DNA from: a virus
Taxonomy: Duplodnaviria > Heunggongvirae > Uroviricota > Caudoviricetes
IMG/VR virus record: IMGVR_UViG_2695420859_000007
Coordinates: 1-7,682 of that record
Direction: 5' to 3' (one strand)
Length of the DNA: 7,682 nucleotides
In this document: positions 1 to 7,682 of the stretch, one piece after another
Numbering within the stretch: the stretch's first letter is position 1
Layout: every line of letters starts with the position of its first letter
Notes under the pieces: generated by a model
Database searches by the model: none
The model's input: only the letters and a program-made list of their open reading frames with translations
What the model was told of the DNA's origin: nothing
Made by a program: the position numbers and the translations under genes

Positions 1-206
1 AGTGATAAACATCCGGCTTCTTCCACCATCGCACCGGACAGGCGACTATGAGGGGACAACGCCGCGCTCCGTTAACGCGGTAAACCCCGGTGTGTATCGT
101 TTTTGATTATCCCCGCACACTCGCGCAGAGGAGTCTCCCTGTCGGGCTGCGGTCTCTGTTAATGCAGGAATACGGCGACAATACCGCGCATGGATAATAA
201 GGTCGC

Positions 207-431
207 TCAACACACTGGCTGTAATGCAGCGGATACCATGCGGCATTTAGCGGCATTCATCGTACACTCCACGGTTAGCTCTTCATTCGTGGCATTCACC
301 TGAAAGGTCCGGGAGTGTAATTGCGTACATTTACCACTGAACGAACCTTCAACAAGAACACGACCACGCTGCAAAATACGGAACGGAATTGTTCCCTGAA
401 AAGGTTCTACGGTTACCCGTAATTTCTTCAT
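207..431 (-). CDS. Hypothetical 74-aa protein, translationally coupled to Rz
   Basis: Its ATG overlaps the Rz stop (ATGA), and GGAGGA lies 4 nt upstream. Translates as [74 protein letters not shown], with four Cys. I do not recognise it, and it is not Bor-like. Confidence 0.45.
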
Positions 432-922
432 GTATCCTCCGGATAATAAAAAGCCAGCTTAGTGCACTGAGTGCGGATATATTCCTGCGCCCCTTCCAGC
501 TGCTTCTGCATTGTCATCAACCGTTCTCTGAGGATGAAATAATCCCGTTCAGCGGTGTCTGCCAGTCGGGGGCCGGTTGCATTATCCACGCTGGAGGTGC
601 CGGTGGCTTCACGCACGGTACCGGAGCAGGTGGCGTTGATCCGCAGGCGCTTACGACCAGCGGCAACATCAGCGCGCAGAGTTTCATTTTCAGCTCTCGC
701 ATCGGCTAATTCCTTCGTGTATCTGGCATCAAGTGCAGCAACATCACGCTGGCGCTGCTGCATATCAGTAATGGTTGCATTTGCCTGCTCCAGCTCACTG
801 ACTTTTTTATCGCGCTGCTCTTTGTAGGTTATGGCGTTATCACGGTAATGATTCAGCCCCAGACTAAGCACACCACAGGCTACCAGCAGGACAATAATCA
901 CCACACACAGAACACGGTTCAT
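428..922 (-). CDS. Rz: Spanin inner-membrane subunit Rz (i-spanin)
   Basis: From the ATG at 922: [39 protein letters not shown]...[17 protein letters not shown]...[18 protein letters not shown], closely matching lambda Rz. SD GGTGGTGA upstream. The track's GTG start at 1006 is a spurious 5' extension. Confidence 0.9.
517..702 (-). CDS. Rz1: Spanin outer-membrane lipoprotein subunit Rz1 (o-spanin), embedded in the +1 frame of Rz
   Basis: [22 protein letters not shown]... with a lipobox (VSAC) and a Pro-rich body ([27 protein letters not shown]) matching lambda Rz1. Confidence 0.85.
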
Positions 923-923
923 A

Positions 924-1010
924 TCACCACCAACGGATTGCCCAGACCAGAACAGCAATGGCCACAATACGAATAGCAAATGCCATTGCCCGAATAAGTT
1001 CAGCACTCAT
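924..1010 (-). CDS. Small hydrophobic ORF-3 (28 aa), ending 1 nt before the Rz ATG
   Basis: Translates as [28 protein letters not shown]. It shares the motif RA[LM]AFAI[KR].VA[VI] with ORF-2. It sits in a third frame and may be a frameshifted fragment. Confidence 0.25.
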
Positions 1011-1021
1011 CTTTTTAAAGT

Positions 1022-1144
1022 TCACGATTTCAGCGCAATGACCAGTTTTGCCAGCCCATACAGCATCGGAGACACAGCAATACCAACAGCCACCCACTTA
1101 ATAGCAAAAGCCAGCGCTCTGCTGATGTCATCAGTCACTGTCAC
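1022..1144 (-). CDS. Small hydrophobic ORF-2 (about 40 codons, GTG start overlapping the ORF-1 stop)
   Basis: GTGA overlap with the ORF-1 stop. Translates as (M)TVTDDISRALAFAIKWVAVGIAVSPMLYGLAKLVIALKS*. It is the C-terminal part of track ORF 1022..1294. Confidence 0.3.
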   Translation of the reverse strand: MTVTDDISRALAFAIKWVAVGIAVSPMLYGLAKLVIALKS

Positions 1145-1272
1145 CCCAGCAGCCCCGACGAAGACAACATCACCCAGGCGAGGGACAGAAAAAGAGCAAC
1201 CAGCATTAGTGAAAATGAAATACCGACAATCACACACAGGACCTTTGCCGGCGTTATGAGTTTGTCTGACAT
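1141..1272 (-). CDS. Small hydrophobic ORF-1 (42 aa), single predicted TM
   Basis: ATG at 1272 preceded by a strong SD (AAGGGG, 5-nt spacer). Translates as MSDKLITPAKVLCVIVGISFSLMLVALFLSLAWVMLSSGLLG*. Absent from the ORF track because it is short. Confidence 0.4.
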   Translation of the reverse strand: MSDKLITPAKVLCVIVGISFSLMLVALFLSLAWVMLSSSGLLG

Positions 1273-1439
1273 AGCTACCCCTTAATTGCCACAATTAACT
1301 GGGATACTACCCATAAAAAAGGGATGCTCCAGACCAGCAAAAATTTCCAGTTTGGTAATTGACTAATCATGAGTCGCAACTCCCTAATCAGTTTGCTAAA
1401 ATCAATCAAGGCAGCCTCCCATAGCTTACTGCCATAAAA

Positions 1440-1476
1440 ACAAAACCCCGCTTGCTGCCAACAAACGGGGTTTTTA
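1440..1476. terminator. Hairpin with flanking A- and T-tracts (potentially bidirectional intrinsic terminator) downstream of R
   Basis: Plus strand AAAACCCCGcTTG-CTGCCAA-CAAaCGGGGTTTTT. On the minus strand it lies about 90 nt after the R stop. Confidence 0.5.
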
Positions 1477-1564
1477 CTTTTATTCACTTACGTTTCGCCA
1501 GTTCGCAGGATTTCGTGTTATCCGTCCGCCTTGGCCAACGTCATTTATTAGCAAAATATTCTGC

Positions 1565-2098
1565 TTATCTGTCGATTCCCCAGCACGCCAGCGCGCTCTC
1601 CTGGTCACGACGGGATACCTGACCGTAACAGTTATTTGAGCGAATACGGCAGTCTCTGCCACCGTCCTTAATCCACCAGCGAATCGCCTCACATGCTCCC
1701 CTGCGATCACCAGCATTAATTCGTCTGTAAAACGTCGACGGGAAACACTTACCGGGACCAATGTTGTACGGACAGAATGACGCGATCCCCGCTTTCTGGG
1801 GTTCGGTCAATGGCACTTTGATGTTTTTCTCCACCCATGCCAGCGCCTTATCACGTTCGATGGCGTTAACCTGGTCGCATTTCTCCTTCGACAACTTCAT
1901 GCCCGGGACGACAGGTTTACCATCCACCAGAATGGCACCGCGACAGATGGTCCAGATACCCGCGCCATCACGGTATGCCGTGGTGTGGTTACCTTCCTTT
2001 TCATCCAGAAACTGGTCGAGAATGTCAGGCGCAGGCGCACCAGCGGCAATCAGCGCCAGAACGGCAGCCGACAGGCCGTATTTGATTTTGGTGTTCAT
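1565..2098 (-). CDS. R: SAR endolysin, GH24 T4-lysozyme-like muramidase (Stx-phage R type)
   Basis: 177 aa. The N-terminal Ala/Gly-rich weakly hydrophobic segment (YGLSAAVLALIAAGAPA) is typical of a signal-anchor-release domain. The catalytic spacing E-x8-D-x5-T sits in EGNHTTAYRDGAGIWT. The rest matches lambdoid and Stx-phage lysozymes. Confidence 0.9.
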   Translation of the reverse strand: MNTKIKYGLSAAVLALIAAGAPAPDILDQFLDEKEGNHTTAYRDGAGIWTICRGAILVDGKPVVPGMKLSKEKCDQVNAIERDKALAWVEKNIKVPLTEPQKAGIASFCPYNIGPGKCFPSTFYRRINAGDRRGACEAIRWWIKDGGRDCRIRSNNCYGQVSRRDQESALACWGIDR

Positions 2099-2134
2099 GG
2101 ATATATTAAATATTCAGCCGCTGTCCCTGGCCCA

Positions 2135-3124
2135 CTAAATACGCACTTTAAGATAAGTCAGCCCCGGATGAAGCCAGTAAGCCGGCACTTTTTTAAAAGG
2201 TGGAGTATTAAAATCACGAAGAAGAGCCTCCCGCACAATTGCATCCTTATCAGCACCACTGGCCAGCGCTTCAATCTCAGCGGCTACCTGAAGATATCCC
2301 ATGCAACGGCCCACGCGCTTCATCAGCCCCTGCTTTTTATTGTTCTTCAGGTAATCAATGGCAAATTCAATGAGCTCCTCACTGTGCTGGTGCGATGGAG
2401 GTGTTACTTTCCCATTTTCTGAGATGGTTATTTTCCCGGCATCACCGGATACAACAAAGGATGGCCGGTTACACTCCCATTCCAGCTCACTGAAATTATC
2501 ATTATGAATACTGAAACACTCTGCGAGATTTCTGCTCATCACTTTCCGGCAATAATCGTAAAACGCAGCAAACTGCTCATCGCGGCGTTTTTTTTCAGGC
2601 TGCTGAAGATGCTCTTTCAACCATGAAGCGCAGCTTAGATTCGCCGCGCGATCAGGAATAGCTTCTTTCATTTCGTCTGCTGCAAGCACCTCATTTTTTG
2701 TTGGGGTGCTTTTTTTCAATTCAGCGATATAGCACTCCAGTTTTTCAATACGCGATTCAACATCATCTTTTTCTGACCGCAGTGTTGACGGCGGCATCTT
2801 CAGAGAACAAGTAATTCTTCCCGGTAGCTTTCCTTTGTAGGTTATCAATACATCCTGCGCATCTAAAATTACGGGGCGCTTTTCCGGTGACGGTTCATCC
2901 CCTTCGCATAACCCGGCAACAATATCCATGAAAAACTGCTTCGCCTGTTTTTTCGCCTCAGCTTCGTAGAACTCCAGCGTGGCACCTTCAGTACGGTCAA
3001 GACTAATCGCCACATCTGGCAACAACAGTGACGGATACCCACCAATTTCCAGTGCCACAGTAACAGTAATCTTATCCGGGTAATTATTTATCCCTTTAAC
3101 ACCCAGTTCGTATTTTTTCTTCAT
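2135..3124 (-). CDS. Hypothetical protein, 329 aa, moron inserted between holin and endolysin; function unknown
   Basis: Long uninterrupted ORF on the operon strand. Its ATG lies 4 nt after the holin stop, with GGGGAG about 7 nt upstream. No signal peptide or TM segment. It has a charged, helical central region (SRIEKLECYIAELKK...EKKRRDEQFAAFYDY). I found no Walker, HNH or other motif I can trust. The DNA looks more AT-rich than the flanking lysis genes by eye. Confidence 0.7.
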   Translation of the reverse strand: MKKKYELGVKGINNYPDKITVTVALEIGGYPSLLLPDVAISLDRTEGATLEFYEAEAKKQAKQFFMDIVAGLCEGDEPSPEKRPVILDAQDVLITYKGKLPGRITCSLKMPPSTLRSEKDDVESRIEKLECYIAELKKSTPTKNEVLAADEMKEAIPDRAANLSCASWLKEHLQQPEKKRRDEQFAAFYDYCRKVMSRNLAECFSIHNDNFSELEWECNRPSFVVSGDAGKITISENGKVTPPSHQHSEELIEFAIDYLKNNKKQGLMKRVGRCMGYLQVAAEIEALASGADKDAIVREALLRDFNTPPFKKVPAYWLHPGLTYLKVRI

Positions 3125-3128
3125 CGCT

Positions 3129-3335
3129 TTACTCCCCCCGCGCCGCCTTACGACGGTCCTCCCTGATTTTGAAATACAGGTTAGTCAGATACGTCAGCAG
3201 GCCAAACAGCAGACTTCCCAGCACACCTATTGCCACCCACTGGGACGGAGAGACTTTGTCCAGCAGCTGCAGTAACCAGTATCCCGTCCCCACCGCTGAC
3301 GTGGTGTATGACACACCTGTTGTGATTTTTTCCAT
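3129..3335 (-). CDS. S: Holin, phage-21 S21-type pinholin (class II, two TM domains)
   Basis: 68 aa, [68 protein letters not shown]. This is near-identical in pattern to S21 (..[52 protein letters not shown]). Confidence 0.85.
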
Positions 3336-3380
3336 CTGATGTATGTCTCCGTCACCGCCGACAGAAAATGAAAGTAAAGA

Positions 3381-3416
3381 AAAACAAAAAAGCCGCCAGT
3401 GTCACCCACTGACGGC
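3381..3416 (-). terminator. Rho-independent terminator between nanS-p and the holin gene (minus-strand orientation)
   Basis: Minus strand GCCGTCAG-TGGGTGACA-CTGGCGGC followed by TTTTTTGTTTTT: an 8-bp stem with one G-U pair. Confidence 0.5.
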
Positions 3417-3580
3417 CAACTCCGGGAGCCGTGATTATGGCATTCAGGCTCTGCTAAAAATGCCAGATAACATTCCGGCCTCCCCTGATTCAGGTTATAA
3501 ATGACACAATATCTTGACAACATCCGTCACTATCTGTCAGAAAATGTACTGCCAGATATAAGTATCATGTGAAGTACATC

Positions 3581-3617
3581 TACCCGTTTTAGCCAGCGTC
3601 CTTCAGAGTGGGCGCTG
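3581..3617 (+). terminator. Rho-independent terminator oriented for the plus strand, abutting the nanS-p 3' end
   Basis: Plus strand AGCCAGCGtCC-TTCAGAGT-GGgCGCTGGCT followed by TTTTTTT. The minus-strand reading has no U-tract after the hairpin. Confidence 0.45.
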
Positions 3618-3627
3618 GCTTTTTTTA

Positions 3628-5412
3628 TTATGCTGCGGGTGCATTTATCTCCAGCACCAGACTTTCTATCTCAACGCCATACGCTGCATTTTTTGTAACA
3701 TCCGTCAGCGTCAGCGCATTCAGTCCCAGTGTCAGACTGTCTTTTATAACCTGGAATGCCGGGCCAGCCACTCCATTCAGTTTCGGAGTAACCGTGGCAC
3801 TGCCGGCGGTGAACACCAGCTCCAGCGTCTGCCAGTCGTTACCGTAATCGCCGAACTCCCCCAGCTTCGTGTTTCCGGCTTTCCTGTGATGCATCAGATT
3901 CACTCTGCCGTCAGTGGTCTGAGTGAAGTACGACATCAGGAACGGATTACCGGTACCCGTCATCGCCACACCATCAGGAACGGGAGCATCCGTATACAGA
4001 TAAATCCCCAGCCCGAACTGATTGTTGGTCAGTGCGCCTGACAGGCGGAACTTACAGGTCAGTCTGCCGCCCTGTGTCAGCAGGGTAATTGCGTCATCCA
4101 CCGGATGCGTCAGGGACCAGGTTTTATTGCTCTGCTTGGTGATCTTAAATACACCATCTGACAACTGAATTCCGCCATCCTTAATGCTCCAGCCCTGCGC
4201 AGCAGCCTCTCCGGCTGCCGGCAGCAGGGAGATTGTGCGAACGGACGTATCTGCAGACGGACCCGATGGCGTGTTGCCGCCGGGCGAGGGTTTGATTTCC
4301 GGTGCCTTACCACTGATGAAGGCTGAGGTGCGCCCGGCTGCGTTCAGAATAGCGGTTGCCAGACGATCCGGAATAATGCTCCTGCGCGCCCATGAACTGA
4401 AATGTGTCGGGCGGTTTGATGATACCTGGTTTCCATTCGTTCTCGATGCCGCACCGTAATATCCTGATGCCGGAATATCCGGATCTTCTGCCGGCGCGTT
4501 AGTGGCGGTATTGACACCGTTACCGTCTGTCATGAAGGGCACAAAATAAACGCCCTCACTCTCCCTGTTTTTATACCCGCCGTACACGGTGTCGTAACTG
4601 CCACCATGGCACTGCGCGTTAAACACGGAGAGGTCAGCACGAAACTGTGTCAGCATGGCTGTAAACAGCGCAGGTTGCTGTGCGTGGGTGGCGGCGCTCA
4701 TGTCAAACTCACCCTGCATCCAGCAGACGGCCAGCAGAACGTTTTTGGGATTTTTCTGCAATGCCGCTTTTGTGCGGGAAATCAGATCCTGATATAACGG
4801 CTTGCCCACCCCCCAGCGTGCCGAATCCTGACTGGCCCCCGTGGACTCGCTGAATGTCCCCTCCGCGCCCTGGGTAAATGCCGAACCACCACGACAGCAT
4901 GGTACCAGCAGGATCCCCGCGTTATTCGGGATATACGGGAGCAGTTTTTTGGCAATATGTAAACCCTGGCCGACACAGCCGTACTGCCCTTTGCTCAGGT
5001 CAGCCCTCGGATGATTCAGCGTACTCATATCCTGCACATCATGCAGACAGTGGTCAGCCGGAATAATATCGTTATATCTGCAGGCAGCCCCGCCCGGCGT
5101 CACTGTACTGCGGCGCGCCAGCTGTTTAATGCGCGGATCCGGAGCATCGTATGAATCCGGCAGCGGAAGCCCTTCACCGTAAGCCATGGCATTGGACTGC
5201 CCGGCCAGTACGATGACGTAGTACCACTCCGGCTCAGTTGCACCACTGACCACCACATCACCTTCTGCTGTAATCGCCTGCATCAGGGTATAAGGGGTTA
5301 TGGCCACCGGACTACCAAACGGCTGCCAGCCCTCTTTCAGTTTGTGTGTCAGCTTTTCCGCAAGGTCTGACGGCGACGCCGCCCTGACAACATCATAATG
5401 TTTAAATGTCAT
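3628..5412 (-). CDS. nanS-p: Prophage-encoded 9-O-acetyl-sialic acid esterase NanS-p (SGNH/DUF303-type esterase with a C-terminal lectin-like domain)
   Basis: 594 aa. The N-terminus MTFKHYDVVRAASPSDLAEKL and the esterase motif LAGQSNAM match the YjhS/NanS-p proteins found downstream of stx in Stx phages, as I recall them. The start has a good SD (GGGAGGA). Its position immediately upstream of S is the usual one. Confidence 0.85.
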   Translation of the reverse strand: MTFKHYDVVRAASPSDLAEKLTHKLKEGWQPFGSPVAITPYTLMQAITAEGDVVVSGATEPEWYYVIVLAGQSNAMAYGEGLPLPDSYDAPDPRIKQLARRSTVTPGGAACRYNDIIPADHCLHDVQDMSTLNHPRADLSKGQYGCVGQGLHIAKKLLPYIPNNAGILLVPCCRGGSAFTQGAEGTFSESTGASQDSARWGVGKPLYQDLISRTKAALQKNPKNVLLAVCWMQGEFDMSAATHAQQPALFTAMLTQFRADLSVFNAQCHGGSYDTVYGGYKNRESEGVYFVPFMTDGNGVNTATNAPAEDPDIPASGYYGAASRTNGNQVSSNRPTHFSSWARRSIIPDRLATAILNAAGRTSAFISGKAPEIKPSPGGNTPSGPSADTSVRTISLLPAAGEAAAQGWSIKDGGIQLSDGVFKITKQSNKTWSLTHPVDDAITLLTQGGRLTCKFRLSGALTNNQFGLGIYLYTDAPVPDGVAMTGTGNPFLMSYFTQTTDGRVNLMHHRKAGNTKLGEFGDYGNDWQTLELVFTAGSATVTPKLNGVAGPAFQVIKDSLTLGLNALTLTDVTKNAAYGVEIESLVLEINAPAA

Positions 5413-5444
5413 TATTCCTCCCGGCCGGGATAGTGTATTAAATC

Positions 5445-5491
5445 AGATATGGAGTGGGCTGTAGTCCGGAAGCCTGAATGACACACGGGGA
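5445..5491. repeat. Perfect 12-13 bp inverted repeat with 21-nt spacer in the nanS-p upstream region
   Basis: GGGCTGTAGTCC (5446..5457) and GGACTACAGCCC (5479..5490) are exact reverse complements. The repeat lies about 35-80 nt upstream of the nanS-p ATG and has no U-tract on either side. Confidence 0.6.
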
Positions 5492-5595
5492 CTACAGCCC
5501 AAGAAATGAAAAAAGGCCACGCAGTTGCGCAGCCTGATAAACCCTGGTTAAAATCCACACGATAACAACACAACAATATCAGTATCTCATGCTAT

Positions 5596-5621
5596 TGCCC
5601 GAACCCATTCGGGCATTTTTT
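5596..5621 (+). terminator. Rho-independent terminator (plus-strand orientation), convergent with the one at 5628..5651
   Basis: Plus strand TGCCCGAA-CCCA-TTCGGGCA followed by TTTTTT. Confidence 0.5.
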
Positions 5622-5627
5622 ACCCAT

Positions 5628-5651
5628 AAAAAAGCCCCTCCGGAGAGGGGC
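5628..5651 (-). terminator. Rho-independent terminator (minus-strand orientation)
   Basis: Minus strand GCCCCTC-TCCG-GAGGGGC followed by TTTTTTAT: a 7-bp GC-rich stem, 4-nt loop and U-tract. Confidence 0.55.
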
Positions 5652-5818
5652 ATGTTTGCATGCACATTCTTTTTCTTGCATGGTGCCGGGTGCCTCCCGG
5701 TGAATTCAGTATCAGCACCTGAATCCGCGATTATCACATATACCTGGTTGCTGATTGCCCCTCCGCACAGGGGGATTCACCATGCAGTAGTATTTTTAAT
5801 AAACAGTAAACAAAAAAA

Positions 5819-5986
5819 TCAAGCATTATGCAGGCTGTTTCTTTTTATCACCGGCCACAGCAATACCACAATGCCGCAGACCAGCACCCCATCCGCCAGC
5901 ACCGACATGATTCTGCTGGTGAAATCCACCATCACCACCAGAAACAGCAGGAGTGCAGCCACAGCCAGGCGCAGTTTTACCGTCAC
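5819..5986 (-). CDS. Small hydrophobic ORF (55 codons from GTG; possible internal ATG starts), two predicted TM segments
   Basis: Its GTG overlaps the TerB-remnant stop (GTGA). It translates as VTVKLRLAVAALLLFLVVMVDFTSRIMSVLADGVLVCGIVVLLWPVIKRNSLHNA*. There is no strong SD, so it could be a chance ORF. Confidence 0.2.
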   Translation of the reverse strand: MTVKLRLAVAALLLFLVVMVDFTSRIMSVLADGVLVCGIVVLLWPVIKRNSLHNA

Positions 5987-6443
5987 TGGTGATTCTCCAG
6001 ACGAAGACCCAGAACACCGGCAATCTCTTCCAGCACCTTGCGCTCTTCCGGCTCAATTTCGCCGTCTGCCTCCGCAATGGCCACCGCCACATCCAGCACA
6101 TCTTCCGCTTCACGCGTATCGTGTTTCACATCCTCGATCTCACGTAACGCCGCACGACGACCAATTTTAAAGTTCGTATCCAGCTGACCGATAATGGTTG
6201 CGCTAATCGCATTAATTTCTGACGTAAACGCGGACAGCGCAGGCTGATTACGCAGTACCTGTTCGATCTTCGCTTTCTAGGAAGCCTCACATTCACCATC
6301 TGCACAGGCCACCAGGTAGGCAGCATTAATAACCGCCTGTGCCAGATCGCGTTTCTCAAACTTTCCTTTTTCCGGTTAACGTGACACACCAATAACTCTT
6401 GTCGAAAAAGCCAGCAAGCTGAAAGACCGGTATTCACAACCAC
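5983..6443 (-). pseudogene. TerB-family (tellurite-resistance TerB-like) gene remnant, disrupted by an in-frame TAG and at least one frameshift
   Basis: The C-terminal ~97 codons are intact (KAKIEQVLRNQPALSAF...LDVAVAIAEADGEIEPEERKVLEEIAGVLGLRLENHQ*) and show the two TerB-like 'hydrophobic-ADGE' repeats. Upstream the frame is broken by TAG (plus-strand ctag near 6278), a TAA, and a frame change in the run ggaaaaaggaaag. The ORF track splits it into out-of-frame ORFs 6126..6443 and 5826..6113. Confidence 0.5.
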
Positions 6444-6480
6444 CAGCGCGTTTACTGTACTGGCGTGATTTCAGTCATAA

Positions 6481-6507
6481 AAAAACCCGCCTGGCGACGG
6501 GTGTAAA
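6481..6507 (-). terminator. Candidate tR'-like intrinsic terminator downstream of pR'
   Basis: Minus strand ACCCG-TCGCCAGG-CGGGT followed by TTTTTTT, about 45 nt downstream of the putative start. The stem is only 5 bp, so this is a modest terminator. Confidence 0.4.
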
Positions 6508-6529
6508 AAATCTTCTAACGTCAGGCATA

Positions 6530-6577
6530 AAACGCCCATCGTTAGGGCAAATTTACCACAGATTCGGGAAAAATCAA
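6530..6577 (-). promoter_or_regulatory. pR'-like late promoter with qut-like element
   Basis: Minus strand just after the Q stop reads TTGATT-(16 nt)-TAAATTTGCCCTAACGATGGGCG. This closely resembles lambda pR' (TTGACT...GGTAAATTTGACTCAACGATGGGTTAA), including the -10 TAAATT and the ACGATGGG start region. Confidence 0.6.
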
Positions 6578-6582
6578 CAAAG

Positions 6583-7404
6583 CTATCTGGTCACCTTTTT
6601 CAGTTGTTGTTCTGCCCATGCTTCTTCAATATCAAACTGCACCACCAGCGTATCGTAAAAACGTTTAACTGTTTTTTTCCATGTATCAAGAGATATGGCA
6701 TCGGTTACATTACATATGGCATTAAATGCCTCCGTTGAAGGTAATCTTTCATAGCCACGACCACCACAACGCTGGCAGTCTCTGATAACAGGCATACCAC
6801 GTTTTACCGACTCTTCACGATGAATGGCAACACCTCGCCCACGACAATCTTTACAGGCGGTGGAAACCTCCCCCTTCCCTCCACACTCCGGACAGGCAAC
6901 TTTTACCACCTCCCTGACTTTTTTCCATTCCTCCCAGTAAGACGGATACACGCCTTTTGTGCACTTTGCCCACACTGGCGGCTTACCATCCGGATACTGG
7001 ATCTTGTTTGTAAAAACCTCGCTTTCAATAAATTTTTTTCCGTGACAACAGGGGCACTGTTTTTTGCTCGCCGCGCTACGGGCATAATCTTCAAACGCAT
7101 ACGAAGCCATAATACGCATCACTGCCGGTTTTATTTCTGCCGGGAGTTTTCTTAACGCCGCCACGCGATCACACCGACTGAGTGCATATTCTGTCAGCAA
7201 TTCTGTTGCCCGCTCTCTGTCATTCATACTAATGCCCATTTTCCCAAGGAACGCAGAAAACCCCATCTCAGCCCAATTCTGTGTCATGCCCTGCGCAGCC
7301 ATCACATCAGTGATACTCAGCGTATCTTTCGACGTTGAGGCCGATGCATCAGTCAGGCCGGGGGATTTTGGGGAGTAGTATTTCGGTAAATCTTCCAGTT
7401 TCAT
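6583..7404 (-). CDS. Q: Late-gene antiterminator Q (lambda Q family, carrying an extra Cys-rich insertion)
   Basis: 273 aa. The N-terminus (MKLEDLPKYYSPKSPG...TDVMAAQGM) and C-terminus (YDTLVVQ...KKVTR) line up with lambda Q as I remember it. It has four CxxCxGxG motifs (CPCCHGKK, CPECGGKG, CKDCRGRG, CQRCGGRG). It sits directly downstream of rusA and upstream of a lambda pR'-like promoter. Confidence 0.8.
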   Translation of the reverse strand: MKLEDLPKYYSPKSPGLTDASASTSKDTLSITDVMAAQGMTQNWAEMGFSAFLGKMGISMNDRERATELLTEYALSRCDRVAALRKLPAEIKPAVMRIMASYAFEDYARSAASKKQCPCCHGKKFIESEVFTNKIQYPDGKPPVWAKCTKGVYPSYWEEWKKVREVVKVACPECGGKGEVSTACKDCRGRGVAIHREESVKRGMPVIRDCQRCGGRGYERLPSTEAFNAICNVTDAISLDTWKKTVKRFYDTLVVQFDIEEAWAEQQLKKVTR

Positions 7405-7682
7405 TTTTTGACCTGCCCTTCAAGCATTATGGGGTAAATCTTCACCCCCAGACGTCCACCAGATACTGGCTGAGCACGAACGATATTGATTTCATCAAAC
7501 TGCTCATCGTCCATTAGCAACCCCGCATGCGTCAGCGCATCCAGCGGCGCTTTCAGAATATTGTCCAAGTCACGGCGGCGCTTATCCGGTGGCTCGGCAA
7601 TAATCTTTATCGCCAGCCTTCCGGACAGGCTTAATTTCAGCCGCTGCTGGCGAACAATAAGCGCCACAGCCCGGCGATAACG
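7401..7682 (-). CDS. rusA: Holliday-junction resolvase RusA, partial (N-terminus lies beyond the window end)
   Basis: The translation contains the RusA signature PDKRRRDLDN...DALTHAG...DDEQ. The reading frame stays open to the window edge, so the GTG at 7667 in the ORF track is not the true start. Its stop overlaps the Q start (ATGA), the lambdoid rusA-Q arrangement. Confidence 0.75.
   Translation of the reverse strand, partial: RYRRAVALIVRQQRLKLSLSGRLAIKIIAEPPDKRRRDLDNILKAPLDALTHAGLLMDDEQFDEINIVRAQPVSGGRLGVKIYPIMLEGQVKK

Follow-up and report, generated by a model that had tools for sequence, protein, structure and literature searches.

What occupies the DNA between the endolysin gene R and the spanin gene Rz in this phage, and do the small open reading frames found there represent genes? 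A preliminary description held that Rz normally follows R directly, which is true for prophage Qin, with its 4-nt overlap of rrrQ and rzpQ. In the window, i.e. the whole stretch of 7,682 nt that was analysed, the two genes are separated by 642 nt, and three tiny hydrophobic ORFs in three different frames had been described between them, either as one gene for a multi-TM protein of about 110 aa, decayed by frameshifts, or as a set of translationally coupled small membrane peptides.

Anatomy of the small-gene cluster

All genes of the locus read on the minus strand, and the following features were identified.

3129..3335, minus strand: class II (S21-type) pinholin, 68 aa (PF04971, E 8.8e-33)
1565..2098, minus strand: R, SAR-type phage lysozyme, 177 aa (PF00959, E 1.4e-24)
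1442..1474, minus strand: putative intrinsic-terminator hairpin with U-tract, ahead of the small-gene slot (terminator scan)
1275..1409, minus strand: ORF-0, 44-aa microprotein gene with TTG start (translation; phrog_6632, E 1.3e-12)
1141..1272, minus strand: ORF-1, 43-aa single-TM microprotein (translation; phrog_4906, E 4.5e-21)
1022..1144, minus strand: ORF-2, 40-aa single-helix microprotein with GTG start (translation; phrog_1115, E 1.1e-24)
924..1010, minus strand: ORF-3, 28-aa microprotein, short ORF-2 paralogue (translation; phrog_4493, E 3.8e-6)
428..922, minus strand: Rz i-spanin, 164 aa (PF03245, E 3.4e-51; phrog_13, E 3.6e-77)
517..702, minus strand: presumed Rz1 o-spanin, embedded in Rz (ORF listing: lipobox and proline-rich mature part)

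The pinholin of the window has ATA, not ATG, as its in-frame upstream codon, and there is thus no dual start. The N-terminus of R, YGLSAAVLALIAAGAPAP, is rich in Ala, Gly and Ser, and PGAP annotates the gene as 'lysozyme'. The phrog_13 match to Rz is full-length, from residue 1, and the ORF inside Rz at 517..702 is taken by us to be Rz1 from the established knowledge of this gene. An upward shift of the Rz start to GTG 1006, giving a 192-aa ORF over ORF-3, was rejected, as the frame has a pN/pS above 1 and the Rz profiles align from the ATG at 922.

Translation confirmed the hydrophobic ORFs in their three frames. All three are real, and only their count was wrong, since a fourth gene, ORF-0 (1409..1275), had been missed just upstream. 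The four genes are separate, conserved in frame, hydrophobic and tightly packed: the gaps in the series ORF-0/ORF-1/ORF-2/ORF-3/Rz are 2, -4, 11 and 1 nt, and within the cluster the SD of the next cistron falls within the 3' end of the preceding one. The tail codons IKG plus stop derive from the AAGGGG of ORF-1, and RWW plus stop from GGTGGTGA of Rz. ORF-3 is without an SD and that of ORF-2 is weak, so that translation of both would rest on coupling.

ORF-0 starts with TTG, 5 nt downstream of the SD GGGAGG, and an internal ATG at 1370 may serve as an alternative start, which would give 31 aa. Its homologues of 44-45 aa in Salmonella, Citrobacter, Enterobacter, Klebsiella and Providencia share the conserved N-terminus MIDFSKLIRELR; N-terminus and TM segment are kept across six genera, and the family has 2 different N-termini. 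PGAP gives no annotation for ORF-0 in the RefSeq E. coli record identical to the window. ORF-1 (1272..1141, MSDKLITPAKVLCVIVGISFSLMLVALFLSLAWVMLSSSGLLG and stop) is 43 aa long, not 42 aa as first given, and the SD AAGGGG described for it is present at 1283-1278, 5 nt before the ATG. It corresponds to PGAP protein WP_001280935.1. Of its 106 relatives all named ones are from E. coli; the length listed is mostly 43 aa, and many of the relatives belong to separate 90%-identity clusters.

ORF-2 (GTG, 1144..1022, VTVTDDISRALAFAIKWVAVGIAVSPMLYGLAKLVIALKS and stop, 40 aa) overlaps the ORF-1 stop with its GTG as described, the overlap reading GTGA with the TGA of ORF-1, and its frame is open for 90 codons, running across ORF-1. 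Relatives of ORF-2 start at ATG N-termini of their own, e.g. MKNGLELKAPVTDD.. or MNAELLRA.., of which the family has at least 4, and the comparison indicates that ORF-2 of the window is a 5'-truncated paralogous copy. In PGAP the protein is a 51-aa form from TTG, in other sources the 40-aa form; the TTG start is over-long. ORF-3 (RefSeq WP_032140280.1) ends, as stated before, at 28 aa just ahead of Rz, its TGA lying 1 nt before the Rz ATG at 922. A 37-aa full-length form (phrog_4493, E 5.5e-16) is located directly before Rz in phage GER2, and P0072 is an intermediate form. The motif RA[LM]AFAI[KR].VA[VI], noted earlier as shared by ORF-2 and ORF-3, is real: ORF-3 matches the same PHROG families as ORF-2, from which the two are judged to be true paralogues and the motif a reflection of their homology.

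For each of the four proteins one TM helix is predicted, with the best 17-aa Kyte-Doolittle window averaging 1.9-2.8, GRAVY of 0.9-1.6 and a net charge of approximately +1 to +3, and the AlphaFold2 model of ORF-2 is a single helix over residues 3-39 (pLDDT 93). PHROG profiles match over most of each protein, i.e. phrog_6632 for ORF-0, phrog_4906 for ORF-1, and phrog_1115, phrog_3246 and phrog_4493 for ORF-2 and ORF-3, all annotated as 'unknown function'. In the longer of these profiles (67 and 90 positions), some of the underlying gene calls seem to have been over-extended, reading through ORF-1 in the wrong frame. None of the four ORFs had a match in Pfam (none at E <= 1), NCBIfam or PADLOC, and no paper on their proteins was found in the literature on lysis cassettes, small proteins and EHEC/UPEC Ribo-seq.

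Coding evidence and distribution

In the reading frames given above, pN/pS was 0.24 for ORF-0, 0.36 for ORF-1, 0.23-0.28 for ORF-2 and 0.31 for ORF-3, as obtained from non-independent pairwise comparisons of short, recombining sequences, with only 3 unique DNA variants behind the value for ORF-0 and 6 behind that for ORF-3. The other two same-strand frames gave 0.5-8.3 over all four ORFs (0.87 and 1.65 for ORF-1, 1.1 and 1.4 for ORF-3), and the neighbouring lysis genes S, R and Rz gave 0.12, 0.12 and 0.36, respectively. These ratios indicate that all four frames are under purifying selection at an Rz-like level. Across 70 independent viral contigs (23 haplotypes) the interval 924-1272 had 10 variable sites in 349 nt and no indel, which excludes the homopolymer sequencing error that had been raised as a concern. 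In more than 170 loci the ORFs are intact, with rare exceptions (a premature stop in one ORF-2 and a read-through fusion in one ORF-3), and a start codon was retained after every one of at least 5 independent N-terminal replacements.

The genes are widespread in prophages. Proteins identical to ORF-1, ORF-2 and ORF-3 (WP_001280935.1, WP_042004856.1 and WP_032140280.1) were each present in about 1000 or more contigs, and at least part of the cluster was found in 1745 of 5426 complete E. coli genomes (32%), with the full four-gene arrangement in 588. PhiR5_1, a phage deposited as an isolated genome, keeps the cluster at 96% identity. Scans of genome contigs with a protein pattern confirmed nothing, and those with a degenerate DNA pattern gave no more than chance matches in three Firmicutes. 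The ORF family is evidently missing from the genomes that represent E. coli and Salmonella in GTDB.

Gene orders were collected in a census of 180 loci, which is biased because each scan contributed only its best 80 matches. With O0 to O3 standing for ORF-0 to ORF-3, the order S21-R-O0-O1-O2-O3-Rz was present in at least 60 of the 180 loci, GH108-O2-O1-lipoprotein in at least 38, S21-R-ant-O1-Rz (Stx2 phages) in at least 16, S21-R-O2-O1-Rz in at least 11, and R21-O2-Rz, from Salmonella, in at least 4, in addition to O3-Rz in phage GER2. ORF-1 sits between ant and Rz in Stx2a phages; the O104:H4 outbreak phage P13374, like PhiR5_1 deposited as an isolated genome, is one of them and has the gene under the name ORF53. 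The same slot takes unrelated cargo, i.e. ant in the Stx2 phages and a Rha-like gene in PhiR5_1. The small-gene families adjoin four unrelated endolysin types, with or without Rz; an ORF-0 homologue behind a GH19 endolysin in Enterobacter lies outside the census. Among the loci examined, more than 170 were in a lysis cassette and one was outside, the latter being a Citrobacter ORF-0 homologue in an insert that separates tail genes I and J and is flanked by terminators.

A fused ORF was sought with ORF-1 and ORF-2 as queries among 5.8 billion proteins, and nothing longer than 73 aa was obtained. A profile search of 1.84 billion representatives likewise returned no fusion, its longest match being 87 aa. 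The N-terminus of this match is non-hydrophobic and equals the ORF-2-frame reading across ORF-1, and we therefore read it as an over-extended gene call. In these searches no relative thus showed an intact, collinear ORF of about 110 aa, the longest relative being the one of 87 aa.

Expression and possible roles of the microproteins

The hairpin at 1442..1474 has an MFE of -24.2 kcal/mol (z = -5.05). In Escherichia, Salmonella and Enterobacter a similar hairpin is located behind endolysin genes of four different types, one of its base pairs covarying (UG/GC/AU/GU/UA), and the distance from hairpin to first start codon is about 30 nt here and about 35 nt in related arrangements. A scan of 800-1700 for sigma-70-like sites gave none on the coding strand. 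The conserved intrinsic terminator and the short leader ahead of the slot suggest that expression of the small genes is probably late and Q-dependent, and with no promoter-like site on the coding strand and a terminator directly upstream, expression in the lysogen is unlikely. Since the hairpin is flanked by an A-tract and a U-tract, it could terminate transcription on both strands. One promoter-like site was found on the plus strand (1266-1295), against a chance expectation of 0.9 per region. Rfam over the whole window returned nothing in 924-1600 and only STnc100 and AgvB elsewhere.

We favour, by slightly better than an even chance for the reading as a whole, four independent microprotein genes of three small families with an accessory role in lysis. 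The structural part of this explanation is very probably correct, and the coupled small membrane peptides of the preliminary description are borne out by the anatomy (gaps, nested SDs, one TM each, purifying selection). The function as lysis modulators is tentative, with a probability somewhat below even. In this explanation, lambdoid prophages of E. coli, Salmonella and relatives carry the ORF families in shuffled combinations in one late-operon slot, preceded by endolysin gene, terminator and short leader and usually followed by Rz, and recombination has produced the arrangement of the window. ORF-2 is a duplicate that lost its first 10 codons and is now read from the GTG overlapping the ORF-1 stop. 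The genes would be transcribed only upon read-through of the terminator by Q-modified polymerase and translated by coupling, together with Rz. The microproteins would then insert into the inner membrane as non-essential accessory lysis factors, e.g. tuning holin/pinholin triggering or spanin activity. As R and Rz abut in Qin, the small genes are dispensable for lysis in principle.

The tie of the small genes to the lysis cassette is positional only, and they could instead be generic, moron-like late-operon cargo with an inner-membrane action unrelated to lysis, such as keeping out superinfecting DNA or modulating a host membrane protein, the R/Rz site being a permissive recombination slot. The moron product HK97 gp15 is a small inner-membrane superinfection-exclusion protein and counts for this reading, together with the acceptance of ant and the Rha-like gene by the slot and the pairing of the families with four unrelated endolysin types, with or without Rz; the Citrobacter insert between tail genes fits generic cargo better than a lysis-specific role. 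However, exclusion and conversion usually act in the lysogen, where expression of the genes is unlikely given the upstream terminator and the lack of a promoter-like site, PADLOC gave no match, and the more than 170 loci in a lysis cassette stand against a single one outside, so that we consider cargo rather unlikely. Alternatively, the ORFs might be functionless recombination scars or hitch-hikers, kept for the downstream translation-initiation regions and especially that of Rz. ORF-2 as a 5'-truncated duplicate, ORF-3 as a shortened paralogue without an SD, gene tails encoded by the SD of the next gene, and the uniformity of the cluster within its type (10 variable sites in 349 nt) are as such scars would appear. 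It is nevertheless difficult to reconcile with purifying selection in the correct frame in all four genes, seen with divergent variants and at an Rz-like level, with an ORF-0 N-terminus and TM segment conserved across six genera, with the start codon that is always present after replacement of the N-terminus, and with the intact ORFs in more than 170 loci, and is considered highly unlikely.

The remains of one frameshifted gene of about 110 aa would account for adjacent ORFs in three frames that are all hydrophobic, and for an ORF-2 frame open over 90 codons across ORF-1. This half of the preliminary description fails, in that neither the 5.8 billion proteins nor the 1.84 billion representatives held a fused homologue, and the genes occur singly, in reversed order or with other neighbours. 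Each ORF moreover has its own conserved start and stop and a frame under purifying selection, all 70 contigs show the same frames, and 588 complete genomes contain the cluster in full; the probability left to a decayed gene is close to nil. The small size and strong hydrophobicity of the peptides would also suit one or more depolarising toxins of type I, under the control of an antisense RNA terminating at the bidirectional-looking hairpin, which could terminate both strands; the plus-strand promoter-like site at 1266-1295 counts for this reading as well. However, a single such site is what chance predicts, Rfam gave nothing in 924-1600 and Pfam no toxin, whether Hok-type or other, and the genes are part of a polycistronic late operon, not a stand-alone unit. 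In other arrangements, which have a different gene order, only about 35 nt lie between hairpin and first gene; there is thus no conserved antisense unit, and the toxin reading appears very improbable.

Burst size of phages is set by lysis timing, and in Stx phages, we infer, the same timing also sets toxin release. If holin, SAR-endolysin or spanin function is modulated by the microproteins of the favoured reading, a lysis pathway commonly taken to be complete with S, R and Rz/Rz1 would gain a layer, which the recent findings on Lcc6 and releasin make plausible. In a further-reaching form, regarded as improbable, the one-helix microproteins would be a combinatorial toolkit and a new class of trans-acting modulators of the lysis clock; the ORF-2 helix, for example, could co-assemble with the pinholin or titrate it. 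Prophages that are otherwise similar would then have their lysis time, and through it phage yield and the release of Shiga toxin, tuned by shuffling of the set. Even without a role in lysis, the cluster illustrates well how poorly annotation deals with conserved proteins of 28-44 aa, with ORF-0 unannotated in RefSeq, an over-long TTG start for ORF-2, and out-of-frame extensions in PHROG profiles.

Comparison with known systems

S21-71, lambda S107, T4 RI and P1 LydB, LydC and LydD are small membrane proteins with which lysis cassettes tune their timing, and the ORFs resemble such antiholins and accessory holin-like proteins in being small membrane proteins of a cassette. They differ in having no match to a holin Pfam family or a PHROG 'lysis' family, and no highly charged tail (C-terminal flanks with a net charge of 0 to +2 over 0-8 residues). 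The ORF-2 helix KWVAVGIAVSPMLYGL gave a BLASTP E-value of 0.001 with pinholin TMD2 in a single comparison, and 9 of 5000 composition-preserving shuffles scored as high. The DNA-level shuffle test was marginal (36/3000), hhalign of ORF-2 against S21 gave 6% probability, and the profile search of 1.84 billion proteins with ORF-2 recovered no holin. Given the hhalign and DNA-shuffle values, the likeness is unconvincing, and ORF-2 as a mimic of TMD2 was set aside and kept as a lead. On one metagenome scaffold (L180) an S21 N-terminus is joined to an ORF-2 C-terminus at a shared AGTGGGTGGC, which may be an assembly chimera. Replacement of a lost antiholin start by the cluster was also rejected, as the MYQM dual start is retained in most loci of this kind, ATA as in the window being present in only 7, so that cluster and dual start are not correlated.

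With 28-44 aa, 0-17 non-TM residues and no lipobox, and with canonical Rz/Rz1 immediately downstream, the ORFs are not of spanin type. In size and hydrophobicity they fall within the range of type I toxins (<=60 aa), each having one TM, and they are separated from these systems by being embedded in a late operon, with no antisense sRNA found by Rfam in 924-1600 and no stand-alone unit. Classical morons, e.g. lambda bor/lom and HK97 gp15, are expressed from the prophage, each with a promoter of its own and a terminator behind it. The small genes share with morons an insertion between genes that overlap in Qin, as well as a mosaic cluster that is mobile between phages and one homologue in a hairpin-flanked tail-gene insert; in the window no promoter was detected and the predicted terminator lies upstream of them.

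The disruptin gp28 of phage phiKT, a cationic amphipathic, membrane-associating protein of 56 aa, replaces spanins at the outer membrane (bioRxiv 10.1101/515445), whereas the proteins described here are hydrophobic, of TM type and low in net charge, and occur together with Rz/Rz1. Lcc6 of the Shewanella prophage LambdaSo is a small single-TMD protein of a lambda-like phage with pinholin, SAR endolysin and Rz/Rz1; it has 65 aa with a 43-aa cytoplasmic tail, is encoded near xis and is strictly required for lysis (bioRxiv 10.1101/2024.01.23.576932). Compared with it by description only, the ORFs of 28-44 aa have almost no soluble part, are located within the lysis cassette, from which Lcc6 is far, and are clearly dispensable in related phages. 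Gp25 of phage Mu, releasin (DUF2730), is a small membrane protein that aids the SAR endolysin (bioRxiv 10.1101/2024.01.23.576932). The four ORFs are without a DUF2730 match, and their families also accompany GH108 and GH19 endolysins, the GH108 enzyme of the ORF-bearing loci having no N-terminal hydrophobic segment as read from its sequence. With Lcc6 and Mu releasin, pinholin/SAR systems offer a precedent for accessory lysis factors that are small TM proteins.

Lysis cassette and the small genes between R and Rz

The lysis and late region genes of the window were all located on the minus strand, with four tiny genes between those for the lysozyme R and the spanin Rz.

Features of the lysis and late region
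7404-6583, minus: Q-type antiterminator
5412-3628, minus: SASA-family esterase
3335-3129, minus: S21-type class II holin (PF04971, E 8.8e-33)
3124-2135, minus: 329-aa DUF1327 protein between holin and lysozyme, with N-terminal DUF1327/YdfR domain (phrog_1085, E 7e-182, full length)
2098-1565, minus: phage lysozyme R (PF00959), N-terminal segment Ala/Gly-rich
1474-1442, minus: strong intrinsic-terminator hairpin with U-tract (A-tract on the other side), 3′ of R in mid lysis cassette; -24.2 kcal/mol, z = -5
1409-1275, minus: ORF-0, tiny hydrophobic, 44 aa; TTG start, GGGAGG (SD) 5 nt upstream; ends 2 nt before the ORF-1 ATG
1272-1141, minus: ORF-1, 43 aa; SD AAGGGG 5 nt before the ATG
1144-1022, minus: ORF-2, 40 aa; GTG overlaps the ORF-1 TGA as GTGA
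1010-924, minus: ORF-3, 28 aa; TGA 1 nt before the Rz ATG (922)
922-428, minus: Rz (PF03245, E 3.4e-51)
702-517, minus: Rz1, inside Rz
207-431, minus: 74-aa ORF, 4-nt overlap with the Rz stop

Over the 721 bases queried, the window was 100% identical to a prophage carried by E. coli O39:NM F8704-2 and by several further strains. In PGAP annotation the equivalent of 2135-3124 is a truncated YdfR pseudogene that extends over no more than the first ~112 codons. The holin is without the usual dual start, its in-frame upstream codon (3336-3347, minus strand) being ATA (..DIHQME..), not ATG (..MYQME..), as in only 7 of ~95 related loci. Downstream of the antiterminator gene in late-gene direction, Rfam identified the sRNA STnc100 (5622-5811, minus strand, 147.8 bits) and an adjoining AgvB anti-GcvB sRNA, a perfect match on the other strand (5560-5621, plus strand, 96.5 bits). 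The 74-aa ORF matched only the middle (positions 100-172) of the 291-position profile phrog_2571, and may on this alignment be part of what was once a longer gene.

The three ORFs of the preliminary description were present as described, except that ORF-1 translates to 43 aa rather than 42; most ORF-1 relatives are likewise listed with 43 aa. All three are hypothetical proteins in PGAP, ORF-2 being given a longer TTG start. ORF-0 lacks PGAP annotation in the identical RefSeq record and is annotated by other sources, e.g. as B7UR31 in E. coli E2348/69. Homologues with the conserved N-terminus MIDFSKLIRELR occur in six genera. Those from Salmonella, Citrobacter, Enterobacter, Klebsiella and Providencia have 44-45 aa and share the start M(I/V)DFSKLIRELR, and this N-terminus of the wider family maps to the TTG in the window.

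One strongly hydrophobic segment is present in each protein, and the AlphaFold2 model of ORF-2 is one unbroken helix (residues 3-39, pLDDT 93). The motif common to ORF-2 and ORF-3 reflects real homology, as both match the same PHROG profiles; phage GER2 has a 37-aa full-length ORF-3-type gene directly 5′ of Rz, and the Salmonella sequence P0072 is intermediate between the two types. Homopolymer sequencing errors, for which a check had been advised, were excluded by 0 indels in 924-1272 among 70 independent viral contigs (23 haplotypes), and the cluster was found in 588 complete genomes.

Unique DNA variants from ~180 related loci (80 best matches of each scan) gave pN/pS ratios in the stated frames of 0.24 (ORF-0), 0.36 (ORF-1), 0.23-0.28 (ORF-2) and 0.31 (ORF-3), from pairwise, non-independent comparisons of short, recombining sequences with few variants for ORF-0 and ORF-3. 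In the other two frames of that strand the values ranged from 0.5 to 8.3; by the same method S and R each scored 0.12, and Rz 0.36. The ORFs were intact in the 170+ loci, with few exceptions (a single premature stop in ORF-2 and a single read-through fusion of ORF-3).

Gene arrangements and recombination

The arrangements were collected from the 80 best matches of each scan, and are hence skewed to close relatives.

Arrangements of the small genes (S21, class II pinholin type; T, terminator hairpin; O0-O3, ORF-0 to ORF-3)
S21-R-T-O0-O1-O2-O3-Rz: type of the window
S21-R-T-O2-O1-Rz: phage PhiR5_2
S21-R-T-O2-O1-O2-O3-Rz: among the arrangements seen
S21-R-ant-O1-Rz: Stx2 phages such as P13374
S21-R-Rha-like-O0-O1-O2-O3-Rz: phage PhiR5_1
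R21-type lysozyme-T-O2-Rz: Salmonella
S21-R-T-O3(37 aa)-Rz: phage GER2
holin_8/holin_3_7-GH108 endolysin-T-O2-O1-lipoprotein: without PF03245-type Rz
GH19 endolysin-T-O0, then spanin-like overlapping pair: Enterobacter
ORF-0 homologue (L188, 2501-2638): Citrobacter, part of an insert that separates the lambda-like tail genes I and J and is flanked by hairpin terminators; no other copy among the loci collected was outside a lysis cassette

A single decayed gene of about 110 aa, one of the two readings proposed at first, was rejected and is very improbable: no fused homologue was found among 5.8 billion proteins, nor in a profile search of 1.84 billion representatives, and the genes are modular across arrangements. 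They are several separate small genes. The longest match, from the profile search (87 aa), looks, by its reading frame, like an over-extended gene call in the ORF-2 frame.

In other contexts ORF-2 has 48 aa (MKNGLELKAPVTDD...) and an SD and ATG that belong to it alone. The homology of the window ORF-2 begins only at codon 11 (VTDD), immediately 3′ of the ORF-1 stop, and loci L005 and L006 still have a full copy 5′ of ORF-1; the window ORF-2 is therefore a 5′-truncated duplicate, now read from the GTG overlapping the ORF-1 stop. ORF-0 has two alternative N-termini, and in the ORF-2/3 family at least four N-terminal types are combined with two or three C-terminal types. Each gene has its final codons supplied by the ribosome-binding block of the gene that follows. 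The ORF-1 block AAGGGG encodes IKG-stop, and is non-coding where ORF-2 is 5′ of ORF-1; the Rz block GGTGGTGA encodes RWW-stop, an ending common to ORF-3, P0072 and the homologues of ORF-0 in Citrobacter, Enterobacter and Klebsiella.

The lipoprotein after ORF-1 in the GH108-endolysin cassettes without PF03245 Rz (L085 3306-3461, L089 3331-3486, L184 2452-2607) has 51 aa, a lipobox LVGC and three further Cys (phrog_7528, unknown function); L184 is the Stx2e phage phiP27, where it is gene L32, and GER2 and L151 carry a copy 3′ of Rz. The lipoprotein might have a part in disrupting the outer membrane. On the Salmonella chromosome (L189/L190, 2501-3101), an ORF-2/3-type gene (49 aa, RWW end) and Rz alone form a prophage remnant next to an IS110 element and to host genes (tmcA and one of the SopD family); the exact 49-aa protein occurred in 1647 blocks of the collection. 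In a 554-nt metagenome scaffold (L180, 43-222), the N-terminal half of an S21 holin and the C-terminal half of ORF-2 are joined at the common AGTGGGTGGC into a chimeric ORF, which may have arisen by a true deletion through recombination or else in assembly.

Terminator and expression

All four unrelated endolysin types have a similar hairpin 3′ of them, and one pair covaries where the consensus stem meets the loop side, at its inner end. In every case a short conserved leader and then a small gene come after the hairpin (window; L085/L089/L093/L099/L187). The first small gene of other arrangements lies ~35 nt from the hairpin, across a conserved leader that includes an SD; in the window the distance to the ORF-0 TTG is ~30 nt. 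A promoter scan of the region returned no sigma-70-like site on the coding strand, and the small genes, like Rz, would be made only upon read-through by Q-modified polymerase. The intercistronic distances down to Rz are 2, -4, 11 and 1 nt, and translation is therefore probably coupled down to Rz. The other early proposal, a set of translationally coupled small membrane peptides, thus holds as to separate small genes, with coupling suggested by the cistron spacing.

Possible function and known systems

We regard the products of the four genes as microproteins that are probably made late, by coupled translation, and located in the inner membrane. Searches of Pfam, NCBIfam and PADLOC with the four ORFs gave no match, the PHROG families matched are all of "unknown function", the source names are always "hypothetical", "uncharacterized" or "transmembrane protein", and a literature search on these small proteins found no paper. 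An accessory role around lysis is the most likely function, proposed tentatively and at less than even chances. Carriage as unrelated late-operon cargo ranks next and is in itself rather unlikely; the Citrobacter tail-region copy of ORF-0 and the promiscuity of the slot speak for it. Scars without function are improbable, and type I toxin-like peptides still more so.

Databases already list the sequences as hypothetical proteins, and the objects are thus not new. New are the count of four genes rather than three, their division into three mobile families, the defined slot with a terminator in front, and recombination both at their own N-termini and at their neighbours' initiation regions; new, too, is that a pseudogene can be discounted. 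Of complete E. coli genomes, 32% have the cluster at least in part, and one member is found in Stx2a phages. To a specialist, small membrane ORFs among lysis genes are no great surprise; the set bears on the question of whether S, R and Rz/Rz1 are the complete lysis story, and the test is cheap.

The ORF-2 helix shows weak similarity to pinholin TMD2, a likeness that may serve as a lead only, and among related loci no correlation was seen between the cluster and a lost dual start of the holin. In function, the nearest precedents are small accessory lysis factors with a single TM, i.e. Lcc6 of the Shewanella prophage LambdaSo and the Mu releasin. Lcc6 (65 aa) acts at holin level in a pinholin/SAR system (bioRxiv 10.1101/2024.01.23.576932). 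Its gene is located elsewhere in the LambdaSo genome, whereas the small ORFs here are inside the lysis cassette, and the releasin carries DUF2730, whereas the four ORFs are without a Pfam match. The disruptin gp28 of phiKT, in turn, is a cationic amphipathic peptide (bioRxiv 10.1101/515445), unlike the four small proteins.

Follow-up and report, generated by a model that had tools for sequence, protein, structure and literature searches.

What is the 990-bp open reading frame (ORF) that lies between the holin gene S and the endolysin gene R in this viral DNA, and what might its product do for the phage? The window (the whole stretch of DNA analysed, 7,682 nucleotides of the IMG/VR virus record IMGVR_UViG_2695420859_000007) was previously annotated from its letters alone, and this first-pass annotation described the ORF as an unrecognised gene in an anomalous position, and as a candidate for anti-phage defence or superinfection exclusion. 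The intact 990-nt frame is located on the minus strand, with an ATG at 3124 and a TAG at 2137-2135, and all of its neighbours are late or lysis genes. The features of the cassette, in the order of transcription, are as follows.

3129..3335, minus strand: class II (P21-type) holin S, 68 aa (PF04971, E 8.8e-33; phrog_9876/phrog_20 holin)
3132..3139, minus strand: GGGGGGAG, Shine-Dalgarno run within the 3' end of the holin gene (read directly from the sequence; kept in 11 E. coli/Shigella loci)
2135..3124, minus strand: the 329-aa ORF, a long-form YdfR-family protein (ORF listing; phrog_1085 over its full length; 97-100% identical YdfR family/DUF1327 proteins)
2099..2134, minus strand: spacer of 36 nt between the ORF and R (sequence)
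1565..2098, minus strand: phage lysozyme R, predicted SAR endolysin (PF00959, E 1.4e-24; phrog_7 endolysin)

The S stop codon and the ATG of the ORF are separated by 4 nt (AGCG), which, like the 36-nt distance to R and the assignment of S as a P21-type holin, agrees with the first-pass annotation. The ORF was said to have its own Shine-Dalgarno (SD) sequence; such a run is present, with a 7-nt spacer between the GGAG core of GGGGGGAG and the ATG at 3124, but it is embedded in the last codons of the holin gene (..R-G-E-stop) and thus borrowed from S. The R start (..aaatatcc ATG) lacks a GGAG-type SD, and in phage 933W, in which the S|R slot is empty, the same holin-embedded SD element drives R directly. 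The N-terminus of R is Gly/Ala-rich and weakly hydrophobic, and the R genes of Stx phages are R21-like SAR endolysins according to PMC8136144. Between S and R, a consensus scan of the coding strand detected no sigma-70-like promoter, which is not proof of absence, and convincing coding-strand terminator hairpins occur only at 3417-3391 (upstream of S) and 1474-1442 (downstream of R); an Rfam scan returned no RNA families inside the ORF. This pattern is consistent with co-transcription of the ORF with S and R, as had been proposed. Its use of the holin-embedded SD ties the synthesis of its product to the late, Q-dependent transcript that also yields S and R. The ORF is also AT-richer than its neighbours (45.9% GC vs 54-55%; GC/GC3 0.459/0.445 vs 0.541/0.652 for S, 0.547/0.607 for R, and 0.556/0.600 for nanS-p), but this difference, put forward earlier as a mark of foreign origin, is modest and is shared with Q (0.477/0.453).

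The gene is not unrecognised. Residues 1-100, in which no motif had been assigned, match PF07041 (DUF1327, YdfR) with 139.6 bits, above the gathering threshold of 25 (E 3.9e-41; profile positions 1-88 of 93), and the whole protein (residues 1-329) matches phrog_1085 from end to end (E 6.7e-182; profile positions 1-296 of 296). PGAP names the family 'YdfR family protein', identical sequences are present in NCBI (e.g., CTS70203.1) with deposits titled "DUF1327/YdfR family protein", and the 90%-identity cluster of the protein has 648 members. The 329-aa ORF is a plain member of phrog_1085, to which no function is attached. The product (37.1 kDa, pI 6.3) has no transmembrane (TM) segment, as stated before (maximum Kyte-Doolittle 19-residue mean of 1.18), and no signal-peptide-like N-terminus; it is cytoplasmic. 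The reality of the gene, its domain plan, the selection acting on it, its distribution and its context are shown here, and there is very little doubt that this is a genuine coding gene for a long, three-part YdfR-family protein (DUF1327, a coiled-coil/helical middle and an undescribed C-terminal domain), and that the family belongs to the common, mosaic accessory genes in the late-operon/lysis region of those Escherichia, Shigella, and Salmonella lambdoid prophages whose cassettes pair a P21-type holin with a lysozyme. The family and its slot were already known; the three-part plan of the long form, including its C-terminal domain, is new here. The parts of the protein, all encoded on the minus strand, are the following.

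2900..3124, minus strand: aa 1-75, DUF1327 core of three beta-strands and one long helix (PF07041; AF2)
2771..2899, minus strand: aa 76-118, PEKRPVILDAQDVLITYKGKLPGRIT..PPSTLRSEK, conserved and modelled with low confidence (alignment; pLDDT <40)
2708..2770, minus strand: aa 119-139, coiled-coil-like helix DDVESRIEKLECYIAELKK (alignments; helix 122-138 in the model)
2600..2707, minus strand: aa 140-175, optional insertion STPTKNEVLAADEMKEAIPDRAANLSCASWLKEHLQQ (alignment; sequence of the distant relative P0127)
2459..2599, minus strand: aa 176-222, helical linker PEKKRRDEQFAAFYDYCRKVMSRNLAECF... (alignment; residues 1-47 of model 2, pLDDT 39-49)
2138..2458, minus strand: aa 223-329, conserved C-terminal domain (invariant alignment columns; AF2 core pLDDT 81-92; dN/dS)

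Confidence of the AF2 model is low outside aa 1-70 and 216-290. The DUF1327 core (pLDDT 63-86; strands 5-14, 18-27, and 38-43, helix 50-73) is 43% identical to residues 1-74 of the K-12 YdfR protein (32/74, BLASTP). The segment that follows it, aa 76-118, occurs in the E. coli long forms and in the 183- and 211-aa forms, with a dN/dS of 0.33-0.35 vs Stx2_95 and PhiR5_1. The helix at aa 119-139 is where stand-alone C-module proteins begin, and Salmonella relatives have an equivalent helix, while the insertion at aa 140-175 is missing in 296-aa forms and recognisable in P0127. The C-terminal domain is predicted to consist of a three-stranded beta-meander, two long helices and a conserved tail. 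Its conserved positions are F223, G230, H247, I256, L259, K269, G272-R273, M275, L278-Q279, A281-A282-E283-I284-E285, R298, P308-P309-F-K311, W317, P320-G321, and Y324-L325. This domain has no Pfam match and matches the fragments phrog_26186 and phrog_36381, and no relative of it by sequence or fold was found in PDB or BFVD.

Further searches were equally silent on function. NCBIfam gave no matches, and neither the protein by itself nor a profile of the family found PDB sequences below E 0.4. Foldseek, a check that the first-pass annotation had proposed, yielded no significant match in PDB with the full-length model (best E 0.2) and none in BFVD (best E 0.37); dsRBD and levivirus-coat matches among the PDB results were weak, not significant, and discarded as evidence. 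An exhaustive HMMER search with aa 115-329 over 1.84 billion representatives recovered 27 clusters and no more; as every one of them belongs to this family, none leads to an annotated one. No protein with an established function was confidently matched, because the function of the YdfR family is itself still unproven, in line with the first-pass annotation, which could assign none; the only experimental lead is the RNase E association of the K-12 relative.

The 329-codon frame is real and probably translated. PGAP annotates only the first 336 nt in a 99.2%-identical genome, as a partial YdfR pseudogene ('missing C-terminus'), and often leaves the 3' part of long forms unannotated, which could point to an untranslated ORF or to ydfR having been joined by accident to an ORF behind it. 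However, that same genome carries the 990-nt frame intact, as do the window and the other closest genomes, and a frame of 329 codons is expected by chance at (61/64)^329, or ~1e-7 per start. Both terminal domains are under purifying selection, with dN/dS values well below 1 (C-core, 0.15-0.36; N-domain, 0.2-0.46), the two-domain architecture is kept in Salmonella, phrog_1085 models the full length, and other annotators call the full ORF (BCI50300.1 in Stx2_95 and CTS70203.1 in NCBI). It is thus barely conceivable that this is not a gene, and the comparison shows that PGAP systematically mis-flags long YdfR forms as pseudogenes.

The occupied S|R slot is no anomaly either. A search of 5,426 complete E. 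coli genomes located DNA for the N-domain (YdfR-type) in 2,999 of them, and S, the 5' part of the ORF, and R were matched in the same order in H-19B, BP-4795, and many Stx1a/Stx2 phages; the slot of the Qin prophage of K-12 is occupied, too. The C-domain is confined to prophages of Escherichia, Shigella, and Salmonella, and a search of 50,697 deposited phage genomes met the C-core protein in just 5. In all loci examined, in two genera, the family is paired with a P21-type or class II holin and a PF00959 lysozyme. The neighbourhood survey suggested in the first-pass annotation showed that homologues recur between S and R in E. coli and Shigella, in E. coli in a fixed slot directly after the holin gene, and that Salmonella copies are situated upstream of the holin. 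Four arrangements of the modules were encountered, namely, I) DUF1327 and the C-module fused, as in the window; II) the C-module alone in the same slot (L007-L010, L024); III) the two split in reverse order, with the C-module gene first and a gene of its own for a 75-aa DUF1327 protein second (L011-L014); and IV) DUF1327 alone (K-12). This Rosetta-stone pattern shows that the DUF1327 and C-modules are genetically linked and argues for a functional linkage between them. Some related loci contain, beside the family gene, a small convergently transcribed gene (phrog_1853), which is absent from the window.

Three groups of relatives place the window protein within this family. The first are the phrog_1085 members gp05 of the Stx2-converting phage 86 (YP_794052.1, 268 aa) and BCI50300.1 of the Stx2a phage Stx2_95 (329 aa), which occupy the same slot after S, share 82-94% identity in the C-terminal domain and differ only by length variation in the middle region (268, 287, 296, and 325-333 aa). 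YdfR of the K-12 Qin prophage (b1555, P76160) has the same gene order (essQ, a class II holin gene, then 4 nt, ydfR, and rrrQ), the same SD at the holin end and, at its N-terminus, a beta-beta-beta-alpha domain that is homologous to that of the window protein (43% identity over 74 aa). Unlike the window protein, it is a small (~100 aa), single-domain form of 103 aa with a short helical tail, and its gene overlaps rrrQ by 4 nt, whereas the 329-aa protein has an additional coiled coil and C-terminal domain and its gene ends 36 nt before R. The third group, proteins of 250-340 aa from Salmonella enterica lambdoid prophages (e.g., P0155, P0157, and P0176), has the same three-part plan, the same PHROG and the C-domain signature H..GRCMGxLQVAAEIE..DNPPFK..W..PG..YLK.R, and is encoded on the late strand beside a class II holin, a lysozyme and Rz. 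These proteins are only 26-34% identical overall, and their N-domain is too diverged for a significant Pfam DUF1327 score (a Pfam scan of distant relatives gave one DUF1327 match, below threshold); the genes have their own SD and lie between Q (with an antisense hicAB pair) and the holin gene, not in the holin-endolysin slot. Sixteen C-domain columns are nonetheless invariant between the E. coli and Salmonella forms. The comparison shows the long form to be a conserved, ancestral-looking architecture.

The lead from K-12 comes from a single study, and a literature search found no other functional work on YdfR/DUF1327. In PMC13232886, a bacterial two-hybrid screen with RNase G as bait recovered K-12 YdfR as residues 1-72, and the protein was found to interact with Rne 1-597 and to co-purify with Rne 1-598 in vivo; the YdfR eluate contained DNase-resistant nucleic acid. 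The evidence consists of two-hybrid and in vivo co-purification data (PMC13232886) for a 43%-identical homologue, and the contact could be RNA-bridged. Overexpressed K-12 YdfR altered few transcripts and left growth unaffected, and ydfR is essentially silent, with almost no reads, in uninduced cells (PMC13232886).

By extension from K-12, the 329-aa protein could act late and in the cytoplasm by docking on RNase E, which we regard as possible though rather doubtful. In favour of this link, long forms with a K-12-type N-domain exist, e.g., P0024, which is 81% identical to K-12 YdfR over residues 1-74 and carries the same C-module. The DUF1327 domain would tether the protein to host RNase E, at its catalytic N-terminal half, and/or to RNA, the coiled coil would oligomerise it, and the conserved C-terminal domain may provide a second binding or effector surface. 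As a net effect, RNA decay that depends on RNase E would shift in the late phase of infection; the long late transcript with the lysis and virion genes could, e.g., be protected or processed. The RNase E role of the window allele is our inference, as is whatever part the C-domain plays and whatever follows for phage RNA or lysis. It seems unlikely that the C-domain (aa 223-329) is a new fold that is brought to RNase E and/or RNA either in cis, through the YdfR domain, or in trans, through a separately encoded DUF1327 partner, letting temperate lambdoid phages reprogramme the RNase E-dependent decay of the late transcript and thereby the S:R:virion balance and lysis timing. On that reading, YdfR-family genes would be widespread temperate-phage RNase E modulators within pinholin/SAR-endolysin cassettes. 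Stand-alone C-module proteins without DUF1327 are common, which counts against the RNase E model, since the C-domain must then be able to work without the RNase E-docking domain in cis; so do the few transcripts altered by overexpressed K-12 YdfR and the low model confidence outside aa 1-70 and 216-290, and so does the fact that phage 933W lyses with its S|R slot empty, and presumably phage 21 likewise lyses with no gene in this slot. The combination of YdfR-family identity and an RNase E mechanism remains our tentative best explanation.

Phage proteins that target RNase E are named in PMC13232886 and PMC4980113, namely, T4 Srd, T7 gp0.7, and phiKZ gp37/Dip. The analogy is one of working principle only, in that a phage-encoded product binds RNase E of the host and changes how RNA decays during infection; no sequence or fold similarity to the 329-aa protein was detected (PDB searches, Dip structures included). 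Srd, too, targets the N-terminal catalytic half of RNase E. These are early or middle genes of virulent phages, whereas the 329-aa ORF is a late gene of temperate phages. If the RNase E link extends to phage-borne alleles, it would be an instance of a temperate phage that manipulates host RNA decay during late expression, and the burst of Stx phages and the release of toxin might be affected; if the link fails, this is an ordinary accessory ORF. In either case, YdfR-type genes are present inside the prophage lysis cassettes of more than half of the complete E. coli genomes, Stx-converting phages included, although they are not mentioned in the two Stx-phage lysis-cassette surveys checked, and a vague 'hypothetical' has become a concrete, testable target.

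Other explanations draw on the same observations. The constant company of a P21-type or class II holin and a PF00959 lysozyme could mean that the protein is a cytoplasmic lysis-timing accessory that acts on the pinholin (e.g., on its charged cytoplasmic C-tail) or on SAR-endolysin production. The E. coli ORF is juxtaposed to S translationally (3-4 nt) and displaces R from the SD embedded in S; R is left with an SD-less leader, so that the S:R expression ratio might shift simply because the slot is filled. A further gene that sits inside a holin-endolysin cassette and is expressed along with it recalls the S21-71 antiholin, T4 RI/RIII, Mu releasin, and P1 LydB. T4 RIII is a small cytoplasmic antiholin cofactor. 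The 329-aa protein, in contrast, has no homology to these regulators, no TM or SAR domain, no amphipathic membrane anchor and no match in the PHROG lysis category, and no similarity to a known antiholin or releasin was found in Pfam, PHROG, or NCBIfam. In Salmonella, the gene lies upstream of S with an antisense ORF in between, so that neither its position relative to S nor a tight coupling to S is conserved. A genetic screen cited in PMC13232886 ties ydfR to envelope integrity, but that result could reflect a polar effect on rrrQ, and K-12 YdfR overexpression had no growth or lysis phenotype. A role in lysis timing is on these grounds considered unlikely.

It is improbable that the gene is a dispensable mosaic passenger, kept by its linkage to the lysis cassette, of little use to this particular phage and decaying in cryptic prophages. 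Frameshifted copies (L004 CD45, L024 Shigella), many truncated or variant architectures (103, 183, 211, and 305 aa, the last with an unrelated C-terminus), the rarity of the C-core protein in deposited phage genomes and a functioning 933W with an empty slot would all fit such a passenger; the purifying selection on both terminal domains, the invariant C-domain columns at 26-34% overall identity, the intact ORF in the window and its closest genomes, and the 648-member cluster do not. A moron for anti-phage defence, superinfection exclusion, or host fitness is a distinctly remote prospect. The GC3 of the ORF is below that of S, R, and nanS-p, the slot is highly mosaic, with modules and alleles swapped, and the phrog_1853 gene of some related loci could be expressed from the prophage. 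That antisense gene, however, is absent from the window, no families in PADLOC-DB v2 (at E<=1) or NCBIfam were matched, and K-12 ydfR is almost unread in uninduced cells (PMC13232886). With no promoter or terminator of its own found and an SD borrowed from the holin gene, the ORF is expected to be expressed only after Q-dependent late transcription, when lysis is already committed. The defence role suggested in the first-pass annotation thus found no support.

Further comparisons concerned single alleles. In a blastn comparison of the window with K-12, homology spans S, becomes patchy in the 5' part of ydfR, where only the first ~70 nt form a continuous run, and resumes 6 nt before R; this spoke neither for nor against K-12 YdfR as a deletion derivative of the long form, and gave no evidence that its tail stems from the 3' end of a long form. 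The 305-aa variant (P0041) was considered as a frameshift of the window DNA, and this was ruled out by tblastn, in which its C-terminus proved to be unrelated sequence.

The 329-aa gene between holin gene S and lysozyme gene R belongs to a domain family that is known yet functionally uncharacterised. Residues 1-100 of its product match Pfam DUF1327 (PF07041; 139.6 bits, E 3.9e-41), and the protein and phrog_1085 align over their entire lengths (E 6.7e-182; PHROG category 'unknown function'), which makes it a member of both the DUF1327/YdfR family and phrog_1085. NCBI PGAP names it 'YdfR family protein', identical proteins are deposited (CTS70203.1, EGD4694612.1, and others), and its 90%-identity cluster has 648 members. 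The gene had initially been described as unrecognised and without an assignable motif, and neither description survives these matches. Its sequence, family, and gene order are thus already in databases, and the window protein adds one member to the family. In the searched literature, no description was found of the long architecture, the signature and narrow range of the C-terminal domain (C-domain), the module shuffling, the relocation in Salmonella, or the PGAP artefact described below.

The window is 99.8% identical over its entire length to lambdoid prophage DNA of human E. coli isolates. Its genes follow the order RusA, Q, nanS-p-type esterase, S, the 329-aa ORF, R, and Rz, all on the minus strand:

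6583-7404, minus strand: Q antiterminator
3628-5412, minus strand: nanS-p-type SASA esterase
3129-3335, minus strand: class II P21-type holin S (PF04971)
2135-3124, minus strand: the 329-aa ORF (ATG at 3124, stop at 2137-2135)
1565-2098, minus strand: phage lysozyme R (PF00959)
428-1006, minus strand: Rz

The ORF listing and direct reading of the sequence bear out the first-pass annotation on coordinates and spacings: the holin stop and the ATG are separated by 4 nt (AGCG), a GGGGGGAG run within the final holin codons lies 7 nt upstream of the ATG and serves the ORF as SD, and 36 nt separate its end from R. In a consensus scan, the coding strand showed no sigma-70-like promoter from S to R, and its only convincing terminator hairpins lie at 3417-3391, upstream of S, and at 1474-1442, downstream of R; therefore, co-transcription with S and R, as had been supposed, is the simplest reading. 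The reported AT-richness holds in part: GC and GC3 (0.459 and 0.445) are lower than in S (0.541/0.652) and R (0.547/0.607), but the gap is modest for a mosaic region, since Q is similarly low (0.477/0.453).

An occupied S-R slot had been regarded as unusual, but neither the gene nor its position is. In the cryptic K-12 prophage Qin, ydfR (103 aa) takes the same place, 4 nt after the holin gene essQ and before the lysozyme gene rrrQ, and matches to S, to the 5' portion of the ORF, and to R follow one another in this order in H-19B, BP-4795, and many Stx1a/Stx2 phages. Of 5,426 complete E. coli genomes, 2,999 contain DNA of the N-terminal DUF1327 domain (N-domain), in as many as eight copies each. 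The junction is alike in 11 E. coli and Shigella loci (...CGGGGAGAGTAA or TAG, 3-4 nt, ATG). In phage 933W the slot is empty, and the same element and 4-nt spacer directly serve R, whose SD is a GGAG embedded in the holin end. In the occupied slots, by contrast (window 2099-2134, minus strand, and comparison loci L001, L002, L003, L005-L007, L011, and L024), R starts after ..(a/t)aatatc(c/t) ATG (..aaatatccATG in the window), and no GGAG-type SD precedes R in any of those examined. The opening ~6 codons of R differ as well (MNTKIK in occupied slots, MSRKLR in 933W), and slot occupation may change R translation.

The holin gene itself occurs as a 207-nt allele in the window and L001 and as a 216-nt allele in Stx2_95, L007, L024, and 933W. 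In 71-aa P21-type holins, an MKSM-type N-terminal extension yields a longer antiholin form; the window holin (68 aa, MEKITT...) lacks this extension because no in-frame upstream start codon is available.

The anatomy of the window protein was derived from alignments with 160-480 homologues and two AlphaFold models:

aa 1-75: DUF1327 core, three strands and a long helix (pLDDT 63-86; 43% identity to K-12 YdfR)
aa 76-118: conserved segment, poorly modelled
aa 119-139: coiled-coil-like helix
aa 140-175: optional insertion, missing in 296-aa forms
aa 176-222: helical linker
aa 223-329: C-domain, with a core at aa 216-290 (pLDDT 81-92) followed by a conserved tail

K-12 YdfR lacks the coiled coil and the additional conserved domain. 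The C-domain core is modelled as a three-stranded meander against two long helices and has no Pfam model. Relatives that are 26-34% identical overall share invariant H247, G272-R273, L278-Q279, A281-A282, P309, K311, W317, P320-G321, and Y324-L325. Both ends are maintained as protein, as Nei-Gojobori dN/dS against five independent homologous loci ranges from 0.15 to 0.36 in the C-core and from 0.2 to 0.46 in the N-domain. No TM-like segment is present, as first proposed (maximum 19-residue Kyte-Doolittle mean, 1.18).

PGAP flags a 99.2%-identical copy (L001 4001-4990, NZ_CP148579.1) as 'YdfR family protein, incomplete, missing C-terminus', pseudo, on its first 336 nt only. That copy keeps its 990-nt frame intact, so the flag is an annotation artefact. 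The same 336-nt flagging occurs in L004, and C-domain DNA is often left unannotated ('none') by PGAP in complete genomes, including O104:H4; genuinely frameshifted copies exist in L004 and L024.

The C-domain has a very narrow distribution: it accounts for 27 clusters in a set of 1.84 billion representative proteins and for three loci, each in Escherichia or Shigella, in representative genomes spanning 185,579 species. Among 50,697 deposited phage genomes it occurs in five, every one of them Stx2-converting, and among the 5,426 complete E. coli genomes in 787. The following arrangements occur:

DUF1327 alone: K-12, 103 aa
DUF1327 and middle region: 183- and 211-aa forms, e.g., PhiR5_1
DUF1327 and C-domain: 268-333-aa forms
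Coiled coil and C-domain (C-module) alone: proteins of 185-213 aa whose genes fill the S-R slot itself, 3 nt downstream of the holin (L007-L010, L024)
Stand-alone C-module, then a separate 75-aa DUF1327 gene: L011-L014

Occurrence in fused, split, and reordered forms is a classical indication that the N- and C-modules may work together. Both N-domain alleles, the K-12 type (protein P0024, 81% identity to YdfR 1-74) and the window type (43%), are found on the same C-module. All differences between the ORF and the nearest genome, L001, fall in codons 1-75 (window 2900-3124; dN 0.029, dS 0.063), codons 76-329 being identical, which indicates a recombination breakpoint at the N-domain boundary. 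A common variant, P0041 (305 aa; 275 contigs), shares 97% identity with the window protein until about residue 205 and then carries an unrelated 100-aa C-terminus encoded in no frame of the window, another module replacement at the locus.

At greater distance, the family includes prophage proteins of Salmonella enterica, 250-340 aa long, that share the three-part plan and the PHROG. Their gene has its own SD and retains the late strand, but lies upstream of the holin, after Q and an antisense hicAB pair. What the genera have in common is therefore not one fixed slot but a place in the late-operon/lysis region beside a class II holin and a lysozyme. Directly after the long ydfR or C-module gene, a convergent ORF of ~104 aa (phrog_1853, function unknown) can be found, before R in E. 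coli and before S in Salmonella (L007 4652-4966, minus; L005 3663-3977, plus; L018 2325-2642, minus), with 49% protein identity across the two genera. It is absent from the window, and unrelated antisense ORFs take its place in L011, L006, L015, and L020.

No sequence or fold relative of known function was found for the window protein in NCBIfam, PADLOC, PDB, or Foldseek PDB/BFVD, and the sole experimental information on the family concerns K-12 YdfR (PMC13232886). A genomic two-hybrid screen that used RNase G as bait recovered its residues 1-72; YdfR interacts with RNase E 1-597, and in vivo it co-purifies with FLAG-tagged Rne 1-598, through a possibly indirect contact; DNase-resistant nucleic acid was present in the eluate (PMC13232886). 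Overexpression altered few transcripts and left growth unaffected, and ydfR is virtually silent in uninduced cells (PMC13232886). By analogy with these data, it is tentatively suggested, at less than even confidence, that the window protein is made late, stays in the cytoplasm, probably forms oligomers, and alters the RNase E-dependent turnover of late phage RNA. Docking on RNase E and/or RNA would fall to the DUF1327 domain, and the C-domain would form a second binding or effector surface. The phage RNase E modulators T4 Srd, T7 gp0.7, and phiKZ Dip offer at most a works-like likeness, as no similarity to their families was found.

The main rival, a lysis-timing accessory, is rather unlikely: the strict linkage of the family to pinholin-type cassettes and the move of R from an S-embedded SD to an SD-less leader speak for it, but the protein has no membrane segment, the Salmonella copies lie upstream of S, and K-12 YdfR has no phenotype. 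Ranked below it, a dispensable passenger is somewhat less probable still, being countered by purifying selection. The role in defence, superinfection exclusion, or host fitness put forward in the first-pass annotation is improbable, given the lack of positive evidence, the late-only expression signals, and the null PADLOC result, and it is barely conceivable that the ORF is not a gene, which its conservation contradicts.

Elsewhere in the window, two known prophage-borne sRNA genes that have no relation to the ORF lie adjacent and divergent between Q and nanS-p, each scoring far above its Rfam gathering cut-off: AgvB (anti-GcvB sRNA; 5560-5621, plus strand; 96.5 bits) and STnc100 (5622-5811, minus strand; 147.8 bits). 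Between Q and these sRNA genes, L001 7751-8277 is annotated with a DUF3927 protein and a TerB-family pseudogene with an internal stop; in the matching window segment (~5885-6411, minus strand) the corresponding ORFs are fragmented. The R-Rz interval of ~560 nt holds small ORFs only, its L001 counterpart being annotated with three short hypothetical proteins. Within it, and so inside the lysis cassette between R (ending at 1565) and Rz (starting at 1006), the hairpin at 1442-1474 (minus strand) is strong and terminator-like, with a 15-bp stem and a T-run on the late strand.

Follow-up and report, generated by a model that had tools for sequence, protein, structure and literature searches.

A homologue of pasC, the gene of an Hfq-dependent lambdoid-prophage small RNA, lies convergent to the late operon between nanS-p and the holin gene

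The DNA that we analysed (7,682 nt, hereafter the window) carries, between nanS-p and the holin gene S, a unit that is already described: pasC, which encodes an Hfq-dependent small RNA of lambdoid prophages and which we annotate at 3549-3626 on the plus strand. That the unit is a pasC homologue is close to certain. A first-pass annotation had proposed a small plus-strand RNA unit at this place; it was right in that the element is a self-contained sRNA gene convergent to the late operon, although this element was known before. The sequence-only reading had thus recovered a genuine, experimentally verified small-RNA gene. Taken as one statement, that 3549-3626 (plus strand) is a member of the PasA/PasC family and acts by the mechanism proposed below, the reading is in our view very likely correct.

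The window represents the late region of a lambdoid prophage in minus-strand orientation, with the following landmarks around the unit.

7404..6583, minus strand: gene for the antiterminator Q.
5811..5622, minus strand: STnc100/PasD-type leader RNA (full-length Rfam match, 147.8 bits).
5560..5621, plus strand: AgvB (Rfam, 96.5 bits, all positions equal to the model consensus).
3628..5412, minus strand: nanS-p, a DUF1737-SASA-DUF6645 sialate O-acetylesterase gene, with its stop codon at 3628-3630.
3391..3417, minus strand: late-direction intrinsic terminator just upstream of S, not part of pasC.
3129..3335, minus strand: S, class II (phage 21-type) holin gene (Pfam PF04971, E = 8.8e-33).

A DUF1327 protein, lysozyme R and Rz are encoded beyond S on the minus strand, and the unit occupies the 292-nt nanS-p/S intergenic region (3336-3627). 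The resulting order of esterase, reverse-oriented sRNA and class II holin is that of the PasA/PasC family, in whose published arrangement PasA and PasC directly adjoin holin-lysozyme genes and flank a sialic acid esterase gene. The elements of the unit, together with one site in the nanS-p 3' end, are placed as follows.

3514..3519, plus strand: probable -35 element TTGACA, an exact consensus and conserved, with a putative promoter role.
3535..3545, plus strand: probable -10 region, comprising TGT at 3535-3537 (extended -10 TGn) and CAGAAA at 3538-3543.
3549..3626, plus strand: pasC small RNA, 78 nt (CUGCC...GGCUUUUUUU), delimited by end-to-end alignment with PasC of E2348/69.
3549..3590, plus strand: variable 5' body of the RNA, in which the variation among family copies is concentrated.
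3591..3626, plus strand: intrinsic terminator and likely Hfq-binding module, with GUUUU before the stem and a U tail to 3626.
3591-3601 with 3610-3620, plus strand: terminator stem, closing the loop 3602-3609.
3592..3602, plus strand: region equivalent to the PasA seed (5'-GCCAGCACCU in PasA, 5'-GCCAGCGUCCU here), within the 5' arm of the terminator stem.
3650..3660, minus strand: CUGGUGCUGGA in the 3' end of nanS-p, the same sequence as the target-motif site reported for PasA from RIL-seq in the esterase gene E2348C_1246.

The identity of the unit was established by comparison with the published gene. PasC of EPEC E2348/69 is listed on the minus strand of NC_011601.1 at 1290909..1290832, with a size of 79 nt and the Northern probe CGCTGGCTAAAACGGGTAGATGTAC (Pearl Mizrahi et al. 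2021, PMC8550237, table S6). The probe is the reverse complement of 3574-3598, which is its single exact match in the window, and in this orientation it detects a plus-strand RNA. Alignment of the E2348/69 PasC with 3549-3626 gave 76 identities over 78 positions, the mismatches being confined to 3555-3556 in the 5' body, where the window has GA and PasC of prophage PP5 has AG. Both genes share the aligned start and end, the terminator and the upstream TTGACA block, and both lie on the strand opposite to a SASA esterase gene with their last U 2 nt from its stop codon. They differ in what follows on the other side, since ISEc13 separates pasC from the lysis genes in PP5, whereas in the window the holin gene comes next. 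The best phage match was phage 2B8 (NC_049952), with 97.3% identity over 3336-3627, and Zhu et al. place pasC between esterase and holin in this phage (10.64898/2026.05.13.724894).

An Rfam scan of the whole window (Rfam 15, E <= 1) returned no family over 3549-3626, while the same scan identified AgvB and STnc100 elsewhere; membership of the PasA/PasC family therefore rests on pairwise homology and on the literature. The conserved ~42-nt 3' region by which covariance models recognise the AgvB/AsxR anti-sRNAs (RF02702, RF02703) was likewise absent from 3549-3626, and AgvB was found only at 5560-5621. These anti-sRNAs, a family defined by sequestration of a core sRNA (GcvB or FnrS), resemble PasC in being short Hfq-bound prophage sRNAs that run against the late operon at a moron boundary, with a conserved 3' terminator module and a variable 5' part (Tree et al. 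2014), but they have a different promoter and no sequence homology with it. A literature search for EcOnc51, EcOnc52 and PasC yielded nothing beyond PMC8550237, PMC4104026 and 10.64898/2026.05.13.724894.

The 3' end of the gene is a strong intrinsic terminator. The hairpin AGCCAGCGTCC-TTCAGAGT-GGGCGCTGGCT (3591-3620) has 11 pairs, 8 of which are G-C, and an 8-nt loop, and its T7 tail, ending at 3626, stops 2 nt short of the nanS-p stop codon. It ranks first among the 21 terminator-like sites of the window (7.7 ± 3.1 in shuffled sequences). The plus-strand terminator that the first-pass annotation had postulated is thus present, with its T run reaching 3626; the location given for the unit, 3514-3617, holds, but an end at 3617 cuts the 3' arm of the hairpin. 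Its remark that such a terminator is unfit for the minus-strand late operon was borne out as well, because AAAACGGG comes after the hairpin when it is read on the minus strand, so that it can terminate plus-strand transcription only. For the 78-nt RNA the predicted fold is the terminator hairpin, at -24.1 kcal/mol (z = -3.0 against shuffles). When the 11-pair stem was imposed on eight representatives of three unit types, 89.8% of the cells were paired, compared with 20-49% in slid registers. Compensatory changes occur at two stem pairs between PasC, PasA and the second type of unit described below (G-C to A-U, and C-G to U-A); seven stem pairs are invariant across the eight representatives and hence uninformative. 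sRNAs of this kind are typically bound by Hfq at a 3'-terminal run of at least 6 U and at a U-rich stretch that precedes the hairpin.

The promoter is less easily read. TTGACA is found at 3514-3519, as had been claimed, and the hexamer occurs 3 times in the window against 4.7 expected, so that hexamers alone are not above chance. A sigma-70 scan of the window called neither of the two promoters that had been proposed, and it reported fewer promoter-like sites in the window (5) than in shuffles (8.1). What lifts TTGACA above chance is its conservation and its fit to the published RNA 5' end, not the sequence match itself. Among the family copies in IMG/VR it stands at a fixed distance in 180 of 181, in a scan whose pattern did not demand TTGACA but did require TGTCTGT and 7 nt of each stem arm, and is biased to that extent. 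The hexamer is invariant across PasA, PasC and the diverged second unit, which shares the promoter layout as TTGACA-N18(..TGT)-GAAAAA. Besides, the block CTGTCTGTCAGAAAAT is nearly invariant in the unit-1 copies, and the stretch from ACAATATCTTGACA to GAAAAT forms a near-invariant block in the IMG/VR copies; the copies start to vary near the RNA 5' end, mostly within the first 40 nt of the RNA.

Between TTGACA and CAGAAA the spacer is 18 nt and ends in TGT, from which a start at about 3549-3551 is expected. The published PasC 5' end, which derives from RNA-seq coverage and Northern size and not from 5'-end mapping (PMC8550237), aligns to 3549 and is compatible with TTGACA-N18(TGT)-CAGAAA. CAGAAA is poor by consensus, its final T being missing, and the alternative hexamer GAAAAT (3540-3545) needs a 20-nt spacer; for both reasons the -10 assignment is one that we infer. 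Our proposal of TTGACA-N18(TGT)-CAGAAA as the promoter is an addition to the literature and would apply to both unit types, in which the arrangement is conserved. Position 3532 of the putative spacer (CTATCTGT) is unusual in the window in being A; it is G in E2348/69, phage 434 and phage 2B8.

The other promoter of the first pass, CTGTCA (3534-3539) followed after 17 nt by TATAAG (3557-3562), exists where it was said to be; it fails as a promoter, since TATAAG falls at +9 to +14 within the RNA and is not conserved. It was rejected also because it would yield an RNA of ~58 nt and because PasA reads TAGAAG at this position. The sole nearby call of the scan, TTCAGA-N18-TATTAT at 3602-3631, sits in the hairpin loop and T tract and is spurious. 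A promoter common to AgvB and pasC was discarded too; that of AgvB is probably TTGCGC-N18-TAAAAT.

Comparison of loci placed this gene within a family of tandem units. PasA, transcribed against its flanking genes, is reported at 743499..743415 (85 nt, major form) or to 743264 (236 nt, minor form), with EcOnc51 and EcOnc52 as EHEC homologues (PMC8550237, table S6). PasA and PasC begin at the same aligned position (CUGCC). PasA and PasA-2 (prophage PP2 of E2348/69; EcOnc51 in Sakai Sp12) share with PasC the promoter block, a homologous 5' body, the aligned 5' end, the outer 7 bp of the terminator stem, the locus and the orientation. The PasA hairpin differs in an A-U instead of a G-C at pair 8, a longer loop and a tail of G then T7, and between PasA and the esterase gene lies a second unit of ~150 nt, which is missing from the window. 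Two tandem units are present in this intergenic region in phage 434, E2348/69 PP2 and O157 prophages; the window, PP5 and phage 2B8 have one unit only, in an intergenic region that is ~155 nt shorter. In every case the unit is laid out as TTGACA, 11 nt, CTGTCTGT, (CA)GAAAA, the body, UUUU or UUUG, AGCCAGC-loop-GCUGGCU and a T run. In the phage 434 record both hairpins carry a terminator annotation, opposite in strand to the late genes. The IMG/VR pattern scan found 120 loci with 181 copies, namely 79 PasA-like, 26 PasC-like and 76 of unit 2; an earlier pattern, TTGACA-N11-CTGTCTGT, was too unspecific and its hits were left out of the analysis.

The second unit is absent from the window and was examined at three comparison loci.

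364-443, minus strand, in L005: unit 2.
998-1075, minus strand, in L006: unit 2.
2546-2700, plus strand, in L001: unit 2.

Unit 2 (EcOnc52 in Sakai Sp4; the 3' part of the 236-nt PasA) adjoins the esterase stop codon and has a terminator and a promoter-like layout of its own. It shares with PasC the hairpin arms UUUUAGCCAGCG...CGCUGGCU followed by T7, and with the window the ATTATG junction with the esterase stop codon; it differs from PasC in a shorter, unrelated RNA body and in another loop. In Sakai Sp4 an IS629 lies ~55 nt upstream of unit 2, and the Hfq-CRAC peak EcOnc52 still maps there. On this comparative evidence unit 2 is probably an independent third paralogue with its own sRNA gene, and not only PasA read-through. 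From its sequence, pasC looks like a deletion fusion in which a crossover within TTTTAGCCAGCG joined the body of unit 1 to a terminator located where that of unit 2 lies. A PasC-type hairpin was found on one unit 2 copy in IMG/VR. Like the promoter proposal, these two readings of unit 2 and of pasC are drawn from sequence and extend the literature.

The PasA seed, taken from PMC8550237 (fig. S5), lies in the terminator stem, a placement that has been called unusual (10.64898/2026.05.13.724894). The equivalent region of the window is of the PasC type (GCCAGCGUCC) and identical to that of E2348/69 PasC, for which it is a proposed seed.

In complete E. coli genomes, 1901 of 5426 matched part of the pasC-bearing region and 690 matched at least 80% of it. 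A holin-anchored search with one genome per species covered 65 loci of the phage 21-type holin and found the unit only in Escherichia albertii; it agrees with the published range of PasA/PasC (Escherichia and Shigella only) and yielded no deeper diversity for covariation.

Existence, size, Hfq dependence and RIL-seq partners of the RNA have been established for the near-identical EPEC gene. Northern blots of E2348/69 revealed a PasC RNA of ~79 nt that depends on Hfq, and in an hfq mutant under activating conditions the log2 fold change was -2.1 for pasC (adjusted p = 0.015) and -2.8, confirmed by Northern blot, for PasA, whose RNA-seq signal is higher than that of PasC (PMC8550237). EcOnc51 and EcOnc52 were reported as Hfq-CRAC peaks in EHEC (PMC4104026), and in Sakai their coordinates coincide with homologous units that run against the late genes, in a record whose version may differ from that used in 2014. 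In the available portion of the RIL-seq tables PasC is the second RNA of its chimeras, which join it to bfpB (359), eae-cesT (216), pflB (154) and yfiD (100) and further to rpsE, fabZ, wzxE, spr and the rne leader (PMC8550237). The partners in these rows are trans targets, and apart from the rne 5' leader RNA there is no sRNA among them. Published work demonstrates no function for any PasA/PasC RNA.

Based on these data we propose the following mechanism. In the lysogen, pasC would be transcribed from its own promoter (TTGACA at 3514-3519, the 18-nt spacer ending in TGT, and CAGAAA), convergent to the Q-dependent late operon, and the intrinsic terminator abutting the nanS-p stop codon would halt this transcription. 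Hfq would be bound by the terminator hairpin, the U tail and the preceding U-rich stretch, and PasC would then act in trans by pairing with numerous mRNAs of the core genome and of virulence genes. Incidentally, the terminator would keep plus-strand transcription from going antisense into nanS-p. For this strain we infer the expression of the gene, the exact promoter elements and any regulatory outcome.

The first pass had suggested that the RNA modulates holin or nanS-p expression. Such a cis-antisense action appears unlikely. In it, PasC would pair either with late RNA that reads through the nanS-p-S intergenic region or with the 3' end of nanS-p, and would in this way affect processing, the stability of nanS-p mRNA, or the expression of the holin and the time of lysis. 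Late transcripts that cross 3626..3549 are, from their sequence, perfectly complementary to PasC, and RIL-seq recorded 668 PasA chimeras with late-strand RNA at 1290785-1290960 (PP5 esterase 3' end and pasC antisense) as well as 34 with the PP2 esterase 3' end; chimeras at esterase 3' ends mean that sense and antisense RNA meet on Hfq at this junction in vivo. This nanS-p also contains the PasA target-motif site CUGGUGCUGGA (3660..3650), with which PasC would pair using two G-U wobbles. Against this, PasC overlaps no coding sequence and no ribosome-binding site, and the S start codon lies 214 nt from the PasC 5' end with the late-direction terminator in between. In duplex predictions against the S start, the nanS-p start and the nanS-p 3' end, 27%, 25% and 39% of shuffled RNAs did at least as well as PasC, and the best duplex site of PasC on the late transcript was likewise no better than shuffled controls; computation thus lends no support to holin or nanS-p as targets. 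Neither the holin nor the own esterase is a partner in the available PasC rows of the RIL-seq data. From what is generally known of lambdoid late transcription, Q-antiterminated late transcripts are moreover expected to greatly exceed the sRNA after induction. Pairing across the junction is a reading for which the 668 PasA chimeras leave room, and in its wider form PasC, together with PasA and unit 2, would besides its action in trans determine the amount of transcription, or of stable mRNA, that extends to the holin gene, or would control the nanS-p mRNA 3' end in the lysogen. We regard this as rather improbable; if true, it would tie a virulence-linked sRNA to prophage lysis control.

There are two further explanations. 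In one, the unit lacks a promoter of its own and the 78-nt RNA is the stable, Hfq-protected 3' fragment of a longer plus-strand transcript, which begins farther upstream and runs antisense to S and to the lysis genes. From the Northern pattern of PasA, Zhu et al. (10.64898/2026.05.13.724894) consider that its 5' end may be produced by cleaving a longer transcript, and the weak -10 region of a promoter that no scan called points the same way. Nevertheless we judge this to be improbable, since both unit types preserve TTGACA, the 18-nt spacer and TGT, at a fixed distance in 180 of 181 copies, whereas the sequence just downstream varies, the EcOnc52 peak of Sakai Sp4 persists despite the IS629 insertion upstream of unit 2, and the 236-nt form of PasA has an unchanged 5' end and owes its extra length to the 3' side. 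In the other, the hairpin is an insulating terminator that blocks stray plus-strand transcription into nanS-p and makes no functional RNA. The terminator does abut the nanS-p stop codon, and the phage 434 record lists the equivalent sites simply as terminators. This explanation is very improbable, because a bare terminator leaves the conserved upstream block unexplained and because, according to the available portion of the EPEC data, the near-identical gene gives a distinct and abundant RNA that depends on Hfq and has dozens of partners seen reproducibly. Our preferred reading remains that of a trans-acting sRNA with its own promoter.

Several observations concern the neighbourhood of pasC. 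At the counterpart of the terminator at 3391-3417, the phage 434 record likewise marks a terminator. In EPEC RNA-seq the mean counts are ~100 for the esterase (expressed) and ~3.5 for the holin (not expressed), a contrast consistent with termination before S in the lysogen. The STnc100 match (5811-5622, minus strand) corresponds to the pR' leader and tR' RNA downstream of Q, and this leader RNA belongs to the same family as PasD (Zhu et al., 10.64898/2026.05.13.724894). AgvB has a probable promoter of its own, TTGCGC (5525-5530), N18 and TAAAAT (5549-5554), which is overlapped by a second strong late-direction intrinsic terminator (5535-5514, minus strand). Two reverse-oriented Hfq sRNA genes therefore bracket nanS-p, AgvB upstream and PasC downstream. 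A 53-aa ORF at 3343-3504 (plus strand), upstream of the pasC promoter, runs across the late-direction terminator; its counterpart is annotated as a hypothetical protein in phage 2B8, and it is probably not a gene. Finally, the DUF1327 (YdfR-like) ORF between S and R (3124-2135, minus strand) encodes 329 aa, compared with 114 aa in O157, and its domain match is confined to the first ~100 residues.

Follow-up and report, generated by a model that had tools for sequence, protein, structure and literature searches.

An stx-free PR' cargo site in a lambdoid Escherichia coli prophage, with a truncated tciA, tciB and two convergent small RNA genes

Layout of the cargo site

The window, the whole stretch of 7,682 nucleotides that was analysed (positions 1 to 7,682 of IMG/VR record IMGVR_UViG_2695420859_000007), is 99.8 % identical to deposited genomes. 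All genes assigned by Pfam in the cargo slot (5413-6582) and its neighbourhood are on the minus strand, and in the direction of that strand the order is Q, pR'/tR', cargo, nanS-p, S, R and Rz, as in the Stx phage 933W. The features are as follows.

7401-7667, minus: RusA (Pfam)
6583-7404, minus: Q late antiterminator, 273 aa (PF03589, 168 bits; phrog_127)
6550-6577, minus: predicted pR' (-35 TTGATT 6572-6577, 16-nt spacer, -10 TAAATT 6550-6555)
6538-6543, minus: AACGAT, a -10-like element at the predicted transcript start (lambda alignment)
6478-6502, minus: tR' intrinsic terminator (stem 6485-6502, then a T-run; terminator scan)
6365-6477, minus: post-tR' leader, followed in relatives by a 66-aa ORF and a DNA methylase
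6362-6364, minus: deletion junction with AAAAAG microhomology (alignment with contig L066)
5983-6363, minus: tciA remnant, TerB family, codons 18-143 and stop (PF05099)
6277-6279, minus: in-frame TAG within the remnant, GAG in intact alleles; common to the window, L003, L004 and L010
5819-5986, minus: tciB, intact, 55 aa, two-helix hydrophobic protein, DUF3927 (PF13064; phrog_1470 'TciB-like')
5622-5811, minus: STnc100-family sRNA gene (Rfam RF02076, 147.8 bits against a gathering threshold of 47, E 1e-33)
5560-5621, plus: AgvB anti-sRNA, GcvB sponge (Rfam RF02702, 96.5 bits against 56, E 2e-18)
5525-5554, plus: putative agvB promoter (TTGCGC, 18 nt, TAAAAT), read from the sequence, its end 5 nt upstream of the Rfam 5' end
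5514-5535, minus: terminator-like hairpin, the third one of the late strand, located between agvB and nanS-p (terminator scan)
5455-5501, no strand: inverted repeat of 13 bp without mismatches (loop of 21 nt) within the nanS-p leader, kept in PPyecE, L003 and L004
3628-5412, minus: nanS-p, sialate O-acetylesterase, the downstream slot boundary (DUF1737, SASA and DUF6645; aligned with 933W L0105)
3129-3335, minus: holin (Pfam)
1565-2098, minus: lysozyme (Pfam)
428-1006, minus: Rz (Pfam)

Q adjoins the slot directly upstream (PF03589), and nanS-p, holin, endolysin and Rz follow downstream on the same strand (Pfam). The gene order given in an earlier note on this DNA, and its description of the locus as an Stx-phage-type slot between pR' and nanS-p without stx, agree with the Pfam domains and with the comparisons with 933W and other phages. 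The Q protein belongs to the lambda-Q family and carries a CXXC-rich insertion of ~66 aa; it shares 32 % identity with lambda Q (E 9e-41), and its PDB matches, 7UBM and 4MO1, are Q-lambda structures. The slot itself contains seven terminator-like sites, compared to 1.4 expected. The 13-bp inverted repeat of the nanS-p leader is absent from JLK-2012. The window also has a 66-nt deletion within nanS-p which the closest genomes did not show; it may be specific to the strain or an artefact.

The predicted pR' aligns with that of lambda (TTGACT...TAAATT) and may function in the same way. A generic sigma-70 scan flagged neither pR', since it matches the consensus at only 8 of 12 positions, nor the putative promoters of STnc100 and agvB, and the promoters were therefore assigned by their position and by comparison with lambda. 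At the predicted transcript start the AACGAT hexamer, its 6-nt distance from the -10 and the GGG which follows are all as in lambda. The lambda AACGAT is a sigma70-dependent pause and Q-loading element, and by analogy its counterpart at 6538-6543 may have the same role. The terminator tR', 40 nt beyond this predicted segment, closes a predicted leader RNA of ~65 nt (leader fold -21.3 kcal/mol), and phage Evi has kept it downstream of the same Q. The leader RNA was considered as a homologue of StxS or of lambda 6S RNA, but this was rejected, as only the terminators align. The post-tR' leader is 91 % identical to PPyecE_EH1910 (L001, 1279-1422) and is found behind the same Q in UTI89 and L066.

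The tciA remnant and its deletion junction

When read through its stop codon, the tciA remnant matches PF05099 with 42.8 bits (cut-off 24.4, E 7.6e-11), in line with the TerB-family gene which the earlier note had recognised. The intact TciA of PPyecE_EH1910 scores 60.9 bits with the same profile, and that of Evi matches phrog_632 (E 1.7e-69). A complete tciA reading frame (start, 143 codons, no internal stop) is absent from the window: the remnant has no start codon, codons 1-17 are deleted, Tyr37 is replaced by Cys (Y37C) and codon 46, Glu in intact TciA, is TAG. The gene is a pseudogene of the TerB/TciA family, and no working member is present. In the 99.8 % identical genomes RefSeq already annotates it as 'TerB family, pseudogene, internal stop'.

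The origin of the truncation can be followed in L066 (IMG/VR contig UViG_2698536450_000008), whose RusA-Q module is 99.6 % identical to that of the window. Positions 7682-6362 of the window correspond to 150-1470 of L066 with 99.6 % identity, and positions 6364-4982 to 4051-5434 with 95 % identity; a 2,580-bp deletion has fused the post-tR' leader to tciA codon 18. L066 has kept the deleted DNA; apart from the tciA start it comprises a small ORF, a DNA methylase gene (domain N6_N4_Mtase) and a toxin-antitoxin pair of the ParE/HTH type (ParE_toxin and HTH_3). The second and main tciA lesion, the loss of the start and codons 1-17, is the result of this one microhomology-mediated 2.58-kb deletion between AAAAAG repeats. 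The present cargo is a streamlined remnant of a larger module, consisting of the small ORF, DNA methylase, ParE/HTH pair, tciAB and the sRNAs, which is still intact in close relatives.

The earlier note had described the gene as broken by a TAG, a TAA and a frameshift, that is, as a full-length TerB gene decaying in place by point lesions, which would leave nothing functional in the slot save perhaps the hydrophobic mini-ORF. The TAG is real and replaces Glu46 in the alignment, and an out-of-frame ORF of 105 aa (6126-6443) together with the upstream TAA (6376-6378) can suggest such decay. However, there is no indel between codon 18 and the stop when the remnant is compared with four intact alleles, Evi included, and no frameshift was thus found. 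The TAA lies outside tciA, beyond the point where homology to the gene ends; upstream of 6364 the sequence belongs to the conserved post-tR' leader, which is untranslated in the relatives, and not to tciA. Furthermore, 5560-5811 is occupied by two intact sRNA genes. The pseudogene status stands, whereas the stepwise point decay, refuted in its details by the alignments, is replaced by one 2,580-bp deletion and one nonsense codon, and decay in place is extremely unlikely.

The deletion and the TAG are found together in each of the four junction alleles that were compared (the window, L003, L004 and L010). Among 5,426 complete E. coli genomes, 477 have the junction, counted as genomes covering at least 80 % of a junction-spanning probe, while the leader part of the probe has ~2,200 genome matches. 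As the junction occurs in so many genomes, and as identical junction, Y37C and TAG are found in independent complete genomes from Korea, India, Japan and the USA, sequencing or assembly artefacts of the window are excluded as the source of the slot lesions; their probability is practically nil. An intact tciA 5' end was found in 789 of the 5,426 genomes, at a median of two places. Redundant intact copies as the reason why the loss of tciA was tolerated were rejected as a general explanation, because one of the closest genomes, S1-IND-01-A (H155), shows only the truncated copy in that search.

It could also be argued that the remnant is functional, for example as a 48-aa ORF starting with GTG (5983-6129) or as a re-initiation product working with TciB. 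Codons 47-143 have no extra stop or indel in four alleles, which a functional product would explain, the differences between alleles are mostly synonymous (seven synonymous and one nonsynonymous between L004 and L010 in codons 47-143), and the 48-aa fragment has repeatedly been called as a gene (phrog_3920). However, an equal synonymous bias is found in codons 18-45, which are untranslatable, as they lack a start, are preceded by the TAA and are followed by the TAG. The differences also occur in clusters and reproduce polymorphisms of the intact alleles, as recombination patches would. Ongoing selection on the remnant, despite the synonymous excess, was rejected for these two reasons. The later differences between the junction alleles look like patches recombined from intact copies and not like further decay. 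In addition, the 48-aa fragment would have lost half of the TerB domain, its GTG has a GAGG merely 2 nt upstream, and in the O111:H8 strain 8E the remnant is further eroded. A functional remnant is therefore very unlikely, and we regard tciA as dead.

tciB and the convergent small RNA genes

The 55-codon hydrophobic ORF noticed earlier as GTGA-coupled is tciB, the product of which matches DUF3927 (PF13064) with 62.3 bits against a threshold of 25. Its GTG start overlaps the TGA of tciA as GTGA (5983-5986), with a GGAG 8 nt upstream, and this overlap is found in 79 of the 80 IMG/VR loci with intact tciA, which implies, at the level of sequence, coupled translation of the two genes. The TciB of the window is 100 % identical to that of Evi in amino acids; in some sister alleles (L004, L011) tciB itself has a TAG. 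Both tciA and tciB are recognised phage moron families (phrog). A PADLOC search gave nothing meaningful for TciA or TciB as anti-phage defence (best match E 0.0035), and in a literature search no paper on their function stood out, the results being mostly unrelated Trypanosoma typing.

Approximately 250 nt of the slot, missed in the earlier note, are occupied by STnc100 and AgvB. To our knowledge no function has been established for STnc100. It has its own terminator (stem 5634-5651; terminator scan) and a putative promoter inferred from the sequence (TTGATT 5817-5822, 18 nt, TAAAAA 5793-5798), and its 5' end is likely near 5785, judging from the alignment with PasD2. STnc100 directly follows stx2B in 933W, stx1B in BP-4795 and tciB in Evi, JLK-2012 and PPyecE, and in the literature it is placed 75 nt downstream of stx2.

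The AgvB of the window is identical to the Rfam consensus in 62 of 62 positions and is convergent with STnc100, the two genes abutting at 5621/5622. It contains a CACAACA seed (5569-5575) in its 5' variable region, complementary to the R1 seed of GcvB, and the 3' hairpin conserved in the family together with a terminator (5596-5615), and its 5' 21 nt are predicted to pair with nt 66-85 of K-12 GcvB at -19.4 kcal/mol. A convergent sRNA pair between the cargo coding sequences and nanS-p is also present in 933W, BP-4795 and PPyecE. Tree et al. 2014 (PMC4104026) described the same arrangement, a moron coding sequence followed by convergent sRNAs upstream of nanS-p, and showed that the AgvB copies of strain Sakai are expressed, bind Hfq and derepress GcvB targets. 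In the O157:H7 prophage FRIK944 (L010), which has the same junction as the window, STnc100 is present and no AgvB was found above threshold, and the association with AgvB is therefore modular and not fixed.

The earlier view of the slot as one whose previous passenger is decaying holds in so far as tciA is dead, but not for the slot as a whole: tciB is intact, as are the two sRNA genes, each of which has a terminator of its own. One could go further and regard the 2.58-kb deletion as streamlining instead of decay, with selection having kept tciB and STnc100/AgvB, and with tciB working without its TerB partner. This would fit with the complete protein conservation of tciB against Evi even though tciA is dead, and with a DUF3927 ORF of EPEC E2348/69 which occupies the same position behind an unrelated membrane protein. 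We consider it unlikely. If it were true, DUF3927 would be the constant protein cargo of the slot, e.g. a small membrane protein in exclusion or lysis timing.

Relation to Stx phages and proposed function

In 933W the order is Q, pR', tRNAs, stx2AB, STnc100, AsxR, nanS-p, S, R and Rz, in BP-4795 stx1AB, STnc100, an AgvB-like sRNA and nanS-p, and in Evi and JLK-2012 tRNAs, tciAB and STnc100. The tciAB genes thus occupy the position of stxAB, directly upstream of STnc100. Like the window, 933W / Sp5 and BP-4795 have the cargo followed by STnc100, an antisense anti-sRNA (AsxR or AgvB-like) and nanS-p, whereas the window has tciA'-tciB in place of stxAB and no ileZ-argN-argO. Its lambda-type Q of 273 aa belongs to a different family than the 933W-type Q, and the flanks are only about 70-86 % identical to those of Stx1 and Stx2 phages.

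The absence of stx and of tRNA genes reported earlier was upheld. The best tblastn match with Stx1A/B and Stx2A/B (queries from BP-4795 and 933W) had an E value of 0.95, blastn with the stx operons of the same phages gave a best E of 0.33, both of which are at chance level, and neither ARAGORN nor Rfam at E<=1 found a tRNA in the slot. With a TerB match present, and neither stx nor tRNA detected, none of the observations named earlier as speaking against the stx-less reading was made. A tRNA cluster of the ileZ-argN-argO type upstream of the cargo is absent from the window; such tRNAs are frequent but not universal in Stx-converting phages. L066, the nearest undeleted relative, has no tRNA within 1.2 kb upstream of tciA, and Evi and UTI89, with the same Q as the window, have three tRNAs each.

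The relatives with intact tciA are Evi (LR597642), JLK-2012 (JQ347801), PPyecE_EH1910 (LC567835) and L066. Their tciAB operons have 90-96 % nucleotide identity to the window and are followed by STnc100, after which PPyecE and L066, like the window, have AgvB and nanS-p; Evi and L066 share with it the 273-aa Q and pR'/tR'. Unlike the window, they have kept the tciA start and the upstream genes, which are tRNAs in Evi and JLK-2012 and the methylase and ParE/HTH pair in PPyecE and L066. In 80 IMG/VR loci with intact tciA several Q types are found upstream and STnc100 is usually found downstream. A more distant likeness is seen in bacteriophage P1, where tciA-tciB(-tciC), which we take to be the source of the gene names, encodes a TerB-family protein with 42-51 % identity (tblastn) and a small TciB-like partner (phrog_1470). 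P1 is not lambdoid and the genomic context differs, and we know of no demonstrated function for P1 TciA or TciB.

The common position and flanks (STnc100, anti-sRNA, nanS-p; 70-86 % identity) could also indicate a former Stx phage which has lost stxAB, with tciAB left behind or moved in later, and Zhu et al. 2026 make the case that Stx phages were the source of related prophage sRNAs. However, there is no stx remnant at the protein or DNA level, and L066, with its 99.6 % identical RusA-Q, has the methylase, the toxin-antitoxin pair and tciAB but no stx. None of the 80 IMG/VR tciA loci has stx within 4 kb. The tciA-positive records numbered 130, two of them in unnamed groups, and the phage-name groups listed for them include no Stx-converting phage. 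An Stx ancestry is therefore very improbable.

In the EPEC E2348/69 prophage PP2 (Pearl Mizrahi 2021; Zhu et al. 2026, for its sRNAs PasD2 and PasA) the order is Q, a DUF3927-ended cargo, PasD2 (STnc100-related), nanS-p, the antisense PasA and S. The PP2 DUF3927 ORF follows an unrelated 247-aa membrane protein and not TerB as in the window, which retains only the 5' half of PasA. The STnc100 element was considered as PasD, but this was rejected; the match to PasD2 is limited to the first 26 nt, and the Rfam name STnc100 was therefore kept. In E. coli O157:H7 Sakai the AgvB copies of Sp10 and Sp17 are EcOnc01a/b (Tree et al. 2014, PMC4104026), and the AgvB of the window was likened to them via the Rfam consensus, the CACAACA seed and the terminator matching. 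By their published layout, the lambdoid prophages of Sakai resemble the window in Q, PR', a moron coding sequence, a convergent sRNA pair and a conserved esterase ORF.

Layout and mode of action are together very probably explained by the PR' 'moron' cargo site of a non-Stx lambdoid E. coli prophage of the EHEC/STEC type. As the earlier note held, the content of the slot varies, and stxAB, tciAB and tRNAs are found in the compared genomes; 'variable cargo site' is however no new inference, because the PR' moron site has long been recognised (Juhala 2000, as cited by Tree et al. 2014, PMC4104026).

In the lysogen, transcripts from pR' would stop at tR', as in lambda, while STnc100 and AgvB may be transcribed from their own putative promoters. 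AgvB would bind GcvB, an sRNA of the host, at its R1 seed and relieve GcvB targets such as dppA of repression, an effect shown for an identical AgvB RNA by Tree et al. 2014 (PMC4104026). Upon induction, Q-modified polymerase would pass tR', the dead tciA, tciB and the sRNA terminators to reach nanS-p, S, R and Rz. The tciA remnant is non-functional. On the late transcript, the GGAG in front of tciB may still permit translation of this gene.

The cargo site, its contents and the convergent sRNAs are already known and ordinary. With the site, its variable cargo and the sRNA pair published, and the pseudogene flagged in RefSeq, the locus has little import beyond correct annotation. Of what this stx-less slot carries, RNA has the best-supported function, and a protein-only reading of such regions therefore misjudges them. 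AgvB rewires the GcvB regulon of the host and improved the growth of O157:H7 in bovine rectal mucus. The tciA lesion can be traced to a single microhomology deletion, for which a relative without the deletion survives, and it can serve as a clean marker when recombination between co-resident EHEC prophages is followed. As alternative occupants of one position, tciAB and stxAB offer a convenient natural comparison for studies of Q-dependent morons.

Gene order and the start of the late operon

The minus strand carries every gene of the window, and the main features are as follows.

Protein-coding features of the window and the terminator following Q
7401-7667, minus, RusA (Pfam)
6583-7404, minus, antiterminator Q, 273 aa (PF03589)
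6485-6502, terminator after the predicted pR'
3628-5412, minus, nanS-p (Pfam: DUF1737, SASA and DUF6645)
3129-3335, minus, P21-type holin (Pfam)
2135-3124, minus, DUF1327 protein (Pfam)
1565-2098, minus, lysozyme (Pfam)
428-1006, minus, Rz (Pfam)

In the Stx2 phage 933W the order is Q, pR', tR', three tRNAs, stx2AB, nanS-p (L0105), S, R and Rz. Because the window is arranged alike, the Stx-phage-like Q-to-nanS-p architecture proposed in the earlier note is correct. Three complete E. coli genomes contain prophages that match the entire window at 99.8% identity. The gene identities, lesions, sRNA family memberships and comparative positions reported here are observations of the present analysis.

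Q is 32% identical to lambda Q (E 9e-41) and matches PDB 7UBM. It is lambda-Q-like at both ends and carries a CXXC-rich insertion of about 66 aa, absent from lambda Q, whose match to DnaJ_CXXCXGXG stays below the threshold (30.6 vs 32.7 bits). After the Q stop the sequence aligns with lambda pR' as TTGATT, 16 nt, TAAATT, 6 nt and AACGAT GGG, the AACGAT spacing being that of the lambda sigma-dependent pause element. The roles of pR', pause element and Q in the window are read from lambda biology. The predicted pR'-to-tR' leader RNA of about 65 nt (6478-6543, minus) has two hairpins (-21.3 kcal/mol); it is a positional analogue of lambda 6S RNA and of StxS of Stx2 phages, and its homology to either is limited to the terminator.

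Downstream of the slot (5413-6582), the SASA match of nanS-p ends at profile position 157 of 226, and the esterase may thus be impaired. An in-frame 66-nt deletion at 4597-4600, flanked by CAGT microhomology, has removed 22 residues (AADVPWICGDTTYYWKNTYATQ) conserved in 933W, PPyecE, FRIK944 and CP148374, a genome with 99.8% identity to the window. In the gap that separates nanS-p from the holin, 3549-3597 (plus) matches nt 1-49 of the EPEC sRNA PasA at 85.7% identity and, like PasA in E2348/69, runs antisense to the late operon. It lacks the 3' half that carries seed and terminator (139 nt, 4813-4951 of the E2348/69 prophage PP2 locus) and is reminiscent of 'PasA-3', the variant without terminator of Zhu et al. 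2026. The 329-aa ORF between holin and lysozyme (2135-3124, minus) is DUF1327 at its N-terminus and matches phrog_1085 from end to end; the truncated 'YdfR family' pseudogene called by RefSeq at its CP148374 equivalent looks like an annotation artefact. Inside Rz, a 61-aa ORF (517-702, minus) whose LVVSAC motif resembles a lipobox and whose tail is rich in proline is consistent with Rz1; it is absent from the feature table of the closest genome.

The tciA remnant and the deletion

The decayed gene of the slot was indeed TerB-like: read through its stop, the tciA remnant (5983-6363) reaches 42.8 bits against PF05099, where the cut-off is 24.4; for intact relatives the score is 60.9 bits, and they match phrog_632, "tellurite resistance, moron". 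Of the three lesions described in the earlier note, only the TAG is a lesion of tciA, a single in-frame stop at Glu46 (6277-6279). There is no frameshift, as codon 18 to the stop aligns without indels with tciA of the phages Evi, JLK-2012 and PPyecE_EH1910, and the TAA (6376-6378) falls on the upstream side of the homology boundary (6364), in non-tciA sequence. Relative to these three intact genes the window has one substitution, Y37C.

The GTGA-coupled 55-codon ORF is present at 5819-5986, its GTG start overlapping the upstream TGA. It is tciB, matching DUF3927 (62.3 bits) and phrog_1470, "TciB-like", and in the three 99.8%-identical genomes RefSeq already has a TerB-family pseudogene with an internal stop and, next after it, a "DUF3927 family protein". 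We expect that tciA yields no product; tciB, with GGAG 8 nt before its GTG, is possibly still translated.

The boundary at 6364 is a deletion junction. Positions 6506-6362 are 91% identical to the stretch of PPyecE_EH1910 right after its Q gene, and from 6364 on the window resumes 2.6 kb further along that phage, within tciA. In the IMG/VR contig UViG_2698536450_000008, 150-1470 corresponds to 7682-6362 (99.6%; RusA, Q, pR', tR' and leader) and 4051-5434 to 6364-4982 (95%). The 2,580 bp between, absent from the window, encode a 66-aa ORF, an N6/N4 DNA methylase, a ParE toxin, its HTH_3 partner and tciA codons 1-17. Both breakpoints end in AAAAAG, the hallmark of microhomology-mediated deletion. 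Evi shares Q with the window and has three tRNAs followed by intact tciAB, and UTI89 has the same Q and leader, then the small ORF and the methylase, and after these tRNA-Ile/Arg/Arg. The UTI89 locus, a UPEC prophage, carries two STnc100 copies in tandem (5395-5585 and 5863-6072) 3' of the tRNA cluster, without protein cargo at that site, and nanS-p only as a remnant.

Of the 5,426 complete E. coli genomes, 477 cover at least 80% of a 181-nt probe spanning the junction; O157:H7 is among them, as is O111:H8, whose copy has another Q gene in front of it. A second probe, for the intact start of tciA, was covered in 789 genomes (median two places in each). Junction, Y37C and TAG are common to all four junction alleles examined, and tciB is intact in three of them; it has its own TAG in the fourth (L004) and also in the further-eroded O111:H8 allele. 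The pseudogene alleles differ mostly at synonymous sites. This was rejected as a sign of tciA function, because the untranslatable codons 18-45 are equally biased and the differences are clustered, copying polymorphisms of intact alleles. In the comparison of window 5983-6363 with the alleles L003, L004 and L010 (FRIK944), such copied differences occur for example at reference nt 84/90/96, as in Evi, and at 261-282, as in PPyecE and JLK. Most simply, short patches were acquired by recombination from intact tciA copies that other prophages carry.

The cargo position and its sRNAs

Within the slot, Rfam identified two sRNA genes overlooked by the earlier note.

sRNA genes and predicted terminator of the slot
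5622-5811, minus (late strand), STnc100 (147.8 bits vs 47)
5560-5621, plus (opposite strand), AgvB, adjoining STnc100 (96.5 bits vs 56)
5514-5535, third terminator, predicted

Both sRNA genes come with an intrinsic terminator of their own. Past the third terminator, the nanS-p leader contains a perfect 13-bp inverted repeat (5455-5467 / 5489-5501, 21-nt loop), kept in PPyecE_EH1910 and sister genomes but not in JLK-2012. The layout is that described for O157:H7 Sakai, with moron CDSs inserted downstream of Q-antiterminated PR' and convergent sRNAs between moron and conserved phage ORF (Tree et al. 2014, PMC4104026). There AgvB (EcOnc01a/b, encoded by Sp10 and Sp17) contains CACAACA and base-pairs with the GcvB R1 seed; it relieves DppA repression and promotes growth in bovine rectal mucus (Tree et al. 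2014, PMC4104026). The window copy equals the family consensus at 62 of 62 positions, and the computed pairing of its 5' 21 nt with K-12 GcvB nt 66-85 gave -19.4 kcal/mol. STnc100 has been reported 75 nt downstream of stx2 and is without proven role; Zhu et al. 2026 link it to the EPEC sRNA PasD.

As the earlier note had it, the slot lacks tRNAs (none found by ARAGORN or Rfam) and stx (best E only 0.33-0.95 with Stx1A/B and Stx2A/B proteins and operon DNAs). This STnc100 element recurs directly 3' of stx2B in 933W and of stx1B in BP-4795, accompanied there on the other strand by AsxR or an AgvB-like RNA, and it also comes next after tciB in Evi, JLK-2012 and PPyecE; tciAB therefore holds the position of stxAB. 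Among 80 IMG/VR loci with intact tciA, the GTGA overlap occurs in 79, at least four Q types lie upstream, tciA is usually preceded by tRNAs or by a methylase, sometimes together with a toxin-antitoxin pair, and STnc100 usually follows. None of the 80 has stx within 4 kb, and the listed phage-name groups carrying tciA include no Stx-converting phage.

In EPEC E2348/69 PP2 (1630-2617) the slot contains a 247-aa multi-pass membrane protein without Pfam match, a DUF3927 ORF and PasD2. DUF3927 is thus not tied to a TerB partner, since here it follows an unrelated protein at the same position. This fits a further reading, to us improbable, in which the deletion pared the cargo down to tciB and the sRNA pair and tciB works without TerB.

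In the lysogen, the leader RNA would stop at tR', and AgvB and STnc100 would be transcribed from their own promoters; upon induction, Q-modified polymerase would continue across the slot and transcribe nanS-p and the lysis genes. Overall, the observation in the earlier note is partly confirmed, failing on the TAA and the frameshift, and its interpretation as a variable site with a decaying passenger is partly supported. The slot belongs to a known type of site, and its state is known as well.

Follow-up and report, generated by a model that had tools for sequence, protein, structure and literature searches.

A covarying hairpin and a second terminator-like hairpin in the leader of nanS-p in a lambdoid prophage

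Results

Genes and features of the late region

The DNA that we studied, which we call the window, is a stretch of 7,682 nucleotides from a tailed phage (Caudoviricetes; positions 1 to 7,682 of IMG/VR record IMGVR_UViG_2695420859_000007). It is the late region of a lambdoid prophage. Every protein-coding gene in the window is on the minus strand. Read along that strand, the order is RusA (7401-7667), the antiterminator Q (6583-7404; Pfam Antiterm), a TerB-family (TciA-like) pseudogene (5983-6443), a DUF3927 gene (5819-5986), an STnc100-family small RNA (sRNA), the sRNA AgvB (which is on the plus strand), nanS-p (3628-5412; Pfam DUF1737, SASA, and DUF6645), and a class II holin gene (3129-3335), and then DUF1327, lysozyme, and Rz. 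The pseudogene, which lies between Q and the STnc100-family sRNA, appears in the window as two open reading frames (6126-6443 and 5826-6113), and it has an internal stop according to an identical RefSeq locus. The window has no tRNA genes, although these are found in Stx phages.

Our main subject is the 400 nt of untranslated sequence between the DUF3927 gene and nanS-p. The first gene 3' of this leader is nanS-p itself, which encodes a sialate O-acetylesterase (named "SASA family carbohydrate esterase" in RefSeq), while RefSeq records leave the 400 nt blank. Of the E. coli records for chromosomes or plasmids, 620 contain the 418-nt leader at 99% identity or above, and a partial match occurs in 2858 of 5426 genomes. 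The surroundings are rich in terminator-like sites: there are 9 of these between positions 5000 and 7682, as compared to 2.3 expected.

Directly after the stop codon of Q, on the minus strand, we see by eye a promoter-like sequence (TTGATT-16-TAAATT), together with two terminator-like hairpins (6549..6533 and 6502..6485, with T7). Judging from its sequence, this region (6485-6575) is probably the tR' region of the prophage along with its pR' promoter. The leader RNA from here would probably be very short and would correspond to StxS or to the 6S RNA of lambda. Such pR'-tR' leader RNAs (i.e., StxS of Stx phages) are made from the late strand and end at an intrinsic terminator that is read through by Q-modified polymerase (PMC7547250).

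Two other places in the window caught our attention. The intergenic region between nanS-p and the holin gene (3336-3627) looks like another case of convergent terminators: on the plus strand, one (3591-3620, then T7) abuts the stop codon of nanS-p, and minus-strand terminators (3479..3462 and 3417..3391, with T5) lie just 5' of the holin gene. No Rfam family matches 3336-3627 at E of 1 or below; in related prophages, PasA, PasC, or Esr41-type sRNAs have been reported from this slot. Also, within the lysis cassette and 3' of the lysozyme gene, there is a long terminator-like hairpin on the minus strand (1442-1474), which reads AAAACCCCGTTTGTTGG-CAG-CAAGCGGGGTTTT (15 pairs) and is followed by GTTTTTAT.

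AgvB and its promoter

Positions 5560-5621 of the plus strand are AgvB, an anti-GcvB sponge sRNA of the EcOnc01 family, including its intrinsic terminator. The Rfam model RF02702 matches over its full length (1-62 of 62 positions) with a score of 96.5 bits (gathering score 56; E = 2e-18), and the window's copy is identical in sequence to the family consensus. The 5' part of AgvB, CGATAACAACACAACAATATC (5560-5580), contains CACAACA, the target motif of GcvB R1. The terminator has the form of an intrinsic terminator, with a stem (5596-5603 and 5608-5615) and then TTTTTT (5616-5621). The setting is that of AgvB in EHEC O157 as well, in the same position and orientation: in a lambdoid prophage, 3' of Q and pR', on the strand opposite to the late operon, convergent with another sRNA, and just upstream of nanS-p. 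A sub-threshold match to AsxR (43 bits) overlaps AgvB in the window. AsxR (EcOnc02; RF02703; Sp5/933W) and EcOnc03 (from Sp9) have the locus in common with the window's AgvB, as well as a 3' domain that is about 42 nt long, but the variable 5' regions that recognize targets differ, and the window has the AgvB type rather than the FnrS-targeting AsxR type.

AgvB was discovered by Tree et al. in 2014 in E. coli O157 Sakai, as EcOnc01a and EcOnc01b of the prophages Sp10 and Sp17 (PMC4104026). Both of these prophages have the same leader as the window. Its primary 5' end was mapped by RLM-RACE, it gives a northern band of about 60 nt, and its 5' region, which has the CACAACA motif, relieves the repression of dppA by pairing with the R1 seed of GcvB (PMC4104026). 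AgvB aids the growth of EHEC in bovine rectal mucus; Hfq binding, expression, and the antagonism of GcvB are known from the Sakai copies only (PMC4104026). The same study described convergent sRNAs between moron genes and nanS-p, and its example of such a pair from a Stx2 phage is AsxR (EcOnc02) with EcOnc27 (PMC4104026).

An earlier note on this DNA, made from the sequence alone, had argued that the plus-strand terminator implies a plus-strand transcript, which was possibly a small RNA that starts near TTGCGC-(17 nt)-TAAAAT. There is such an RNA, namely AgvB, which is already published, and it starts just downstream of these two boxes. The probable AgvB promoter is at 5525-5554 on the plus strand, with a -35 of TTGCGC (5525-5530) and a -10 of TAAAAT (5549-5554), and the spacer is 18 nt instead of the 17 nt given in the note. 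The two boxes fit the mapped 5' end of AgvB because the -10 ends 5 nt before the first base, as defined by Rfam and by RACE. The -35 is weak, as it has just 3 of the 6 consensus positions, and because of this a simple scan for promoter consensus sequences did not list the pair. TTGCGCA (or TGCGCAA if read on the minus strand) is invariant in all 28 of the leader variants that we aligned (see below). From its sequence and location, the run of A at 5509-5514, upstream of the promoter, may have a role like that of an UP element.

Where other sRNAs replace AgvB, this layout is kept. The AgvB slot of variant classes C and E to G holds a different short convergent sRNA-like gene, whose promoter is TTGCGC-18-TATTAT. 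For example, the gene at 1283-1350 of locus L026 has the terminator GCCCGCGTCTCCCAGCGCGGGC and then T7, and the gene at 6343-6440 of locus L144 has the terminator CCGCTCTTCCCAGGAGCGG and then T8. Neither of these matches any Rfam family at the gathering score.

The STnc100-family sRNA

The second sRNA (5811..5622, minus strand) belongs to the STnc100 family, which makes it a relative of EcOnc27 of the Stx2 phage Sp5 and of PasD. RF02076 matches over its full length (1-206 of 206 positions) with 147.8 bits (gathering score 47; E = 1e-33). Its 3' end has the form of an intrinsic terminator on the minus strand (stem 5651..5634, then TTTTTT at 5633..5628). The two Rfam models abut at 5621/5622, and the facing stems of their terminators are 18 nt apart. 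The earlier note was correct to describe two strong terminators that face each other. They are back to back because AgvB is transcribed towards STnc100 and stops at its own terminator. Upstream of STnc100, at about 5832-5803, we see by eye a promoter-like sequence (TTGATT-18-TAAAAA). We considered whether STnc100 might be a second unit like that of pR', as the regions upstream of both include TTGATTTTT...TAAA, and we set this idea aside; the resemblance was noticed by eye only.

Published relatives of this sRNA occur in similar places. Downstream of stx2B, the STnc100 prediction and EcOnc27 overlap (PMC12711010), and EcOnc27 appears on northern blots at about 235 and 247 nt, and PasD lies directly upstream of a sialate esterase gene (Zhu, Shabalina and Storz 2026). 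As with EcOnc27/sRNA103 of Stx2 phages and PasD1/PasD2 of EPEC, the window's copy is on the strand of the late genes, its terminator abuts that of the anti-sRNA, and it is directly upstream of the esterase gene. The window's copy is preceded by the TerB pseudogene and the DUF3927 gene, whereas EcOnc27 is preceded by stx2B. In phage 933W, a member of the STnc100 family (207.7 bits) is in the same position, between stx2B and nanS-p, along with AsxR (88 bits), and the order is STnc100, AsxR, t2, hairpin, and nanS-p (t2 and the hairpin are described below). In 9 of 9 other diverse loci from IMG/VR, STnc100 shares a strand with nanS-p, and the hairpin follows 100-170 nt downstream of it. One locus (L174) has two tandem copies of STnc100 (9123-9334 and 9396-9609) upstream of a single nanS-p leader.

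A second terminator on the late strand

Past AgvB, on the way to nanS-p, the late strand has another intrinsic-terminator-like hairpin, which the earlier note had missed and which we call t2 (5503..5535, minus strand). Its stem (5535..5514) is followed by UUUUUCAUUUC, and the segment from 5535 to 5508 has the features that we required of an intrinsic terminator. t2 is conserved in the 28 leader variants: helix 1 is paired in 84.4% of cells of the alignment, and the inner six pairs are mostly kept via G-C/G-U changes, while the outer two are unpaired in 13 of the 28. t2 is also present in loci that lack AgvB.

We noticed that the loop and the 3' arm of t2 also carry the -35 box of AgvB, as the invariant TGCGCAA of the loop reads TTGCGCA on the other strand. 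Similarly, the U run of t2 reads as a run of A on that strand, at -51 to -46 with respect to the AgvB promoter. From the sequence, a single stretch of DNA seems to serve both strands, as t2 and as the AgvB promoter, which looks like dual coding.

A conserved hairpin before nanS-p

Between t2 and nanS-p is the element that the earlier note had described as an exact inverted repeat of 12-13 bp, with a 21-nt spacer and no U-tract. This description holds: the arms (5455-5467 and 5489-5501) are 13 nt each, are 100% complementary, and have 21 nt between them, so that on the minus strand (5455..5501) they form a perfect 13-bp stem with an A-poor 21-nt loop. The window contains two overlapping perfect 12-mer inverted repeats within 40 nt, as compared to a mean of 0.06 in 200 shuffles. 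No T/U run follows the inverted repeat on either strand, and given also the 21-nt loop, it does not qualify as an intrinsic terminator. No Rfam family matches 5455-5501 at E up to 1.

To compare leaders, we gathered them in two ways, from relatives of the N terminus of nanS-p and by an exact scan for the conserved ribosome-binding sequence. We dereplicated the set and aligned 28 distinct variants. The earlier note had staked its claim on the conservation of the inverted repeat in related prophages, and the hairpin is present in the 28 variants, upstream of nanS-p in both Stx and non-Stx prophages. In the majority of relatives, the stem is 14 bp long and is interrupted by U·U mismatches at one or two internal places, and the loop is 11-27 nt. 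That the stem is perfect in the window's variant class is happenstance.

The pairing is maintained while the sequence changes. Across the 28 variants, the lower helix of the hairpin is paired in 93.7% of cells and the upper helix in 81%, with U·U mismatches that recur at two positions, and the covariance search that the note had recommended turned up double compensatory changes at 6 of the 14 pairs. If the hairpin and t2 are taken together, 86.8% of cells are paired, as compared to 33-42% with a slid partner; 8 of 22 pairs have double changes; and none of 500 shuffles reaches the observed covariation score. Furthermore, RNAalifold predicts the same hairpin stem independently. We ran a covariance model for the hairpin (R1) on 100 loci (860 kb of phage contigs), of which 96 gave one copy each, and on the window, which also has a single copy; a model-based alignment of these 96 matches has the same pairing statistics. 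With both alignments considered, 87% of cells of the hairpin are paired, as compared to 33-44% with a slid partner. Since there is exactly one copy per locus, we rejected the idea that the hairpin is a dispersed repeat.

The diverged variants also indicate which strand matters. The note had proposed folding both strands, and these variants fold much better on the nanS-p strand than on the other: -29.6 vs. -19.9 kcal/mol for variant B, -22.6 vs. -6.0 for E2, and -19.8 vs. -2.5 for E3. They fold well only on the nanS-p strand because many of the substitutions are G·U pairs, which work on that strand only. These most diverged variants (B, E2, and E3) restore all 14 pairs. Across variants, the loop is A-poor and U/C-rich. 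Because of the covariation and the one-strand-only G·U pairs, the comparison of sequences points to an RNA hairpin in the late transcript, and it speaks against a plus-strand RNA as well as a DNA operator.

The hairpin is not found everywhere that nanS is. In a wider search for homologues with one genome per species, which yielded 12 loci, those of E. albertii and Proteus and the chromosomal nanS loci lacked the hairpin, so its taxonomic spread is narrow. Also, some alleles of nanS-p have an unrelated upstream region without STnc100, the anti-sRNA, t2, or the hairpin. This implies that the hairpin is not required for the expression of nanS-p and that it belongs to the sRNA/leader module. Finally, variant A3 looks like the result of a crossover inside the 5' arm of the hairpin, and the conservation of the arms could be due in part to recombination between modules.

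The start of nanS-p

The ribosome-binding region of nanS-p (5416..5429, minus strand) has the Shine-Dalgarno sequence GGGAGGA (5422..5416), which is preceded by the palindrome CCCGGCCGGG (5420-5429); the palindrome is conserved in 27 of the 28 leader variants. RNAalifold predicts a mini-hairpin of 4 bp (UCCC/GGGA) that covers the start of the Shine-Dalgarno sequence, and we saw no covariation at this mini-hairpin across the 28 variants. A scan of the sequence from t2 to the start codon did not identify any sigma-70-like promoter for nanS-p.

We considered a pseudoknot between the hairpin's loop and the Shine-Dalgarno sequence (CUUCCGG with CCGGGAG), and rejected it: across 7 variant classes, the energies were no better than for shuffled loops (the fraction of shuffles that were at least as good was 0.17-0.81), and loops did not prefer their own leader over a foreign one.

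There is also an open reading frame of 54 codons (5412-5576, minus strand) that begins with TTG and spans the antisense of AgvB, t2, and the hairpin, and its stop codon overlaps the ATG of nanS-p (TAATG). This overlap is present in the A and B variant types only, as types C to G have TTCATG, and the frame is shifted by indels in the loop and in the T run. It is probably not coding.

Discussion

Along the late strand, the leader consists of an STnc100-family sRNA with its terminator, the antisense of AgvB, t2, the stem-loop, and the ribosome-binding site of nanS-p. We think it quite likely that this interval is the "convergent sRNA" module that is found in the late operon of many E. coli lambdoid prophages, both Stx and non-Stx, between the morons and nanS-p. 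The convergent terminators, and the plus-strand sRNA with its promoter, are already known, the convergent sRNAs having been published in 2014, and the window has ordinary members of both sRNA families. We did not find a description of the hairpin or of t2 in a limited search of the literature. The covarying hairpin and the second terminator directly before nanS-p are a modest addition to a known module.

What does this leader do? According to the earlier note, the minus-strand terminator is what would stop unmodified late transcription before nanS-p and the lysis genes. If so, then this hairpin would block unmodified transcription from pR', and the leader as a whole would be a regulatory leader dedicated to nanS-p. 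The hairpin is indeed a good intrinsic terminator on the late strand, it is upstream of nanS-p and the lysis genes, and a polymerase that reaches it without antitermination should largely stop. But it is the 3' end of a full-length match to STnc100, and it is far from where tR' should be, which is directly after Q, as the first terminator after pR' and qut. Q ends at 6583, the tR'-like sites directly follow the probable pR', and the STnc100 terminator is about 850 nt downstream of these, with the TerB pseudogene and the DUF3927 gene in between. Similarly, the same element of 933W follows stx2B and is a long way from that phage's annotated pR', qut, and terminators. Lambda 6S RNA and StxS do resemble the window's minus-strand RNA in that they are short, are from the late strand, and end at an intrinsic terminator, but they start at pR' directly after Q, and the window's RNA belongs to another family. 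(dRNA-seq and Term-seq data for Sakai have been published; PMC7547250.) We consider it improbable that this terminator is the main block; it can add a further barrier, as can t2, but no more than that.

The note had also allowed the inverted repeat to be either an operator or an RNA stem, and only the second of these options fits what we found. As an operator, it would bind a dimeric regulator of the AgvB promoter, relative to which it lies at -105 to -59, or else of a nanS-p promoter. The window's copy does form a perfect dyad, it lies upstream of the promoter of AgvB, and its arms are more conserved than its spacer, as such an operator's would be. A dyad operator should keep its half-site spacing and its symmetry among homologues, and this one keeps neither: the spacer varies from 11 to 27 nt, which changes both the half-site spacing and the helical phase, and the pairing is kept in variants where the dyad symmetry has been lost, as G·U pairs are A·C mismatches on the other strand. 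Double compensatory changes at 6 of the 14 pairs also argue for RNA, and for nanS-p the scan left no promoter to regulate. It would be very surprising to us if the repeat were an operator.

If the element acts as RNA, it might still have no function now. It could be a hitch-hiking relic, such as a decayed terminator, with arms that persist as homology for the exchange of modules among lambdoid phages. Mosaic variants with a crossover in or next to the 5' arm (i.e., A3) would be expected in this case, as would the stem mismatches in many variants and the nanS-p alleles that lack the element altogether. But the double changes that compensate for each other, and the G·U pairs that work on one strand only, are signs that RNA pairing is under selection, and it is hard to see why a relic would have all 14 pairs restored in its most diverged variants. 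We view a relic as unlikely. Another idea, about which we are doubtful without dismissing it, is that the hairpin is a specific regulatory site, as opposed to a passive stabilizer: a site of cleavage by RNase III, a site where a phage or host protein or Hfq binds and thereby sets the translation of nanS-p and the lysis genes, or else a signal for pausing or attenuation. The structure is kept while the sequence changes, the loop is consistently A-poor and U/C-rich, and the U·U mismatches recur at the same two positions of the stem, all of which would suit a specific site of this sort. Also, the perfect antisense of AgvB lies about 60 nt upstream in the late transcript, and their pairing could make a substrate for RNase III. 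On the other hand, the hairpin has no known motif or Rfam match, the pairing of its loop with the Shine-Dalgarno sequence is no better than for shuffled loops, its stem is short for RNase III, and as it lacks a U tract, it is not an intrinsic terminator.

The role that seems most likely to us for the hairpin, albeit with low confidence, is as a determinant of the processing or the stability of the mRNA for nanS-p and lysis. In lambdoid phages, polymerase that starts at pR' and has been modified by Q reads through intrinsic terminators. Lysogens express homologues of both AgvB and STnc100 (EcOnc27), and the host's GcvB is sponged by AgvB (PMC4104026); by analogy, we infer that the window's copies of AgvB and STnc100 are expressed as well. 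In a lysogen, both sRNAs would then be made and AgvB would sponge GcvB. At the same time, the STnc100 terminator and t2 would form a double barrier that keeps transcription from downstream of tR', which would start at moron promoters or at the STnc100 promoter, from reaching nanS-p, the holin gene, and the lysis genes. Upon induction, Q-modified polymerase from pR' would pass all of these terminators. The late transcript would carry a perfect antisense to AgvB, and the inverted repeat would act as RNA within it. Between t2 and the hairpin, the linker (5502-5513) is U-rich and single-stranded and looks like a typical site for RNase E or Hfq. A cut there would leave the hairpin at the 5' end, where it would shield the mRNA for nanS-p and lysis.

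We tentatively suggest something more specific, while recognizing that it may well be wrong: that the late operon has a cis-acting RNA element, not described so far, which is made up of the hairpin and t2 and which might set how much nanS-p and lysis mRNA survives, for example by way of a processed and protected 5' end, with cleavage that is maybe triggered by the pairing of an AgvB- or AsxR-type antisense RNA. The hairpin and t2 are common to Stx1, Stx2, and non-Stx prophages.

Stem-loops that stabilize mRNAs from a 5' untranslated region or from between cistrons are known, such as the 5' hairpin of ompA and the REP-type hairpins. Like these, the window's element is a stable stem-loop in untranslated mRNA with A/U-rich single-stranded RNA before it. 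It is not related to them in sequence, and there is a single copy per prophage, rather than a repeated element.

This locus matters for several reasons. AgvB and its relatives allow prophages to reprogram the sRNA networks of their hosts, and variants of STnc100/EcOnc27 downstream of stx2 have a statistical link to the risk of HUS. For annotation, there are two sRNA genes in a stretch that RefSeq leaves blank, and hundreds of E. coli genomes have the covarying hairpin and t2. If the hairpin controls the processing or stability of the mRNA that runs from nanS-p through the holin gene to lysis, and if the hairpin and t2 do form such an element, then it would influence the timing of lysis and the release of Shiga toxin.
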